Source: a virus (Duplodnaviria; Caudoviricetes). From it: a stretch of DNA of 64,000 nt. The stretch covers positions 32,001 to 96,000 of the IMG/VR virus record IMGVR_UViG_2832410175_000003. The stretch is one strand, 5' to 3'. Position numbers and translations under genes: made by a program. Shown here one piece after another: positions 1 to 64,000 of the stretch. How positions within the stretch are numbered: position 1 is the first letter of the stretch; each line of letters begins with the position of its first letter. The notes under the pieces were generated by a model. The model did not search any database and was not told where the DNA came from. It worked only from the letters and a program-made list of their open reading frames with translations.

Positions 1-981
1 AGCGCGTTTGTTCTCAAAGAACTTGCTCAGTCGCTCGCTAGCTGGCACATCGTTATAAACCTGTACCATCGCGCTATTCGCCCAGCCGACTACATCGGTA
101 ATATCACTCTCAGACATACCGTCACGTACCAGATTGGACACGAAAAGATGCCGCATAGAGTGCCAGTAGAACGGCTTAACCGTGAATCGGTCAATCGTCT
201 GTGCCCAGCTGTTCAAAGTCTCGGCCGAAGCTTGCTCGTAACCCTTATCGGTTTTTGTCACGAACAGCCACTCGCTGTTAATGCTGAGGTCTTTACGCTG
301 CTGTAACCAGCGTTTCAGGTACGGGTCAAATCCTGATTTTATAACGTAGCAGTCGATCATCTTAGCACCCTTGGTCAAAACCTTCTCAGGAGTGCAGTAA
401 AAATAGTCAAAAACCACGTTTTCAGGCTTAAACCAGTCCACTTTGAATCGAGTCAGTTCCGCCTTTCGGCGACCGCTGTAGACCGCCAGAGCGAGAGCAC
501 AGGCAATCTGAAACTTGCCCGCCTCGGTCAGCTTCTGCAGAATTACCTCCATCTCCTCGGTGGAGAAGACGCTCTTCTCACGGACGGGCGTATTCTGCGG
601 GTTCTCAATCTTGCGGATAATCGGACGGAAGTCCTCGTATTCATCGTCAAGAATGTTCTCGATGTAGTTTGAGAGAGAAGAAAGCGCCGCCTTTACACGG
701 CGCACACGGGCAGGGGAGTTGCCGTTCTCGTTGATAAGCCAGTTCTGGAGAGAAACAATTTCTCGCTTTTTCAAATCAATAAACGACTTATTCCCGCAGT
801 TCTGGAGCACATAAGTGAATACGATAAGCAAGTCGCTCTTGTATCCTTTAATCGTGCCTTCACTGCGTTTCAGAGAACGAAGATACTCCAGAAAATCATT
901 CATCAACTGAATGTTCTCCGGATTTATCTGCTTCGTCAGCTCCGGAGAGGTCAGCTTGTTCATCTGTGTCTGGCGTCCCAT
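1..981 (-). CDS. Tyrosine recombinase (3' end runs off window; not in supplied ORF track)
   Basis: Manual translation MGRQTQMNKLTSPEL...YSGRRKAEL...FYWHSMRH...VVGW...VQVY gives the R, HxxR, W and Y catalytic set; RBS GAAAGGAGG; start overlaps 3' end of 896..1561. Confidence 0.9.
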   Translation of the reverse strand, partial: MGRQTQMNKLTSPELTKQINPENIQLMNDFLEYLRSLKRSEGTIKGYKSDLLIVFTYVLQNCGNKSFIDLKKREIVSLQNWLINENGNSPARVRRVKAALSSLSNYIENILDDEYEDFRPIIRKIENPQNTPVREKSVFSTEEMEVILQKLTEAGKFQIACALALAVYSGRRKAELTRFKVDWFKPENVVFDYFYCTPEKVLTKGAKMIDCYVIKSGFDPYLKRWLQQRKDLSINSEWLFVTKTDKGYEQASAETLNSWAQTIDRFTVKPFYWHSMRHLFVSNLVRDGMSESDITDVVGWANSAMVQVYNDVPASERLSKFFENKRA

Positions 982-1561
982 CTTCACCCTCCTTTCCGAA
1001 AAGGCCGTAGACGAGGTTGTCCGCTGCGGAATCATCCAGTGTGCCGGACAGCAGTGCCTTCGCAGTATCAACATCAATGCCGGTAATCACATTCTTCAGA
1101 CCACTCATCAGGTCAGTCGCCGCGTCTGCGATGCGGTCAAACGGGTTGGACTGGGTCATTGCCTGCATCAGTACCAATTCGGTATCAATCGCGGCGTTAA
1201 TCTGCTTGTAACAAGCCTCTTCCAGCTCAGCCAGCTTATCCTCGCCGATAACCTCTGCAATCAGAGCATAGATATCGGTCTTATACAGCAGAGCAGCTTC
1301 AAAGCCGCCATCCAGTGAGATATGCAGGTCAGTGCAAACCTTCACGACAGCGGAGCGGAAAGCCCAGTCAACCAGGCCAAAATTGCGGCCGTCACCGTCA
1401 TCAATATGCTGGCCGACCTCGTTTACAATAGTCGCACGCATCTTCGGGGTAATCAGCGGCTTAATCTTGATTGGAATAATAGTCTCGCCGATAGTGAGAT
1501 CCTTGGTTACAGACTCTACATACGGAGTCAGAGCCGCCATAATATCAGTCTTCTTGGACAT
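896..1561 (-). CDS. Hypothetical protein in tail module
   Basis: 221-aa ORF in operon context. Confidence 0.7.
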   Translation of the reverse strand: MSKKTDIMAALTPYVESVTKDLTIGETIIPIKIKPLITPKMRATIVNEVGQHIDDGDGRNFGLVDWAFRSAVVKVCTDLHISLDGGFEAALLYKTDIYALIAEVIGEDKLAELEEACYKQINAAIDTELVLMQAMTQSNPFDRIADAATDLMSGLKNVITGIDVDTAKALLSGTLDDSAADNLVYGLFGKEGEDGTPDTDEQADLSGADEADKSGEHSVDE

Positions 1562-2045
1562 TTTTCTTTTGTTCCTCCAAATTTTTAAGATACGCCAACG
1601 CGATGCAAAGCGCGTCGGCTTCGTCCGTCTCCACGGACAGGTTATAGGTTTCGCGAATCAGGTCGATAGCCTGTTGTTTCAGATTTTCGCGAGTGACGCG
1701 CCCTTGCTTAAAGCCGAGCACCTTGCGCCACTGAGTAGGCAGGTAAATCGTTACGGGAACCTGAAAAATGTGACAGTATCCCAGAATGACACCCTGCAGT
1801 CGGGCAAGAACAATAAGCGCCTGCGCCGACTTCATGTACATAACATCCTCGACAACCACTTGGTCGGGCTTGTATTTTGTGATGACATCACGAATAGCAA
1901 GACACATCTCCGTAAAGCGTATACTGCCATCTTTCTGGCTGTGCAAGTCGATCATTCCGTGACGGACATATTCACCGTCATCGAAAACAGCCCAGCCGGT
2001 TATCAAGGTTGATTGGTCAAAACTTAATACGCGCATTGGATTCAC
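1545..2045 (-). CDS. ruvC: RuvC-like Holliday junction resolvase
   Basis: FDQSTLITGWAV, VVEDV and DEADALCIA RNase H-fold motifs. Confidence 0.85.
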   Translation of the reverse strand: MNPMRVLSFDQSTLITGWAVFDDGEYVRHGMIDLHSQKDGSIRFTEMCLAIRDVITKYKPDQVVVEDVMYMKSAQALIVLARLQGVILGYCHIFQVPVTIYLPTQWRKVLGFKQGRVTRENLKQQAIDLIRETYNLSVETDEADALCIALAYLKNLEEQKKNVQED

Positions 2046-2876
2046 TCAACCTTTATTCAAAACACGCGCAATGACCGCTGCGAGTTCCTCTCGGGTTACA
2101 GCAGCCTTTGGTCGGAACTTCCCGTTCGCGTCTCCCTGCATAATGCCGGATACAACCATCTTCTCAACATAGGGTCGTGCCCAGCTTGCAATCTCGTTCT
2201 GGTCGGCCAGCTTCGCGAGCGGGTCTTCTTTCAGATACACACAGAACACATTGTCAACCGGTCGGTTTTCAATCGGCGTATTCACAACCTTGTTCTCGTG
2301 CATCTTGCGGACAGAGCCGCCGCCATCGAGGTTCATCGCATACTGTGCATCGTATTCAACGAAGATTTTCGCCATCTCGGCAAACTTCATGCCCGGTTTG
2401 TCTACCGTCAGGATGAGAAGCGTTCCATCCTCACGAACACCCACCGCCGATCGCAAGGTTAAGTAGTTGAGGTTAGAAGCATTGCCGTAAACGGTGTTTG
2501 CCTTGCCGTTAATAACGAGCATAGGGTATGCGGTCATGAAATATTTCCACTTCCGCGCCTTGTCAGTTCCGTATACCAACTTCGCCGGGTCGCTGCCAAG
2601 CACACCCATACCTGTAAAGCCGTTCTGGTAGTTCTGCTCCTTTCCGTCGCAGACAAAGGACATAACGTTGTGCCCGGTGGACATGTTGAAGAGACCGCCG
2701 TTAATCATGATCTGCGGTTTCTTTTCCTTACTGGAATAGTAACCGCCGAGTGTCTCTTTCGGGTCAGCGCATTTTTCAAAAGCCACAGCCTCAATCGAGC
2801 TGTGCGGCACGATGTCAAGCTGTGTATAGCTGTTGATCTTTACCGTCTGAAACGGTTTATAATCGGTTAAAGCCAT
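2046..2876 (-). CDS. Phosphodiester glycosidase (NAGPA/DUF2233-like) with C-terminal SLH domain
   Basis: INGGLF, RSAVG, AMNLDGGGS, RPVDN motifs; IASWARPYV...GIMQG...FRPKAAVTREELA is SLH; RBS GGAGG before ATG 2876. Confidence 0.85.
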   Translation of the reverse strand: MALTDYKPFQTVKINSYTQLDIVPHSSIEAVAFEKCADPKETLGGYYSSKEKKPQIMINGGLFNMSTGHNVMSFVCDGKEQNYQNGFTGMGVLGSDPAKLVYGTDKARKWKYFMTAYPMLVINGKANTVYGNASNLNYLTLRSAVGVREDGTLLILTVDKPGMKFAEMAKIFVEYDAQYAMNLDGGGSVRKMHENKVVNTPIENRPVDNVFCVYLKEDPLAKLADQNEIASWARPYVEKMVVSGIMQGDANGKFRPKAAVTREELAAVIARVLNKG

Positions 2877-2946
2877 TCGCGTTCGCCTCCATTCAAAAAA
2901 TTTTCGTTTTATTTGCAAAATGTAAAGAAACCGAGGACAAAAACGG

Positions 2947-3228
2947 TCATTCCTCGGTTGATACACTTACATCCGCGTCATATACATCCTCAGCAGGACG
3001 CGAATCCTCATAGGTGATGGTCGGAATCTCTTCGACAACGGGAGTTTCTACGACCGGTTCCTTCGCCGCAGCTTCAGCGGCTTTGCGTGCGCGAACAGTG
3101 TCTACCCAGATGTTCCAGCATTCGGGCGAGCATGCTACAGCACGCCAGCTGCCGATCTGTTCACACTTCTCGCAATGGTGATACTTTTTACCGCAGACTT
3201 TGCAGACTGCGTTCAGATATTCAGCCAT
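2947..3228 (-). CDS. Small Cys-rich (Zn-binding) protein
   Basis: CKVC, CEKC, CSPEC motifs; RBS AAGGA. Confidence 0.7.
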   Translation of the reverse strand: MAEYLNAVCKVCGKKYHHCEKCEQIGSWRAVACSPECWNIWVDTVRARKAAEAAAKEPVVETPVVEEIPTITYEDSRPAEDVYDADVSVSTEE

Positions 3229-3252
3229 AATAGTTTCCTTTCTTATTTAATG

Positions 3253-3328
3253 TGGCACGAGTGCTTCGAGTCGAACGAAGATCATACGGTTTTGGAGACC
3301 GATAGCGTACCAATTAGCCCACACTCGC
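3253..3328 (-). tRNA. tRNA-Trp(CCA)
   Basis: Acceptor GCGAGTG/CACTCGT-G-CCA; anticodon loop CTCCAAA; T-loop TTCGACT. Confidence 0.85.
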
Positions 3329-3333
3329 ATGTA

Positions 3334-3426
3334 TGGCAGAGATGGTTGGATTCGAACCAACGAGCGAGAGCGTTACCTCCCTTGGCGGAGTCAAATTCCG
3401 CTGCCTTACCGCTTGGCCACACCTCT
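3334..3426 (-). tRNA. tRNA-Gln(UUG) with a long variable arm
   Basis: AGAGGTG/CATCTCT-G-CCA; Gln-type D-arm GCCAAGCGGTAAGGC; GCGGA-ATTTGAC-TCCGC; 23-nt variable region. Confidence 0.85.
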
Positions 3427-3430
3427 GTAT

Positions 3431-3455
3431 AAAAAGGGAGGCTCGAAAGCCTCCC
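3431..3455 (-). terminator. Intrinsic terminator after major tail gene
   Basis: GGGAGGC-TTTCGA-GCCTCCC-TTTTT on minus strand. Confidence 0.75.
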
Positions 3456-3470
3456 GATGAATCAGATAAC

Positions 3471-4274
3471 TTAGGCTACCAGATAGATGTTCCAGAGGGT
3501 CTTATCCTTGGCGCATACGTCGGTCAGAGTCTTAGCGCTGAACGCATGAACAGCCGGCTCGTCGCCGATATCCAGAGTGTAGTTGCCGTCGATCTTAGCC
3601 TTCGGAATCTCGAGAATTGCATGGTGCTTGATGTTCTCGTCGCACTTCTCAGCAACGGTGCAGTCAACCAGAATGCGAGCATTCTTCGAGAAGTTGTCTG
3701 CGATGTTGGAAATCTTGCGGCCCTCGGTGATCTCGTGGTCGTAAGCAACGTAGATCTCGGAACCCTTCTTCAGGTCATCAGCTGCGAAGGTGATGGTCTT
3801 CTCTGCAGCATTAACAGTGAAGGACTTGCCCTTAACCGGGGTGTCAGCAACAACAGTGTACTCAGCACCCTGCGTGCCATCGCTTGCAACCAGCCAGATG
3901 CGCTTAACCTCAGCACCCTCAACGCCTACCGGAACGTAGGACAGCTTAGCGGTAGTGTCGGTGTCCAGCTCAACGCGCTCGAAGTTCGGAACCTGAATCT
4001 TGTTGTCCTCAGATGCCTCTTCAATGTCGGTACCAGCCTGAGCAGCCAGCAGACCGGCTACGAGGAATGCGTTGTTCCAAGTAATCGTTGCAGCCTTGTT
4101 ACGGTCGAGGGATGCGAGCAGCATGCCCATCTTACCGGTAACATCGCTGGAATCAACGGTGTTCTCCAGAGAACCATCCTTAATCTGGTCGCACAGTGCG
4201 TACAGCTCACCGGTGGTGATGTCGTAGATAGACGCCAGATCGAAGGACTCCAGAAGGAAATTCTCCATATTCAT
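3471..4274 (-). CDS. Probable major tail (tube) protein
   Basis: Acidic beta-rich 267 aa, strong codon bias, followed by terminator, position after head-tail genes. Confidence 0.65.
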   Translation of the reverse strand: MNMENFLLESFDLASIYDITTGELYALCDQIKDGSLENTVDSSDVTGKMGMLLASLDRNKAATITWNNAFLVAGLLAAQAGTDIEEASEDNKIQVPNFERVELDTDTTAKLSYVPVGVEGAEVKRIWLVASDGTQGAEYTVVADTPVKGKSFTVNAAEKTITFAADDLKKGSEIYVAYDHEITEGRKISNIADNFSKNARILVDCTVAEKCDENIKHHAILEIPKAKIDGNYTLDIGDEPAVHAFSAKTLTDVCAKDKTLWNIYLVA

Positions 4275-4318
4275 AGTGTGTCTCTTCCTTTCTTTAGTGT
4301 AAGTTAGTAAAGGAAACC

Positions 4319-5044
4319 TCAACTCAGGTTCCCTAACCAGTTCAGAGCGTCATCGCTGATGCTCTTTTTATCCAACGTGCCGGCATACAATCCGGCCGTC
4401 AGTTGCCTTGCTTCGGTGATTTTTTGTGTCCGCTTTAAGCTGTCATAAAACACAAAAATCCGCACATCCCAAACCGTATCGGGGTTGTATTTGAACCCCT
4501 CATGGTTGCAGAGTGCGGAAATCAAAGGGAACAGGACAGATTCAAAGTGCTGGTGGCGGCGAGCGTACTTTGCAGCACGTCTCTCCTTAGCCAGCATATA
4601 TTCTCTGTCATGCTCGGTTACCGTCTTGACGATCTTCTTCGTCATCGAATGCATCTGACGAATGAATGACGTGATCTGTTGATAGACCGCATTGTCAACG
4701 ACGGATTGTGTTTTAGGATTGTATAAGCGAAGCTGACCGTCCTGCGGATTGAGCTGCGGCTCATAAGCAGATAAGTCTAAATCTCCGAGTAAAATACGGG
4801 TATCATCTGGTGTTAAGTTGCGAGTGAGCATCAAGAACAGTTGAAAGTCCGTGATCTCCTCGTATCGGATACCCATGTCATCAAGTGCCACCATAAAGTC
4901 GCTCGGCGAACCACAGATAGCGGAAAGCATCTGAAAATAACGCTCTTCGCCAAAATCTGCAATCTCTCCGAGTGTCGGCTGCCGCACTTGGATTAAGTCA
5001 TTGATGACCAAAGGGTCGCCTCGGTACATTTTCAGGTCATTCAA
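4319..5044 (-). CDS. Putative virion morphogenesis protein
   Basis: 241-aa ORF with ATGA overlap in structural operon. Confidence 0.6.
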   Translation of the reverse strand: MNDLKMYRGDPLVINDLIQVRQPTLGEIADFGEERYFQMLSAICGSPSDFMVALDDMGIRYEEITDFQLFLMLTRNLTPDDTRILLGDLDLSAYEPQLNPQDGQLRLYNPKTQSVVDNAVYQQITSFIRQMHSMTKKIVKTVTEHDREYMLAKERRAAKYARRHQHFESVLFPLISALCNHEGFKYNPDTVWDVRIFVFYDSLKRTQKITEARQLTAGLYAGTLDKKSISDDALNWLGNLS

Positions 5045-5544
5045 TGAATATTGGCCTGCCCCTTCTTCAGGTCATTTCCACGAATTGCAGTGAACTGCAG
5101 TGTTCTGAAATAGTATTGCTGGGCAGACATAACGCCTTCCTGCTCATTTACGAGTTTCAAACGGAACATGCCGAGGCTGCGGTTCCAGTTGAGCGTTTCT
5201 GAAATATCTCCGGCGAGAATATCAGTGCGCGTACCTTTCTGTCCTTTTACCTGCATATTGGTAATCGGGCAAAAGGCCGTCACTGTTACAAGCAACTGCT
5301 TGAATCGGTCGTTCTCCAGCGGGCCATTGGAGTCAATGGTCACACCGATGAAAGTGCCAACCTCCTCCTGAATATTAGCCAGCTTTACATACGGGAAAAT
5401 ACAAACCCATTCAGCGGTATCTGGGCAGTCAGGGTCAACCTGCTCGTTGTCCAGAATTTCAATGATTTCAGGATTGGAATACAGCAGCTTGATGATCTCT
5501 CGCTTGAGCTTCGTTACTTCGGACTGCTTGTCTCCGTTTCTCAC
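5041..5544 (-). CDS. Putative tail terminator/completion protein
   Basis: Size and position between head-tail joining and tube genes. Confidence 0.5.
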   Translation of the reverse strand: MRNGDKQSEVTKLKREIIKLLYSNPEIIEILDNEQVDPDCPDTAEWVCIFPYVKLANIQEEVGTFIGVTIDSNGPLENDRFKQLLVTVTAFCPITNMQVKGQKGTRTDILAGDISETLNWNRSLGMFRLKLVNEQEGVMSAQQYYFRTLQFTAIRGNDLKKGQANIH

Positions 5545-6560
5545 GAAACCACCTCCACATCCAGACTTCCTTCAATATCGCCATGCTTAGCGATAAGCTG
5601 AACCACTGCGCCTTGCAATTCGACAAAATCCATAGCCGCCAGACGAGCAAAAGCGCCGCTCGGTGTCAATGTGAATTTGTCCATTAGCACTCCGTCTACA
5701 GCAATACTCCACTCAAACTCAGCATCGAGAATCTCATTGTCCGCACCGTCATACAGATGCGCGGTGAACTTCTTAGCTGAACCACCTTGACGAATCGTTG
5801 CGTTACCGTTATAGGTAAACGTAATTTTCCCGTCATCGGCAGGGGATGGTGTTGGGTCTGGCATTTGCGCCGGTTCAACATAATCGCAAAGGAGCAAGTC
5901 CTTGCGGTCGGTCTTGGGGTTGTAAAGGTCTTGTGTTAAGTTGAGCACCAAGAATCCGCGAATCTCGCCGCTCTGGTAAGAACGCGCGGTAATGGTATCG
6001 ACAGCAGTAACCTTGTACGTTTTTGGGCTTTCGCCGATGATTTCGAGCATGAATCGCTTGTCTACGTCGATAAGAGAGGTCTCTTCGTCGAACGTAACCT
6101 GAATCTTGTACTCACGACTGGAAACTGTGAGCGGTTTTGACTCATCCAGATTGGAGTAATACGGCTTTTCGGCCGTAATCCAGCGGCGAAGAATCTCGCC
6201 GGTATGGCGATTCTGCCAGATAAGCTCGCGGTTGCAGAGCTGCATAATGCCCTTGGTGTATACTTCTTTGTTCTGATCAACTTCTGTGATCAGCCACTTG
6301 GCATTAAGTGCATCTACCACATCACCCGCATAAAATGTTTCGCCCGGATAAGCGTAAATACGGCGGGTGTTGGTAACGCTCTTGTTTTTTGCCACAATTA
6401 GTTCTTGTTGTTTTCCATTGACCTTCGCTTCCGGCTGATAATCAATCGAATCTTTGAAGTGATTTGCAAAGTCCTTTTGAAGAGCAGCAATACGCGAGTC
6501 TTTGGCATAAGTGGCTTCTTTGCCGAAACAAATCCAACGGTTTTTTTCCAGCGCGTTCAT
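5541..6560 (-). CDS. Putative head-closure protein with C-terminal Ig-like extension
   Basis: Position; beta-rich C-terminal domain after PT-rich linker. Confidence 0.5.
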   Translation of the reverse strand: MNALEKNRWICFGKEATYAKDSRIAALQKDFANHFKDSIDYQPEAKVNGKQQELIVAKNKSVTNTRRIYAYPGETFYAGDVVDALNAKWLITEVDQNKEVYTKGIMQLCNRELIWQNRHTGEILRRWITAEKPYYSNLDESKPLTVSSREYKIQVTFDEETSLIDVDKRFMLEIIGESPKTYKVTAVDTITARSYQSGEIRGFLVLNLTQDLYNPKTDRKDLLLCDYVEPAQMPDPTPSPADDGKITFTYNGNATIRQGGSAKKFTAHLYDGADNEILDAEFEWSIAVDGVLMDKFTLTPSGAFARLAAMDFVELQGAVVQLIAKHGDIEGSLDVEVVS

Positions 6561-7075
6561 CAACTTTCCTCCGTTTCGTAGGAGGTATAGTCAATACTGC
6601 GCTGCTTACCGGTCGTTCGGTCTCTGCGAGCATAACGGTCGAGCTTTACCTTGTTCTCCTCTACGACCGTATTGTACATAGCCATAAAGGTCTTTCGGTC
6701 ATTAGCAGGGGAGAATACCTGAAGGTCGCTCGGCGTATATTGGTGCTGGAATGCACGGAGCTTGGAAATATCTCGCTTCAGATAGCCCTCATACATCAGG
6801 TTGGCGAGAAGGTCGATTTCGAAGGGAGTTAAGTCAGCAGTGAAAAACTCCTTTTGTTTGCGCCCTTCGCCTTCCGTATAGGTGTCAGTGAAGTCGATTT
6901 CAGCATCGCATTCCATCTGCATTCTGATTGCGGCGTCGCGGAGCAGAGCTTTCGCTCGCTGAAGGGCAAGCATGTAACTCTCTTCATCAGTCGCTTCATA
7001 GTAGTTGAAAAAGTCACGATCTTCTTCGATCAGGTCGAAAAAAACATCGTAGACAGATTCACAAGGAGTGGACAT
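6560..7075 (-). CDS. Putative head-tail adaptor
   Basis: Helical 171 aa; position two genes after capsid. Confidence 0.55.
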   Translation of the reverse strand: MSTPCESVYDVFFDLIEEDRDFFNYYEATDEESYMLALQRAKALLRDAAIRMQMECDAEIDFTDTYTEGEGRKQKEFFTADLTPFEIDLLANLMYEGYLKRDISKLRAFQHQYTPSDLQVFSPANDRKTFMAMYNTVVEENKVKLDRYARRDRTTGKQRSIDYTSYETEES

Positions 7076-7096
7076 TGGGCGTACACCTCCTCGTGC

Positions 7097-7762
7097 TTAC
7101 TCAGCGTCGGTCTTTGCAGCCGGAGCAGCCTTCTTGCGAGTGGTCTGCTTCTTCGGTGCGGGCGCAGTCGCAGTCTGCGATGCAGTCTGCATGGCCGCCA
7201 GCTGTGCCTGAAGTGCAGCCATCTGCTCCATCATTACCGAGATACGCGGGTCTTCGTCCTGCATTGCGCGTTCTTTGGTCTTGCCGAGGTTGACCTTGGT
7301 GTTGCGAACGCCGTGGTTAATCTCATCATAGCGCTGGTCGATCAGGTCGATCATGCGCTTGGAGATATCCAGATTGTCGTCGTTTGCCAGAGCGACCATG
7401 TGACCGCGAACACGATGAATCTCAGCAACAGTAGTCAGCTTGAGGAACTTCTCAGCCGCGTCCATATCGTTTTCACGAATAATGCGGTCGATTTCCTCAT
7501 CGAACAGAACGGTATCACGCCAGTTGTCGAGATACAGCGCACGATAAACATCCTCGCGCTCTGCCTCGCTGAACTGTACCGTGCCGTTGCGGAACACAGG
7601 CGAACGAGAGTTGATGTACTCTACATCCGAGAACGGCATCGTTACAACGGTCGGAACACCGCGCGTGCCATCAAGGTAATATGCACGGAACTGACCGGGC
7701 AGGTTGATTGGGCTGACGCTGTGGTTATATACCTTTACTGGGGTATCTGCTTTATAAGTCAA
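7097..7762 (-). CDS. Hypothetical structural-module protein
   Basis: TTG start with AAGGAG RBS; Lys/Ala-rich tail. Confidence 0.65.
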   Translation of the reverse strand: MTYKADTPVKVYNHSVSPINLPGQFRAYYLDGTRGVPTVVTMPFSDVEYINSRSPVFRNGTVQFSEAEREDVYRALYLDNWRDTVLFDEEIDRIIRENDMDAAEKFLKLTTVAEIHRVRGHMVALANDDNLDISKRMIDLIDQRYDEINHGVRNTKVNLGKTKERAMQDEDPRISVMMEQMAALQAQLAAMQTASQTATAPAPKKQTTRKKAAPAAKTDAE

Positions 7763-7825
7763 GATATTGTCTCCTTGAAAATTTATTTTTTGGGCGGGCT
7801 GTTGCCCGCCCTACGCGAGGGCAGA

Positions 7826-8824
7826 TTACTGATTGTAAACTACCTTTGCAGCCTTGGAAATGTCGGTAACAACAGTACCGAAAGAGTAACCGCCGACCTT
7901 AATGTGGATCTGCTCGTTGTTGATGTCAGTCTCCTGATAGGTGCGGGTCTCGCCGCGGGTGATGACCTTACCAATCTTGCCAGCAGCTGCGAACAGACGC
8001 TTGTCAGGAATGATGAGATTGCCGTTAGCCAGCTTCTTAACACCAGACAGACCGAACAGACGGCAGCCAGCATACATATCCAGCTTGCCAACCTTGTTGT
8101 ACTGGTTCTTTACAGCATCAGAGAAGCCGTACTGAGCGGACTGCAGACCAGTCATGCCAACGATGTACTTGTTCTGGCCGAAAATAGCCGGGGTCTCGCC
8201 GTTGGTTACGTCCATCAGATAGGTAGCCAGCTTGCGGCAGATTTCCTCAGTCGGGGTAGCGCCGGTCTCGGTGAATACGTTCTCGCCGCCAGCCAGAGCC
8301 TTGTCGAGGATTTCCAGAATGCGGGTAACGCGAGCCAGCTCGAAAGCCTCGTTGATGTTGGTGATCATGTTTGCAACAGACTTGTAGCCGCCGCGACGGA
8401 TGTCCTCCAACTTCAGAGAGGTCTCAGCCTGCAGAAGGCAGTAGGTCGGCTTCAGAACCTTGTGGTCAATGAAAGAACGCGGTACGTTGCCGCCGGTGAT
8501 TGCGTCATATACCTCGATGGTGTTCTTCGGGTCAACGGTTACACGGTAATCGTCAAACTCACCGATGGAATCGGTGTCGAACAGCATATCGATCAGCTCA
8601 GACGGAGCAGAAACGGTCTCCGGAGTGAAGGTCTTGGTAATCAGAGCGGACAGCTCGTGATCCTTGTCATAGCCGGTCTTGCCCAGCTCCTTTACCCAAG
8701 CGTCGGTAACTGCGGAGATTTCCTTGTCCTCAGCAGACAGCTCAGCCGGGGAATACTTTACAGCATTAGCCCAGTCCAGAACACGGCCAGACTGATCCAT
8801 AATTGCACTGATTTCAGTGTTCAT
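7826..8824 (-). CDS. Major capsid protein
   Basis: 332 aa, strong codon bias, follows protease/scaffold and decoration genes as in SPbeta-like phages. Confidence 0.8.
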   Translation of the reverse strand: MNTEISAIMDQSGRVLDWANAVKYSPAELSAEDKEISAVTDAWVKELGKTGYDKDHELSALITKTFTPETVSAPSELIDMLFDTDSIGEFDDYRVTVDPKNTIEVYDAITGGNVPRSFIDHKVLKPTYCLLQAETSLKLEDIRRGGYKSVANMITNINEAFELARVTRILEILDKALAGGENVFTETGATPTEEICRKLATYLMDVTNGETPAIFGQNKYIVGMTGLQSAQYGFSDAVKNQYNKVGKLDMYAGCRLFGLSGVKKLANGNLIIPDKRLFAAAGKIGKVITRGETRTYQETDINNEQIHIKVGGYSFGTVVTDISKAAKVVYNQ

Positions 8825-8896
8825 GTGTATCTTCCTTTCTTTGAAAAATAGAAAAGAGGAGTACAAGACTCCTCAAATGTAGTTGGTTTACAGGGT

Positions 8897-9343
8897 TTAC
8901 GCTACGGTAGAAACCTCTACGCGCACGATCTTGCCCATCTTGATACCGGTCGGATCAGAGTAGATGCCGCGGTACTCGTAAGCGTACTGACCAGCAGTTG
9001 CCTTTACGAACTTGCCGTCCTTAGCCTGCAGCTTGTCGCCAGCCTGCAGGGTCTCGGTGTCCAGCTCGGAAGTAGCATACATCTCGCCCGGCAGGGTCTG
9101 GATAACGCGAACGTGCTCGCCAGCTGCAGCCTTCTCGAACTCGCCGTCGGTCGGCTCAACGATAGAGTAGATGCCCTCGTACTTTGCGTTTACGTCGCAC
9201 AGCTTGGTGCCAAGACCTTCTGCGGTTGCCTTTACGGTCTGGTCCTCAGAGTCAACGTCTACCGGCGCGCCCTTCTTAACAACTGCGGAAGTCAGAAGCA
9301 GCTCAACGGGCTTGCCCTGTACAGTTTCAAGCTCTCGAATCAT
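8897..9343 (-). CDS. Probable head decoration protein
   Basis: 148-aa beta-rich protein between scaffold and capsid genes. Confidence 0.65.
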   Translation of the reverse strand: MIRELETVQGKPVELLLTSAVVKKGAPVDVDSEDQTVKATAEGLGTKLCDVNAKYEGIYSIVEPTDGEFEKAAAGEHVRVIQTLPGEMYATSELDTETLQAGDKLQAKDGKFVKATAGQYAYEYRGIYSDPTGIKMGKIVRVEVSTVA

Positions 9344-9368
9344 GTCAATTTCTCCTTTTCTTTTGATT

Positions 9369-10901
9369 TTAGTGGCGCAGGAACGCACGCATCAGAGATA
9401 CGCCGTCTGCGGACGGTTCATTGACCGTCAGGTTGGAAGTATTGGACAGCTGAACCTGCGGTGCAGATACAGTTGCCTGAATCTGCTGCGCCTGTGCGGA
9501 AACCACACGGTCAGCAATCATCATCTTCAGCGCGGACTCATCCAGTTCGCTGAAAATCTTCGTCATTTCCTCGCTCTGCAGCTCTTCTTCGGTGAACTGC
9601 TTGGAATTCTCTGCATAAGCGCGGAGCTTTGCCTCAGCCGCATCGTGTTCTGCCTTCTGAGCAGCTTCACGGTACGGAGTCAGCGTCTCAACCTCAGCCG
9701 TCAGGTCATTCACCTTCTGGTTGAGAGAAGCAATCGTATCCGTCAGTTCAGCGACCTTGCTGTTGATTTCTGACACGGAAACAGACAGCTTTACGTCAAC
9801 CGGGTCAGATACGGTAACGGTATCGTCGTCGTTTACAACGTAAGATACCTGCATATAGGACAGTTCGTCGCTGCCTTCTACGCGCAGAAGTGCCTTGTGC
9901 TCCTCCGGGAACAGATAAGCCACCCAGTACCAGCCGTCAATCAGGTCTCGTGCACCCTGATCTACCTTTCGCTGGATATCCCAGTCAGTCAGGGAAGCAA
10001 CTACCGGCTCGCCCTGCGGCTCTTCCGGCTGCGGTTCTGCAGGCTCTTCTGGCTGTGGCTCAGAAGCGGTTTCCGGTTCTGCGGGCTGCGGTTCTGCAGG
10101 CTCAGTCTGTGCCGGCTCAACGGCCGGCTCAACAGGAGCTGCCTGTGCAGGCTCAACAGCAGGCTCGGTTGCCTGCGGGTCAACCTGAGGGTCAACCTGC
10201 GGCTCAACCTGTGCAGAAGTCTTATTCTTCTTCAAAGTTTCGTCCTCCTTACTCGATTTTTGGTCGATCAGGTCGCGGCTCAACGCTTCAGCAACCATCA
10301 GCTCATCGGTCTGTGACAAAGAAACAACCTTCGCGTCCTTGCCATAAGCAGGGTCGGCAAATTCATAGCCGAGGAAGGTATTGCCCTCAAATTCATAGCC
10401 GGTGATGGTCTTTACGCCATCTGCAAAGCTGTATTCATAGCTGGCAATCTCCCACGAATTGTGGAGTTTACCCTCGGCAAATAGCCGTTTTATAGCCGCT
10501 ACAGCGTTTTTATTGCGCTTCCAGATCTTTTGAGTTGCAAAAAGGCAGGGGAGTGTCTCCAGCTTCCCGTTTACGTCCACCGTGTCATCTTTAATTTCAA
10601 CAGCTGTGTGAACACCAATCGGAGTCGTGTCGAAGAACAGCTCTCCATCTGCATCCAGTGCAACTTCGTGACTGCCGAATGTCGGCTCGCCGTCTGCGTT
10701 CGTGCGGCATTTTGCATATACCGGCATGTCAATCAGCGACTGAGCGCACTCTTCAGCAGTATCGGAGGGAAGCAGAACCGAGTTCAGATTTGGCTCATCG
10801 TAGTAGCAGATACGGTTGACAAGCGTAAGAAACTGAGAATTCTCTTCGTCCTCGCTCAGTTCAATCGTGCTACTGGTCAGAAATGTCTTTTCTTTATTCA
10901 T
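9369..10901 (-). CDS. Prohead protease-scaffold fusion
   Basis: N-terminal protease-like domain (FGSHE, NSWEI, PAYG), Pro/Glu/Gln repeat linker, C-terminal coiled coil. Confidence 0.75.
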   Translation of the reverse strand: MNKEKTFLTSSTIELSEDEENSQFLTLVNRICYYDEPNLNSVLLPSDTAEECAQSLIDMPVYAKCRTNADGEPTFGSHEVALDADGELFFDTTPIGVHTAVEIKDDTVDVNGKLETLPCLFATQKIWKRNKNAVAAIKRLFAEGKLHNSWEIASYEYSFADGVKTITGYEFEGNTFLGYEFADPAYGKDAKVVSLSQTDELMVAEALSRDLIDQKSSKEDETLKKNKTSAQVEPQVDPQVDPQATEPAVEPAQAAPVEPAVEPAQTEPAEPQPAEPETASEPQPEEPAEPQPEEPQGEPVVASLTDWDIQRKVDQGARDLIDGWYWVAYLFPEEHKALLRVEGSDELSYMQVSYVVNDDDTVTVSDPVDVKLSVSVSEINSKVAELTDTIASLNQKVNDLTAEVETLTPYREAAQKAEHDAAEAKLRAYAENSKQFTEEELQSEEMTKIFSELDESALKMMIADRVVSAQAQQIQATVSAPQVQLSNTSNLTVNEPSADGVSLMRAFLRH

Positions 10902-11082
10902 CGGTCTCGTTCACCTCCTTCGTCACGCCAAACTCCAGGCCGCGCTCTTTCAGCTTTTGTGCGATCAGTTCAGCGTTTTCTTCTTCAAAAAAGGCATCTG
11001 CTGGTTTGCAGATGCCTGATTTGCATAATAGAAAGTAGTCCCGCTTGCAATGCGGGCAAACCAGTTTCAGCTTTATTCCCAT
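10894..11082 (-). CDS. Small Zn-ribbon protein
   Basis: CPHC...C...C; packed between portal and protease genes. Confidence 0.55.
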   Translation of the reverse strand: MGIKLKLVCPHCKRDYFLLCKSGICKPADAFFEEENAELIAQKLKERGLEFGVTKEVNETDE

Positions 11083-11085
11083 GGC

Positions 11086-12681
11086 TTACTCCCGTGTGTC
11101 GTTGTAGGTTTCGTCGTATCCCTGTTTGTCCGGGTCATTGGAATCAGCCGGTCGGCCGGGTTCGCTCTCGCCGTCAGCGCTGCCATCAGAATTATACGAG
11201 GTAGCATACGGCAGGAAGATATCGCTAAGCCCATCAGCCTCTTCCTTTTCGCGCTTAACCCGTTCATCCTCAAGGTCGATGCCGACCATGCCGAGGGCAG
11301 TCTCACGGCTGACGGCAAACGTGCTGTACAGCAGCTTACTAAGCTCCATACGCATATCCATGTCGAGCAGCTCAGAGTCGATAATCTTTACACTCGGGAT
11401 ATACTCGGCACCAATGCCGTTGAGCGACAGAACCTGACGGTAGAAATGCTCCAACATACGCTCTACCTGCTCAGAGATAGAGTTGATGCACTTGAGCAGC
11501 TGTGACAGGTTGATGTTAGCCGTAGAAGCCGTCTGGGACTTATCTGCCGCCAGAAAGGCAACACCCAGAGACGAAAGAACTTTGTTGCGGTACAGGTTTA
11601 CCGTTTCCGCGGAGGTTTCGTTTACCTCCGGCTCAACATACTTGATTTCCTTAACGGATGGACCAGTGGTAACAACAACCGTGCTGGCTTTCCACGCCTG
11701 CATCAGGTTGTCATGGTTATATGCCTGCTCTTCAAAACAACGGCGGTCAGCACTGGGGCCAAGACATTTCTCATTCATCACCTGATGGATGATTTTCTTA
11801 GCCTTGCTTTTCGCCGTGGTCTCATCTGCGTTGCGGTAAGTCTCCAGCATCAAAACGGAAGACATTGCACGGAAGATAGGGGAAACACCATATTTCTTGC
11901 CAAAATTGTTGACGCGAACCATGTAAGTGTAGTTGTTGTCAAGAATAGCATAGGTCTCCTTAGCCTTCATCGCTTCACCGACCTCTTTCGGGAAGGTTGC
12001 TTCAACCTCTTCCTGCGTGTCGTTGAAGAACAGAGGCTTGCGCTGCTTGTTCTTGAGCATGGTCTTCTGCAGTGCAGACTTCAGGTTTTCGATGCCCACC
12101 AGAAGAACCGGATTGCCATTGCTCTCATAGCCGGAGTTCTCGATGATGTCCAACGGGAGCCAATCAATCTGCCAGTTCTCCGTGTTATTGCGAAGCACAG
12201 CCGCGAAGTTGCCCTCGATATATGCCGTGATGATCGCTTCTCGGATAAACTGCTCAACGCGCACCTGAGAGTTGAAATCATTCAGGATAGCCTGTGCCTT
12301 TTCCAGCGTTTTGGTCTTGTTGCGGGCACCGTTGAAATTACGGTACGACAGCCGGATATCCGTGTTGATATTGTTCTGGATGGACTGCACGACCATGCCG
12401 ACAATGTCATCAATGTTGATGTACTTGCGGATAATAGCATTGATGCTCTGGACGCTGGACAGATTGGACTGTGCTCCTTCACCCAGAGAGGAGATCGTGC
12501 TGGTAGTCAGCGTACTTGCTGAAGCGCCATCGTTGAGATATGCGCTGTACATGCGATTTTGCGGGTCATATGTCGCAACAGCGTGCTTGTATCGCTCCGC
12601 AGTTTCGCGGTCGGCAAATGAGGTGACGATAGTTGCACCATCTTCCGCCTCATCAATCAGCGGCTTTGGATTTTCAGCCAT
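11086..12681 (-). CDS. Portal protein
   Basis: 531 aa directly after TerL; KKYGVSPIF motif; acidic C-tail with PGRP. Confidence 0.8.
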   Translation of the reverse strand: MAENPKPLIDEAEDGATIVTSFADRETAERYKHAVATYDPQNRMYSAYLNDGASASTLTTSTISSLGEGAQSNLSSVQSINAIIRKYINIDDIVGMVVQSIQNNINTDIRLSYRNFNGARNKTKTLEKAQAILNDFNSQVRVEQFIREAIITAYIEGNFAAVLRNNTENWQIDWLPLDIIENSGYESNGNPVLLVGIENLKSALQKTMLKNKQRKPLFFNDTQEEVEATFPKEVGEAMKAKETYAILDNNYTYMVRVNNFGKKYGVSPIFRAMSSVLMLETYRNADETTAKSKAKKIIHQVMNEKCLGPSADRRCFEEQAYNHDNLMQAWKASTVVVTTGPSVKEIKYVEPEVNETSAETVNLYRNKVLSSLGVAFLAADKSQTASTANINLSQLLKCINSISEQVERMLEHFYRQVLSLNGIGAEYIPSVKIIDSELLDMDMRMELSKLLYSTFAVSRETALGMVGIDLEDERVKREKEEADGLSDIFLPYATSYNSDGSADGESEPGRPADSNDPDKQGYDETYNDTRE

Positions 12682-12696
12682 GATGTCACCTCCAAG

Positions 12697-14409
12697 TTAA
12701 AATTCCACGGTCGAAACGCACCGTGGCGCGTATTTGAATTCATCCGTTGACCGTCGGCGCAGGTCGCGCTCTAGTTCGGATGCGATGTAGTTGGCATAAG
12801 CCAGACTCGAGTAACGGTCTTTACGCATACCGGATACTTCGTACACCCTGATGTTCTGACCAGCCATCTCGTATTCGAGGTTGATCGTCTCGTTTACAAA
12901 GGCGGTAGTCTGGTAGTACGGATGCTGGTATGCAACCTGCTCCTCGACGGACAGCTTGCGGTAAGCCTTGCTCTTTTCGAGCAGCTCAACGCCATCAATT
13001 TCGTTGATGAGCAGACGTAGTTTGCCTCGCTTGATGCAGTCTCGAAGGGAAACTGCCATCTCAGAGTTCTTACTAGCACTCGCTTTAATGGAGTACACAA
13101 CACGCGGCGCATTCGGATTACGGCTGCGGGCAGCCATATTCTCATCGTTAATGCACGACCACGCTTTGTATTCCACTCCTCGGGTCTCGTCATAAAGGTC
13201 TTGAACAAGCTGGTCGAAAATTGAGATGCCTACACCATTGGTATCAACTACGACATAATCCACATCCAAATCGTCATAAAGCTGACGGATGCGGATTGCT
13301 TGATCTTGACCATGACCACCATCAATGGTCTCCATGTAACACTCATTACGGATATACTGTCCGGAGTTGTTAGGCAGGAGCTGCAACAGGGTGATCGCTG
13401 TTGCGTCGTTCTTCGCGCCGCCGGAGGTTGCGATATCGCAGCTCAGCAGGCGAATTTCCCCCGGTTCCTTGCTTGGGTACTTCAGCTTGGGATCGCCAAG
13501 TGCCGCATACATAGGCCGCGGATAGATTGGGCGCGTGATGCGCCGTACAGAGTTCAGGTCTGTAAAAGAGAAGAATGCACGTTCAGATTCGCCATAGAAT
13601 TCTGAGCACATTTCCATGCTCCATGAGATTTCGTTGAAATCATCTTCCTGCATCTCTTCTCGAATCTGTTCCATCGGATAATATCCTGCAGAAACAGGCA
13701 ACTGATAAGGGAAACCGCACACGATATACGGCTCGCTCTTGATCATCGACTTAAAATAAGCCTTAAATTTCGCCCAGCTGTAATGCCATTTGAAGTATGC
13801 CGAGCTGATATAGGTCTCCGTGTTACGTTCCTTTGGATAGTTCTTGTATTTCGGGAAACTGTAAAAGCCCGGGGTACGCTCGCCAGCTTTGAACTTTCTG
13901 AGCACCTTATCAATAATATCCTTCGGAATCTGCACGAATTCGTCCGCAATCATCCAGTTTGTACGCGCAGAACGTGAAGAATCACGTGCTGTTACAACTT
14001 TGACCACGGAGCCATTTTTGAATTTGATATACGCCTCGCTAGGCGTCACCTTGTAATCTTCAATCTCGTTCGTTAGATTGGGCGAGTCAGGCATGAACTT
14101 TTCGACTATCTTGTTCAATAGGTTCGTTGACTGACTTCGGACGCCGGCTGCGACAGTGACTTCCAGACCGGGATACAAAATGCATCGAACACAAATAGCC
14201 GCCGCCACGATCATGGACTTACCCATGCCGCGAGAAGCGATAATCATCACATAGGTGTTCAGACAGATTAAGTCCAGTAGAATGCACTGGAACATCGCCA
14301 GCCATTTCATGCCGAGATAATCCTGAGCAAAACGATGTGGATTAGCTCGATAGAAACTAACCCACTTGCACATACCTCGTTCAATTTTTTCAGCTTTGGT
14401 GGCATCCAT
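12697..14409 (-). CDS. terL: Terminase large subunit
   Basis: Walker A ASRGMGKS, Walker B MIADEF, ISSA, nuclease SCDIA and RKDRYSSLAY. Confidence 0.93.
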   Translation of the reverse strand: MDATKAEKIERGMCKWVSFYRANPHRFAQDYLGMKWLAMFQCILLDLICLNTYVMIIASRGMGKSMIVAAAICVRCILYPGLEVTVAAGVRSQSTNLLNKIVEKFMPDSPNLTNEIEDYKVTPSEAYIKFKNGSVVKVVTARDSSRSARTNWMIADEFVQIPKDIIDKVLRKFKAGERTPGFYSFPKYKNYPKERNTETYISSAYFKWHYSWAKFKAYFKSMIKSEPYIVCGFPYQLPVSAGYYPMEQIREEMQEDDFNEISWSMEMCSEFYGESERAFFSFTDLNSVRRITRPIYPRPMYAALGDPKLKYPSKEPGEIRLLSCDIATSGGAKNDATAITLLQLLPNNSGQYIRNECYMETIDGGHGQDQAIRIRQLYDDLDVDYVVVDTNGVGISIFDQLVQDLYDETRGVEYKAWSCINDENMAARSRNPNAPRVVYSIKASASKNSEMAVSLRDCIKRGKLRLLINEIDGVELLEKSKAYRKLSVEEQVAYQHPYYQTTAFVNETINLEYEMAGQNIRVYEVSGMRKDRYSSLAYANYIASELERDLRRRSTDEFKYAPRCVSTVEF

Positions 14410-15476
14410 CAGGCATCACCGCCGTTCTCTTCTCCGGCTTCCTTTTCTGCCAGAAGGTCAACACCCTCCATAGCGCGATTCATAATGGCGTCAAAGACGT
14501 CCTCATCATCGAGATCCTCCAAATCAGGGTCATCGACGCGATATTTGTTCATTTCGTCCTCGTACATCTTGGCGTGTCGGTTCTTAATGCCAAGCATATG
14601 GCACAAATGGCCGAGGAAGTAAATGCTGATGAGACGGATGATACCGTCCACATCCTTCCACTCTGGAAGCGGTTCCGGAATCGGGTCGTGATCCTCGAAT
14701 CGTTTAATCATCTTTCCGAGCGGGATTTCCGACTCTCGATCCTTTGCTTCAACGATTTTCGGCGTCAGAGCAGCACGGTCGAGTGTCTTCTGATAGGTGT
14801 CGGTCAATTTCTGATAGACGTCCACCTTGCCGTCCAACAGCATCTTGTTCTGCTGCAGCTTGATGATACAGAGCTCGCGAACCAGAGATTGCTGTGATTT
14901 GCCTTTAACGACACACTTCGCCAGCCAGTCCTCATACTCATTCTGCAAGAATTCATACTCGGTGGCGGTAAAGTTAAGCCCCCACTCATTCATCAGTTCC
15001 TTGGTTACTTGGAAATCTGTCTGCTGAGTAGGGGTTTCGGTATCTTCATAGGTCTGCAAAGCCAAGTCCTGTTCCTCACGAATCGTCGAATCGTAAGTCT
15101 TGCTGTCATAAGCGTTAAGGTTCAGTTTTGCGATATAAGCCGACATACGGCTCTTATGTGCTCCCATCTCTTTGGATGCTTCAACCAGAGTAGGGGAGTA
15201 GTATAGATCAAACTTCATGCAGATACGCCGAATCGCCGTGTCTGCATCGAACATTTCCTGATAGCGGTCGAACAGCGCATCAATACAGCCGCGGCAGACA
15301 GGAAGTCGGCCGCTGTTGTTGCGATACAGCATTGTGTTCGGTGCATTGTAAAAATCAGTCGCGCGGGAATATTCCGTCCCGCAGCAGACGCATCGCTTAA
15401 TCTGGTGCGGCTTTACTGCGGGTGTGAGCTTGTCTTCTTTTTTAGGGATGGTGGGAATCTTAGGCACTAATGCCAT
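14409..15476 (-). CDS. Probable terminase small subunit (Zn finger)
   Basis: CVCC...CRGC; directly upstream of TerL as in SPbeta-like phages. Confidence 0.6.
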   Translation of the reverse strand: MALVPKIPTIPKKEDKLTPAVKPHQIKRCVCCGTEYSRATDFYNAPNTMLYRNNSGRLPVCRGCIDALFDRYQEMFDADTAIRRICMKFDLYYSPTLVEASKEMGAHKSRMSAYIAKLNLNAYDSKTYDSTIREEQDLALQTYEDTETPTQQTDFQVTKELMNEWGLNFTATEYEFLQNEYEDWLAKCVVKGKSQQSLVRELCIIKLQQNKMLLDGKVDVYQKLTDTYQKTLDRAALTPKIVEAKDRESEIPLGKMIKRFEDHDPIPEPLPEWKDVDGIIRLISIYFLGHLCHMLGIKNRHAKMYEDEMNKYRVDDPDLEDLDDEDVFDAIMNRAMEGVDLLAEKEAGEENGGDA

Positions 15477-15835
15477 TAACCCTCACCACCTTCCGCCTCC
15501 TGCATCGTAGCGTAGAACTGGTCGGAGGCTTCGTTCAGCTTCGGGAAAGCAGTGAATCGTACCGTGTGCTTAGTCGGTACAATGCGCTTCTTGCCATCAG
15601 AACCCGGGAAGTTGTCTACCATCTGGTAGGATTTACGCTCGTGGTTTTCAAACTTGCCGAAATCCGGCAGCGAGAGCACCTCGCATTCCTTGAGAAGCTG
15701 CTTAATGCTATCCAGCACGCTGTTTACAACCTTCTTGCTGTCTTCGTAAGCCATCTCATACAGTTCGGAGTGCTTCGAATACAGCGCAGCGTAATACAGC
15801 GTGTTCTTATCTTCTTTCTTCTTGGCTCTTGCCAT
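15476..15835 (-). CDS. hup: HU/IHF-like DNA-binding protein
   Basis: LSLPDFGKFENHERK...IVPTKHTVRFTAFPKL. Confidence 0.85.
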   Translation of the reverse strand: MARAKKKEDKNTLYYAALYSKHSELYEMAYEDSKKVVNSVLDSIKQLLKECEVLSLPDFGKFENHERKSYQMVDNFPGSDGKKRIVPTKHTVRFTAFPKLNEASDQFYATMQEAEGGEG

Positions 15836-15838
15836 GCT

Positions 15839-17044
15839 TTAATTTTCCTCCAGTTTGAGATAATACACGGCATCGCGGCCATAGTCCTGCTCGAAAGTCA
15901 TCAGGAGCTGGCTCGGCTTAGCATAAAGTCGCTTGCCATGTGCATGATTATCCGAACCGCAAAGAGCCGGCGCGATCATGCTGTCCACACCGAATCGGTC
16001 AAGCGATTCTGCATGGTGCTTGTCACCCATGATGGCAATATCCACCGGAGTGCCAAGGTCGCGCGACAGCAGCATATTCGCCGTCACGCCAAAGTCTCGA
16101 ACAGTGTCCAGATCGCCGTGTGTAGAAACAACGGTCTTGCCGCCGATGAAGTCTGTGATGAACTCCTCGCACATCGGGCAGACGTTGATGGTATCGTCAT
16201 CCTTGAGTCGTGTTGCCAGCCACCAAGGTATGATTTTCTCCATGTTATCGGCGTGGATGCTTTCTTTTTTGTTCTGGACGGTTCGCATATGATTGCCGTA
16301 AGTAGAAAACACATCTACACGGTCTACAGCCGCAGAGATCTCATGAATTGCCTCGGCAAGAATTTCTGAGACGCGCATCAGCTGGTCACAGGTGTTCTCG
16401 ACTGATTCCAGTCGCACCGTAGGATGAATTGCTCCATGAGCAAAATCGCCCAGCAGATGAATGTGCAGGTCGGTGACCTGATGCATCAGCAGACGCTCTA
16501 CCGTCTCATCAACCAGGCGGCGGACACGCTGAGCGCATACCTCTGGGTTATAGCTATTGAACGGGTTGTCGCATACCATGCCATAGTGCCAGTCGGTCAG
16601 GACAAGCAGGGCTTCCGTTCCGAGGCGATGGACTTCTCCCGCTCGAGACAGCGGAACCAGTGGTTTGCTCATATTGAGCTGCTCAGCTGAGCGGATAATA
16701 CACTCGTGCAGGCTTTCTTCGCGTGCCTTTGCGTTGACTACGCGGGTCAGTGCCTGACGCTGGTCGTAGAACTTGCGCTGTTCCTTGCGGAGCTCAAGCT
16801 CGCGCTGTTCAATCTCGTGAAGCTGAACACTGTTATCGGTCAGCTTATCGCGGTTGGCTTCAAAGAGTTTGCAGAATGCCGCATAGTCCTTGCGGTACTT
16901 GCTCTCGGTGTACTGGTAGCCAAGCTGATAGTTCAACAGGTCAGCGACGTCCTGCCAAGAACCAATCTGCTCTTTGATGTTACCGATACGATAAATGTAG
17001 GCGTACTCGCTCTCATCTTCTTTTCTGAGCCAGTCAGTCTTCAC
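15839..17044 (-). CDS. Calcineurin-like phosphoesterase
   Basis: DWHYG, LGD, GNH, HGD and DKHH motifs. Confidence 0.85.
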   Translation of the reverse strand: MKTDWLRKEDESEYAYIYRIGNIKEQIGSWQDVADLLNYQLGYQYTESKYRKDYAAFCKLFEANRDKLTDNSVQLHEIEQRELELRKEQRKFYDQRQALTRVVNAKAREESLHECIIRSAEQLNMSKPLVPLSRAGEVHRLGTEALLVLTDWHYGMVCDNPFNSYNPEVCAQRVRRLVDETVERLLMHQVTDLHIHLLGDFAHGAIHPTVRLESVENTCDQLMRVSEILAEAIHEISAAVDRVDVFSTYGNHMRTVQNKKESIHADNMEKIIPWWLATRLKDDDTINVCPMCEEFITDFIGGKTVVSTHGDLDTVRDFGVTANMLLSRDLGTPVDIAIMGDKHHAESLDRFGVDSMIAPALCGSDNHAHGKRLYAKPSQLLMTFEQDYGRDAVYYLKLEEN

Positions 17045-17253
17045 GCATTAGCCTCCTCGGCAAGGGCAGCCAGTCGTGCGCGGCGACGGTCGATAACGTC
17101 AAGCAGTGCAGCGGCGTCCTTGTTATGTGGAATAACGCGGAGGTACTTCTCTTCTTCGCACAGCCAATACTTGCCGGTGGCGGTACGCGGAACACGAAGC
17201 TCGGGATAAAGTTTGTAGATAGTGGCTCTCTCAGCCTTGGAAATTCGGATCAA
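17041..17253 (-). CDS. Small basic hypothetical protein
   Basis: TTG start with AAGGAG RBS; ATGA overlap with next gene. Confidence 0.65.
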   Translation of the reverse strand: MIRISKAERATIYKLYPELRVPRTATGKYWLCEEEKYLRVIPHNKDAAALLDVIDRRRARLAALAEEANA

Positions 17254-17328
17254 ATCGTTATGTCTCCTTAATTTTTGATAGGTTAGAACGACGAAAAATC
17301 GCTTTCTATACCACTTTGGAGAAAAATA

Positions 17329-17373
17329 AAAAATGGGGCGATTCCCGAAATTTCGGAATATCGCCCCATTTTT
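17329..17373 (-). terminator. Long hairpin/terminator after RNAP gene
   Basis: AAAAATGGGGCGAT...ATCGCCCCATTTTT followed by T-rich tract on minus strand. Confidence 0.65.
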
Positions 17374-17402
17374 ATGTGTCATACTTCTCTCGATTTTTTA
17401 TG

Positions 17403-20348
17403 TCAACTTGTCATTTTCTGCTTTTTCTCGATGTTCGCTCGGAGGATCTTCGCAATTTCCTGCATAGTGTGAGGTCGATTTCGTTCTTTGCGACGTTCTT
17501 CTTTTTCTGCTTCGTAGAGCTCTTCGAACACACGGCGTTTTGCCTCATACGCCTCAAATGTATAACCGTACAGCTTTACACTACCTGTCAGGCATTCGGT
17601 CGCGATCTGAATTGGCTCACGGCTCGTCTCGAGCATCTCGTAGAACGAAGAGTTCGCCGTCCCGAACAAAGAATCGAAGAGCAGCTTACTCACGTCTGAA
17701 TTTTCTTCTTTCTCCATGTCACGCAAGATAACATACATAGTAGCCGTATTGCATTTGTATTTTCCAACATATTCAATCAAATCTCGCTTAATTTCCTTGA
17801 TTTCATCCCAGTATGCTTCGTAACGTTCATTGGCATCATGATTATCTCCATCTTTAACAGGAGATGCCAGAGCTCCATAAATGGAAGCTATCTGTCTGCG
17901 AGCATCCCGGACAGCTTCGATGAACTTCCGTGCCAGCTCATACCGCGCTCCGGCCGTACCGACCATTACCGGGTCGATTACATAACTAAAGGGCTTGTTT
18001 GCTTTGTACGAGCCTCTCCAAAACCGGCAGCGGTTGATTGTGTGCTGAACGTAGTCCATCGTGGTTTTGTGAAACAGATAGGCTTTCTTTTCGCTGTCGT
18101 AGTATCCTTTACGGCGAGCCAGCGTCCCGAAGAAGTTCGGTTTAATCGCGCGACCCTTGTCGTCGCGGCGCTCATACTTAGCCTTCAGTCGCTTATACTC
18201 GTCGCGGTTGTTTACCACGAATTCTTTTTTTGCTTTGTCAATTTCCAGGCCACTCATGACATCCAGCATAGACGTGTCATAGTAAATCTCAGCCACATCC
18301 TCAAAAGCCGCGCCGCTGTTGAGCTTATCCCAAAGCAGACTGTTAAGCTCCTGAGAAAGGTTGATAATCTCGCCGATCATATTTTCGCTAGTTTTGATGT
18401 CGAGGTCTGTCTGCTGGGCACTGGTATAAGCACGCTTGGTTTTTTTAGACTCAACCAACGAAGTCGGAACTTTGAAGAGGGAGTAATTCTTCTCAGCCGC
18501 TTTAATCAGCATTGGATCGTCAGTCAACATACATGTGTCCGAGTCAAAATCAGCGCCTGACAATCTTTGTAAAATATTTTCGCCGATAGAATTCAAGCAT
18601 ACGATTTCTTCTGTTAAGTTCATATACCGGCGCACTTCAGGCACATACAGGTTGTCCGCCAGCAAGATATTCCCCTGACACACATGCGGACTGCGCGACC
18701 CCAACAGACGCTGACCTTCATCAAACCGCAGTGACATCACATGACCGGCCGGGATAGACGACTCGCCGTCGAACTGCCCGATAGACGCTTTCAGCATTTC
18801 CAGTGGATTGCCGACCAGAGTCGAATAATTACCGTTGACCAAAACATGTCCGCGACGGATGTTGTTCTGATACGCACGAATCAGCCCGTCTCGGAACTCG
18901 GCATACATCTGCGTCTGTGCGAATCTGTCGTTGATACCCAACAGACGGAAGATAATGTCGTTTCTGGTCAGCAGGGGAGATTTCATCTCACTAGCCGCCG
19001 ACTGCTGTTTCAGATGATAGCGCATAACCGCCGGATTGTTCTTCAGCTGTCGCATGTACTCGATGGACGGCTCGAGGAACTCATCCACCTCTTCCTGCGA
19101 CATCTGCAGAGTATTCAGCAATTGATAATGGGTAGACACCATACGTCCGTCAAAGAAGTGCGTCTTCTTCTCATGCTTTACCACACCGAACATAGGGTCG
19201 GTGCGCTTCAGCCACTCGCGCAGCCGGCCAAACTTCAAATACTTAATGCTGGACGGCGTAGTTATCAGCTTGATGTCCTCTATGGACTTCGCCAACGTGA
19301 ATCCGTTCAGCTGCTCGATTTTCGTAATCCCGTGGTCAGCAAGGAACTGTTGAATGTTCGCGTTGAAGCAGCAGGACTTGAAAAATCGGTTCCGGAGCAG
19401 CAGCATGCCGTACTGCTCGTACTTGGGGCCAAACAGGGACTTGTCCATCAAAGACTGACCGTCCCAGATGCTGTTCGTGATCTCGACGTGCTCGGGGCCA
19501 GACACCAGATGACCGTCTTCACGCACTCTGGTCGCGATAACGTCATCCGTAAACGTGCTCTCAAAATCATCGATTACCAGAAAGTTCTCCGGCCGCACCT
19601 CCAGCGTGTCCACAATAGAGCTTGCCGTCAGCGCGATATAGCTTTCCAGAGCAGCGAGGTCAATCGCCTGTCCCGGCTGCACTTTAATGCCGCACATCTC
19701 CCACTTGTGCATAGCAGGGTAGAGGCGTTCGTCGATGTACAAACATTTGCCGACACGAGAGGAACCGGCCGACCGCTTGTAACGAACATAATGGATGCCG
19801 TCACAATAGAAGCCTTTTTCGTAAAGCTCCTCGCGGATGTCAGCAACACTAACCTCAGTGGCAATGTTAATCTTCGCTTTGTACTGGCCGTCTTCCAGAT
19901 AAAAATACTTGCCGAGTACGGAAGGGGGTAGGGGGTTCTGGACATTCGTGTCACACTGGATGGCAATCAGCTCGCCGTCGACAACATACGCACAGTCATC
20001 CATATTCTCGGCAATCTCATCGTATCGCCAGCCGTTTTTGATGTACAGCGTCTTGCGGATACGATTGAATGCCTTGACGGCGTAATGCGCCGTCACGTTG
20101 ATAACACGGTGGGTGTATTCCTTACCGCCCAGCTCAAAAGAGAAATTCCTGCGGCGGTATACCCGCTCGTAGACATCTCTCAACTTGAGCAGGTCGAGCG
20201 AGTAATCCAGCGTGTTTCTGAATCGCTTCAGATTGAACCCGCCGTCCGAAGACCGGATGTTGTATCCGATCTCGGTTGGACGGTCATAGTGGTTTGCGAG
20301 GTAGACATCCTTGCCGTCCACACTTGGAATGTATACGGCATTCGTCAT
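17403..20348 (-). CDS. yonO: YonO-like single-subunit (RdRP-like double-psi barrel) DNA-dependent RNA polymerase
   Basis: 981 aa; KRSAGSSRVG, IWDGQSL, RSPH and catalytic SGADFDSD (DxDGD-type); upstream of late operon as in SPbeta. Confidence 0.88.
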   Translation of the reverse strand: MTNAVYIPSVDGKDVYLANHYDRPTEIGYNIRSSDGGFNLKRFRNTLDYSLDLLKLRDVYERVYRRRNFSFELGGKEYTHRVINVTAHYAVKAFNRIRKTLYIKNGWRYDEIAENMDDCAYVVDGELIAIQCDTNVQNPLPPSVLGKYFYLEDGQYKAKINIATEVSVADIREELYEKGFYCDGIHYVRYKRSAGSSRVGKCLYIDERLYPAMHKWEMCGIKVQPGQAIDLAALESYIALTASSIVDTLEVRPENFLVIDDFESTFTDDVIATRVREDGHLVSGPEHVEITNSIWDGQSLMDKSLFGPKYEQYGMLLLRNRFFKSCCFNANIQQFLADHGITKIEQLNGFTLAKSIEDIKLITTPSSIKYLKFGRLREWLKRTDPMFGVVKHEKKTHFFDGRMVSTHYQLLNTLQMSQEEVDEFLEPSIEYMRQLKNNPAVMRYHLKQQSAASEMKSPLLTRNDIIFRLLGINDRFAQTQMYAEFRDGLIRAYQNNIRRGHVLVNGNYSTLVGNPLEMLKASIGQFDGESSIPAGHVMSLRFDEGQRLLGSRSPHVCQGNILLADNLYVPEVRRYMNLTEEIVCLNSIGENILQRLSGADFDSDTCMLTDDPMLIKAAEKNYSLFKVPTSLVESKKTKRAYTSAQQTDLDIKTSENMIGEIINLSQELNSLLWDKLNSGAAFEDVAEIYYDTSMLDVMSGLEIDKAKKEFVVNNRDEYKRLKAKYERRDDKGRAIKPNFFGTLARRKGYYDSEKKAYLFHKTTMDYVQHTINRCRFWRGSYKANKPFSYVIDPVMVGTAGARYELARKFIEAVRDARRQIASIYGALASPVKDGDNHDANERYEAYWDEIKEIKRDLIEYVGKYKCNTATMYVILRDMEKEENSDVSKLLFDSLFGTANSSFYEMLETSREPIQIATECLTGSVKLYGYTFEAYEAKRRVFEELYEAEKEERRKERNRPHTMQEIAKILRANIEKKQKMTS

Positions 20349-20569
20349 TCAGTCACCTCGCCACTGTACTCGGCGCGGAGACGATCACGCATAGACAAGT
20401 GCGCGTCAGGGTCGCCCGCTTGGTAGTAACTCATTTCGAGCCAATATTCACTTGGCTCAAGATCTACCTATACAACTGCGTACCCGCAGACATCATCTGC
20501 TGTCATGTTGCAGGAGTTGTAGCGCGAGCAATACTCGCAGTCATCGTGGATGCAGTGGTTTTTCTTCAT
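20345..20569 (-). CDS. Cys-rich small protein with in-frame TAG at codon 34
   Basis: RBS AAAGGAG; MKKNHCIHDDCEYCSRYNSC...YAVV*VDLEPSEYWLEMSYYQ...GEVTE; final TGA overlaps RNAP ATG (ATGA). Confidence 0.6.
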
Positions 20570-20667
20570 TTGGTTTTCTCCTTTTATTGGTTTTCTGGCG
20601 GCAAAAGCGGCCGCCTCGCTCTCCTTATTTGTGTTTGCGTTCATAATATTTTGCACTTCCTTGAAAA

Positions 20668-21738
20668 TTAGTTTTCTGGTTTCTTGCGTCGTTTTTTATA
20701 TTTGCCACGCTTCCGCACCAGAAACAGAGGTTCAAGCTCGGCGGCTATCGCTTTGTTGCCGGTGTAAAATACGCGGGGGTTTAACATAATGCTTCCGACC
20801 GGCAAACCGTGGAACGGTTCTTTCAGCCGGGTCATAATCGTCTCCGTTCCTTTGCTGGTTCGGATGACTTGGTTGTAATAGAGGCTGGTCAACTCTCCGT
20901 AACCGCTTCGCTCATAGCCGCCAGCGGCACAAAGCCGAGCGGCGGTAAGAGGAGCCACCAGAAACGGATCATCCTGAAAGGGGTTCAGACAAAACACGTT
21001 GAAGTCCTTATGCAGATAAGGAAGCATCGGAAGCAGGTATTTCAGCCCCAGACTCATGGACTCAGTCCTATACATCTGTGCGATAGAGGAGAAATACATC
21101 CTCACATACCTGAAACCGCTTTGCTCCGCTTTCGTAGACTCGCGTCGTGTAATCTCACCCCTGCGAAACAGGTCTTGGTTGAACAACCACTCGCCGCGGT
21201 CATTCTGCCAGATGAAGTCTCTCTCTCGGAACGTCCTCAGCATCCCTTGAACAACTGGCGCGGTCAGTTGGAACACCTTTGACAAATAGTTCACGATGTC
21301 CGGCGGATACACATCAGCCGCAATCATCAGGTGCTTATCCGTAGTAGTCAGGAGCATCATCAGCTTTTGCGCCTCGGTTGGTGTGACGTCATAATAGCTC
21401 CCGCCTTCGAGCGGGACGCGTAGCCAGACGAAAGAGCCATAGGCCGGAGTGGCTGTTGAAACATCTCGCTGATAAGGTTTCGCGACTGGATTGGCTCCGA
21501 TATCTCTAATGCGTGCTTCAAAGAAGTCCGGGTCGAGATAACGGATATCCTTTGGCTCAAGTCTCACCTTGGGGTTGTAGTACCGCAGCACCGAGGTCGG
21601 AATATAAGCCCGCTGTCCATTGCCCTCCAGCGTGAAGGGAACAACGGCGGCGAACTCATGTAAATCAGCCCCGGCGTTGGCTATGTCACGCAGGGTCAGC
21701 TCGGCCAACTGCGTTTTTTCTGGCTGGGATTTACCCAT
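20668..21738 (-). CDS. Hypothetical DNA-binding protein (possibly RepL/wHTH-like)
   Basis: 356 aa; C-terminal MLNPRVFYTG and basic tail; family call weak. Confidence 0.6.
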   Translation of the reverse strand: MGKSQPEKTQLAELTLRDIANAGADLHEFAAVVPFTLEGNGQRAYIPTSVLRYYNPKVRLEPKDIRYLDPDFFEARIRDIGANPVAKPYQRDVSTATPAYGSFVWLRVPLEGGSYYDVTPTEAQKLMMLLTTTDKHLMIAADVYPPDIVNYLSKVFQLTAPVVQGMLRTFRERDFIWQNDRGEWLFNQDLFRRGEITRRESTKAEQSGFRYVRMYFSSIAQMYRTESMSLGLKYLLPMLPYLHKDFNVFCLNPFQDDPFLVAPLTAARLCAAGGYERSGYGELTSLYYNQVIRTSKGTETIMTRLKEPFHGLPVGSIMLNPRVFYTGNKAIAAELEPLFLVRKRGKYKKRRKKPEN

Positions 21739-21747
21739 GTTGCTTCC

Positions 21748-21904
21748 CGTCCTTCCAAATCGAACTCGCGTCCTTCCAAATCAAACTCGTCGTCCTTCCA
21801 AATCAAACTCGTCGTCCTTCCAAATCAAACCCTAATCATAAATACACTAATCATAAATACACTAATCATAAATACATAATCAAAAATACTTAATCATAAA
21901 TACA
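21748..21904. repeat. Iteron-like array: 4x ~22-bp CGTCCTTCCAAATCAAACTCGT then 5x 14-15-bp AT-rich TAATCATAAATACA(C)
   Basis: Direct tandem repeats seen in sequence. Confidence 0.9.
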
Positions 21905-21966
21905 TAGGCTGAGCTGGGCAGATTTTGAAAATGCCAGCCAGAGAAATGGAGAAATGGAATCACGCG

Positions 21967-22014
21967 GAATGAGGCTCACTCAGAATGAGGCTCACTCAGA
22001 ATGAGGCTTACTCA
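21967..22014. repeat. 3x 16-bp GAATGAGGCTCACTCA tandem repeat (internal TGAG-N5-CTCA dyad)
   Basis: Seen directly. Confidence 0.9.
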
Positions 22015-22023
22015 AGAGGAGCG

Positions 22024-22404
22024 TCACGCTTCGTCTGAACGATTGGTCGGTATATAAATGCGCGGGGTAGAGAACTGACATTGGCTGTGTCGGCGAATCA
22101 GATGTGCTTCTTCAAGTTCCTTAAATATCTGCAGCGCTTTCTTCTCTCCACAAGAGATGTCGTTCATAACATCTTTGAGAGAGTAATAGATGAATGGCTC
22201 GCCATCTTCGTCAATCCATTCTGGCCGGCTTTTTGATAGCTGCATTCGATAGAGCATGAGAGAATACAGGATCTTCCCAGCCGGAGAGACAGACTTGAGG
22301 TCAGGAGTTACGGGGATAGGGATGAAATCGAATCCGCTGCGGCCATCGTAACTGCGGAACTTCGGGTTATTCTATGTCGTGTGGATAGCTGGTCGTTTTG
22401 CCAT
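22024..22404 (-). CDS. Stand-alone RepA_N-domain protein with in-frame TAG at codon 11
   Basis: RBS GGAGGAGG, ATG 22404; MAKRPAIHTT*NNPK...FIPIP...KSVSPAGKILYSLMLYRMQLS...WIDEDGEPFIYY aligns with the RepA_N at 40863. Confidence 0.75.
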
Positions 22405-22452
22405 CTGGATACCTCCTCCGCGGGGTAATTGGATTTTTTTGCTTCTATTAAC

Positions 22453-22481
22453 TACTATACAAAAAAGGCGTTTTTGGGACG
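22453..22481 (-). promoter_or_regulatory. Phage promoter motif CGTCC-N16-GTATAGTA (copy 1)
   Basis: Five intergenic copies with identical spacing. Confidence 0.75.
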
Positions 22482-23484
22482 CGGAGTTGAAGAAAAAGAT
22501 GCATAAAGATTGAGAATTCTTTTGTGCATGTTGCTTAATGGAAAAATAGCTAGCTGAAGTAGGTCTTCTGGCTGGCTTAGACCTATGCAGCAATACTGAA
22601 ATAGATAAAGCCGACCATTAGACATTGGCCGGCTGTATTTATGACTGGATACGCCCCTGGGATAGAGTAGGTATGGATAGATGCGCCTGCTGTCGAAGAA
22701 CCATTTTTGTTCTGGCGGCAGAATTGAGCTGTAATCGCTTTTGACATATTGATGGGAAATTATACCACGAGAATACAAAAAGCCAGTACGGAGCATCCTG
22801 AGGCGAATACGGGGCATTGTAGGCAATATGTGGAAATACAGGAGGATAGAAGCAGTGCACAGGCGGCTTATAGAGGGTGTATGCGACGGGTCGCTCGGGG
22901 CAATTATTTAGTAGACTGTAAGCTATGGGAATACAAGCGAGTGTGGTGCTGTGTAGGACTACGGTAATAGTATTTCCTTCTGGCGGGAGATAAGGAAGCA
23001 ATGGGTTAGCTACAGGTTTGTTTAGCAGCTGTATGACAGGAGCTGTGGTAGAGCTTGCGTAGAGCTTCTGCAGAGCTCCAGTAGAGCTTCCTGGCTGGCT
23101 ATACTCGAGCTGACGGTTACAGCAGATTATAGGAATGCACCTTTTTCGAGTGTTCGGGAAAAGAGAGATGGCGAAAACTCGGGAACAGCGCACGAAATTG
23201 AGGAAACGGGGTTTGAAGAAGGGAAAAGGGAGGGGAAGGAGAGCGAAAGTTCGGGGAAAGAGGGGGAAAATATGGGGTAGAGTGAGATGAGGCAACTACC
23301 CTTCCTGAAACTGGTAAAATATCTGGAAAAGTGTAAAATATGCCCCCTATGATAAAAAAGAAGCATTTACACTGCTGAAAAGTACCGGAACGCTGTTTTA
23401 TAGTATACTCGAAAAGTCGATTTTCGGATCAGGCCCGTTCTGTGTATTTTTGTGCATTCTGTGCTTTTCTGTGCTTTTTCGCCC

Positions 23485-23525
23485 TGTGGGAAACCCTGTG
23501 CATAACTGCTTTTCCTTGTGGATAA
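23485..23525 (-). promoter_or_regulatory. DnaA-box cluster
   Basis: TTATCCACA (23517-25), TTATGCACA (23497-505), degenerate TTTCCCACA (23485-93), same orientation. Confidence 0.65.
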
Positions 23526-23795
23526 CTCCATACAATATAGTTTTCAATACTACGTCGCTTGGTGTACTCTGTCCGCATATGCAGGGCGTGACAGAGGGCG
23601 AAAATTTCAAAAAATCGGCGCGCAGCACGACAGAAAAAATCTTTTTTGCGCGCTTTTTCTGATTTTTTCAAAAAACTTTTCCGCGCTCAAAACCCCTGTT
23701 TTCGCCTGTTTTCGCTTGTTTTGCGAACCCCTACGCGCGCGTGCGTTTTCATTATCTTTGAAAAAATTGCCCCAAAAATTTTTTGAAAAAAAGGG

Positions 23796-23824
23796 TTGAC
23801 AAGGGGGTACACCCGCGCTATAAT
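23796..23824 (+). promoter_or_regulatory. Consensus sigmaA promoter with operator-like GGGGGTACACCC in spacer
   Basis: TTGACA-17 nt-TATAAT; A/T tracts upstream. Confidence 0.9.
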
Positions 23825-23829
23825 GGAGA

Positions 23830-24760
23830 CACTCCAAAAGGGGGGTACACCCCAAAGACACCCGCTGTGCGGTGTACGGTATCCGGTTCGAGAAGTCGAA
23901 CGTTTAACTGTGCTACGCCGTTCACGGTGAAAAGGGCGGTTAAACTCCGTTAGGTGTCCACCTTGTGAGAAGTCATAGCCCCCGCGGACAGCATTCCGCG
24001 GACAGGCGTCGGGTATAGCACCCCGAACGTGCACGCCGAAAGTCGGCGCGGTATCGGAACGCGTATAGCGTGCATTATGACGAGCGCGGACACGGTGTAA
24101 ACCGTGTAGCGCGGACAGTGCGAAAGACCTGTGAACCACAGCGTACACAGTACGGGCACACAGTGCCAAGCGGAACGCAGTTCGGAAACACCGCCCAAAG
24201 CACCTTGAAAACTTAACAGGCGTGAAAGCTACTTTTCAAGCGCGGAATGCACCGCGCGGATAAAGTAGCAATGCGAAAACCTTAACCCTCTTTTTATATG
24301 AAAAGTCGCGCGGGGACATTCCACCGTTGCAATGCTCATTTGCAAACCACGGCGGAAAACCCCTGTAAAGTGAATGTGCGGTGTAGCTATCATCTGGTAA
24401 AGCCGTAAAGAAAACCTGTCAAGCGCGGAAAAGCGGAAAAAATGGTTAAGTAGTAGCGTGGAAAAAGTAGCGTCTCTGGTAGTCCGTGCTATACCGGAAG
24501 TACGACAGGAAAGACTTAACGCCTGCCCCTGTTCCGCTCTGTGAAAACAGCTAAGTCCGGTTTGAAAAACACGCTTTTCCCGTGTATGGATGAAAGCCTA
24601 TGCACGAACCGCGTCCAAAGTGGCACTTGGGGCGGGGGCACTACGAAAGCGGGGTGTAAACCCCTTTAGGAATCGGCGGACGCAAAAACCTAAAAGCGCA
24701 ACAGTACGATATTTTTGTATCTTTTACAAGCGCACAAGCTACGACTTGTGCGCTTTCTAA
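23830..24760 (+). ncRNA. Candidate large structured RNA / giant leader
   Basis: No credible ORF; many hairpins; boxA-like GCACCTTGAAAACT at 24200; perfect 11-bp hairpin plus T run at 24728-24756. Confidence 0.5.
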
Positions 24761-24815
24761 AGGACACAAGTCCCGACACAGAAAACCATATACACAACAG
24801 AAAGAGGTATTTATT

Positions 24816-25838
24816 ATGACTAAGAACAACACTACTGCAAAGGCAACCTTTAGCGCAAAGACCCTAAAAGCTATGTCCCTGTCCACCCTCGAAACCCTGT
24901 ATAACAGCGCAGACACCAAGCCCGCGCAGAAAGAGAAGGTAAAGGCTGTCTACACTGATAAGGTAAAGGAAGCAAACACCAAGACCCGCGCCGACTTTAT
25001 CGCTGAGTCTGCAAAGGGCACGGCTGAGGAATTCCTGCGCAAGCAGTTTATCACGGCACAGCGCGTAAAGGACGACGATAACGGCCTGCGCACCGTAGAA
25101 GTAAACGTTCGTATTCCGTTCACCGCTATTGACGCCTTTATGAAGAAGGAAAAAATGCCGGAAAAGACCCTCGCACATGACGCGGAATACTTCGAGTATA
25201 TTCAACGGTTCGCTGACAATATCGCCCTGTATCACGGCGATATGCTGTCCGATGAAAACCGCCCTGCAAAGGTGTCGCACCTGCGTTACGGCGTGAATAA
25301 GAAGGGCGAAGCGCGTATCATCGACTTCACCGCGCATGATGACAAGGCATTGTATTCTCAGCTTGACACAATCTTCATGATGATTCTTGGCAAGGATACC
25401 AAGATTCACCCGACGAACGCAAGCCTTCACTTCATCAAGACCTCTGCGGGCAATGCCAAGCGCAATGTGAACGGCGTCATGAAGATTGATCGAGATAAGT
25501 CTATCCTTGGCCTGATCCAGAACGTTATCGCAATGCGCATTGAAGAAAAGTCCTTTGCAGTAGACACCGGCGTAAAGGAAAAGAAGGTATCCGCGCCCAA
25601 GCAGACCAAGGCCGAGAAGAAAGCTGAGGACGCAATCGCCAAGAAGGAAACCGGCACGCCTAACGCGCTTTCTGGCAAGGTTGAAGAAGGCAAGAAGGAA
25701 TCCGTAGCAACCGAGAAGTCCGTGGCCTGCGCACGCAAGAATTCCGTTATCACTGCCAAGCCGGACGCCAAGACCGCACGCAAGAACCGTGCAATCGTAG
25801 AAAAGGCACGCAAGACCACCGCCAAGACCGCCAAGTAA
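24816..25838 (+). CDS. Lys/Ala-rich early protein of unknown function
   Basis: RBS AGAGG; strong codon bias; histone-H1-like C-tail. Confidence 0.85.
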   Translation: MTKNNTTAKATFSAKTLKAMSLSTLETLYNSADTKPAQKEKVKAVYTDKVKEANTKTRADFIAESAKGTAEEFLRKQFITAQRVKDDDNGLRTVEVNVRIPFTAIDAFMKKEKMPEKTLAHDAEYFEYIQRFADNIALYHGDMLSDENRPAKVSHLRYGVNKKGEARIIDFTAHDDKALYSQLDTIFMMILGKDTKIHPTNASLHFIKTSAGNAKRNVNGVMKIDRDKSILGLIQNVIAMRIEEKSFAVDTGVKEKKVSAPKQTKAEKKAEDAIAKKETGTPNALSGKVEEGKKESVATEKSVACARKNSVITAKPDAKTARKNRAIVEKARKTTAKTAK

Positions 25839-26057
25839 ACGCAACCGCTTTTTCATAATCTGAAAGTATACGAAAACAGTATGCAATACATAGCAAAAAC
25901 AGGCGTGTCGCAATAAACCGGCACGCCTGAAAACACAAGCAAAAAGACCGCAGGGAAAGTGCACCCTTTTTTAGAATAAATCACCGTCTGCACAATTTGA
26001 AAAATCCGCGCAAGCGTGATATAATACGCCTATACCATAATTTTAGGCGGTGATACT

Positions 26058-26234
26058 GTGAGTAGTGAAGCATACAAGAAAGCAAACTATGAACGTGTAG
26101 TTTATCAAGTTCCAAAAGGAAACCGTGAGGTTTTGCAAAGAGAAGCAAACCTTCGCGGAAAATCCGTAAACGCGCTCATAACCGAAGCGTTAGAGGCTCA
26201 ATACGGTCTCGATCTCAGCAAGAAAACAAAATAA
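26058..26234 (+). CDS. Arc/ribbon-helix-helix DNA-binding protein (below ORF-track cutoff)
   Basis: MSSEAYKKANYERVVYQVPKGNREVLQREANLRGKSVNALITEAL; own promoter TTGAAA-17-TATAAT (25997-26025). Confidence 0.75.
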   Translation: MSSEAYKKANYERVVYQVPKGNREVLQREANLRGKSVNALITEALEAQYGLDLSKKTK

Positions 26235-26309
26235 ATCCATTCACACAAGCACCCAATCCGGGTGCTTTTCTTTTACCCAAAACCGACACATAGAAAGGAA
26301 GTTTCACCT

Positions 26310-26654
26310 ATGAAAACCGCATTATCTCTTATTCTCGCAGCACTCACCACGACCGCAACCGCAACTGCAACCGTTCCGGCAGCAAATCCGATTGAAAATA
26401 AACCGGAAACGCGCACAATCGCTGGCGAAATCTATTCGGTTTCGTATCCAACCGATGACCGCGACTACTGTGTAACAACCATCGAGACGGAAGACGGCAA
26501 CTTCTGGAACATCGAGGACTACGTTGCACCGCGCAGGCATGCCGTGACCGTTCCGACGTATTTATCACGGACGATGCTGTCCGTGACGAAAACGGCCGTA
26601 TCATCGGCTGTAAGGCAATCGCCCGCATCTGATGATCTGCAACAAATGAAATGA
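26310..26654 (+). CDS. Putative secreted protein
   Basis: RBS AAAGGA; signal-peptide-like MKTALSLILAAL. Confidence 0.6.
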   Translation: MKTALSLILAALTTTATATATVPAANPIENKPETRTIAGEIYSVSYPTDDRDYCVTTIETEDGNFWNIEDYVAPRRHAVTVPTYLSRTMLSVTKTAVSSAVRQSPASDDLQQMK

Positions 26655-26911
26655 AAGGAGTGTTGCCTATGATTGCCGAGCATGGGAAAAAGCCTGTGCC
26701 CAACAATAGAAAAGGCCGAGCCTTTCAGGTCTTGCAATCTGCACCGCAGGGCGGAGAACAAGAAACCGAAAGGTAAGTAATTTGAAAATGATTCCTGCCG
26801 GAAGGTTCTCGAGGGTTCATCCTTAAAGCCCTCATCCGCGCCGAAAGGCGGTGATAATCTGGTTGTCACAAAATAAAAACACCGACAAGCGCAAGCCTGC
26901 CGGTGTTGTCA

Positions 26912-26974
26912 TCAACCGCACTTGATTGCCAGTACGATCAGTGCAAAGCAAAGCACGAAGACGTTCTGCTCCAC
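26912..26974 (-). CDS. Candidate type I toxin peptide MEQNVFVLCFALIVLAIKCG
   Basis: RBS GGAGGGG and GTG start; promoter TTGATT-17-TATAAT (~27124-27096); terminator hairpin ~26876-26907. Confidence 0.6.
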   Translation of the reverse strand: MEQNVFVLCFALIVLAIKCG

Positions 26975-27192
26975 AGTGACCCCTCCATTTCATTATAAAA
27001 ATCTGCGGCTATGTATCGTAATGCCGCACACATACTTTCAGTATGTAAAGATTTATATCACTGGCCGGAGCGGATCAAAAGTTGGTGACAACCAGATTAT
27101 ATCACAACAAACGGAATAAATCAAATGCCCGCAGCACCCGAAAAGGGTGCATTTTTTATACCCAAAATCGAAAATAAAGGAGTCTGAACCTC

Positions 27193-27402
27193 ATGAAACA
27201 CTACTTTTCTACCGCAATGTTCGCAGGTCTCGCTATCATGGCAACCGTAGCAACGGTTGCAACCGGCGAGGATAACTTCCTCGGAACGGTTGTATTCGGA
27301 ACGTTTGCCGTGGGCAATTTCTGGAACACCACAAATGTACTCTGGAAGCGTTATCAAGCGGAGATAAATTACCGCGGCAAACACAGCCGCCGCGCAGCCT
27401 GA
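27193..27402 (+). CDS. Small membrane protein
   Basis: RBS AAGGAG; two hydrophobic segments. Confidence 0.65.
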   Translation: MKHYFSTAMFAGLAIMATVATVATGEDNFLGTVVFGTFAVGNFWNTTNVLWKRYQAEINYRGKHSRRAA

Positions 27403-27415
27403 AAGGAGAATACAT

Positions 27416-28243
27416 ATGGCAGATGTTAACACGAAACGAATCCTCGACGTTCTCGGGCACGCAATCGAGCTTGCCCAAAACGAACTTGAGAGCAACCCGC
27501 CGGAACTTATTCCGGAGCCGGTCTTAAAGCCGGTGCCGAAACGAACGGGAACGAAACTGAAACCGATTCTGCCAGAAAACAAAATCGAAAAGTTTTTCCA
27601 CCCGGAATTTGGCACGGTCGAAGCAACCAGAATTGGAAATATTCCGTACTTCAAGGCGCTCCCCGTCTTGAAAGCATTGGGATACAAGAACCCCGCAAGC
27701 ATTGCAGAACTTTTCGAGGATAAACGAGTTATCCTCGCACCAAAAACAAACGGAAGTGTTGATTCCGTAACTTATCTATCGGTCTACGATGTTCATAATC
27801 TCATAAACCGGCGAAAGGTTGATCTGGTTTTTGAATTTGAAAAGTGGGTCGATGACGAAATAGTTCCGACACTTTGCGGCAAGAGTCCGGCAAAAAAGAA
27901 AAAGTATCCGCCACTGAAAGAATTCACGCACAGTGAATACGGAAAGGTTCTCGTCGCTTTCTCTGATGGCGAGACATACTATCGTGCAATCGATGTTTGT
28001 AAGATGTGCGGTTATAACCGCAGCGTAACCGCAACCATCGAGAACAAATATAGTTTTGCAACCAACGGCACTTCCTGCGCGACGAATTCAAGTTTCATCA
28101 AAGCAGATGAAGTCCGTAAGATATTTAGCCGCAAAAATCTGGACAAAATTCCAGTCACTCGCAAGATGATGGAGTGGCTCATTTACGATATTTCGGAACA
28201 AATGCGTTCCGAATTCACCGACAGCGATTCCACAATCGCCTAA
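27416..28243 (+). CDS. Tandem BRO-N domain protein (antirepressor-like)
   Basis: FFHPEFGTVE...PYFKALPVLKALGYKN and FTHSEYGKV...YYRAIDVCKMCGY. Confidence 0.8.
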   Translation: MADVNTKRILDVLGHAIELAQNELESNPPELIPEPVLKPVPKRTGTKLKPILPENKIEKFFHPEFGTVEATRIGNIPYFKALPVLKALGYKNPASIAELFEDKRVILAPKTNGSVDSVTYLSVYDVHNLINRRKVDLVFEFEKWVDDEIVPTLCGKSPAKKKKYPPLKEFTHSEYGKVLVAFSDGETYYRAIDVCKMCGYNRSVTATIENKYSFATNGTSCATNSSFIKADEVRKIFSRKNLDKIPVTRKMMEWLIYDISEQMRSEFTDSDSTIA

Positions 28244-28259
28244 TTACCATAAATTACAA

Positions 28260-28288
28260 CGTCCCAAATCAGGGCGATTTGTATAGTA
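28260..28288 (+). promoter_or_regulatory. Phage promoter motif CGTCC-N16-GTATAGTA (copy 2)
   Basis: Repeated motif at head of gene run. Confidence 0.7.
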
Positions 28289-28684
28289 AATAATGTAGAG
28301 GTTCTCGCGGGTTCATCCATAAAGCCCGCAGCCAACATAATTTAAGAAAGGAAGTAATCAAATGACGAAGAAGGAAATCAAAGAACAGTTGTCCCGTATC
28401 GAGCCGGACAAAATCGTTGACATTCATCAAGTATCAGGGGTAGTTGAGGTAATTACTATCCGCAATCACACAGTTCGCCGTAAGCGGTATGTTGTAACCC
28501 ATGAAGGTAAATTGCATTTTTACGAAAGTTATTTGCTGGATTTCTTTGGTGGAAAGGAAGTCTAAAAATGGTACACGAAGTAGTAACCTTCCGTAACGGT
28601 AAGTGCGTATACGTTTGAGGACACCGGACGGTTCATTTTCGAACCGCAAGAAGGATTCATCATTGAAAAGGAGGAATCAGCAGT

Positions 28685-29518
28685 ATGAAAACATTAGTAT
28701 TCGAGGGTGCCGGCTGGTCTGGTGCCGAGCGCAGCAAAGAAACAATCGGCAACTGCCGCATTCGCACCGCATTCCATCTGGTAGATGGCCGTGCAGTGTA
28801 CCTTGAAATCACCTGTTGTAACACCAAAACAAACGGTGTCTATGACGGATTCATTAGCTATTGCTTTTATATTACCAGCGATCCGGATGATTGCAACAAG
28901 AATCGCGTTAAGTACCTCGGTAATCGGATTATTCCTTACACCCAAGAAAGCATACTGGCGTTTGCAAACGGTCTTAACGGTGACTTTGATGCAATCGTTG
29001 TTGCTCCCGATCTGGGCGGCTATCGCGTTTTCTCTGAACTCGGATATTTCAATTACGGCGATGAGTTCGAGTATGACGAGGAGCTGATTACGAAGCGTGA
29101 TGTAATCCACGATACGCTGCACACGGAAGAAAAGAAGTGGGATGAATTCCCGCTCTGTATCCTCTATGTAGATGAGGCAGACAAAAACGTCCTGCATTAC
29201 ACCCGCCAGCGCGGAGAAAATCGCGGCAAATTCCTCATCAACGTGAACGATGAGAACTGGCGCGATAATATGCAAATCGTTCCTAAGCCAGACAACATCA
29301 CGTTGGCCGACGTAATTCGCTGGGCAGCTCGTAACGATCCTAATGGTGAGTGGGACGAAGCACTCGCCATTGCAGATGGTGGTCACACCCGAGAGAGAGC
29401 ACATCTTGCACAGGATATGTGCAACACGCTCCGCCAGTGGAAAATAGACAGCGAAAGCACAACCGTACTTATGGAGCAAATGATTCAGCGCTGCACCGAA
29501 GATTCCCGACGTTGGTAA
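28685..29518 (+). CDS. Hypothetical protein
   Basis: RBS AGGAGG; 277 aa. Confidence 0.75.
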   Translation: MKTLVFEGAGWSGAERSKETIGNCRIRTAFHLVDGRAVYLEITCCNTKTNGVYDGFISYCFYITSDPDDCNKNRVKYLGNRIIPYTQESILAFANGLNGDFDAIVVAPDLGGYRVFSELGYFNYGDEFEYDEELITKRDVIHDTLHTEEKKWDEFPLCILYVDEADKNVLHYTRQRGENRGKFLINVNDENWRDNMQIVPKPDNITLADVIRWAARNDPNGEWDEALAIADGGHTRERAHLAQDMCNTLRQWKIDSESTTVLMEQMIQRCTEDSRRW

Positions 29519-29602
29519 CCACAAAACCGTCATTTGCAAGGGCGAAAGTCCTTGTTATTGTACCTTGACAATGTTATAATGGCAAGCAAAAGGAGGCAAA
29601 AC

Positions 29603-30028
29603 ATGGATCATTATGCATTCCACAGCAAATTTACGGACAAATACGGTATGGGGCTGGTGACCGCAATCGCTCGTATGGATTTGAGCGATGAACATATCGC
29701 AATTTATAGCAAATGGGCAGACGAAGTAGGCAAACCGACCAGTGACTTGGACAAGATGTTCGGTCGCGGAGAAACTGCAACCCTCGAAGACTGTCTCGAG
29801 GATTGCCATACAGAAGTATTCCGTCTTGTCCAAAAGGAATTCTTTACTCGGTTGACCAGAGAAAACGCAGTAGCACTCTGCAACGCATTGTTTCTCGCAG
29901 ACAGCAAAATCGAAATCTGCGAAAACGAACCCGATCTTCTCCTCAATGCGGAAAATTTCGCTTATGGATGGAACCGATTCCATCCAGAGGAAAAGAAAAT
30001 CACCAAATATATGGATTACATCGTATAA
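29603..30028 (+). CDS. Hypothetical protein with own sigmaA promoter
   Basis: Extended -10 TGTTATAAT; RBS AGGAGG. Confidence 0.7.
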   Translation: MDHYAFHSKFTDKYGMGLVTAIARMDLSDEHIAIYSKWADEVGKPTSDLDKMFGRGETATLEDCLEDCHTEVFRLVQKEFFTRLTRENAVALCNALFLADSKIEICENEPDLLLNAENFAYGWNRFHPEEKKITKYMDYIV

Positions 30029-30134
30029 TCAAATATCAACACAGTAAGAGCTTGCAACAACCTGCAAGCTCTTCTTTTTTACCCAAATTGCCGAACAAAT
30101 GTTTGGACGAACGCTTAAAAAGGAGCGAATACAT

Positions 30135-30641
30135 ATGAAAAAGAAAGTAATCTGGAGCAATTACAATCTCGATTATGAAGATTGGAAGGATTTCTTTGAC
30201 GATGAGTATCCCGATCTGGATGAAGATAAGCGCATCGACCTGATGTACGAATTGAATAACGAGCATCTTGACGACGAGCGCATGAACCTTGACATTCCCG
30301 TGGATGAAAAGATTGTCGTAATCGCCGATCTCGGCCGCTGGCACGGTCGTATTCCGGGGTATAAAGAAATCCAAGGTCGCTCGATTAAAGACTGCCTCGT
30401 TGCAAATACCGATTACGCAACATGGTATCTCGACGGCCGCGGCGACCTTTGCTGTGAAGCTATCCACCATGACGGAACCGACCACTATCTGTACCGAGTG
30501 TTCAAGCCTGACGTAAGCGACACCCGAAAGGAAAACTTCCTGAATAAAATCTGTCGCGGAACGGTAACCAGAGCAGATATAACCCGCATTACACGGCGTC
30601 TCGGTGACAAAATCGCCGAGGTATACGGTTGGAGGATTTGA
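30135..30641 (+). CDS. Hypothetical protein
   Basis: RBS AAGGAG; LexA-like box CGAACAAATGTTTG at 30092-30105. Confidence 0.75.
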   Translation: MKKKVIWSNYNLDYEDWKDFFDDEYPDLDEDKRIDLMYELNNEHLDDERMNLDIPVDEKIVVIADLGRWHGRIPGYKEIQGRSIKDCLVANTDYATWYLDGRGDLCCEAIHHDGTDHYLYRVFKPDVSDTRKENFLNKICRGTVTRADITRITRRLGDKIAEVYGWRI

Positions 30642-30655
30642 AAGGAGCGTCATTT

Positions 30656-31288
30656 ATGAAAACAGAATTTGAAGTTACGTTCGAGAAGAACAGCGTATAT
30701 CAGGCAAGACTTATTCTTGCTTCTGATGAAAAAGCGGCGGAAGCCTACTTTCGTACTATCGAACCGGAAGCCCGGTTCATCGATGTGTCCGAGAATCAGG
30801 GCGGACATAAGCCCGGAATTCCCATCGAAGAAGTTCCGGATAACTGGAACAGAATTGCTTTTGATGAGCGGTGCGACAGTGATGTGTACAACACGACCAC
30901 GTTGTATTTCACCGCGCCCCGCATGTTGCTAGGTGGCAAGTATCCGGAAGCAGTATCCGCAGAGATCAGCATTGAGTTTCCGGTTGATTATCCGCTTTAC
31001 CAAGAAGCAAGTGTCATGATTTCTCCTACGAATGCAGAAGGTAGTGATTATGACTGGTGCGAGTGGTCGATTGACGCCGAGTTCTTTGATAAATTGATGC
31101 GTCTCGCAAGCGAAACTCCGCGTCATTCTATCAATGTCGGCTTCGCCACTTCCGACATTGAACATGACGAAACCCAGTTCGATTTGGAAGACCCGAGCAA
31201 TACGGTCGAACTGGTAAATCTCATCGTACATTTTTTCGCAGAAAACCACTTCGACAACCCTGTTGTAACCTACATTGAGGAGGCATAA
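30656..31288 (+). CDS. Acidic hypothetical protein
   Basis: RBS AAAGGAG. Confidence 0.75.
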   Translation: MKTEFEVTFEKNSVYQARLILASDEKAAEAYFRTIEPEARFIDVSENQGGHKPGIPIEEVPDNWNRIAFDERCDSDVYNTTTLYFTAPRMLLGGKYPEAVSAEISIEFPVDYPLYQEASVMISPTNAEGSDYDWCEWSIDAEFFDKLMRLASETPRHSINVGFATSDIEHDETQFDLEDPSNTVELVNLIVHFFAENHFDNPVVTYIEEA

Positions 31289-31292
31289 CAAA

Positions 31293-31622
31293 ATGGACAT
31301 CACAAAACTTCCTCGCTGGAACATCGAAGAAGTGTGCGGCTACAAGCCGTTCACCACCTTCTGGGATGATTTCAGCATCGCAGATAATTTCGGTGTTGAC
31401 GCGGTTTGTGATACATATAACCGCGCTTTTCAGGAATGGAAAACCGATTATAAGTACCTGACCGAGCTGGTCATGGTGCTCAACTGGAAGATCTGGCAGC
31501 ACTACGAACACAATGAACCGCTCGCCAGACTGTATAACACCATCTGGGAGCGTGCCGCACAGTACGCTCAGGAAAACCTCAAGGGTGACGAACTCACATA
31601 TTTTTACCAGACAACGGATTAA
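31293..31622 (+). CDS. Hypothetical protein
   Basis: RBS GAGGAGG. Confidence 0.75.
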   Translation: MDITKLPRWNIEEVCGYKPFTTFWDDFSIADNFGVDAVCDTYNRAFQEWKTDYKYLTELVMVLNWKIWQHYEHNEPLARLYNTIWERAAQYAQENLKGDELTYFYQTTD

Positions 31623-31632
31623 GGAGATTTTT

Positions 31633-32019
31633 ATGGCTATCAGTTTTGAGAAAATGGCAAACGAATACAAAATGCTCCGTGAAGCAGCCGATCTTGCATA
31701 TCATAGCCTTATTGACAATGCTCATGATCGTTTTAACGAGAACCTCAAATGTTTCGTTGGCAACAACACCCTTGAATATGACGACATCGACTGGCTAATT
31801 GCTGGGCGAGGCGATGAAATTGATCGTATCGTTGCTGTTTACACCAGTCCGGAGGCCGCCGCAGAGAACCTTGCAAGGGGTTTAGGCTTGCTTTCCGACG
31901 ACAACGAAGCATATTTCAACCTGTCTGGGTTCCGAGACGATGAGATCACTCTCAGAAACGGTTACATTGAAACACCGCGTGGAGATGTCGTAGAAGTTGT
32001 TTTCAAACGTAAAATGTGA
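31633..32019 (+). CDS. Hypothetical protein
   Basis: RBS AAGGAG. Confidence 0.7.
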   Translation: MAISFEKMANEYKMLREAADLAYHSLIDNAHDRFNENLKCFVGNNTLEYDDIDWLIAGRGDEIDRIVAVYTSPEAAAENLARGLGLLSDDNEAYFNLSGFRDDEITLRNGYIETPRGDVVEVVFKRKM

Positions 32020-32271
32020 ATTTGGAAGGAGAAAACATAATGAAAGTAAAGGTACCGTTCGGGTTTGATTCTGTTGGCTACATCGAAGTAGAGGCGACCA
32101 ACCGTGAAGACGCATTCGCGAAGGCTCGTGATATCCTCGCGGAATCCGATCTGAGTGAATGCGTAAGCATGGCAGAACCGCTGTGGGATTCTATTGATGC
32201 TGACGATGAAGGGTTGATTCTTAACGAAAACGGCGAGATCGTTATGAACTACTAAGGAAGGAGTACAAATC

Positions 32272-32661
32272 ATGGGATATTATGCAAATGGCAGCGGTTT
32301 CGCAACTCTTAAAAGAGATGCGGATATTACAGAATTAAAGGACAAACTGGATGCGCTCGATGTCCGTTTTGATTGGAACATCGACAAAGACAGTGTAGAT
32401 TTCTACGAAAGCGATAAGTACTATGAAGACGAAACCATTGAGTTTCTTGACACCTTAGCACCGTATGTCGCAGAGGGTGAAGCAAATTATATCGGCGAAG
32501 ATGGTTGTATTTGGCGTTTCCGCTTCGACCCAGATGAACAGGAATGGGTTGAAGAAACCGCCACGATTGACTACAACTTCGAGTCTTATACAGACGAGCA
32601 GATGATCGAAGAATTGGACAGACGCAGCTATCTCGTACAGAAAAAGCCGCAGAGCAACTAA
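32272..32661 (+). CDS. Acidic hypothetical protein
   Basis: RBS AAGGAG. Confidence 0.7.
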   Translation: MGYYANGSGFATLKRDADITELKDKLDALDVRFDWNIDKDSVDFYESDKYYEDETIEFLDTLAPYVAEGEANYIGEDGCIWRFRFDPDEQEWVEETATIDYNFESYTDEQMIEELDRRSYLVQKKPQSN

Positions 32662-32678
32662 GAAAAGGAGAGTATATC

Positions 32679-33347
32679 ATGGGAAACAGAGCAATCATCA
32701 AAGGCGTCGGTACTAACATCGGCGTATATGTTCACTGGAATGGCGGGTACGATTCGGTACTCGCCTTTACTCAGTATTGCAAGCTGAAGGGTTACCGCAG
32801 CCCTGAAAGCGATCCTGCATACGGTACGGCACGACTCGCACAGGTAATCGGCAACTACTTTGGCGGTAGCTGCTCGGTCGGTATTGAAAACATGAGCGGC
32901 ACGACCGTTATGACGCCCGAGCTTGTCAGTGAATTATATCTTGACAATGGCGTTTACGAAATTGAAAAATGGAAAATTGTGAAGCATTGGAATCCCAATG
33001 TGATCGCTCTCGAAAACGAGTCCCATGAGGGCTACGACCTCACCGAAATGCTTTGTGCAATCGACGAATGCCAGCCGAAACAGGAGCAGCTTGGCACGGA
33101 ATTCATCACGGCTGAACTGGTAGACCCGAAAACGCTCAACCTCTATGATGAGGTTTTCATTCAGGATTTTACCGGCAAGGTTGAAAAGCATACCGTTGTA
33201 GGGTTTGCCCCGGCAAACACAAAGATGAACGGTCATTACGTAAGCAACCTGCCATTCATAGATAAATGGGGCGCTCCCGACTACGAAAACAATATAAACA
33301 ATTACCTGACGGACAAACTCGTCAGAAAAGCAAAGAAAGGGGAATAA
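32679..33347 (+). CDS. Hypothetical phage protein (MGNRAII...YVHWNGG)
   Basis: RBS AAGGAG; 222 aa. Confidence 0.75.
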   Translation: MGNRAIIKGVGTNIGVYVHWNGGYDSVLAFTQYCKLKGYRSPESDPAYGTARLAQVIGNYFGGSCSVGIENMSGTTVMTPELVSELYLDNGVYEIEKWKIVKHWNPNVIALENESHEGYDLTEMLCAIDECQPKQEQLGTEFITAELVDPKTLNLYDEVFIQDFTGKVEKHTVVGFAPANTKMNGHYVSNLPFIDKWGAPDYENNINNYLTDKLVRKAKKGE

Positions 33348-33349
33348 AT

Positions 33350-33937
33350 ATGGGATTGGATATGTACTTAATGAAAGCTCCTCGACTGGACAGCGTAACA
33401 ATTCAACAGGTATGTGCTACTGAAGAATGGTTCGGCTACTGTAAACGGCCGAACGAATATAGGACTTCTTCTTTTGAAGAATGGTGCGGCGCAAGCCAAG
33501 ATGATCTTCCTTCGAAAAAAGTCATGGAATTGCTTCGTCCGTACTATGTCGAACGGTTTGCAAGTTGGGACACAAACCATGTATATCCGCATAGTGACAT
33601 TATCCAGAATGTTGGCTACTGGCGAAAAGCAAACCAGATTCACAGATGGTTCGTCGATAACGTTCAGGCCGGCGATGATGACTGCGATTATCACGAAGAA
33701 TGCACGAAAGGTATCCTTGAAGAGCTGCTGAGAACCTGCAAACGAGTGCTCAATTCTTCGAATCCTGTGTCGGAAGCGAAAAGATGGCTGCCGGTTCAGG
33801 AAGGATTTTTCTTCGGCAGCTACGAGTACGACGAGTGTTACTTCGATGACCTCCGACACACTGTCGAAGTCATTGAAAATGTTCTCGCAACCACAGATTT
33901 TGATAACGAAATGCTCTATTATGTGAGTAGCTGGTAA
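33350..33937 (+). CDS. Hypothetical phage protein (MGLD...YWRKANQIH)
   Basis: Motif pattern MGLDMYL / GYWRKANQIHRWF / GFFFG / YYVSSW. Confidence 0.75.
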   Translation: MGLDMYLMKAPRLDSVTIQQVCATEEWFGYCKRPNEYRTSSFEEWCGASQDDLPSKKVMELLRPYYVERFASWDTNHVYPHSDIIQNVGYWRKANQIHRWFVDNVQAGDDDCDYHEECTKGILEELLRTCKRVLNSSNPVSEAKRWLPVQEGFFFGSYEYDECYFDDLRHTVEVIENVLATTDFDNEMLYYVSSW

Positions 33938-33953
33938 GAAGGAGGTGTCAAAC

Positions 33954-34427
33954 ATGACTGAATACCGCCACGAAGCAGTTGAGGTTTGCCCTCATTGCAT
34001 GGGAGAAAACACGGTGCCCGACTGGGCACCGGAAGACGGCTGGCGCACAACCTGCAAGCATTGCGGTGAACGAATTCTCTTGTGTGATGAATGCATCCAC
34101 AGGGAAGACAATCCGAGAGCGTTTTGCGATTGGGGTAATGGCCGCTGCTTCCGTGATATGGGCAACGACCCGATGGTTGAATGGTTCGAGGTTATCCGGA
34201 AGGGTGTAGGTCATGACCGCAACGCAGCTTACTGGTCAGATATCCAAGGAGAAATCCTTTGTGCAACCGAAGGGTTTGCTGAGTTGATGGCAGACCGGAT
34301 TGAAGAGCTGTACAGAAAACAGGGCGAAGAAGTGATGCTCTCTACCGGCTACTATGACCCGGAGGAAGATAAACGCAACCATGAAGAAGATGAATACACC
34401 GGTTGGTGGTATGTTGAAATCATCTAA
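33954..34427 (+). CDS. Cys-rich hypothetical protein
   Basis: CPHC, CKHC, CDEC; RBS GGAGGTG. Confidence 0.7.
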   Translation: MTEYRHEAVEVCPHCMGENTVPDWAPEDGWRTTCKHCGERILLCDECIHREDNPRAFCDWGNGRCFRDMGNDPMVEWFEVIRKGVGHDRNAAYWSDIQGEILCATEGFAELMADRIEELYRKQGEEVMLSTGYYDPEEDKRNHEEDEYTGWWYVEII

Positions 34428-34458
34428 ATACGTGTTTCATAGGAAAGGAGAAATAATT

Positions 34459-37400
34459 ATGACAGTATATGTACTTACAGTAGAAGATGAAGTTGTTGGT
34501 GTCTTCAATAAATACATGAAAGCATATGATATTGGATGTTCAAAATATAATGGAGACTTTGATATTGAAGAATTTGAAGTCGAATGACCTTACGTTGCTG
34601 TTTCCAAGAGGAGCTGAAATCTACGCTCCGGATGGGAACGAACGAGCAGAATGGAAAATTATCAACGAATCGGAGGATTCTGATGTAGAAGATCTCTGGG
34701 ACAATCTAACCGATATTCCCTTTAACCCCGAAACAGAAGAACTTGACGAACCTTATTACATCTGGCCAAAAGGAACCAACAAGGAAGATATTTGGTCTTG
34801 GTTCGATGAGCATCACAGCAAGGGCGTTGCATATCTTCTGGGATTCGCAGACTAAATAGTTAAGAGGTGAGATATTTATGACACTGATGGAAAAACTCGA
34901 AGCAGCCGGTTATCCGCGAGAAGAGATGTACCATCACGAATCTGATCTCTATGTGTTCCTCACTCCACTGACCAAGCGAGTGATTGACGAATGGTTCAAA
35001 GAAGAGGGTCTCACACGAAGCCTGTTCGTCAGCACATTCAGAGATCAGATTACTGGTAAGCCGATGTATGATGTTGCTTTCCAGTACACGCCAGCGTTTA
35101 ATCAAAGAATTTGATATTCAAGGAGAGTGCATAGTAATGTATTTCAAAACAGTCTGGGGCTTTAGCGGAACTGATGAGCAGAAGGATCTGCAAAAAGAAC
35201 AGCTCCGCGACGTGCTGACGAAGTTAGGCGCTGATGTAACGATAGACGATGTTGATCTCGACGGCGAAAAGGCGTTCGTGATCACCATCGAATCGTGAAG
35301 CGGGTATCTGAAAGGAGAGAAGACTATGAAAATCGAAGAAAAGATTGAGGAAATCCGCAAGCTCGTAAAGGAAATCAATTCCTACGATGATCTCCTCTTT
35401 ATGTATGAGGGCGACCGTATTGATCTTGAATGTGCAAAGTACGATTTGTGGGAGCTTCTGCAAGACTTATAAACGCAAAACAAGAGTCTCATAAGGAAGG
35501 AGAAAAATAAAATATGAAAATAAATGATAGATATGAAATTAGAGTGGTTGTAGTAGAACGGAAAGATGGAACTACTGGTGATGCATATGATAATTTCGAA
35601 GATTTCAAAAGAGAGCATCCTTTCAGTTCATATGAATTTGGATACGTAGTCTTTGATACTGAGTATGGATATGTTCCAGATAGTTGCAATGATTGGAATG
35701 ATAGTCCAGAAGAAGCAATGTTTGATTATGAGGAAAATTGTAAATGAAAGAAACGATGATTTCAAAAGTGGATTAAGAGGTGCAAAATGAGATTACCACA
35801 AGAAATATTTGCAGAAGCATTATGGGTAGAATGGTTTATTACTCACGGTAGTGTTCGTAAAAAGAAATTACCGGATTTATTAAGAAAGTATAATTTAAAA
35901 CTCAAAAAAGAGAAGACCTTAGATGATGTTATATTATCAATAGGTAGAGCTTTTAAAAATACTTCTTGTGTTTCTTCTAAGCAAAGAGAACGCATTGCAG
36001 AGGAAATAGACAAGGTTTGTATCATAGCTAACTGGGAAGATGCAGTTGCAAAATATAAGAAGTCCTGATGTATCCAACTCGCACAGATGTTAGAATTGCA
36101 AACGATTTCAGTCAAGATCGATATTCGAACGTTAGGAATAAGCAAACAAGAGTTTGGAGGTGATAAGATGGGACGAAAAAAGAAACAGCCAGAAGAGTAT
36201 CGTCTTCTGCCGGACGGTCAGATTTCGATGCGCTGCGGTGTTCCAATGCCGAGAAAATATCTCCGACCGAATCAAGAAAGGGTTGACAAGCTGGTTGCCA
36301 ATATGGTTGATTATGCAATCAAATGCCAAAACGAATATGTGATAAAAGAATTATCCGACATGATTAGGGAGCCGAATTTCGATAAGGCGATGGAGCATTT
36401 TCAGAATGTGTCTGACATGAACGCATATTTTGAAAGGCTGTTAGCTATCGTCAATCCCTCAGTGTATGAGGAAATCAGCAAAGAAAACGGCAATCCAGAC
36501 CAATAAAACGATGAACAGAGAGGAGAAAACACCATGGATGGAGCTTTCCAGAACAAATGCTTTGGCCTACCCGATGATTTTGATTGTGATAGCTGTCATT
36601 ACAACGTTGGTTTTCAAACCGGCTGGGGCGGTGTTGTAGGTCCTTGCGGACAGCAGAATTGCTGGTACTCCTGCACAGCTTGTATGTATAACAACGGCGG
36701 TGAATGCTATGCAGAAGATATAGTTGAAGACGGCGATGAATAAATACGATTGGGAGGTGACTCTACATGATCAAAAACAGATACTGCAAGCGATGCGGCC
36801 ATAAAGTCAAGCGAGAAACCACGAAGGGATTACGGAAAGAATATCCGTATTATTGCCCTTATTGCGACGAGAACATGTACAGGTTTGAGACTGTGAAACA
36901 TCGTTCTGAGAAGACGAATGGAGTGGAAATCAGAGTTTAAGATTTTCACAACAGCATAAAGCGAATGTTTGGATAAAATTCGTTTCCGGAATATATATAT
37001 AGAGAGAAAGAAACAAATAAAGGAGAAAAAAGATATGAAGGATGAGCTTTGGCAGTATATTTTGGATAATTTTACAATTGATAATGATGGAAGAAAGATA
37101 ATCTGCAATATCCTTGACTGGATTTGGCTTCAGTCGATTGATAAAGAAGATACAGTTAATACATTACTGATCCTTTTAGATGGAATTGGTATCGAAAAGG
37201 AAGAGATTGAGAAATTTGTTAACTGGGATTAAGCAATAAAGTGCGTATTGGGCATGAAAACGATGTTTAGGAGGTAATTATGAATTACATTGCATTACAA
37301 AAAGCTCAGGAAGAGCTCAATCTCACGCCAGCAGAAAAGGAACGCTACGACACTCTGACTGCAATGCACCATCTCGTAATGTGCATGAACGATGAAACTG

Positions 37401-37570
37401 CATACATGACGTGGATTTGGTCAGTTCCAGATGAAGCAAGCGCATATGACCTTGCCGATATTGCTAAGGAAAAGGACGAGTTTGACGGTGTCGTAAGACT
37501 TTTCAAAAAGCTCTGGAAGAAATACGCCGCAAGCGATTCCGGTTTATGCATCGGAAGAACAACCTATTAA
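34459..37570 (+). other. Run of ~11 small hypothetical CDSs (e.g. 34878-35114, 35514-35747, 35787-36068, 36168-36506, 36534-36743, 37035-37232, 37280-37570)
   Basis: Co-oriented short ORFs with RBSs; some AT-rich. Confidence 0.7.
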
Positions 37571-37649
37571 AATTGAATCCGTATAAAATAATGACACAAG
37601 CAGGAGCCAACAGCTCCTGCTTTTTATATCCAAATAGGAGGTATACATC

Positions 37650-38345
37650 ATGAATAATAACATCAAGGAAAAAATCGCAAAGCTCCTCGCACTGGCAGAG
37701 TCCCCGAATGAAAACGAAGCGAAAGCCGCTCTTCTCAAGGCTCGCGCCCTCATGGCTCAGCATAAGCTCCGTCCGGAAGAGTGCACCGGCAAAAAAGAAA
37801 AGGTCGTGACCAAGGTTCTTGCCGATATCAAGTGCACGACCATGACCGACTTCTGGATTTACAAGCTGAGCGACGTGATCGCCAAGCATTATTGCTGCAA
37901 GAATTACTGCCGCAAACCGCCGCGCAGCAAGGCACTCACGATTATTTTGATGGGTCTTGAAAGCGATATTGAAATCGCCGAGCGCATCCTCCGCTACGCA
38001 ATTGACTGCGTCAAGAGGGAACAGCGCACCATTCATCACACGAGAAAGTGGCAGGGTTACAGCGCAACCGATATCCGCCTTGCCTGCAACGCTTACGGCG
38101 ACGGCTTCGTTGCCGGTCTCGATCAGGAATACCAGAAGCAGGACGCCGAGCATCAGGAGTGGGGACTGGTCATGATGACGCCGAAGGATGTGCAGGACGC
38201 CTATGGCAATCTCAGCATGAAAACGAGCACGTCTCATGCAAGAACCGCCGGAGCCTGGGCGAATAAGTACCGCGATCAGGGTGTAGAGCACGGACGTTCT
38301 TTCAAACCTGACCAGCGCCTTCACAATACCGCAATCGCAAGATAA
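37650..38345 (+). CDS. DUF2786-domain protein
   Basis: IKEKIAKLLALAESPNENEAKAALLKARALMAQHKL. Confidence 0.85.
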   Translation: MNNNIKEKIAKLLALAESPNENEAKAALLKARALMAQHKLRPEECTGKKEKVVTKVLADIKCTTMTDFWIYKLSDVIAKHYCCKNYCRKPPRSKALTIILMGLESDIEIAERILRYAIDCVKREQRTIHHTRKWQGYSATDIRLACNAYGDGFVAGLDQEYQKQDAEHQEWGLVMMTPKDVQDAYGNLSMKTSTSHARTAGAWANKYRDQGVEHGRSFKPDQRLHNTAIAR

Positions 38346-38357
38346 GGAGGAATCGTT

Positions 38358-38855
38358 ATGATTGTATTCGCAGTATCTCAGCTTCGCAGTTATTACGACT
38401 GCGGAGAACGATATTTTGGCACCGAAGGTATTTTTCTTACTTACAAGGAAGCAAAGGAATTTATCAAGCAGGAGATTGACGATATCATCTCCGGTTCTAA
38501 CATAGACGACCATGAGACATTCTTCGGCTCGGACGACGAATTCGAGGACGAGGTGTCTTTGACTGATAATTCCATCTCGAGTTTCGGTCACAAGTTTCAA
38601 TGGGATATTTCGCCTGTTACATTGAAAAAATCTGTGAAACAGAAGGTTTTCGAAACCATCCAGCACGAAAACGATATTGAAGATATCAAAAATACTATCG
38701 AGGTCGAAGACGATCTGATCTACGACCATATCCGCGATATTTCGATTGACACCATGAACCGTATGGCATACCTCAAACGCGAGAAGGAAGACAACGGCAT
38801 GGCGTGGAACGATGCCGCATCCGCAGCATTCCATGAAGTAATCAACCAGCAGTAA
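38358..38855 (+). CDS. Acidic hypothetical protein
   Basis: RBS AAGGAGG. Confidence 0.7.
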   Translation: MIVFAVSQLRSYYDCGERYFGTEGIFLTYKEAKEFIKQEIDDIISGSNIDDHETFFGSDDEFEDEVSLTDNSISSFGHKFQWDISPVTLKKSVKQKVFETIQHENDIEDIKNTIEVEDDLIYDHIRDISIDTMNRMAYLKREKEDNGMAWNDAASAAFHEVINQQ

Positions 38856-38873
38856 ATAAGGAGTGTATACATT

Positions 38874-39485
38874 ATGACTATCAATACCAATATTAAGATC
38901 AGCCCGGGCAATTCCAAGATGGGAGCAATCCCGTCCGTCAGCCTGCCGGCCATTAAGACCTGCCGCGACTGCAAATGCAAAGAGAAGTGCTACGCAGCTA
39001 AGCTGGAGCGTCTGAGACCGACCGTAAGAAACGCCTACCAGCATAACCTCAAGGTGCTCCAGAGCGACCCTGAGACGTTCTGGAGAGAAGTAGAGGCAAC
39101 CGTAATGCTTAACCGGTACTTTCGGTTCCACGTCAGCGGCGACATTCCGAGCAAGGATTATCTGCTCCGCATGATCGGTATCGCCGAGCGCAATCGGCAT
39201 TGCGAAATCCTGTGCTTCACCAAGCGATATGATTTTGTAAACGCTGTCTTGAGTGACGGCAAGCATATCCCCGACAATTTACATCTTATTCTTTCCGGCT
39301 GGGTTGACCTTGAAATGGTCAATCCTTTTTCTTTACCCGAAGCGCACGTTCGCTTCAAGGATGGCACGACGACCGCAAGAGCAGATGCAAAGCCGTGCAA
39401 CGGCAACTGTGCCGAGTGTGCAATGACTGACACCGGCTGTTGGACGCTGAAGCGCGGCGAGCAGGTTGTGTTCAACGAACATTAA
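38874..39485 (+). CDS. Gp88-like Cys-rich phage protein
   Basis: NSKMG..SVSLP, CYA, FRFHVSGD, FTKR, C-terminal CxGxCxxC. Confidence 0.7.
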   Translation: MTINTNIKISPGNSKMGAIPSVSLPAIKTCRDCKCKEKCYAAKLERLRPTVRNAYQHNLKVLQSDPETFWREVEATVMLNRYFRFHVSGDIPSKDYLLRMIGIAERNRHCEILCFTKRYDFVNAVLSDGKHIPDNLHLILSGWVDLEMVNPFSLPEAHVRFKDGTTTARADAKPCNGNCAECAMTDTGCWTLKRGEQVVFNEH

Positions 39486-39825
39486 AACGACCGAACGAAA
39501 ACAACAAATCCGACCGATTGGAGGAATCAAAATGAAAAAAATCTATGTTCTGCGCTACTGGTACGATAATGAAGATAATTCTGGCGGCGAAGTAATCGCC
39601 GCCAGTGAGAATCTGCACACGCTGAACAGCATTATGCGTGACAGCGTAAAGCGCAGCGGTGTTCTGGATGAGGAGGAAATCGAGTGGGACGAGGACGAAA
39701 CCGAGTTCCTGACCGACGATCCCAACCAGATGTATGTCTGTTACTCTTTTTATTGCAGTCCCTGCAATTACGCAAAAACCGTGTGGGAAATCACCGAAAC
39801 CGAAGTGAAATAAGGAGGGAAAGAC

Positions 39826-40356
39826 ATGAAAAAGATTTACAAATGCACCGAGTGCGGCAAGCCGTTCACGCTTGACGATTGTGAGCTTCCCGAGCCGCGC
39901 ACCATCAACAATGACACAAAGCACGAAAGAATTGTCTGCGACACTTGTTTTGATAATATGTGGGACAACGATGACCTCACTCATTGTGATAACTGCGGAA
40001 TCTGGTTTGAGAACAAGCTCATTCATGAGGAAATCATCAGCGACCATTGTTTCGCTCCGTGTCCGAAGTGTGACCGCGATATCATCGACGGCATGACTCG
40101 AGAAGAGCTCCTCGACGAAGAGAACCCGAGCTTCGCAGCCACTTTTGCCTACGATGACGGCGACAATGCCACTTATCTCTTCCCGACGGAAGAAAAGCGC
40201 ATCGTGTTTATCGACCAGAGGATCAGAGACCTCAAGGAGGACGGCACCTATCTCGGTTCGGCCAGCATCCATCCCGATGCACTCGTTGTCATCACCGAGG
40301 ATGCAAACAGGAAAAAGCACCGTATGCAGATCATTAAGAGCAACATTTATCGATAA
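39826..40356 (+). CDS. Multi-Zn-ribbon protein
   Basis: Four CxxC motifs. Confidence 0.7.
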   Translation: MKKIYKCTECGKPFTLDDCELPEPRTINNDTKHERIVCDTCFDNMWDNDDLTHCDNCGIWFENKLIHEEIISDHCFAPCPKCDRDIIDGMTREELLDEENPSFAATFAYDDGDNATYLFPTEEKRIVFIDQRIRDLKEDGTYLGSASIHPDALVVITEDANRKKHRMQIIKSNIYR

Positions 40357-40367
40357 GGAGAATATTT

Positions 40368-40769
40368 ATGAACGACAGAGACATTCGCCGCGGCGACATT
40401 TTTTACATCAAGAATGACGACAACGCAGTAGGCTTCGAGCAGAAGAAAACCCGACCGGCAATCATTGTATCCAATAACGCCAACAATCGCGCTTCCGGCG
40501 TGGTAGAGATCGTGTATCTTACCACATCGCAAAAGCATCGTCCGCTTCCGACTCACATTCGAGTTCGCGGTTACGTTCCGTCCATTGCTCTCTGTGAGCA
40601 GGTTGTGACGGTCGATGTGAGCCGCCTGATGGAGCGAATCGGCTCCTGCAGCTACGATGAAATGGAGGCGGTCAATTGCGGACTGGCGGTTTCGCTTGGG
40701 TTAAAGAGTGTAAATAGTTACTCGTATCAGCAGGTTAGAAGTGAAAAGCCGTGGTTATTTGCCAAATAA
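40368..40769 (+). CDS. mazF: MazF/PemK-family endoribonuclease
   Basis: RRGDIFY...GFEQKKTRPAIIVSN...LTT...PTH...ALCEQ. Confidence 0.9.
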   Translation: MNDRDIRRGDIFYIKNDDNAVGFEQKKTRPAIIVSNNANNRASGVVEIVYLTTSQKHRPLPTHIRVRGYVPSIALCEQVVTVDVSRLMERIGSCSYDEMEAVNCGLAVSLGLKSVNSYSYQQVRSEKPWLFAK

Positions 40770-40798
40770 ATTGTTCACAAATTATTAACAGGTTTCCG

Positions 40799-40827
40799 CG
40801 TCCTTTTTTCGGGTCAGACGTATAGTA
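40799..40827 (+). promoter_or_regulatory. Phage promoter motif CGTCC-N16-GTATAGTA (copy 3)
   Basis: Upstream of repA. Confidence 0.75.
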
Positions 40828-40862
40828 GATAGTATAGGGAAAAAACTCGGAGGACAAAGAAA

Positions 40863-50177: not shown

Positions 50178-50604
50178 ATGGCAGAGAAGAAACCCACGTT
50201 CTACATGATGGTCGGCGTGCCGGGTTCCGGCAAAACCACCTACGCCCGCCAGATTCCGAATGCAACCGTGCTCTCCAGTGACGATATCCGTGCTGAGATC
50301 GGAGCAGACGGCGGCGACAAGAAGATGCACAAGCAGGTCTTCGATATCCTGCATGAGCGCACAAAGGAAGCACTTTCCGCTGGCAACGATGTTGTTTACG
50401 ATGCAACGAATCTGCGTCATACGCGCCGCGCCGAAAGAGTTCCTGATGATGCAGTTCATGGGGCTCTGCGAGGAAGCCTCTCGTCGGCCGCAGCCAATCA
50501 AGCTGAGAATGATTCGCTATGAAGAAGAATGGAATCAGCTTGAGCAGCAGGTCAAACGGCTCGAGTTCAGCATTGAGTTCCGCAACAACAAATTCGGAGG
50601 CTGA
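50178..50604 (+). pseudogene. Truncated polynucleotide kinase (AAA_33) joined out of frame to another gene end
   Basis: GVPGSGKTT, SSDDIR, YDATNL then loss of similarity near 50430. Confidence 0.65.
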
Positions 50605-50710
50605 TTATGAGAAGACAAACGTTAAATCGACTGGGCGACATCGCCGCAGGGATGCTCTTCGGCGCAGTAATGCTTATTCCGATGTTCCTCTACATTTGGG
50701 GCTACGGTGT

Positions 50711-51142
50711 ATGAGCGGCGAGATTTTCCAATCGTTTCCGAATTTCACCCAGAATATGTGGAATGGAAACGAACCGAACTGCAAGGGTCATGATATGGTC
50801 GGCGGCGGGCAATCGCAGAAGTGGACATTCCGATACGGCAATGCAGAAACCTTTGAAGACCGTATCCTGTGTGCCAGCTTCAGCCTAAGCCCAAAGGTAA
50901 CGATTTCAATCGTCGGTGACACGCTGAATATCTTGGATTTTCGTTACAGCGGAAAATTCGACGAATGGAGTTACTGTAATAAGCCGACCGGCCGTATTCA
51001 TGAAACATTTATGGCTGCTCACCAGCACGAACTGGAGCCTGAGCGGATAGAAAAATACCTGAACACAAACATCTCAGACTGTAAAATTTGGGATATGATT
51101 CAGGCAAGAGCAAAAGAATTGTACAACCAAAGTCAAGTTTGA
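50711..51142 (+). CDS. Hypothetical protein
   Basis: ATG overlapping the stop of a small membrane ORF. Confidence 0.55.
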   Translation: MSGEIFQSFPNFTQNMWNGNEPNCKGHDMVGGGQSQKWTFRYGNAETFEDRILCASFSLSPKVTISIVGDTLNILDFRYSGKFDEWSYCNKPTGRIHETFMAAHQHELEPERIEKYLNTNISDCKIWDMIQARAKELYNQSQV

Positions 51143-51262
51143 GAGGAGAACGAGTTTACGAAACATCTGGGAGATATCACAAAGATAAACGGCCGCGAAG
51201 TTCCGGTCGTTGATTGCGTCATCGGTGGCAGTCCTTGCCAAGATGTTAGTATCGCAGGATCT

Positions 51263-51854
51263 AAAGCGGGATTTGGTTTCCGCCTGTTCCCATGCGGGCT
51301 TGGAGTGTCGGCACACGCTGACCGCATTCTCTGATGACATCACAGGCGTGCGTCATATCAAGAATTATGCAGTCTTCGACTGGATCTCCAACGCTAGCCG
51401 CAGATACTCCGGAAGCTCCTTCTTGTTTCGTTCTGCTCTCTTCAGAATTCCCTGACACGCCTTTGCGCTCAAAAAGTATCTCGGGAGCGGATTCTCCTCC
51501 AAAATCTGCGACAAGTGCGATTCTACGGCGACTCTGGGGGACTCCCCAAAACTGTGCATTGAGTACGCGCCAAGCGATACTCCATCCGTCTCCCATGACG
51601 CATCCGGCAGTTCTCCATTTGCCCTTCGGAGGTTCAGGAATAACGGCATTTGGTTCGACGATCCTCGCGATTTCTTCGAGGACTCGTCGGAAATCTTCTC
51701 CTTTGTGGCTGCTGAAAGCTCCGACGACGTTTTCCCATACCATGTATCGAGGACTTGCTGTCCCTGAAGCTGCTTCACTGTGTTCCCTCATTTCTCTTAC
51801 AAGTCGTGTCTGTTCGAAGAAAAGAACTGATCGCTTCCCCTCAAATCCCGCTTT
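51263..51854. other. Inverted segment bounded by 13-bp IRs AAAGCGGGATTTG (51263-75) / CAAATCCCGCTTT (51842-54)
   Basis: Re-inverting restores one continuous reading frame. Confidence 0.9.
51365..51778 (-). CDS. Alternate-frame ORF nested in the MTase (M.EcoHK31I beta-like)
   Basis: ESPRVAVESHLSQILE...YFLSAKACQGILKRA...LPEYLRLAL; GTG start with GAGGGA upstream. Confidence 0.65.
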   Translation of the reverse strand: MKQLQGQQVLDTWYGKTSSELSAATKEKISDESSKKSRGSSNQMPLFLNLRRANGELPDASWETDGVSLGAYSMHSFGESPRVAVESHLSQILEENPLPRYFLSAKACQGILKRAERNKKELPEYLRLALEIQSKTA

Positions 51855-53156
51855 TGTTCCGGCCGGTTTGCGTAGGAAATGGACAGGCACACATTGCGAC
51901 ACATCTCACGCCGGATGTGTGCCAGACACTGAACTGCATGCACGACCCAATGGCGGTGATTGAAGTAAAGCCAGGCAGGGATAAATTCATTCGACGGCTG
52001 ACGCCACTTGAATGCGAAAGATTGCAGGGATTTCCGGATAACTGGACTGACATCGGAGAATGGATAGACTCAAACGGGAAGGTACATAAGGAGAGCGCAA
52101 ACACGGGGCGATACAAGGCAATGGGAAATTCGATTGCGTTGCCGCCCTGGCGATGGGTGCTTAGCAGACTGTATAAACAGTTTGACCGGCCGGCAACGAT
52201 GGCAAGCCTGTTTGATGGAGTTGGAGGTTTCCCTCTGATCTGGAGAGAGCTCGGGGGCGAAACACTGTGGGCAAGCGAAATTGAAAGCTTTCCAATAGAG
52301 GTCACCAAGAAACGATTTTCAGAATGATTTAGGAGTGAGTGTATGAGCAAGTATATTGAGCGAGAAGCAGCAATTATGAAGGCTGAAAAATATGGACTTG
52401 GATATGGCAGCGTGCTTGGACGCCATTCCGGTATTGCCGATTGTATAGCATCAGAGATTGCGACTTTGCCTGCCGCCGACGTTGTGCCGGTGGTACATGG
52501 ACGGAGGTACAGAATAATGCGAAATCCGTGCAAGGACTGTATCTACTACCACAAAGCGAGTCAAACTTGCCAGTCGAAGAAATGTGCTACGGGCAACGAC
52601 GGAAAAGTATCTTGGAATGACAGGATGTTTTGTTCTCCGCGAAAAGATGAATGGAGGCGCAGACAATGACTGAAGTGATTGGGCAGAAAACCGTTAAAAT
52701 ACGGAAAGACCATATGTGTTTTGGCTGCGGACGAAATTTTCATAAAGGAACTTTAATGGAACGCAGTTGCGTAATTGATAGCGACGGTATATGGACCTGT
52801 TATCTATGCCCCACTTGCAAAAAAATTTCCGCTTCGCTGAAATACGGCGATGAATTTGGTTTCGGTGAACTACGGGAAGAAGCTTTAAAAAAGGACGGAG
52901 GTGCGGACAATGGCTGAGTATCATGTTGGCTGTGGCGCTTTTGGCATCTACGCAGGAACACTTGAGCCAAAGAACAAATCCTTGTGGCGTAATAAGTCAG
53001 ACGTTACAGAAGAAGCGATTGAAGCTGTTCGTGACCATATGGTGATGGAACTACTTGGTGGTTTTGGTTGCTCTAAAGCGTCCTCAAGCGGATGGGCGTG
53101 GAAACTCAAAGATGGTCGAACGGTTGAATTGCGCGTGACGATCAAGGAGGAAAACA

Positions 53157-53870
53157 ATGGCGATAAGTAAGAAAATCCGCGAAGAAGTATACCGCAAATA
53201 CGACGGACACTGTGCTTATTGCGGAAGAGAGATGGCATACAAAGATATGCAAGTAGATCATTTTCTCCCACTGAGGGCATGGGGAATTGAAGATGCGGGA
53301 ACAGATGATATTTCGAATCTCATGCCGTCCTGTCGAATGTGTAATCATTACAAGAGAGCCAATACGTTGGAAACATTCCGGCGCTATATCGCAGAAATTC
53401 CGAGAAAGCTGCGTGAAAATTACATCTATAAGGTTGGCGTAGTTTACGGGAATGTGATCGAGAACGAAAAAGCGATTGAGTTTTACTTTGAGAAGCAGAA
53501 AAGTACAACTCATTGGAAAAATGGTGCGAAAATGGCTGAATACATTAACCGTAAAGCTGCGTTTGATGCTATAACCGATCTTGCAGGGAAAGCCCCGACG
53601 CGCTCAGCTTATGAAGCTATATGGAAATCAGCGAGAGTGTTGAAGAAAATCCCTGCCTCCGACGTTGTGCCAACTTCACAGGAGAGAATCTACAAAGATC
53701 TTTTAGATGCTCTGTTTGAAGACGTCAGAAGTCTTGATACCACGCTAGCCGATGAGTGCTGTATGTGCAGCAAAGGGGAATGCGACGACTGCAATTTGCG
53801 CACATTTGAGGACGAACTATTAGCAATCCTCGGACGCGCGTCCGAGAGGAAGAAACGAGTTACAGACTGA
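53157..53870 (+). CDS. HNH endonuclease fused to small phage domain
   Basis: CAYCG...VDH...NLMPSCRMCNHYK. Confidence 0.8.
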   Translation: MAISKKIREEVYRKYDGHCAYCGREMAYKDMQVDHFLPLRAWGIEDAGTDDISNLMPSCRMCNHYKRANTLETFRRYIAEIPRKLRENYIYKVGVVYGNVIENEKAIEFYFEKQKSTTHWKNGAKMAEYINRKAAFDAITDLAGKAPTRSAYEAIWKSARVLKKIPASDVVPTSQERIYKDLLDALFEDVRSLDTTLADECCMCSKGECDDCNLRTFEDELLAILGRASERKKRVTD

Positions 53871-54151
53871 AATGTTTATTTAACGGAGAAACGAAAGTAG
53901 TTTACGGCCGGACATTGCATATCTTCGTGATGAAACGCTTATAAAACCATTGTTTAAGAGGATAAGAAAATGACAAATTATCGGTATATTTGCAAAGATT
54001 GCAAGAACATAATCGTCTACGATCCAGCATGTCTAAAATGGCAGAAAGCACAAGGTTTTGTGGTTTGCCGAGAAACTCAATCCCTATTTTGCCCGTATTG
54101 CGGCTATAAAAATACAATGCAAGATATCGTATATGCCAATGAGGTGAACCA

Positions 54152-54943
54152 ATGATCGGCACAATTATCGGAGATATTGTCGGCTCACGATTCGAGTACG
54201 ATAACATTAAAACCAAAGACTTTGAGTTGTTCACGGATGACTGCCACTTCACCGACGATACAGTTCTGACAGTTGCTGTCGCAGGTGCATTGTTAGACGG
54301 TGGCAGACCAAGTTATTCACAATTACAGAAGAGAACAAGAGTGTGGCTGCGCGGTCTTGCAAAGAAGTACCCCGCCGCAGACTATGGCACACGGTTTGAA
54401 GATTGGGTTAATAGCAAATCCGATGAGCCGACCAACAGCTATGGGAATGGAGCTGCGAGTCGAATTTCTCCTGTCGGCTTTGTTACCGCAAGCCGTGAAC
54501 AGACGATAACGCTCGCGGATACGATTACCGGCGTAACGCATAATCATGTTCACGCGCTCATTGGTGCCAGCGCGGTGGCTGTGTCAACGTATTATGCGCG
54601 AATCGGGTGGCCAAAAGAGCAGATCAAGAAACACATCAACGAATATTTTTACCAAATGGACTTCACTCTGGATGAAATTCGGCCAACGTATTCGTATTCT
54701 CTGGCGTGCTGGGATACCGTCCCGCAGGCGCTCGAAGCGTTTTTTGAATCGACCAGTTTTGAGGATGCTATCCGCAACGCGATTTCAATCGGTGGTGATA
54801 GCGATACGATTGCCGCAATTACCGGCGGTGTAGCCGAAGCATACTATGGCGTGCCGCAGGAATTAAGAGAAAAGGCCGAATCTTATCTGGATGAACGACT
54901 TCTTCGTGTTATCCATGCCTTTGAAAACCTATTTGAACGATGA
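54152..54943 (+). CDS. ADP-ribosylglycohydrolase (DraG/ARH family)
   Basis: IGDIVG, FTDDT, SYGNGAASR, TH, GGDSDT. Confidence 0.93.
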   Translation: MIGTIIGDIVGSRFEYDNIKTKDFELFTDDCHFTDDTVLTVAVAGALLDGGRPSYSQLQKRTRVWLRGLAKKYPAADYGTRFEDWVNSKSDEPTNSYGNGAASRISPVGFVTASREQTITLADTITGVTHNHVHALIGASAVAVSTYYARIGWPKEQIKKHINEYFYQMDFTLDEIRPTYSYSLACWDTVPQALEAFFESTSFEDAIRNAISIGGDSDTIAAITGGVAEAYYGVPQELREKAESYLDERLLRVIHAFENLFER

Positions 54944-54955
54944 GGTGTTTGTAGC

Positions 54956-57900
54956 GTGACGTTAGACGAAGCCATTGAATACTGGCGCAAGAGAACAAAA
55001 GATTCTAAAGAAAACCGTTCTTATCAGTCAGCCAGTCTAAGCGAGCAGCATGTAAATTGGCTCGAGGAATTAAAAGAACTTCGTGCTGAAACGCAGAGAA
55101 GCAAAGATGCTCGGCCACTTACCCCATATGAACTGATGAGTATGGACGGCCAAGAAGTCTGGGTGGTTCTAAAAGAAACTCCTGATTATCCAAAAGAGAT
55201 TGTCCCATGCTTTGTCGATTCCATTAACATGAATATGATTGGAAACCGAGAAGAATATGTGGATTATATGTTGAGTTTTGCTCCTCAATCAGGCCGGTAC
55301 TGGAATGAGTGGGTAGCTTACCGTAACAAGCCGGAGGTTCGAGAGAAGTGAAAATACTTAAACACGGGTTTGATAGGGAGTTTACAGTCATCTGTGAAAG
55401 ATGTGGTTGTATTTACACAATCACCAAGGACGACGTTGAAATCGAAAAAAGCATGAAGCGCGGAAGAATGGTATATTCTGCAATCACTATCCATTGTCCG
55501 GAGTGTAACTGGGATCAGTGCCTTGATACCGACGTTGAAGAAGGAATGCGGCGGATGTTCGTGTGCGATAGGGGGTAAATAAGAATGTACTATAAGGCAG
55601 AATGCTTTGTAATGCTATTCAGTTTGTTGGCCCGCGCCGAAGTCGAAGGAGTGGAACTGTGAAAGTAATCACTCACGGAAAATTCGGCGCACGAAGACAT
55701 AGATGTGTCGGGTGCGAATGTGTATTTGAGTACACGACGGACGATATCCATCACGCGGGCACAGACGACTACGAGGGCACAGACGACGGCCGGAGATTAT
55801 TCGTTCTGTGCCCCGAGTGCGGCAGACCAGTAGCAGCTGTGTGGAGGAAGAGATAAACATGTGGGAAGATAACGACTACTGTTACGAATGCACCGGATAC
55901 GGTGATGACTGGTACGAGGATGAGAACGGCGAACTTCAATCTCGCTGCGGTGACTGCCCGTTTAATCCGTCATACGATCCCGAGGAAGATTGGTAATGTA
56001 CGACAGCTTCATCGACATTTGGGAGGGAAGCCCTATGTGGGGACAACACATCGAAGACTGGAAAACATCAGAAGAACAGAACGACGATTCATCCAACCGC
56101 TGGATTGTCGAGCTGGCGGATAACGGCTGGATGGATCACATCTGTCCTCGATGTCATTATAAGCGCAATCTGGACAACCATGTAATCAACACATATAGGT
56201 ATTGCCCGTACTGCGGCAAGCGACTTTATGGAGGAGGAAACGACGATGGGCCTCGACGTTACGATTAAGGAAGTACAAGAGTTCCGCTGTCCAGACTGCG
56301 GCAAGCTCGTAACGACAAAGGATGTCAACGAGGTCAACGCCGGAGGGCCTGACTGGTACGATTTCTTAAAGTCAATCGACTATTACGCTGAGGGCGGCGA
56401 TAGCGATTGGTACGGCAAAGATATGGTACTTACGGATGAACAGGCTCGTGAGCTTGCCAAGTATTCTGTCAAAAATGTTTACTGGCCGAACAACGATATC
56501 GAAAAGCTCGTGGCAGTCGCTCTGCTGAAAGGTCATAAGGTGGTTGTCAATGCAGACTGGTGATACACAAATCATTTATTGCCGAGACTGCAAGTTCTAC
56601 GGAGTAGGAGAGGGAGGCATTAAGGATTGTCTTAATCCGTTTGGATTACTTATCGCCAAAGAATTTGATTTTTGCAGCTTAGCAGAGTTAAAAAGTAATA
56701 GCGAAGGAGAACAAAATAAAAGCTGGCTTAATGCTCGCGGTTAATCCACAAGTAAAAGGAAGAATGAAGGAGAAAGAGCAAAAATGAGTTTTCCATATCG
56801 AGAAAAAATGAACAATCTCAGAACTGGCGATATTTTTGAGAAAGACGGGGTTATTTATGCAGCGTTAAGTGGACCCTCATATTTCGTGGACCTATCTTGC
56901 TGCACAATGATCGTGACAATACCAAAAATTATGAAAGAAAAAATGATTTTTGATGGCGATTTCGACTTCATTTTAGTCGTTCCGGAAGAAGAAGTTGAAG
57001 TAGTAGGCGTAGATATAAACGTGATAGCAAAACATAACGAAGTAGTTTGTCAGCAATCTAAAAAGAGGTAATTCAAGATGGACTTTCCACAGACAAAGAA
57101 AATGCGTGATCTCAGGACTGGCGACGTTTTTGTGCGAGACGACTTTACATATGTAGCAATCGCCGACCCATACTACGGCACAGTCTGGGTGACAAAGCCG
57201 GAATTCGTAAACGAAAATGGAGTATACAGCTGCACATCGGCTGATTTGCTGCAATACAAGCCAGACGATGAGGCAGAAGTCATCGGCCAAGATGAGCGCC
57301 CTCTGAAGATGTTCCGGCGAAAATACACTTATTCTAACGAAAAGGAGTAACCTAAATGCGACTTTACTGGCTCTTACTTATTATTCCGTTCTTTGTTCTG
57401 TCTGTCATAGACGTAAAGAAGACATGTAAGAAGATCAAAGAAACCCGCAGGAACCCGGCAATTCGTGATGACGCACTGAATCTCGGACTCTCCGTGTATG
57501 CGCTGATTGTCTGCACGGTGCTGATGATCCTGATGATGCTCGGGGTGGTCGGATGATCTTCTGGGTCTCGCTCTTCGTTATAACTGTGACAATGGATTGG
57601 CTTATTGTTAATGCGTCAACAGAAGAAGAAGAACTAGTCGCAGCAGTTCTCGGAATCATAGCAATGATTATGATACTTGTGTACTTTGCGCGGTAAGGAG
57701 ATTTTATGACAGCAGGAATTATTGCACTCTTATTCGGTGTGGCCGGGTTTATCCTAAACACGTCCTCTGGCCGAGTAAAAGGTGACCGAATTCTACGATG
57801 GCAGCTTAGAAGTGCCGCAGAATCGTGTTTCATCTTCTCGGTTTTGTTCTGGATGGCTTTCGCATTCCACTTGATTTGTACGATGAGAGGTGCGTAACGT

Positions 57901-58612
57901 GAAAAAATATGTGAATACGGCAATGATTACTTCTGGTTCCGCGGACGATTTTAATAAACGCTTAGCGAGTACGATTGAGGATTTTCAGAATCATGGCTGC
58001 GAAGTTGAGGTTCAGTATCAAACTGTGTTCAGAAAGTCTTCAGAACATTTTTTATACACCGCGTTGGTTCTCGCATATCGAATGGAGTGATTGTTATGTT
58101 TTTGAGATGGTATCGCAGAAAAATCGCAGAAGCAGTTGAAGCAAGAATGTCATATATGGCAACTTGCCTGAATGAGCGTGACATCATTTTGAACATTATC
58201 GCCCCAAAAGATTACAAACGAAAGGGTATACCACATTGTAGCACAGATTGCCACAACAAATCATGTTATTCCTATCGTGCCAATAAGAAAGGCTGATTTG
58301 ATTATGCAATACGTTCCAAAAATTCAAAAAGGTGATATTACTGACATATATGTGGCTGGCATGAAATTATTCTCGGTCAGACTCGGAGAGATTGATTGCT
58401 CTTTCGAAACGGCCGAAATCAGGAATGAAGTCAGGCCGGGTGTAGTTGAAGTGACAATTCCTGCGGATTTTGTACCTAACTGCAAAATCACAATAGAAGG
58501 AACTGTCCAGTCAGACGTAGAACTCTCCTTTACAAAATCCGTTTCGCCCGAGAGGGCCACTACGGCTGACGATATGATCAGCGAATTACAACAATTCATT
58601 ATCGAAAAGTAA
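54956..58612 (+). other. Run of ~15 small CDSs, many Zn-ribbon or membrane proteins
   Basis: Overlapping start/stop codons, RBSs, CxxC pairs. Confidence 0.7.
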
Positions 58613-58639
58613 ATCTGAGCGTGAAAGGAACTGAATCAG

Positions 58640-59437
58640 GTGGCAAATAATAATTATTGGATAGGCAAAGAGGCACGAGCTAAAAGGGCTGCCGAATGGA
58701 CAACTAAGAATACGAGAGAACACAGCGAGGAAATAAGACGAAGCGTTGCCAACGCTAAGATCTACGATGATGAGGATGGACGCAAGCGCGTTTTCATGCC
58801 AGGCGCACCCACCTCTGTGCCGGTTCTTCGCTTGCTCGCAGAAGATTCTGTTACGGCACTTTGTAATTGCAAAGCAAAGCATCCCTCGCAAAAGGTCGCC
58901 GTGCTCAATTTCGCGTCCTACAAGAACCCCGGCGGCATGTTCCTAAAGGGCAGTCGTGCACAGGAAGAGTGCCTGTGCCACGAGTCGTTCTTGTATAATG
59001 TGTTGCGTGAGTTTGAGGAAGAGTATTATAGTCAGAATCGAAAAACGCTGCGCCGAGCAATGTACACCAATCGCGCCATTTATGCCCCTGATGTACACTT
59101 TTACCACAACGGGGGAGATGTGACCTGCGACGTCATTACATGTGCAGCTCCCAATTTTTCTGCAGGTGCTAAGTACGCGAACGTAGATCCCGCAACTAAC
59201 AGCAAAGCCTTATTTTCTCGTATTCGCTTTGTTTTGGACGTTGCCGCAGTGCAGAAAGTAGATACGCTGGTTCTTGGCGCGTTCGGCTGCGGTGTATTTG
59301 GACAGAACCCAACGGAGGTAGCTGAGATCATGCGAGACCTTGCAGGAAAATATCCTTTTGCTGAAGTCATATTCGCAATACCTGACCCAAACCATGAGAA
59401 TTATGTTTCGTTTGCTAAGGTTTTCGATAATCACTGA
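58640..59437 (+). CDS. TIGR02452/DUF2263 bacterial PARG-like macrodomain protein
   Basis: LNFASYKNPGG.FLKGSRAQEECL; VLGAFGCGVF. Confidence 0.9.
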   Translation: MANNNYWIGKEARAKRAAEWTTKNTREHSEEIRRSVANAKIYDDEDGRKRVFMPGAPTSVPVLRLLAEDSVTALCNCKAKHPSQKVAVLNFASYKNPGGMFLKGSRAQEECLCHESFLYNVLREFEEEYYSQNRKTLRRAMYTNRAIYAPDVHFYHNGGDVTCDVITCAAPNFSAGAKYANVDPATNSKALFSRIRFVLDVAAVQKVDTLVLGAFGCGVFGQNPTEVAEIMRDLAGKYPFAEVIFAIPDPNHENYVSFAKVFDNH

Positions 59438-59644
59438 TTTTCGGATGAGTAATGACATCGAGTACATCGACATCTGGGCATCAGCACCGCCGAGTGAAGA
59501 ATATGCGTCTGAACTTTGCAGAATGTTCCTCGTAATCGAAAGAAACCTTAAAATTCCGAAACTGGCAGGAGAAATTCCGCAAGAGACACTCGATAACGGT
59601 TTGGAGCTCTTGATGGATAAAATATATCAAGAATGGGTGTTCTG

Positions 59645-59851
59645 ATGAAAACAAACAAGGAAATCCAAATTTACAGAAGCGCGAGTATTTTTCGAAGAAT
59701 GTCAACTGTTCGATTTGCCGAGGAATACATGGGTATACAGTTGTTCCCTTATCAGAAGTTGTTGCTGTATCTGTTGGATGCAAAATATTACTTCGAAAAA
59801 GACTGGCCGATTCGACCGTTTGGACTCAACAGAAAGGTTTGGTGGAACTGA
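59645..59851 (+). CDS. Small protein resembling TerL N-terminus
   Basis: VRFAEEYMGIQLFPYQKLLL vs TerL HRFAQDYLGMKWLAMFQCILL. Confidence 0.55.
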   Translation: MKTNKEIQIYRSASIFRRMSTVRFAEEYMGIQLFPYQKLLLYLLDAKYYFEKDWPIRPFGLNRKVWWN

Positions 59852-62234
59852 TGTATATCAAGAAAAGCGAATACTCGGCAATGCAGGAAGAACTGAAAAC
59901 CCTTCGTCTGCAGGCGGAGGTAAATAGTGCCTGGACGGAAATGAAGAAGATTGACCCGAAGCCGGGGGAATATGTAATAGTAAAGTTCAAATACGGCCGA
60001 GTTAAATGGGATTCTCTTCAGTTTTTCATGAATAACTGCAAGAAGAAATTCCCGAACAATAAGGTATACGCGATTATCGATGATATGGATATGCAGGTTT
60101 GGGACGCCGGCAGACTGAACGAGTTTATTCGTAAGCTCAGAGAGGATGCAATTTCGAATGGAGCGTTCGATGACTGATAGAGAGCTCGAAAAACGCCTGC
60201 GAGCTATCCGAAAAGAAGGCCGCAAACGCGCAAGACATCGTAGTAGCATCCCATTGCTGACCAGACTGCGGCTGAATCTTCTCTTCTGGCTGTATATGGC
60301 GTGCCCGTATGGGTGGACAAACACCAGAGAGAGAATCAATAATCGCTGGACTGCGATATATCAGTAGAAGTTATAAACGAAAATAGAAAGGGAAATAGCG
60401 AGTGACTTGTGTTGCGTTTTGCCCGCAATGCGGGAAAAGTGTTTCGTATGACAAAGTGATAAGACCACAATGGGTGACAATCAAAGGAATAACTTTTTCT
60501 TATAATGAAAGACTTGCGCTCTGTCCAGAATGCAGAGAAGAGGTTTATGTTGCCGCAGTCAGTGATTTGAATGTGAGAACCCGAGAGCAAGCATATTTTC
60601 GAGCTTTAGAATCTTCCCGGACAAAGAAATGAGGTTTTTATATGGACTTTTCTGAGCGATTCCCTGACATGAAAGTCGGAGAAGCAAAGCACACACTTCT
60701 CAAGCATCAGATCAGCTTGCCATGCTGTATCTGTGGGAAGAAAACTCCATTCTCCGATCTCCGTTTTGGGCGACGATTTTGCAGTTCAGACTGCTTCAAC
60801 ATATTTTACGACGAGGTATACGAATGAGAAAAGTTTTTGTTGCCGCTATGATTATTTGCTTATTCTTGGTGACATTAACTGGCTGTTCGGTTACGGTGCG
60901 AGAGTCATCTGAAAATCCAGATGCCATCTCGACTACTGGACTTAGATCAAGCCAAGGAAGCGGAACGTTTTGTGATATCTGCGGTAAAGAGTTGAGTAAC
61001 CGAGAACGCGGCGAAAAATATCAGATTACGTTCTTCAGTGGGCGTATCGTGGAGGAGACATACAACTTAGTATGTCCAGATTGTGCAGACAACATTGAAG
61101 CATACATTGAACAATTAGGGAGTGAACAATAATGACCAGAGTATTTTGTGATATCTGTGGGAAAGAAATTTACCATGGATTGACGAAACCGCTATATGAG
61201 GTCAGTGTAAGTGCTGTGGGCGGATCTCTATCCAAGGAAGAAAGAGTGTATGTTCATGAGGAAGTTTGTTCTGAATGTGCAAAAGCCATCGAGTCTCATA
61301 TAAAAGAAATGGCCGGATCAATATCAACTAAGTTTCGATAACACAAAAGGTTAATTTGGAGTGACTCACAATGGGTGAAGCAAAACGAAAGCCCCGTCCA
61401 TCGGTTCCGCACTATGTCTGGTTCGACCGTGACGACTGCTGGTTTTGCAAGAACCCAAACAACTGCAACCAGTGCAAAGCAAATCGCAAATGGTTAAAAG
61501 AGAACGTGCCGAAGAAAGAGAAAGGGTATCACACTTGATTATAATGTTCAGAATTTTTCTATGCCTTATCGGTGTCGCTCTGTTCTTTGCAGGAATTCAT
61601 CTCGTGGGAGATTCAGATGTTGAATGGCTGCTCGGGGAAAATGACAACAAAGCGCTTCTGAAACAGGCTATTGGACAGTTTTGTGTGATTGGCAGCATCT
61701 TAATTCTTGCAGTATTGGGGTGGACATGCGGATGACAAAAGGCACATACACGCGCGATTTCTACATTCTGCCGACCATCTTGTTCCATAACGGTGAATGT
61801 TACGTTAGCATTGAACTGGCATGGCTTAAATGGTATATCGGCATTGTTTTAATGGAGGACGACTAATGAATCGCACGACTGTTAACATCTCGGATTTGAG
61901 CCCCAAAGCACAGGAGCTTTACCACAAGATTATGAGAGGCGAATATCTCACAGAACAGAGCGAAGACATTCCTCTGCCGATGCGCCGCTATTTTTGTCAG
62001 GCGCTCCATCTGGTTCGTGGATGGTTTGAAAGTCATCAAGATCAGCTGAAGCGGTACTGTATGAACAACACAGCCGGAACAATCGCCATCCTAAAGGAGA
62101 TGGAGAAAACCCCGGACGAGTTGATGAAGGGCGACTTCGCGGAGTTTCCAGTGCCGGAACCGTTTAACACAAAGTTCAATAAGATAGCAAAGAAAATGCG
62201 AGAAAAACTCGCAAAAAGAGAAAAGAGTGATTAA
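59851..62234 (+). other. Run of ~10 small hypothetical CDSs (Zn ribbons, lipoprotein, membrane proteins)
   Basis: Co-oriented coupled ORFs. Confidence 0.7.
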
Positions 62235-62413
62235 AAATCGGAATTCCACAGTTTATTGTCCTCGTATGGACAGTATTAGAACTCTACATTGGGTGGTATT
62301 ATCATGGACAACCGCTGCCGGGCAAAATTGATTTTCGCGTACAGGGAATTTCGTGCGCGATTAAACTCATTGTACTGGCAGCCGGCGGATTCTTCGATTA
62401 AAAAAAGTTGACG

Positions 62414-64000: not shown

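Follow-up and report, generated by a model that had tools for sequence, protein, structure and literature searches.

Two amber codons lying 1.9 kb apart in a single operon of a large prophage, one of them interrupting a stand-alone RepA_N domain gene and the other a small Cys-rich protein gene, are probably translated rather than terminating, in a manner dependent on a suppressor tRNA, while the genome otherwise adheres to code 11 and its lineage seems to sit at the minimal end of TAG-to-Gln recoding. The window analyzed is a stretch of 64,000 nt, i.e., positions 32,001-96,000 of the 175 kb record IMGVR_UViG_2832410175_000003, and the features discussed below, including the small Cys-rich gene (gene (a)) and the stand-alone RepA_N N-terminal domain gene (gene (b)), are collected in Table 1. 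The phage is a large prophage of a cultured human-gut isolate representing a Clostridia-type host, and as the record turned out to be identical to the NCBI isolate assembly GCA_003474415.1 across the 6.3 kb compared, neither of the two TAGs is a metagenome artefact.

Table 1. Features of the window relevant to the two interrupted genes, their promoter motif and the phage tRNAs (positions as counted from the first nucleotide of the window).
Feature	Position	Strand	Remarks
tRNA-Gln(UUG), 93 nt, long variable arm	3334..3426	-	architecture as in the 90-94-nt tRNA(CUA) of relatives
YonO-like single-subunit RNAP, 981 aa	17403..20348	-	phrog_8308; weak PF05183; SGADFDSD motif; own SD GAGGTG
Gene (a), small Cys-rich protein, 74 codons	20345..20569	-	TAG = codon 34 (20470-20468); directly upstream of the RNAP gene
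356-aa protein, family unassigned (phrog_9501)	20668..21738	-	Atlas feature search: lead to RepL-like winged-helix replication proteins
Iteron-like direct repeats, three arrays	21748..22023	.	22 nt x4, ~15 nt x5, 16 nt x4; between gene (b) and the next gene
Gene (b), stand-alone RepA_N N-terminal domain, 126 codons	22024..22404	-	TAG = codon 11 (22374-22372); SD GGAGGAGG
Promoter/operator-like motif, 28 nt	22454..22481	-	CGTCCCAAAAACGCCTTTTTTGTATAGT, extended -10 TGTATAGT; upstream of gene (b)
repA, full-length RepA_N replication protein	40863..41831	+	among the very few genes with a terminal TAG
Second motif copy	45834..45861	+	AAAATCGCGATTTT (palindromic); precedes the sigma-factor gene and tRNA cluster
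Phage ECF-like sigma factor	45981..46502	+	PF04542, PF08281; tRNA cluster within 30 nt
tRNA-Gly(CCC), tRNA-Met(CAT), tRNA-Lys(TTT)	46532..46888	+	tRNA cluster
Putative amber-suppressor tRNA, variant "allele B"	47087..47161	+	76 nt; CUA in 8-nt loop UUUCUAAC
Third motif copy	63543..63570	+	upstream of an RNA-ligase-family gene (63620 onward)

TAG is almost abandoned as a terminator in this lineage. A crude gene call of the whole genome yielded 118 TAA, 73 TGA and 5 TAG stops, the corresponding counts for the window being 48, 37 and 2 (with codon 34 of gene (a) making up one of these two TAGs), and a TAG stop was seen for 3 of the 162 genes called in the first 141 kb, one of the three again being the TAG of gene (a). 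These counts bear out what an earlier note on this DNA had claimed, namely, that TAG is nearly unused as a stop, with repA and an ORF ending at 60367 as the exceptions; the terminal TAG of the former sits in a TAGGAG serving as the SD of the next gene (its read-through would add four codons and end in an ATGA), and the latter (60146-60367) ends with CAG TAG AAG TTA TAA. Treating TAG as a sense codon (code 15 instead of code 11) raised the whole-genome coding coverage from 80.7% to 81.2%, and wholesale code 15 was rejected for this genome, as was the recoding of TGA or TAA, given that the gain for TAG was just 0.5% and that only two genes were interrupted, which agrees with the sparse read-through proposed previously. 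The TAGs of genes (a) and (b) are the only credible in-frame ones in the 175 kb (2 of ~200 genes), and 13 other apparent cases were discarded as TAGGAGG SD sites preceding true starts, C-terminal extensions or frames antisense to genes. The phage was also searched for a release-factor gene or another aid against the host RF1, and none was found.

For gene (b), the layout described earlier (an SD, TAG at codon 11, and RepA_N similarity setting in between this TAG and the next possible start) was confirmed. The first ATG, GTG or TTG found in frame past the TAG is codon 50; the PHROG matches begin at aa 23-24, the Pfam RepA_N match (PF06970, E 1.3e-14, above the curated cut-off) spans aa 37-97, and the alignment to the solved RepA N-terminal domains (E 1.3e-9 for PDB 4PTA) starts from aa 32-33, which correspond to chain residue 25 (an offset of 7-8 residues), so that a start at M50 would cost ~42 residues of the domain. 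The ORF stops at 126 aa and is, thus, without the C-terminal host-factor-recruiting domain of RepA_N initiators. With 46 of the 126 codons varying, the TAG was invariant in nine distinct DNA alleles, as well as in both of the two further alleles checked, and it was never swapped for CAG or CAA in the alleles whose DNA was read, a dS of 0.4-0.5 notwithstanding. An additional 10 clusters of 126-aa proteins show a "Q" at residue 11, which in database proteins is a product of gene callers applying code 15; the DNA was read for two of them, both having TAG. Purifying selection past the TAG is indicated by a dN/dS of 0.16-0.36 for codons 12-49 (0-0.19 for codons 1-10, dS being up to 0.5), and the variable sites within codons 12-49 were distributed over codon positions 3, 1 and 2 as 14:6:1.

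The arrangement of gene (a) was likewise as reported: the TAG is followed by 40 further open codons up to a TGA (20347-20345) that overlaps the RNAP ATG at 20348 (ATGA), and a 9-bp hairpin begins ~10 nt past the TAG. Both the TAG and the open frame are retained in 10 close IMG/VR contigs, a more diverged lineage (L009/L061) has the TAG of its homolog four codons further on, at codon 38, and an uninterrupted homolog of 64 aa is encoded by L010, L013 and L017. Residues invariant in the protein are found on both sides of the TAG (C11, C14 and C20 before it; W43, S47, Y48, P54 and R63 after it), and the full-length product is a small 4-Cys protein, the AlphaFold model of which showed no confident fold (pLDDT 43). 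No ortholog with a sense codon aligned to the TAG of either gene was found.

If both TAGs did terminate, the genes would be split or truncated, gene (a) giving a Cys peptide of 33 aa, alone or alongside a C-terminal one separately started from M46, and gene (b) a 10-aa leader together with a product starting either from M50 or from an ATC (as in the 99-aa NCBI annotation). The standard code and RF1 of the host, the 77-99-aa products annotated by NCBI and other callers, and a tRNA that, in this particular genome, may read UAG poorly are all in line with such an outcome, which is, nevertheless, improbable, as no SD was seen before M46 or M50, the conserved W43 and codons 12-49, being under purifying selection, are located upstream of those starts, a good part of the solved RepA domain would be lost, and uninterrupted homologs of gene (a) exist. 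It is scarcely credible that the stops are private nonsense mutations, sequencing errors or marks of decaying pseudogenes, an eventuality that the earlier note had itself raised (together with sense codons in all of the homologs); nothing beyond the stops being present speaks for it, and the same TAGs recur across many independent contigs as well as in the isolate assembly (kept in 8-10 close contigs and in both of the further alleles checked), with the frames intact and dN/dS low. The comparison of relatives rather supports the view that both TAGs must be read through for the conserved proteins to be made.

The UAG-reading tRNA would be supplied by the phage itself, from the tRNA cluster that follows the phage sigma-factor gene. 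The claim that a phage CUA tRNA accompanies the TAG genes stands, since seven close contigs having the same TAGs carry, at the same locus, a canonical Gln-like 94-nt tRNA(CUA) with a normal 7-nt loop. The tRNA(CUA) of relatives has a D arm of Gln-like appearance and a long variable arm; the tRNA-Gln(UUG) of the window shares this architecture and is the likely source of the suppressor. As to the copy found in this genome at 47087, which had been described as able to present CUA, the CUA is indeed there, but the arm is non-canonical: ARAGORN depicts an 8-nt loop with the anticodon "tcta" (the "Pyl" label that it assigns rests on the anticodon only), and cmscan, using another register, arrives at a forced UCU loop of 7 nt at the price of a bulge and a C x C mismatch. 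This tRNA, furthermore, has a C30xC40 mismatch, an acceptor stem GGGGGAG/CUUCUCC with G3:U70 and A73, and no encoded CCA, and the expanded-loop (or bulged) variant was found in this genome and in L073. The suppressor of this genome is, in other words, a rare allele whose loop is expanded and whose acceptor stem is of the Ala type, and the residue that it inserts may, therefore, be Ala, not Gln. Laboratory tRNAs sharing U33.5-CUA, G31-C39 and a non-Watson-Crick 30-40 pair read triplet UAG ~20-fold worse than their parent (PMC4764823), and read-through with the tRNA allele of this genome may be weak. Its non-canonical structure (8-nt loop, C x C mismatch) is a point against read-through in this particular genome.

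The loop U33-U33.5-CUA-A37, together with the G31-C39 pair and the C30xC40 mismatch, mirrors the laboratory-evolved UAGN decoders, and both of the sites in question are UAGG or UAGA, which brings up the idea of a natural quadruplet (+1 frameshift) decoding of UAGN by this tRNA, with TAGG/TAGA being read as four bases. This is very unlikely, as the +1 frame is closed by a stop within 1-21 codons of either TAG and it is frame 0 that encodes the conserved protein, a genome-wide scan revealed no TAGN site joining two coding frames, and the seven relatives sharing the TAGs have a normal 7-nt loop. One candidate for quadruplet decoding, a TAGC in a PAPS-reductase-like gene (genome position ~98,326, outside the window), was dismissed as an extra C in a C8 run; P0006, an intact homolog of 98% identity, reads TFAIS in the +1 frame before the TAG.

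One part of the earlier note that found no support is the gating of the RNAP by ATGA coupling and the hairpin. The RNAP gene (phrog_8308, E 2.5e-98; PF05183 at 22.4 bits, under the cut-off of 23.8; ADFDSD motif seen) has an SD of its own at a distance of 5 nt from the ATG, and conservation is lacking for the overlap and the hairpin alike: in L009/L061, the TGA is found 10 nt upstream of the RNAP start, and the hairpin is broken by an in-frame 3-nt deletion 3' of the TAG in L001/L005 and absent from both L009/L061 and gene (b), and it was, accordingly, rejected as a read-through signal of the conserved 3' RNA structure kind. A literature search for YonO combined with suppressor tRNAs found no paper.

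The promoter motif noticed before gene (b), on the other hand, is real, being a 28-nt element that occurs in exactly three copies in the 175 kb and in none of the shuffles; a terminator-like hairpin is located just upstream of the gene (b) copy, and neither the sigma-tRNA unit nor the TAG-gene unit showed a strong internal terminator. As the sigma-tRNA and TAG-gene operons carry the same 28-nt promoter/operator, they look co-regulated and not sequential, which goes against a later, "middle-phase" tRNA timing the expression. In full length, gene (b) would give an iteron-binding RepA_N domain standing by itself, and gene (a) a small 4-Cys protein whose gene directly precedes that of the YonO-like RNAP. 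Because both operons have the same operator-bearing promoter, we infer that neither protein would be finished until the sigma-tRNA operon, once derepressed, has provided the suppressor, and this dependence would amount to a second lock, or a short delay, for functions in replication and transcription.

The sister lineage (G005/G004), whose RNAP is 91% identical and which has a canonical 90-nt tRNA(CUA), carries TAG within terminase, tail, RNR, ThyX and RNAP genes; for G005, 27 false TAG stops and ~40 (or more) genes with a mid-gene TAG were counted, and this genome has Gln aligned at 14 of 25 TAG sites. Judged by these features, the sister lineage is fully recoded (TAG to Gln). The outgroup G007, in turn, is without tRNA(CUA), has the small protein uninterrupted and uses TAG as a stop in 4 of 158 cases. 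The three lineages, thus, range from few TAG stops and no suppressor in the outgroup, through a suppressor and two TAGs in this lineage, to TAG in ~40+ genes of the sister, and this lineage probably represents a minimal (incipient or relict) code 15. Outgroups G007 and G009 were uninformative on whether TAG was gained or lost, the TAG sites being at variable positions. With the sister being fully recoded, a switch built for the purpose is no more likely than a "minimal stage of code 15".

It is quite possible, if short of probable, that the recoding is neutral, with the TAGs being read via the phage suppressor, having no regulatory role, and being either the first ones to have drifted in once the suppressor had been gained or what remains from a retreat of code 15. 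A fully recoded sister next to an outgroup that is not fits the route laid out in bioRxiv 10.1101/2021.08.26.457843, and both TAGs occupy variable, tolerant, poorly conserved linker or tail positions; the TAG sites of G005 are at variable positions too. What seems less expected for neutral recoding is that there are only two TAGs, both in one operon under an operator-bearing promoter common to the tRNA operon, that the small protein is interrupted by a TAG in each of the two sister lineages, though not at the same position, and that the gene (b) TAG showed no exchange for a Gln codon at such a dS; none of these points is statistically decisive. At the other extreme, one might think of a two-key lock maintained by selection in a temperate phage, making leaky lysogen transcription harmless, combined with a natural Ala-accepting expanded-loop UAG(N) tRNA, whereby the same codons would be Gln in some strains and Ala in others; this is unlikely. 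Were such a lock true, completion of the replication-origin binder and of an RNAP-associated protein would have to await the firing of the operator-controlled sigma-tRNA operon.

Suppressor-dependent translation of two TAGs at the minimal end of recoding would place three states side by side within one family: TAG-poor without a suppressor, a suppressor with two conserved TAGs, and full TAG = Gln. Phage recoding is known, but its onset has been inferred mostly from comparative statistics. The middle state is found here in the prophage of a gut isolate available in culture, which makes it directly testable, and it provides a concrete case for testing if functions in replication and transcription are switched by single amber codons. 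The two tRNA alleles at one locus (Gln-type, and Ala-type with an 8-nt loop) amount to a natural experiment in suppressor identity. In the NCBI annotation of the assembly, meanwhile, one of the TAG genes is shortened (to 99 aa) and the other is uncalled.

Code 15 gut phages with phage Sup-CTA tRNAs have been described (Borges et al., bioRxiv 10.1101/2021.08.26.457843; phAss-1 group, PMC10607447; crAss-like phages, PMC9523058), and the sister lineage is an ordinary member of these. What the phage studied here has in common with them is that conserved genes contain in-frame TAG, that TAG is rare as a terminator and that the host uses the standard code, a tRNA(CUA) of Gln type being present in its close relatives; what sets it apart is a normal code-11 coding density with so few genes carrying TAG, the placement of those TAGs in a replication/transcription operon and not in structural or lysis genes, a GC content of 49%, for which the low-GC route to TAG loss is not obviously applicable, its being a prophage of a cultured isolate, and its own Ala-type, expanded-loop tRNA allele. 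It also resembles the standard-code, suppressor-bearing relatives of recoded phages of Borges et al., for which a depleted stop and an acquired suppressor were proposed as the first steps to recoding; in the portion of that preprint dealing with them, however, these relatives are mentioned for TGA suppressors, with nothing on conserved in-frame stops, whereas two TAGs are fixed and conserved here. The likeness of the 47087 tRNA to laboratory UAGN-decoding tRNAs (Wang et al. 2016, PMC4764823) consists of the 8-nt loop with U33.5-CUA, the G31-C39 closing pair and the non-Watson-Crick 30-40 pair and may be coincidental, as those are engineered Pyl tRNAs selected on reporters, and no gene here needs a +1 shift at UAGN. 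Finally, as in cis-signalled read-through (MuLV gag-pol, Q-beta A1), a protein would be completed by reading past a stop; unlike in those systems, no conserved downstream structure was found here, and the dependence would be on a trans-acting phage tRNA.

Within the 175-kb genome there are exactly two in-frame TAG sites, as all other apparent ones proved to be Shine-Dalgarno sites (TAGGAGG), short extensions of a C-terminus or frames on the antisense strand. Both interrupt otherwise open genes, one encoding a small Cys-rich protein directly upstream of the RNA polymerase gene (gene (a)) and the other a stand-alone RepA_N N-terminal domain (gene (b)), with the predicted junctions reading ...GYAVV-X-VDLEPSEYWLEMSYYQAGDPDAHLSMR and ...RPAIHTT-X-NNPK (X = residue at the TAG). 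In a crude codon-usage gene call of the whole genome, TAA, TGA and TAG ended 118, 73 and 5 genes, respectively; treating TAG as sense added only 0.5% to the coding coverage, which bears out the earlier note's reading of sparse read-through instead of wholesale code 15 (TAG to Gln), and the call became worse when TGA or TAA was treated as sense. Judging from comparative sequence data, it is quite probable that the two amber codons are translated in a suppressor-dependent manner.

Coordinates of the features discussed (window positions unless marked "genome")
Feature	Position	Strand	Remarks
Gene (a)	20569->20345	-	TAG at codon 34, then 40 open codons
Gene (b)	22404->22024	-	TAG at codon 11; SD GGAGGAGG
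Three adjacent iteron-like direct-repeat arrays	21748-22023		Between gene (b) and a possibly RepL-like gene
RNA polymerase, 981 aa	17403-20348	-	phrog_8308 match, E 2.5e-98
tRNA-Gln(UUG), 93 nt	3334-3426	-	Long variable arm, unusual for a Gln tRNA
CUA-bearing tRNA	47087-47161	+	ARAGORN: 8-nt loop UUUCUAAC
Conserved stretch	47024-47082		Separates tRNA-Lys from the suppressor tRNA
Unique stretch, ~520 nt	47175-47692		Directly after the CUA-bearing tRNA; unique versus L073 and G001
28-nt motif, copy 1	22454-22481		Before gene (b)
28-nt motif, copy 2	45834-45861		Before the sigma-factor gene
28-nt motif, copy 3	63543-63570		Before the RNA-ligase gene
PAPS-reductase-family gene	genome 97786-98821 (L137:786-1821)		Outside the window

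In gene (b), residues 32-108 align to residues 25-100 of solved RepA N-terminal domains (4PTA, 4PQL, 4PT7, 5KBJ), so that the ATG at 22404 is the correct N-terminus. The first in-frame ATG, GTG or TTG after the TAG is codon 50, well downstream of where RepA_N similarity begins, and a start at M50 would cost the domain ~42 residues, in agreement with the earlier claim that the domain needs read-through. Across nine distinct DNA alleles (the window and eight close loci, drawn from 66 IMG/VR loci retrieved via the RNA polymerase), 46 of 126 codons vary and dS reaches 0.5, while the TAG is invariant; variable sites in codons 12-49 fall 14:6:1 at codon positions 3:1:2, and dN/dS is 0.16-0.36 there, 0-0.19 in the ten-codon stretch that precedes the TAG, and 0.03-0.10 in the remainder. 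Ten further 126-aa protein clusters show "Q" at residue 11, and in both of those checked at the DNA level the codon is TAG, the "Q" having come from a gene caller that applied code 15; in one cluster an in-frame deletion has removed 4 residues from the leader upstream of the TAG.

For gene (a), the TAG and its open frame are kept in all ten close loci (RNA polymerase 94-99% identical), two of which have an in-frame 3-nt deletion downstream of the TAG. In the diverged L009/L061 lineage the TAG is codon 38, with the conserved Trp five residues on, versus nine, and in the L010/L013/L017 lineage the homolog is a 64-aa protein without an internal stop; C11, C14, C20, W43, S47, Y48, P54 and R63, which flank the TAG on both sides, are invariant in all three lineages. 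Private nonsense mutations or sequencing errors, the alternatives named in the earlier note, are thus contradicted by the conserved TAGs, intact frames, low dN/dS and an identical stretch in an NCBI assembly (GCA_003474415.1, contig QUDG01000001.1, 709,573 bp; 6.3 kb around both genes compared). This identity also makes the element, a 175,415-bp record whose bases 32001-96000 form the window and which IMG/VR classes as a provirus, a prophage in an NCBI assembly and more than a metagenomic contig. In the NCBI annotation of locus L154 (same DNA), the RepA_N gene is given as a 99-aa product with a non-ATG start, and the small Cys-rich gene is not called.

The tRNA to which read-through had been ascribed does have CUA in its loop, but its arm is non-canonical (an 8-nt loop or, according to cmscan, a stem with a bulge and a C x C mismatch). 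In seven close relatives the same place, downstream of tRNA-Gly, -Met and -Lys, is occupied by a canonical tRNA of 94 nt, whose loop, UUCUAAC, presents the anticodon CUA and which has a variable arm that is long, a mismatch at A1xC72 and G73-CCA; its counterpart in the L009/L061 contigs is 90 nt long. Since the phage's own tRNA-Gln(UUG) has the same architecture as these 90- and 94-nt forms, the latter are probably Gln-type suppressors. The window's allele was found in one other contig, L073, where the downstream DNA differs, and a mosaic junction coincides with the 3' end of the tRNA. Its acceptor stem (GGGGGAG/CUUCUCC, A73, G3:U70) equals that of the phage tRNA-Ala(GGC) save for pair 6-67, and G3:U70 belongs to the alanine identity set recognized by AlaRS. 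In its loop (U33.5-CUA), its G31-C39 pair and its C30xC40 mismatch, the allele agrees with UAGN decoders evolved in the laboratory, whose reading of plain UAG is ~20-fold poorer (PMC4764823). A scan of the genome found no gene requiring a +1 shift at TAGN, the sole candidate being a homopolymer frameshift. This candidate, a gene of the PAPS-reductase family, loses its frame in a tract of 8 C, its intact 344-aa homolog (P0006) being 98% identical; the break reflects either an error in sequencing, phase variation of the tract or a genuine frameshift. Among relatives, ARAGORN also reports a tRNA with a 2-base "anticodon" (aa) and an expanded-loop tRNA with a 4-base one (gaga) (G001:30731-30803, G005:98010-98082; L079:690-766).

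The 28-nt motif CGTCCCAAAA[A/T]CGCNNTTTTTGTATAGT, which includes an extended -10 (TGTATAGT) and, in two of its three copies, the palindrome AAAATCGCGATTTT, is found at three places in the 175-kb genome and nowhere else, and one of the genes it precedes, that of the sigma factor, heads the tRNA cluster. Because the motif is common to both units and no strong terminator was found from gene (b) to the RNA polymerase gene or from the sigma gene to the tRNAs, the tRNA and its two target genes look co-regulated, which argues against the separate later phase proposed for the tRNA; a brief delay or a fail-safe lock would still fit. The motif likely marks a repressor-controlled regulon (the RepA_N-RNA polymerase operon, sigma factor with tRNAs, and RNA ligase), the units of the tRNA and its two targets probably being operator-controlled lytic units of the prophage. 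Gene (b), the iteron-like arrays and the downstream gene for a 356-aa protein (a weak lead to RepL) look like a replication-origin module, with the arrays as a candidate second origin. Gating of the RNA polymerase, as envisaged from the gene (a) TGA overlapping the polymerase ATG and the hairpin 3' of the TAG, is not supported, since the polymerase gene has its own SD and neither overlap nor hairpin is conserved; a switch role of the two TAGs is possible.

The polymerase itself is YonO-like, given its phrog_8308 match, a Pfam RdRP match scoring slightly under the cut-off and an SGADFDSD motif; its relatives reside in Clostridia genomes (including Lachnospiraceae, Christensenella and Roseburia). 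Named phages are related only distantly. Several relatives (L005, L008, L009 and L061, where the match to its gene spans 3.5-4.3 kb versus 2.9 kb; G005:49709-50386) have the gene split by an insertion coding an HNH/NUMOD-like homing endonuclease, probably an intron, which is not present in the window's gene.

G001 (RNA polymerase 99% identical) has the window's two TAG sites and no others. The sister-lineage contig G005 (polymerase 91% identical; 93 ortholog pairs, median identity 77%) is fully recoded: code 11 yields 27 "TAG stops", and TAG as sense places mid-gene TAGs in ~40 genes, including those for terminase, tail, RNR, ThyX, DNA polymerase and RNA polymerase, opposite Q of the present genome at 14 of 25 sites and K, the next, at 5. 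In the outgroup G007 (55%), the small protein is intact, TAG makes up 4 of 158 stops and no tRNA(CUA) was found. The window's lineage may be either gaining or losing TAGs. The two-TAG system is phage TAG recoding of the known kind in a minimal form, and the family displays, here at 49% GC, the same sequence of states as the order proposed by Borges et al. (bioRxiv 10.1101/2021.08.26.457843), in which the stop codon is first depleted, a suppressor is next acquired and in-frame stops follow.

Follow-up and report, generated by a model that had tools for sequence, protein, structure and literature searches.

Antitermination through boxA and the Nus factors is textbook biology for the rRNA operons of Escherichia coli and for the phages lambda and T7, and the signal on which it depends needs some 20–60 nt of RNA. 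In Firmicutes, this kind of antitermination has only just been approached biochemically, in a 2026 study in which NusB was shown by NMR to bind the rrn box of Bacillus subtilis, whose consensus is AUGAUCUUUGAAA (PMC13753749). For T7, PMC3709561, citing Savalia et al. (2010), places boxA behind the early host promoters A1–A3 and reports that mutations in it affect infection. No description of boxA/Nus antitermination in phages of Clostridia was found in the literature that we searched. A second precedent is that of GOLLD and ROOL, phage-borne RNAs of the 0.6–0.9-kb size class with many helices and GNRA loops (PMC12286853), all of which applies equally to the RNA described here. This is a large structured RNA with an rrn-type boxA, it lies outside every described RNA family, and it is best filed among the boxA-dependent early leaders of phages.

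The window, by which we mean the whole 64-kb stretch of DNA that was analysed, comprises bases 32001–96000 of a 175-kb IMG/VR virus record of the provirus class that is 93% complete. A block of genes on the − strand, left of 21738, contains an exonuclease, the large terminase and a single-subunit RNA polymerase, and is separated by 3.1 kb without a credible gene from a + strand block that runs rightwards from 24816 and holds small ORFs, Bro-N/anti-repressor genes and tRNAs. The structured stretch makes up the last third of this gap (Table 1). Origin-like repeats lie at 21748–22023, and iterons with a RepA_N fragment are found 1.8 kb upstream of the stretch. The closest relative of the polymerase in a named genome belongs to a Christensenella MAG (53% identity), others being from Lachnospiraceae and Clostridia, and it was through distant relatives of this enzyme that the Lachnospirales genomes used for comparison were reached. 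The first gene of the + strand block accompanies the RNA in every copy, and its 340-aa product is uninformative: it belongs to no Pfam and no PHROG family, the ESM Atlas gave no usable look-alike, its AlphaFold2 model was poor (pLDDT 47), HMMER searches of 1.8 billion representatives returned 13 relatives only, none of them named, and tblastn against 50,697 phage records gave zero matches.

Table 1. Coordinates (positions in the window) of the leader, its elements and the adjacent genes.
Feature	Position	Strand	Basis
YonO/RdRP-like single-subunit RNA polymerase, 981 aa	17403–20348	−	weak PF05183, phrog_8308
A/T-rich tract AAAAATTTTTTGAAAAAAAGGG adjoining the −35, UP-element-like	23774–23795	+	sequence
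sigmaA/sigma70-type promoter, TTGACA-17-TATAAT, 12/12	23796–23824	+	promoter scan
Spacer motif GGGGGTACACCC, copy 1	23803–23814	+	direct repeat D6
Structured untranslated RNA, type A leader, ~950 nt	23826–24779	+	fold, homologues, covariation
Spacer motif, copy 2, ~+11 to +22 of the transcript	23841–23852	+	direct repeat D6
Variable peripheral domain 1, ~100 nt here	23857–23958	+	alignment
Stem GTTTAAC/GTTAAAC	23902/23939	+	sequence, fold
Supported helix	23972–77/24076–81	+	covariation
Stem CCGCGGA/TCCGCGG	23982–24001	+	sequence, fold
Supported helix	24008–13/24022–28	+	covariation
Helix 24029–24036/24068–24075 round two small hairpins; three compensatory pairs	24029–24075	+	helix 12
Stem CGCCGA/TCGGCG	24034–24048	+	sequence, fold
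7-bp hairpin ACACGGT/ACCGTGT with GNRA tetraloop	24090–24107	+	helix 15, 24090–96/24101–07
Three adjoining 13-nt hairpins, each a 5-bp stem with a 3-nt loop	24129–24167	+	helices 18–20
boxA-like element GCACCTTGAAAACTTAACAGG	24200–24220	+	rrn-leader comparison
boxA core ACCTTGAAAACTTAACAG	24202–24219	+	rrn-leader comparison
Long 16-bp hairpin GCUACUUU...AAAGUAGC round GCGCGG/CCGCGC	24228–24269	+	helix 27
Central hairpin domain	24312–24363	+	helices 29–30
Variable peripheral domain 2, two forms differing by a 23-nt indel	24489–24563	+	alignment
Hairpin GGGGU-GUAA-ACCCC	24651–24664	+	alignment
3' module: GC-rich hairpin extendable to ~22 bp, then UUUCU	24715–24769	+	helix 44
11-bp perfect stem AAGCGCACAAG/CTTGTGCGCTT	24728–24755	+	fold
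Shine-Dalgarno AAGAGG and ATG of the first early gene	24802–24818	+	sequence
First early gene, 340 aa, no known domain	24816–25838	+	domain/relative searches

An initial annotation of this DNA had called a perfect sigmaA promoter followed by ~990 nt without a credible gene, and both calls held. The promoter is the sole 12/12 match between 21500 and 25200, it is kept in relatives with a −10 of TATAAT or TACTAT, and transcription would start near 23830. Between the promoter and the ATG at 24816, no + strand ORF reaches 60 aa and none is conserved. A recoded protein gene was also considered and rejected: one frame, on the − strand, is without TGA and has eight other stops, and the remaining five have stops of all three kinds (TAA, TAG and TGA), so that the region is not opened by reassignment of any stop codon. 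The relatives differ by indels of 56, 23 and 1 nt, which break the small ORFs and therefore exclude conserved ones. The promoter scan found no strong or credible promoter between the fold and the gene at 24816.

The RNA in which the boxA is embedded is a genuine, selected secondary structure, and it probably has tertiary structure too. Folding of 23831–24765 gave a minimum free energy of −352.8 kcal/mol, with z = −7.0 relative to dinucleotide shuffles versus z = −3.7 for the complementary − strand; this bears out the density of hairpins noted in the initial annotation, whose listed stems were all located where it had put them, including GCTACTTT/AAAGTAGC, which corresponds to the hairpin at 24228–24269. 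Homologues were retrieved with the 340-aa protein and a conserved 23-mer from IMG/VR contigs, ENA/Logan assemblies and human-gut metagenome contigs, giving 13 distinct sequences, counting the window's own, of what we term the type A leader. They are 86–99% identical and come from human-gut phage contigs. In the RNAalifold structure built on the 13 copies there are 279 pairs, and pairing is standard in 98.0% of cells. Covariation among collected homologues, the check that had been proposed for this RNA, gave compensatory changes at 16 pairs (60 cells), compared with 1–4 pairs (1–10 cells) in controls in which the 3' partners were slid by 1–3 columns, and the covariation score was reached by none of 500 shuffles. 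The helices so supported are all local; the long-range ones are invariant in the 13-copy alignment and are without covariation support because the homologues are so close.

The loops change in the manner of known structured RNAs. The tetraloop at 24097–24100, GUAA in the window, is replaced in relatives by GAGA, GCGA or GAAA, all of them GNRA, and one pair of its stem changes on both sides, from CG to UA; the same compensatory exchange occurs in helix 19 (24142–46/24150–54), and a second GNRA loop, at 24656–24659, changes from GUAA to GCAA in 3 of the 13 copies (L008, L011 and L093). In variants of the central domain, two helices are wholly re-paired, CCGU/ACGG becoming CUUG/CAAG and UUCC/GGAA becoming GCAU/GUGC. 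Peripheral domain 1 is replaced elsewhere by a hairpin domain of ~45 nt, and the alternative forms of both peripheral domains are closed by equivalent helices. For the copies that have diverged furthest from each other, differences amount to 6–11% in the RNA versus 25–34% at four-fold sites of the adjacent gene, and in these comparisons paired sites change less than unpaired ones.

The same annotation had named Rfam as the place where a known family would come to light, and none did. Searched with Rfam 15 at gathering thresholds, the 64-kb window yielded tRNAs only, and at E<=10 the region 21500–25500 gave three chance-level eukaryotic matches, none of them on the + strand within 23826–24779; no covariance model of GOLLD, ROOL, HEARO, OLE, raiA, group I or II introns, riboswitches, T-box or phage pRNA matched. 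A 'distant' blastn search of 50,697 phage records also returned no match to the stretch. Its + strand is rich in GCGGA (11 occurrences vs ~1.3 expected) and CGCGGA (7 vs 0.3), an enrichment that hints at an iterated binding site. A CsrA-type GGA sponge was considered and set aside as unlikely, because plain GGA is not enriched (20 vs ~18–20 expected), the excess being confined to (C)GCGGA.

The boxA-like box at 24200 had been recorded in the initial annotation as a resemblance, and comparison with rrn leaders made that claim stronger than its author could have known. A search with the boxA pattern alone in three genomes had given matches at places other than rRNA operons, and so the 16S genes of two Clostridia with distant relatives of the polymerase (G001 and G002) were located first and their leaders then read. 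In two leaders of G001 and one of G002, a box GAACCTTGATAA(C/T)TAAACAGT lies 20–33 nt past a promoter-like site. In G001, the box stands 146–163 nt upstream of 16S at five of the six 16S matches listed, and of its six copies in that genome one is away from any listed 16S match; in G002, which has a single 16S gene, the distance is 81 nt. The phage box, like those of both genomes, fits the 18-nt pattern ACCTTGANAANTNAACAG at 14/14 specified positions, and it is identical at 17/18 positions to the rrn boxes of two further Lachnospirales, which also agree with it at the 14 specified positions, although these boxes may not be those of the host: ACCTTGAAAACTGAACAG in G046, 85 nt before a 16S gene, and ACCTTGAAAACTAAACAG in G019, 128 nt before a 16S start, AGAGTTTGATCCTGG. 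Exact matches to the pattern were present in 4 of 61 sampled genomes of the same order, most of the others probably being draft assemblies without rRNA operons.

In the phage, the pattern has a single match in the window, which stays its only match in the whole 175-kb record when two mismatches are allowed, and a reversed control gave 0. The box is in sense orientation, 378 nt downstream of the 12/12 promoter, and would be transcribed from it. It is kept in 13/13 type A copies, a seed alignment of its neighbourhood is 96% identical, and the variant in L008, CUUUGAAAAC, shifts toward the Bacillus form. The predicted fold lends modest support to its being exposed, with a mean unpaired probability of 0.50–0.60 for the box and 0.73 for the core vs 0.37–0.38 overall. 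In the rrn leader of G002, the box comes immediately after a hairpin, as it does in two other leader types from related phages, types B and C, which are described below; in type A such a hairpin is not clearly present.

The promoter, too, has an rrn flavour. The tract that adjoins it, TTTTTTGAAAAAAAGGG-TTGACA, resembles those of Lachnospirales rrn promoters, e.g., ctttgaaaaaagtg-TTGACA in G019; the rrn promoter region of L115 reads ctttgaaaaaagtgTTGACA, and the tracts of L103–L105 and L114 are similar. This likeness is the weaker evidence, since strong promoters generally have such tracts. Taken with the box, it makes the leader comparable to those of rRNA operons in E. coli, B. subtilis and Lachnospirales, with which it has in common a strong host promoter, an A/T-rich upstream tract, a near-identical boxA (as set against G046 and G019) and a long structured untranslated RNA downstream. 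It differs in that the RNA downstream is something other than rRNA and leads into protein genes, that the boxA comes ~375 nt after the start and not 30–80 nt after it, that there is a single copy of it, and that no boxC was recognised.

The likeness to T7 lies in an early transcript of the host polymerase that bears an rrn-type boxA, with the phage's own single-subunit polymerase to follow later (here the YonO/RdRP-like protein of 981 aa), whereas T7 infects hosts of another phylum and is not known to have ~1 kb of structured RNA between boxA and first gene. The resemblance to nutL/nutR and N of lambda is one of layout and of presumed purpose, a boxA in an early leader past an early promoter that would serve processive antitermination of a long operon; it ends with the phage element being about 15 times larger and no boxB/N pair having been identified, the three hairpins at 24129–24167 being merely a formal analogue of boxB. 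From GOLLD and ROOL, the RNA is set apart, beyond the want of a covariance-model match, by having no tRNA neighbours, by its position at the 5' end of an operon, as a leader, by a very narrow distribution and by the replacement of the whole cassette between sister phages.

This replacement is seen in six sister phages (L014, L016, L017, L020, L023 and L067), in which the polymerase gene is 96–99% identical to that of the window and the DNA is collinear with it from 17403 to 23826, i.e., as far as the −10 and transcription start, from where the sequence is quite different until ~25950. The type B cassette found there consists of a consensus promoter, an ORF-free leader of ~640 nt (z = −8.45), which has its own compensatory changes relative to an 80%-identical copy in L073, and a first gene that is another one, encoding 243 aa. 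Distant homologues of the 340-aa protein (41–43% identical) sit behind other leaders in L106 and L107: in L106, a leader termed type C, with z = −5.8 for a 781-nt stretch that spans it and the promoter region, and in L107, a leader of ~690 nt that folds no better than shuffles (z = −1.1). An nhmmer search of 110 related loci with the type A profile recovered near-identical copies and, in L020 and L023, the 3' module only; beyond that module, no similarity was detectable among types A, B and C and the L107 leader.

What these leaders do have in common is the promoter, a motif of its spacer that recurs at ~+11 to +22, and a boxA-like box in sense orientation. The two copies of the spacer motif co-vary in types A, B and C, taking the forms GGGGGTACACCC, GGGACGCCCCAA, GGGACAGCACCCCG and TGCACCC; in the window, the second copy can also form a 5' hairpin, GGGG-UACA-CCCC. 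The boxes read GAAGTTTGACAAGTGAACAG and CACCTTGACAAGTACACA in type B, CACCTTGGAAAAGTAAACAG in L073, CACCTTGACAAGTTAACAC in type C and TACCTTGCCAATTAAATAG in L107. As two-mismatch matches to boxA arise by chance about once per 150–300 kb in the loci scanned, a sense-oriented box in every leader is unlikely to be accidental.

The explanation that we prefer, to which we give a probability of roughly 55%, is that the early transcript begins with this stretch as a long untranslated region, a mimic of an rRNA operon that recruits the Nus factors of the host. Host RNA polymerase with sigmaA would start at the consensus promoter with its rrn-like A/T tract; ~375 nt into the RNA, boxA would recruit NusB-S10 of the host, plus NusA and NusG; and the polymerase so modified would resist Rho across ~1 kb of untranslated RNA and pass the weak hairpin at 24728–24760 into the gene at 24816 and the operon behind it. 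Transcription, Nus-factor binding and read-through are steps that we infer from the arrangement of these elements. Host factors would be the ones used, because no homologue of NusG/LoaP, NusB or Q was found: searches of the 175-kb record for NusG-N (PF02357), NusB (PF01029) and Phage_antitermQ (PF06530) were negative, although small and diverse N-like proteins could escape a search of this kind. For the fold itself, stabilisation of the message, exclusion of Rho and binding of phage or host factors are candidate roles beyond that of a leader.

The initial annotation had closed the RNA with an 11-bp hairpin and a T run, of which the hairpin was confirmed and the T run proved weak: the run is only TTTCT, and with four T among eight letters the tail TTTCTAAA falls below the criterion of the terminator scan, which made no call. 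In L008, L092 and L096, the loop of this hairpin is replaced and its stem kept, the module recurs at the end of the type B leader in L020 and in L023, and in L008 an extra ORF of 95 aa stands directly after it and before the 340-aa gene, an insertion which argues that the module marks the boundary of an RNA unit. It could be a weak intrinsic terminator or a processing stem of the RNase III type. In L016, L014, L017 and L067, the type B leader lacks the module and continues directly to the ribosome-binding site. It is the absence of a promoter before the gene, the weak U tract and the lack of a terminator-like end in some sister leaders that favour the leader. The position of the boxA, later than in rrn leaders, counts against it, and an ornate RNA of 950 nt, where antitermination takes a fraction of that length, leaves most of the molecule unexplained, as does the wholesale swapping between sister phages, for which the leader offers no explanation. 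Of the two possibilities put forward in the initial annotation, a new large non-coding RNA or an antitermination leader, each is borne out in part: sequence evidence supports a large selected structure, the lack of an Rfam match and a boxA of rrn type, and the balance leans to the leader.

One rival is a large ornate RNA that stands on its own and forms a new class, comparable in kind to GOLLD and ROOL. Antitermination of the rRNA type would allow it to be produced in quantity at an early stage of infection; it would be released by termination or by RNase III-type cleavage at the stem of 24715–24769, and be active in trans, e.g., as a decoy or sponge for host defence or for an RNA-binding factor, or as a scaffold. 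Such an RNA is on the whole unlikely. It would account for the size of the fold, its GNRA loops, its architecture of domains and the purifying selection on it, as well as for a discrete 3' module with a ~22-bp stem common to otherwise unrelated leaders, and for the gene that in L008 separates this module from the 340-aa gene; the enriched GCGGA/CGCGGA could be the iterated site that it binds, the fast turnover of whole leaders between near-identical phages is what an arms race would give, and cells, too, use boxA to make long non-coding RNAs, namely rRNA. Release is harder to reconcile with the weak U tract and with the type B leaders that do without the module, and a search of the 175-kb record for antisense targets gave only chance-level 11–13-mers. 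Taken to its furthest extent, as a general habit of uncultured gut Clostridia phages with a YonO-like polymerase, which would open infection with a fast-turnover ornate RNA, hitherto undescribed in kind, of ~0.6–0.95 kb in the disguise of an rRNA operon, of at least three unrelated types at one site, acting in its own right (e.g., as decoy or scaffold) once released at the ~22-bp stem, the idea is rather doubtful.

A sensory attenuator is improbable. It would be a very large leader of the riboswitch or T-box sort, in which a ligand, protein or tRNA controls termination at 24728–24755, and a promoter with a structured leader, followed by a hairpin and then the gene, is indeed the classic Firmicute layout for attenuation, with a hairpin whose stem is strictly conserved and whose loop is free to vary. 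Against it stand the lack of a match at E<=10 to any riboswitch, T-box or leader family of Rfam, the weakness of the U tract, the fact that no conserved antiterminator pairing to the 5' arm of the hairpin was seen, and the very different sister leaders that precede homologous or different genes, which ill suits a conserved ligand pocket. Very improbable is an element that acts as DNA, as an array of operators, roadblocks or sites for partition or packaging near the origin-like repeats, as the enriched and oriented CGCGGA, the operator-like co-variation of the spacer and +11 to +22 repeat, and the upstream iterons and RepA_N fragment might suggest: compensatory changes, swaps of one GNRA loop for another and strand-asymmetric folding are signatures of RNA, and operators at the promoter would fit an RNA equally well and explain its first 30 nt only.

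Read as a boxA-dependent early leader, the locus offers a clean and testable case of antitermination of this type in a phage of Clostridia: one promoter, one boxA like those of Lachnospirales rrn leaders, ~1 kb of untranslated RNA and then the early genes. To the precedents it adds a large, selected RNA fold that is absent from the catalogues and is swapped wholesale, at the very start of transcription, between sister phages.

The leader RNA and the first early gene are swapped as a whole cassette (23826-25950) between the phage of the window and its sister phages L014, L016, L017, L020, L023 and L067, the left junction falling exactly at the -10/transcription start, in phages whose RNA polymerase genes are 96-99% identical. 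The site seems to house a second structured RNA not described before, the type B leader that the sister phages carry; in L016 it contains the module CCGCUUUUCCCUCGAUAGAGGGCGGGCGGG twice, plus several GGGACAG motifs, and comparison with the copy in L073 revealed compensatory changes of its own. On the 5' side of the promoter lies a further ~1.4 kb with no credible ORF (22420-23795), which includes a G/purine-rich tract at ~23160-23290; its conservation of 88-91% extends even to sister phages with a different leader.

Coordinates of features at and around the exchanged leader (window positions unless a locus is named)
Feature	Position	Strand	Details
Promoter-spacer motif, two copies	23803-23814 and 23841-23852		second copy at +11 to +22, ~38 bp downstream of the first
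58-aa protein, phrog_13890	26058-26234	+	second in early operon
Type B leader	L016 3235-3884 and homologues	-	~640 nt, fold z = -8.45
Three adjoining tandem-repeat families	21748-22023		4 x 22 nt, 4 x 15 nt AT-rich, 4 x 16 nt
RepA_N fragment, 77 aa	22024-22257		PF06970, E = 6e-10; adjoins tandem repeats
YonO-like single-subunit RNA polymerase, 981 aa	17403-20348	-	weak PF05183 (eukaryotic-type RdRP) match; phrog_8308

Farther to the left, the cumulative GC skew turns at the tandem repeats, which together with the RepA_N fragment look like a replication origin. The RepA_N-like ORF (22404->22024) holds an in-frame TAG, to which a tRNA gene at 47086-47161 may be related: ARAGORN gave it the four-base anticodon “tcta” in an 8-nt loop, and its product may suppress either amber (CUA anticodon) or quadruplet codons. 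The late block, on the minus strand, is headed by the polymerase gene, and relatives of the polymerase (41-99% identity) were found in 66 contigs of viruses and in 12 from Clostridia genomes.

At the promoter itself, the two copies of the spacer motif co-vary as a pair between phages, with the forms GGGGGTACACCC, GGGACGCCCCAA, GGGACAGCACCCCG and TGCACCC among the window and the related loci L002, L016 and L106. Such a pair could be the operators for a phage-specific repressor, i.e., a basis for heteroimmunity, or alternatively, by analogy with the Q-binding element of lambda, could be where an elongation factor that binds DNA is loaded. The 58-aa phrog_13890 protein, the sequence of which resembles that of a ribbon-helix-helix DNA-binding protein, is a candidate regulator, and the promoter repeats are possibly its target.

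Follow-up and report, generated by a model that had tools for sequence, protein, structure and literature searches.

Known invertible genes and methylation switches

Invertible segments that lie within a single coding sequence have been described recently, mostly in Bacteroides chromosomes. Intragenic invertons of the premature-stop class are established (Chanin et al., PMC10028968), with inverted repeats (IRs) as short as 11 bp in thiC of Bacteroides thetaiotaomicron. DNA rearrangement also underlies heritable switching of methylation, as in the Type I hsdS "epigenetic invertons" (PMC7672463) and the gene-altering inversions in Type II restriction-modification (RM), BREX, and DISARM systems (PMC9881135), both of which swap alternative modules, and in the simple-repeat phasevarions of mod genes. 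Among phages, the Mu G segment (Gin) and the P1 C segment (Cin) are phage-encoded invertible segments that create two phage subpopulations. They alter tail fiber genes, and each relies on an adjacent small serine invertase acting on sites of approximately 26 to 34 bp.

We analyzed a 64,000-nucleotide window (bases 32001 to 96000 of a 175-kb IMG/VR provirus record; coordinates below refer to the window unless stated otherwise) in which a C5 DNA methyltransferase gene is interrupted by an inverted segment. The locus is probably an intragenic inverton of the premature-stop class in an orphan C5 methyltransferase gene that belongs to a large temperate phage infecting gut Clostridia, and the window shows the OFF state. 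The phage host belongs to the gut Clostridia, and at least one host is a Butyricicoccus isolate: Butyricicoccus sp. AM28-25 is a cultured lysogen in the ON state, with RHT78819.1 as its methylase copy.

Like the intragenic invertons of PMC10028968, the locus has short IRs inside one coding sequence, its inversion leaves the gene length unchanged and brings in an early stop, and no invertase gene is adjacent. It differs from them in that the gene is a phage DNA methyltransferase in Clostridia, in that the segment carries a whole nested gene, and in that the two states come from population-level contigs instead of reads from one culture. With the hsdS, RM, BREX, and DISARM inversions and the phasevarions it shares heritable methylation switching by DNA rearrangement, the effect on methylation being predicted in our case. 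However, those systems swap specificity modules or slip on repeats, whereas here the catalytic core of a C5 enzyme is inverted between ON and OFF, with neither a silent cassette nor a neighboring invertase. In contrast to Mu and P1, neither a small serine invertase nor a site of their type was seen. In the literature searched, we found no phage C5 methylase described as having its catalytic core switched ON and OFF by a simple inversion.

A 592-bp inversion splits the methyltransferase gene

As assembled, the gene falls into three parts. A GAGGAG Shine-Dalgarno-like hexamer (51143 to 51148, plus strand) stands directly after an upstream in-frame TGA (51140 to 51142). From 51158, the plus frame reads TKHLGDITK...GGSPCQDVSIAGSKAGF, continues through 19 meaningless codons, and stops at 51332 to 51334 (plus strand), so that the remnant in the OFF orientation comprises 58 residues counted from the ACG. 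This first part (piece B, 51158 to 51262, plus strand) has ACG at the position of the family ATG, followed by motif III (HLGDITK) and motif IV with the catalytic Cys (GGSPCQ, 51227 to 51244, plus strand), and matches positions 44 to 83 of PF00145. The part of the protein with ENV, QSRRR, and ...GTGGNQIPL lies on the minus strand: piece C (51276 to 51841), inverted in the window, carries motifs VI (ENV) and VIII (QSRRR) together with a linker and the initial part of the target-recognition region, as far as GTGGNQ. The plus strand resumes with RRLTPLECERLQGFPD (motif IX), GNSIALP, and MASLFDGVGGF...ASEIE; these pieces D and A (51855 to 52327, plus strand) hold the rest of the target-recognition region, motifs IX and X (GNSIALP), and then motifs I and II (LFDGVGGF...ASEIE), ending with the TGA at 52325 to 52327.

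An exact 13-bp IR bounds the segment, AAAGCGGGATTTG at 51263 to 51275 and its reverse complement at 51842 to 51854. It extends imperfectly to 22 nucleotides at 86% identity, with three mismatches (51254 to 51275 and 51842 to 51863). On the plus strand, the left arm codes for SKAGF and the right arm, in the ON frame, for QIPL. Both breakpoints fall exactly on the IR, delimiting 592 bp (51263 to 51854). Reverse complementing this segment in silico yields a single stop-to-stop frame of 394 codons (51143 to 52324). The first-pass annotation had described a methylase split by a 592-bp inversion between exact 13-bp IRs, and every detail of that description proved accurate. In addition, PF00145 matches the three methylase pieces colinearly in profile order, and piece C is the sole reversed match when the window is compared with five related phages.

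IRs of 12 to 13 bp within 2 kb are not rare, being present somewhere in 22 of approximately 150 related loci. Two features go beyond chance: both breakpoints coincide exactly with the IR, and 30 independent contigs, described below, show the same junctions.

The homology of the methylase module to relatives with different upstream genes begins at 51129. Fusion to the upstream ORF, by read-through or recoding of the upstream TGA, was considered and rejected: the stop and the EENE(F/Y)T lead are also present in relatives whose upstream gene is different.

The ON-state gene encodes a predicted, naturally permuted C5 methyltransferase

Motifs VI (ENV), VIII (QxRxR), IX, X (GNS), and I (FxGxGG) come together in one polypeptide only after the in silico flip. 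The ON-state gene is predicted to encode an orphan C5 DNA methyltransferase of 389 to 394 residues, with motifs III to X followed by I and II. The intact ON homologue L003 scores 132 bits against TIGR00675 (cut-off, 100.65). An AF2 model of the ON homologue L104 has a pTM of 0.67, with a confident catalytic domain and a poorly modeled stretch at residues 165 to 266; the top Foldseek matches of this model are M.HhaI, M.HaeIII, M.MpeI, DNMT1, and DRM, with a probability of 1.0.

The permuted order that had been read from the window, with motif I at the C terminus, holds both in the flipped frame and in homologues that start before KHLGDITK and end after motifs I and II. Distant homologues have M directly before KHLGDITK and close with ...ASEIE.FPI.VTK.RF. 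behind motifs I and II. This arrangement is Type B circular permutation, in which the N terminus lies between motifs II and III and motifs I and II stand behind X in one chain. Three gene orders occur in the methylase family (the window and L009 to L175): the canonical order (I...X), motifs I and II last, and IX and X first. In an earlier study, the Type B topology was the most active among engineered permutants and was stated to be absent from nature (PMC5944983). The phage genes resemble those permutants in that the native ends are fused and the new N terminus falls between motifs II and III. They differ in that Type B is here a natural family trait and common in gut phage contigs; a topology reported as absent from nature thus exists and is common.

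The start codon is unusual. ACG (51158 to 51160) follows the ribosome-binding site, as had been noted from the sequence, and stands exactly where homologues have ATG. The start position is ACG in 49 of 50 close copies, with ATG in L104 and P0140, and the NCBI call for RHT78819.1 uses a CTG three codons after the ACG. Since the gene is still under purifying selection (dN/dS of 0.146 across the methylase gene for the whole clade), initiation would have to be either non-canonical, at the ACG or at the CTG three codons later, or very weak. The prevalence of ACG counts against the switch reading, as it may bear on the expression level.

OFF copies recur on many haplotypes in public assemblies

The initial comparison covered 174 related loci from IMG/VR, JGI metagenomes, and GTDB genomes, and the middle piece of the methylase was un-inverted in all of them. 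Approximately 14 of the 174 are close (91 to 99% identity), giving 14 ON and no OFF copies in collections that were searched regardless of state. Nor was the IR more conserved in these homologues than the rest of the gene: among ten close sequences, 4 of 26 IR columns vary, compared with 15.9% for the gene, and four haplotypes have the IR shortened to 8 to 12 bp. One of two fallback explanations offered at first, a single inactivating rearrangement at microhomology in a prophage copy undergoing decay, was initially favored on the basis of the 174 un-inverted loci, the variable IR columns, and a unique 456-bp deletion nearby.

This reading was rejected once OFF contigs were found in ENA and Logan assemblies; the first searches returned no OFF copy because IMG/VR, JGI, and GTDB held none. 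The query was an ORF that exists only in the OFF state (51264 to 51902, minus strand), searched against a collection of 5.8 billion proteins. It retrieved a cluster of 46 sequences, most of them 176 or 160 residues long, whose exact end is ...GTGGNQIPL, and this ...GGNQIPL* end marks the TAG that is reached when the frame passes from the inverted segment into the left flank. At least 12 distinct OFF alleles are present among those listed, with linker polymorphisms that match ON alleles (clusters of 307 and 78 sequences). Four OFF proteins were located on 5, 17, 11, and 9 contigs.

Thirty OFF contigs, from approximately 30 ENA and Logan samples of different studies, were fetched. In all 30, piece C lies on the strand opposite to pieces B and D/A, and the junctions map to gene positions 121 to 133 and 700 to 712, at the same IR as in the window. 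Every complete OFF copy has zero internal stops once it is flipped in silico, and at least five protein alleles of the C region were found in both states. One 1,185-bp haplotype is, after flipping, identical in five ON contigs (L202 to L206) and six OFF contigs (L207 to L210, L213, and L214) from eleven different samples. Across approximately 4.9 kb of gene and flanks, L203 (ON) and L208 (OFF) differ by 1 nucleotide. In a maximum-likelihood tree of 44 rows and 25 haplotypes, the state changes at least seven times, and at least six of these changes are forced by well-supported branches.

A one-off lesion is excluded by this recurrence on many haplotypes, by the identity between ON and OFF copies, by the seven or more state changes in the tree, and by OFF copies that are intact when flipped; set against 30 further contigs with the same inversion, the 174 un-inverted loci and the nearby deletion leave it very improbable. 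The other fallback, an assembly chimera or library artefact, is more improbable still. It was considered solely since the junctions lie on a repeat, and no support for it was found. The repeat has 13 exact bases (22 with three mismatches), which is below any assembler k-mer, so that the OFF junction k-mers must exist in the reads, and the OFF junctions recur across pipelines (SPAdes and MEGAHIT assemblies in ENA, Logan contigs) in approximately 30 samples. The main proposal of the first-pass annotation, an intragenic ON/OFF phase switch, is supported by the same body of evidence: shared breakpoints on many alleles, one haplotype identical in both states, at least seven changes, and OFF copies that flipping restores.

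A further explanation accepts the recurrence and denies the program. Inversion at the 13-bp IR would then occur occasionally, independently of a recombinase or by general recombination, the loss of a costly methylase would be selected, and OFF lineages would be recent dead ends. We consider such a hotspot unlikely. It would fit the search for an invertase, which gave none, the IR that is conserved no more than its surroundings, and the stability of the state within each project; the fetched ON and OFF contigs come from non-overlapping samples, and contigs of one project share their state. Other inactivating lesions also exist in the clade (a nonsense mutation in L096, indels in L101, and the deletion variant P0130), and 830 bp upstream the window itself has lost 456 bp between 10-bp direct repeats. 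The counts speak against it: there are 46 OFF sequences versus single cases of any other lesion, and at least seven independent flips at one 13-bp site, while the chance IRs of 12 to 14 bp in 22 other family loci come without a flipped copy. Point mutations in a 1.2-kb target are far more frequent than spontaneous recombination between 13-bp repeats, which also counts against an unprogrammed origin. Finally, decay was seen in none of the OFF copies, and the 19 substitutions within small OFF-only clades are mostly synonymous (12 synonymous, 7 non-synonymous). The pattern is that of a switch whose flips outpace the accumulation of point mutations in 1.2 kb, in a gene kept under selection, and a dead-end hotspot for loss of function is unlikely. 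We infer that the segment also reverts from OFF to ON. The window's own haplotype, looked up in the form that the window encodes, was found in 12 contigs, all OFF.

The state found correlates with the length of the repeat. The IR is 13 or 14 bp long in 31 of 31 OFF copies, the window included, and the four haplotypes with an IR of 8, 10, or 12 bp were found only in the ON state. A natural variant with a CAA-to-CAG change in the right arm was likewise seen only as ON. Among the listed alleles, the 78-member ON cluster, in which a GCG-to-ATG change breaks the left IR arm, has no OFF counterpart. The dependence of flipping on the IR is a correlation, with a one-sided Fisher test on haplotypes giving approximately 0.05.

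Candidate recombinases

The record encodes three tyrosine recombinases, at window positions 1 to 1077 (minus strand) and 42107 to 42934 (plus strand) and at record position 114101, and two large serine recombinases elsewhere. The two tyrosine recombinases inside the window, which the first-pass annotation had named as possible drivers, are candidates. None of the five is adjacent to the methylase or classed as an invertase, and no small Hin/Gin-type invertase was found in the 175-kb record. The 275-residue tyrosine recombinase at 42107 to 42934, which adjoins a RepA_N gene and is conserved in five related phages, is a candidate invertase only: it is generic, scoring under every NCBIfam cut-off and 34 bits to a FimB/E-type invertase model.

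In relatives, the methylase module adjoins different neighbor genes, without a recombinase. Given these varied, recombinase-free neighborhoods, an invertase would have to work from a distant locus or be supplied by the host. We infer that the flip is catalyzed by a site-specific recombinase, which would be a tyrosine recombinase of the phage or an invertase of the host. A search of the record for a second copy of the IR core yielded none with fewer than two mismatches.

A conserved nested frame lies within the invertible segment

The invertible segment contains, in its entirety, an ORF of 137 codons (GTG...TAA; 51365 to 51778, minus strand as assembled) that is read in the +1 frame relative to the methylase. 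Conservation of this ORF extends to 86 family loci, it has 2,689 homologues, and its end motif has the form S.LSQILE..P.KYYLS.KAC.GILRRA..RGK.LP. In its second half, dN/dS is 0.19 in its own frame and the methylase frame is relaxed; the first half shows the reverse. Pfam and NCBIfam gave no significant match to the nested ORF, and there was one weak PHROG match.

In longer homologues, the nested-ORF domain forms the N terminus of proteins that carry motifs IX and X. This is reminiscent of the split alpha/beta C5 methyltransferase M.AquI (cited in PMC5944983), as if of a beta subunit with a gene that overlaps the alpha gene in another frame. The window's clade differs from M.AquI in that the main frame continues to motifs IX, X, and I and the nested ORF ends after approximately 137 codons. 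The other methylase of the record (L002, 1105 to 2250) has a similar alternate-frame ORF.

Proposed mechanism and role of the switch

Recombination within the 13-bp IR core would invert 592 bp that hold motifs VI to VIII, part of the recognition region, and the whole nested gene. The OFF orientation would yield the 58-residue stump and no active enzyme, and the ON orientation would yield the permuted C5 methyltransferase (motifs III to X, then I and II). Flipping could serve as bet-hedging, with methylated phage or lysogen DNA facing methylation-blocked restriction and unmethylated DNA facing methylation-dependent restriction, or it could tune host gene expression.

A fuller version of this proposal is that the phage toggles its own epigenetic mark as a form of bet-hedging. 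The core of a natural Type B methylase would be flipped together with its nested gene, and lysogens would release both methylated and unmethylated virions, fit for hosts with methylation-sensitive and methylation-dependent restriction, respectively. A recombinase acting from a distance would use a 13- to 22-bp site of a new type. We put this forward tentatively, as possible but somewhat doubtful in its entirety.

The locus offers a well-supported example of an intragenic inverton in a phage of gut Clostridia, with a DNA methyltransferase, a gene central to phage-host restriction conflicts, as its target. It lends itself to experiments, given public sequencing runs in each state, the cultured lysogen, and natural variants with a shortened IR found only in the ON state. 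Among these runs are SRR25701115, SRR32341693, ERR14205891, and SRR21969285 for OFF and SRR27281036, SRR17827939, and ERR12541589 for ON. Because it combines inversion, permutation, and a conserved overlapping gene, the locus may also be useful as a compact system for studying gene-level plasticity of several kinds.

Other observations at and near the locus

Relative to L003, L005, L007, and L100, the window has a deletion of 456 bp at 50425 to 50434, with 10-bp direct repeats (GCCGCGCCGA) at its ends. An AAA_33 kinase gene (50178 to 50522) and the next small gene are cut short by this deletion, which is missing from most other OFF contigs of the window's methylase haplotype. Lesions of the methylase gene in single copies comprise the nonsense mutation R284* in L096, indels in the low-coverage contig L101, and a deletion in P0130 that joins ...GGNQI to EEFPIAVTKRRFG.

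In a distant subgroup of the family, a conserved 4-nucleotide TAGN insert (TAGA or TAGC) separates the Cys codon of motif IV from the Gln codon that follows (CCT TGT TAGN CAG). It occurs in L010, L026 to L028, L033 to L037, L060, and L064, near position 3000 of each. The main frame meets TAG at the insert and the +1 frame continues, which looks like a programmed +1 shift or quadruplet reading. ARAGORN predicts a tRNA with the 4-base anticodon tcta in the window (47086 to 47161, plus strand), adjoining tRNA-Gly, tRNA-Met, and tRNA-Lys. A link between this tRNA and the TAGN insert was rejected, as BLAST of five insert-carrying phage records returned no homologue of it.

The region from 40863 to 45749 brings together a RepA_N replication initiator, the 275-residue tyrosine recombinase, and a protein with an MrpR-type core-binding domain. 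This cluster suggests plasmid-like maintenance or SPbeta-like regulation of a large phage (approximately 150 to 175 kb).
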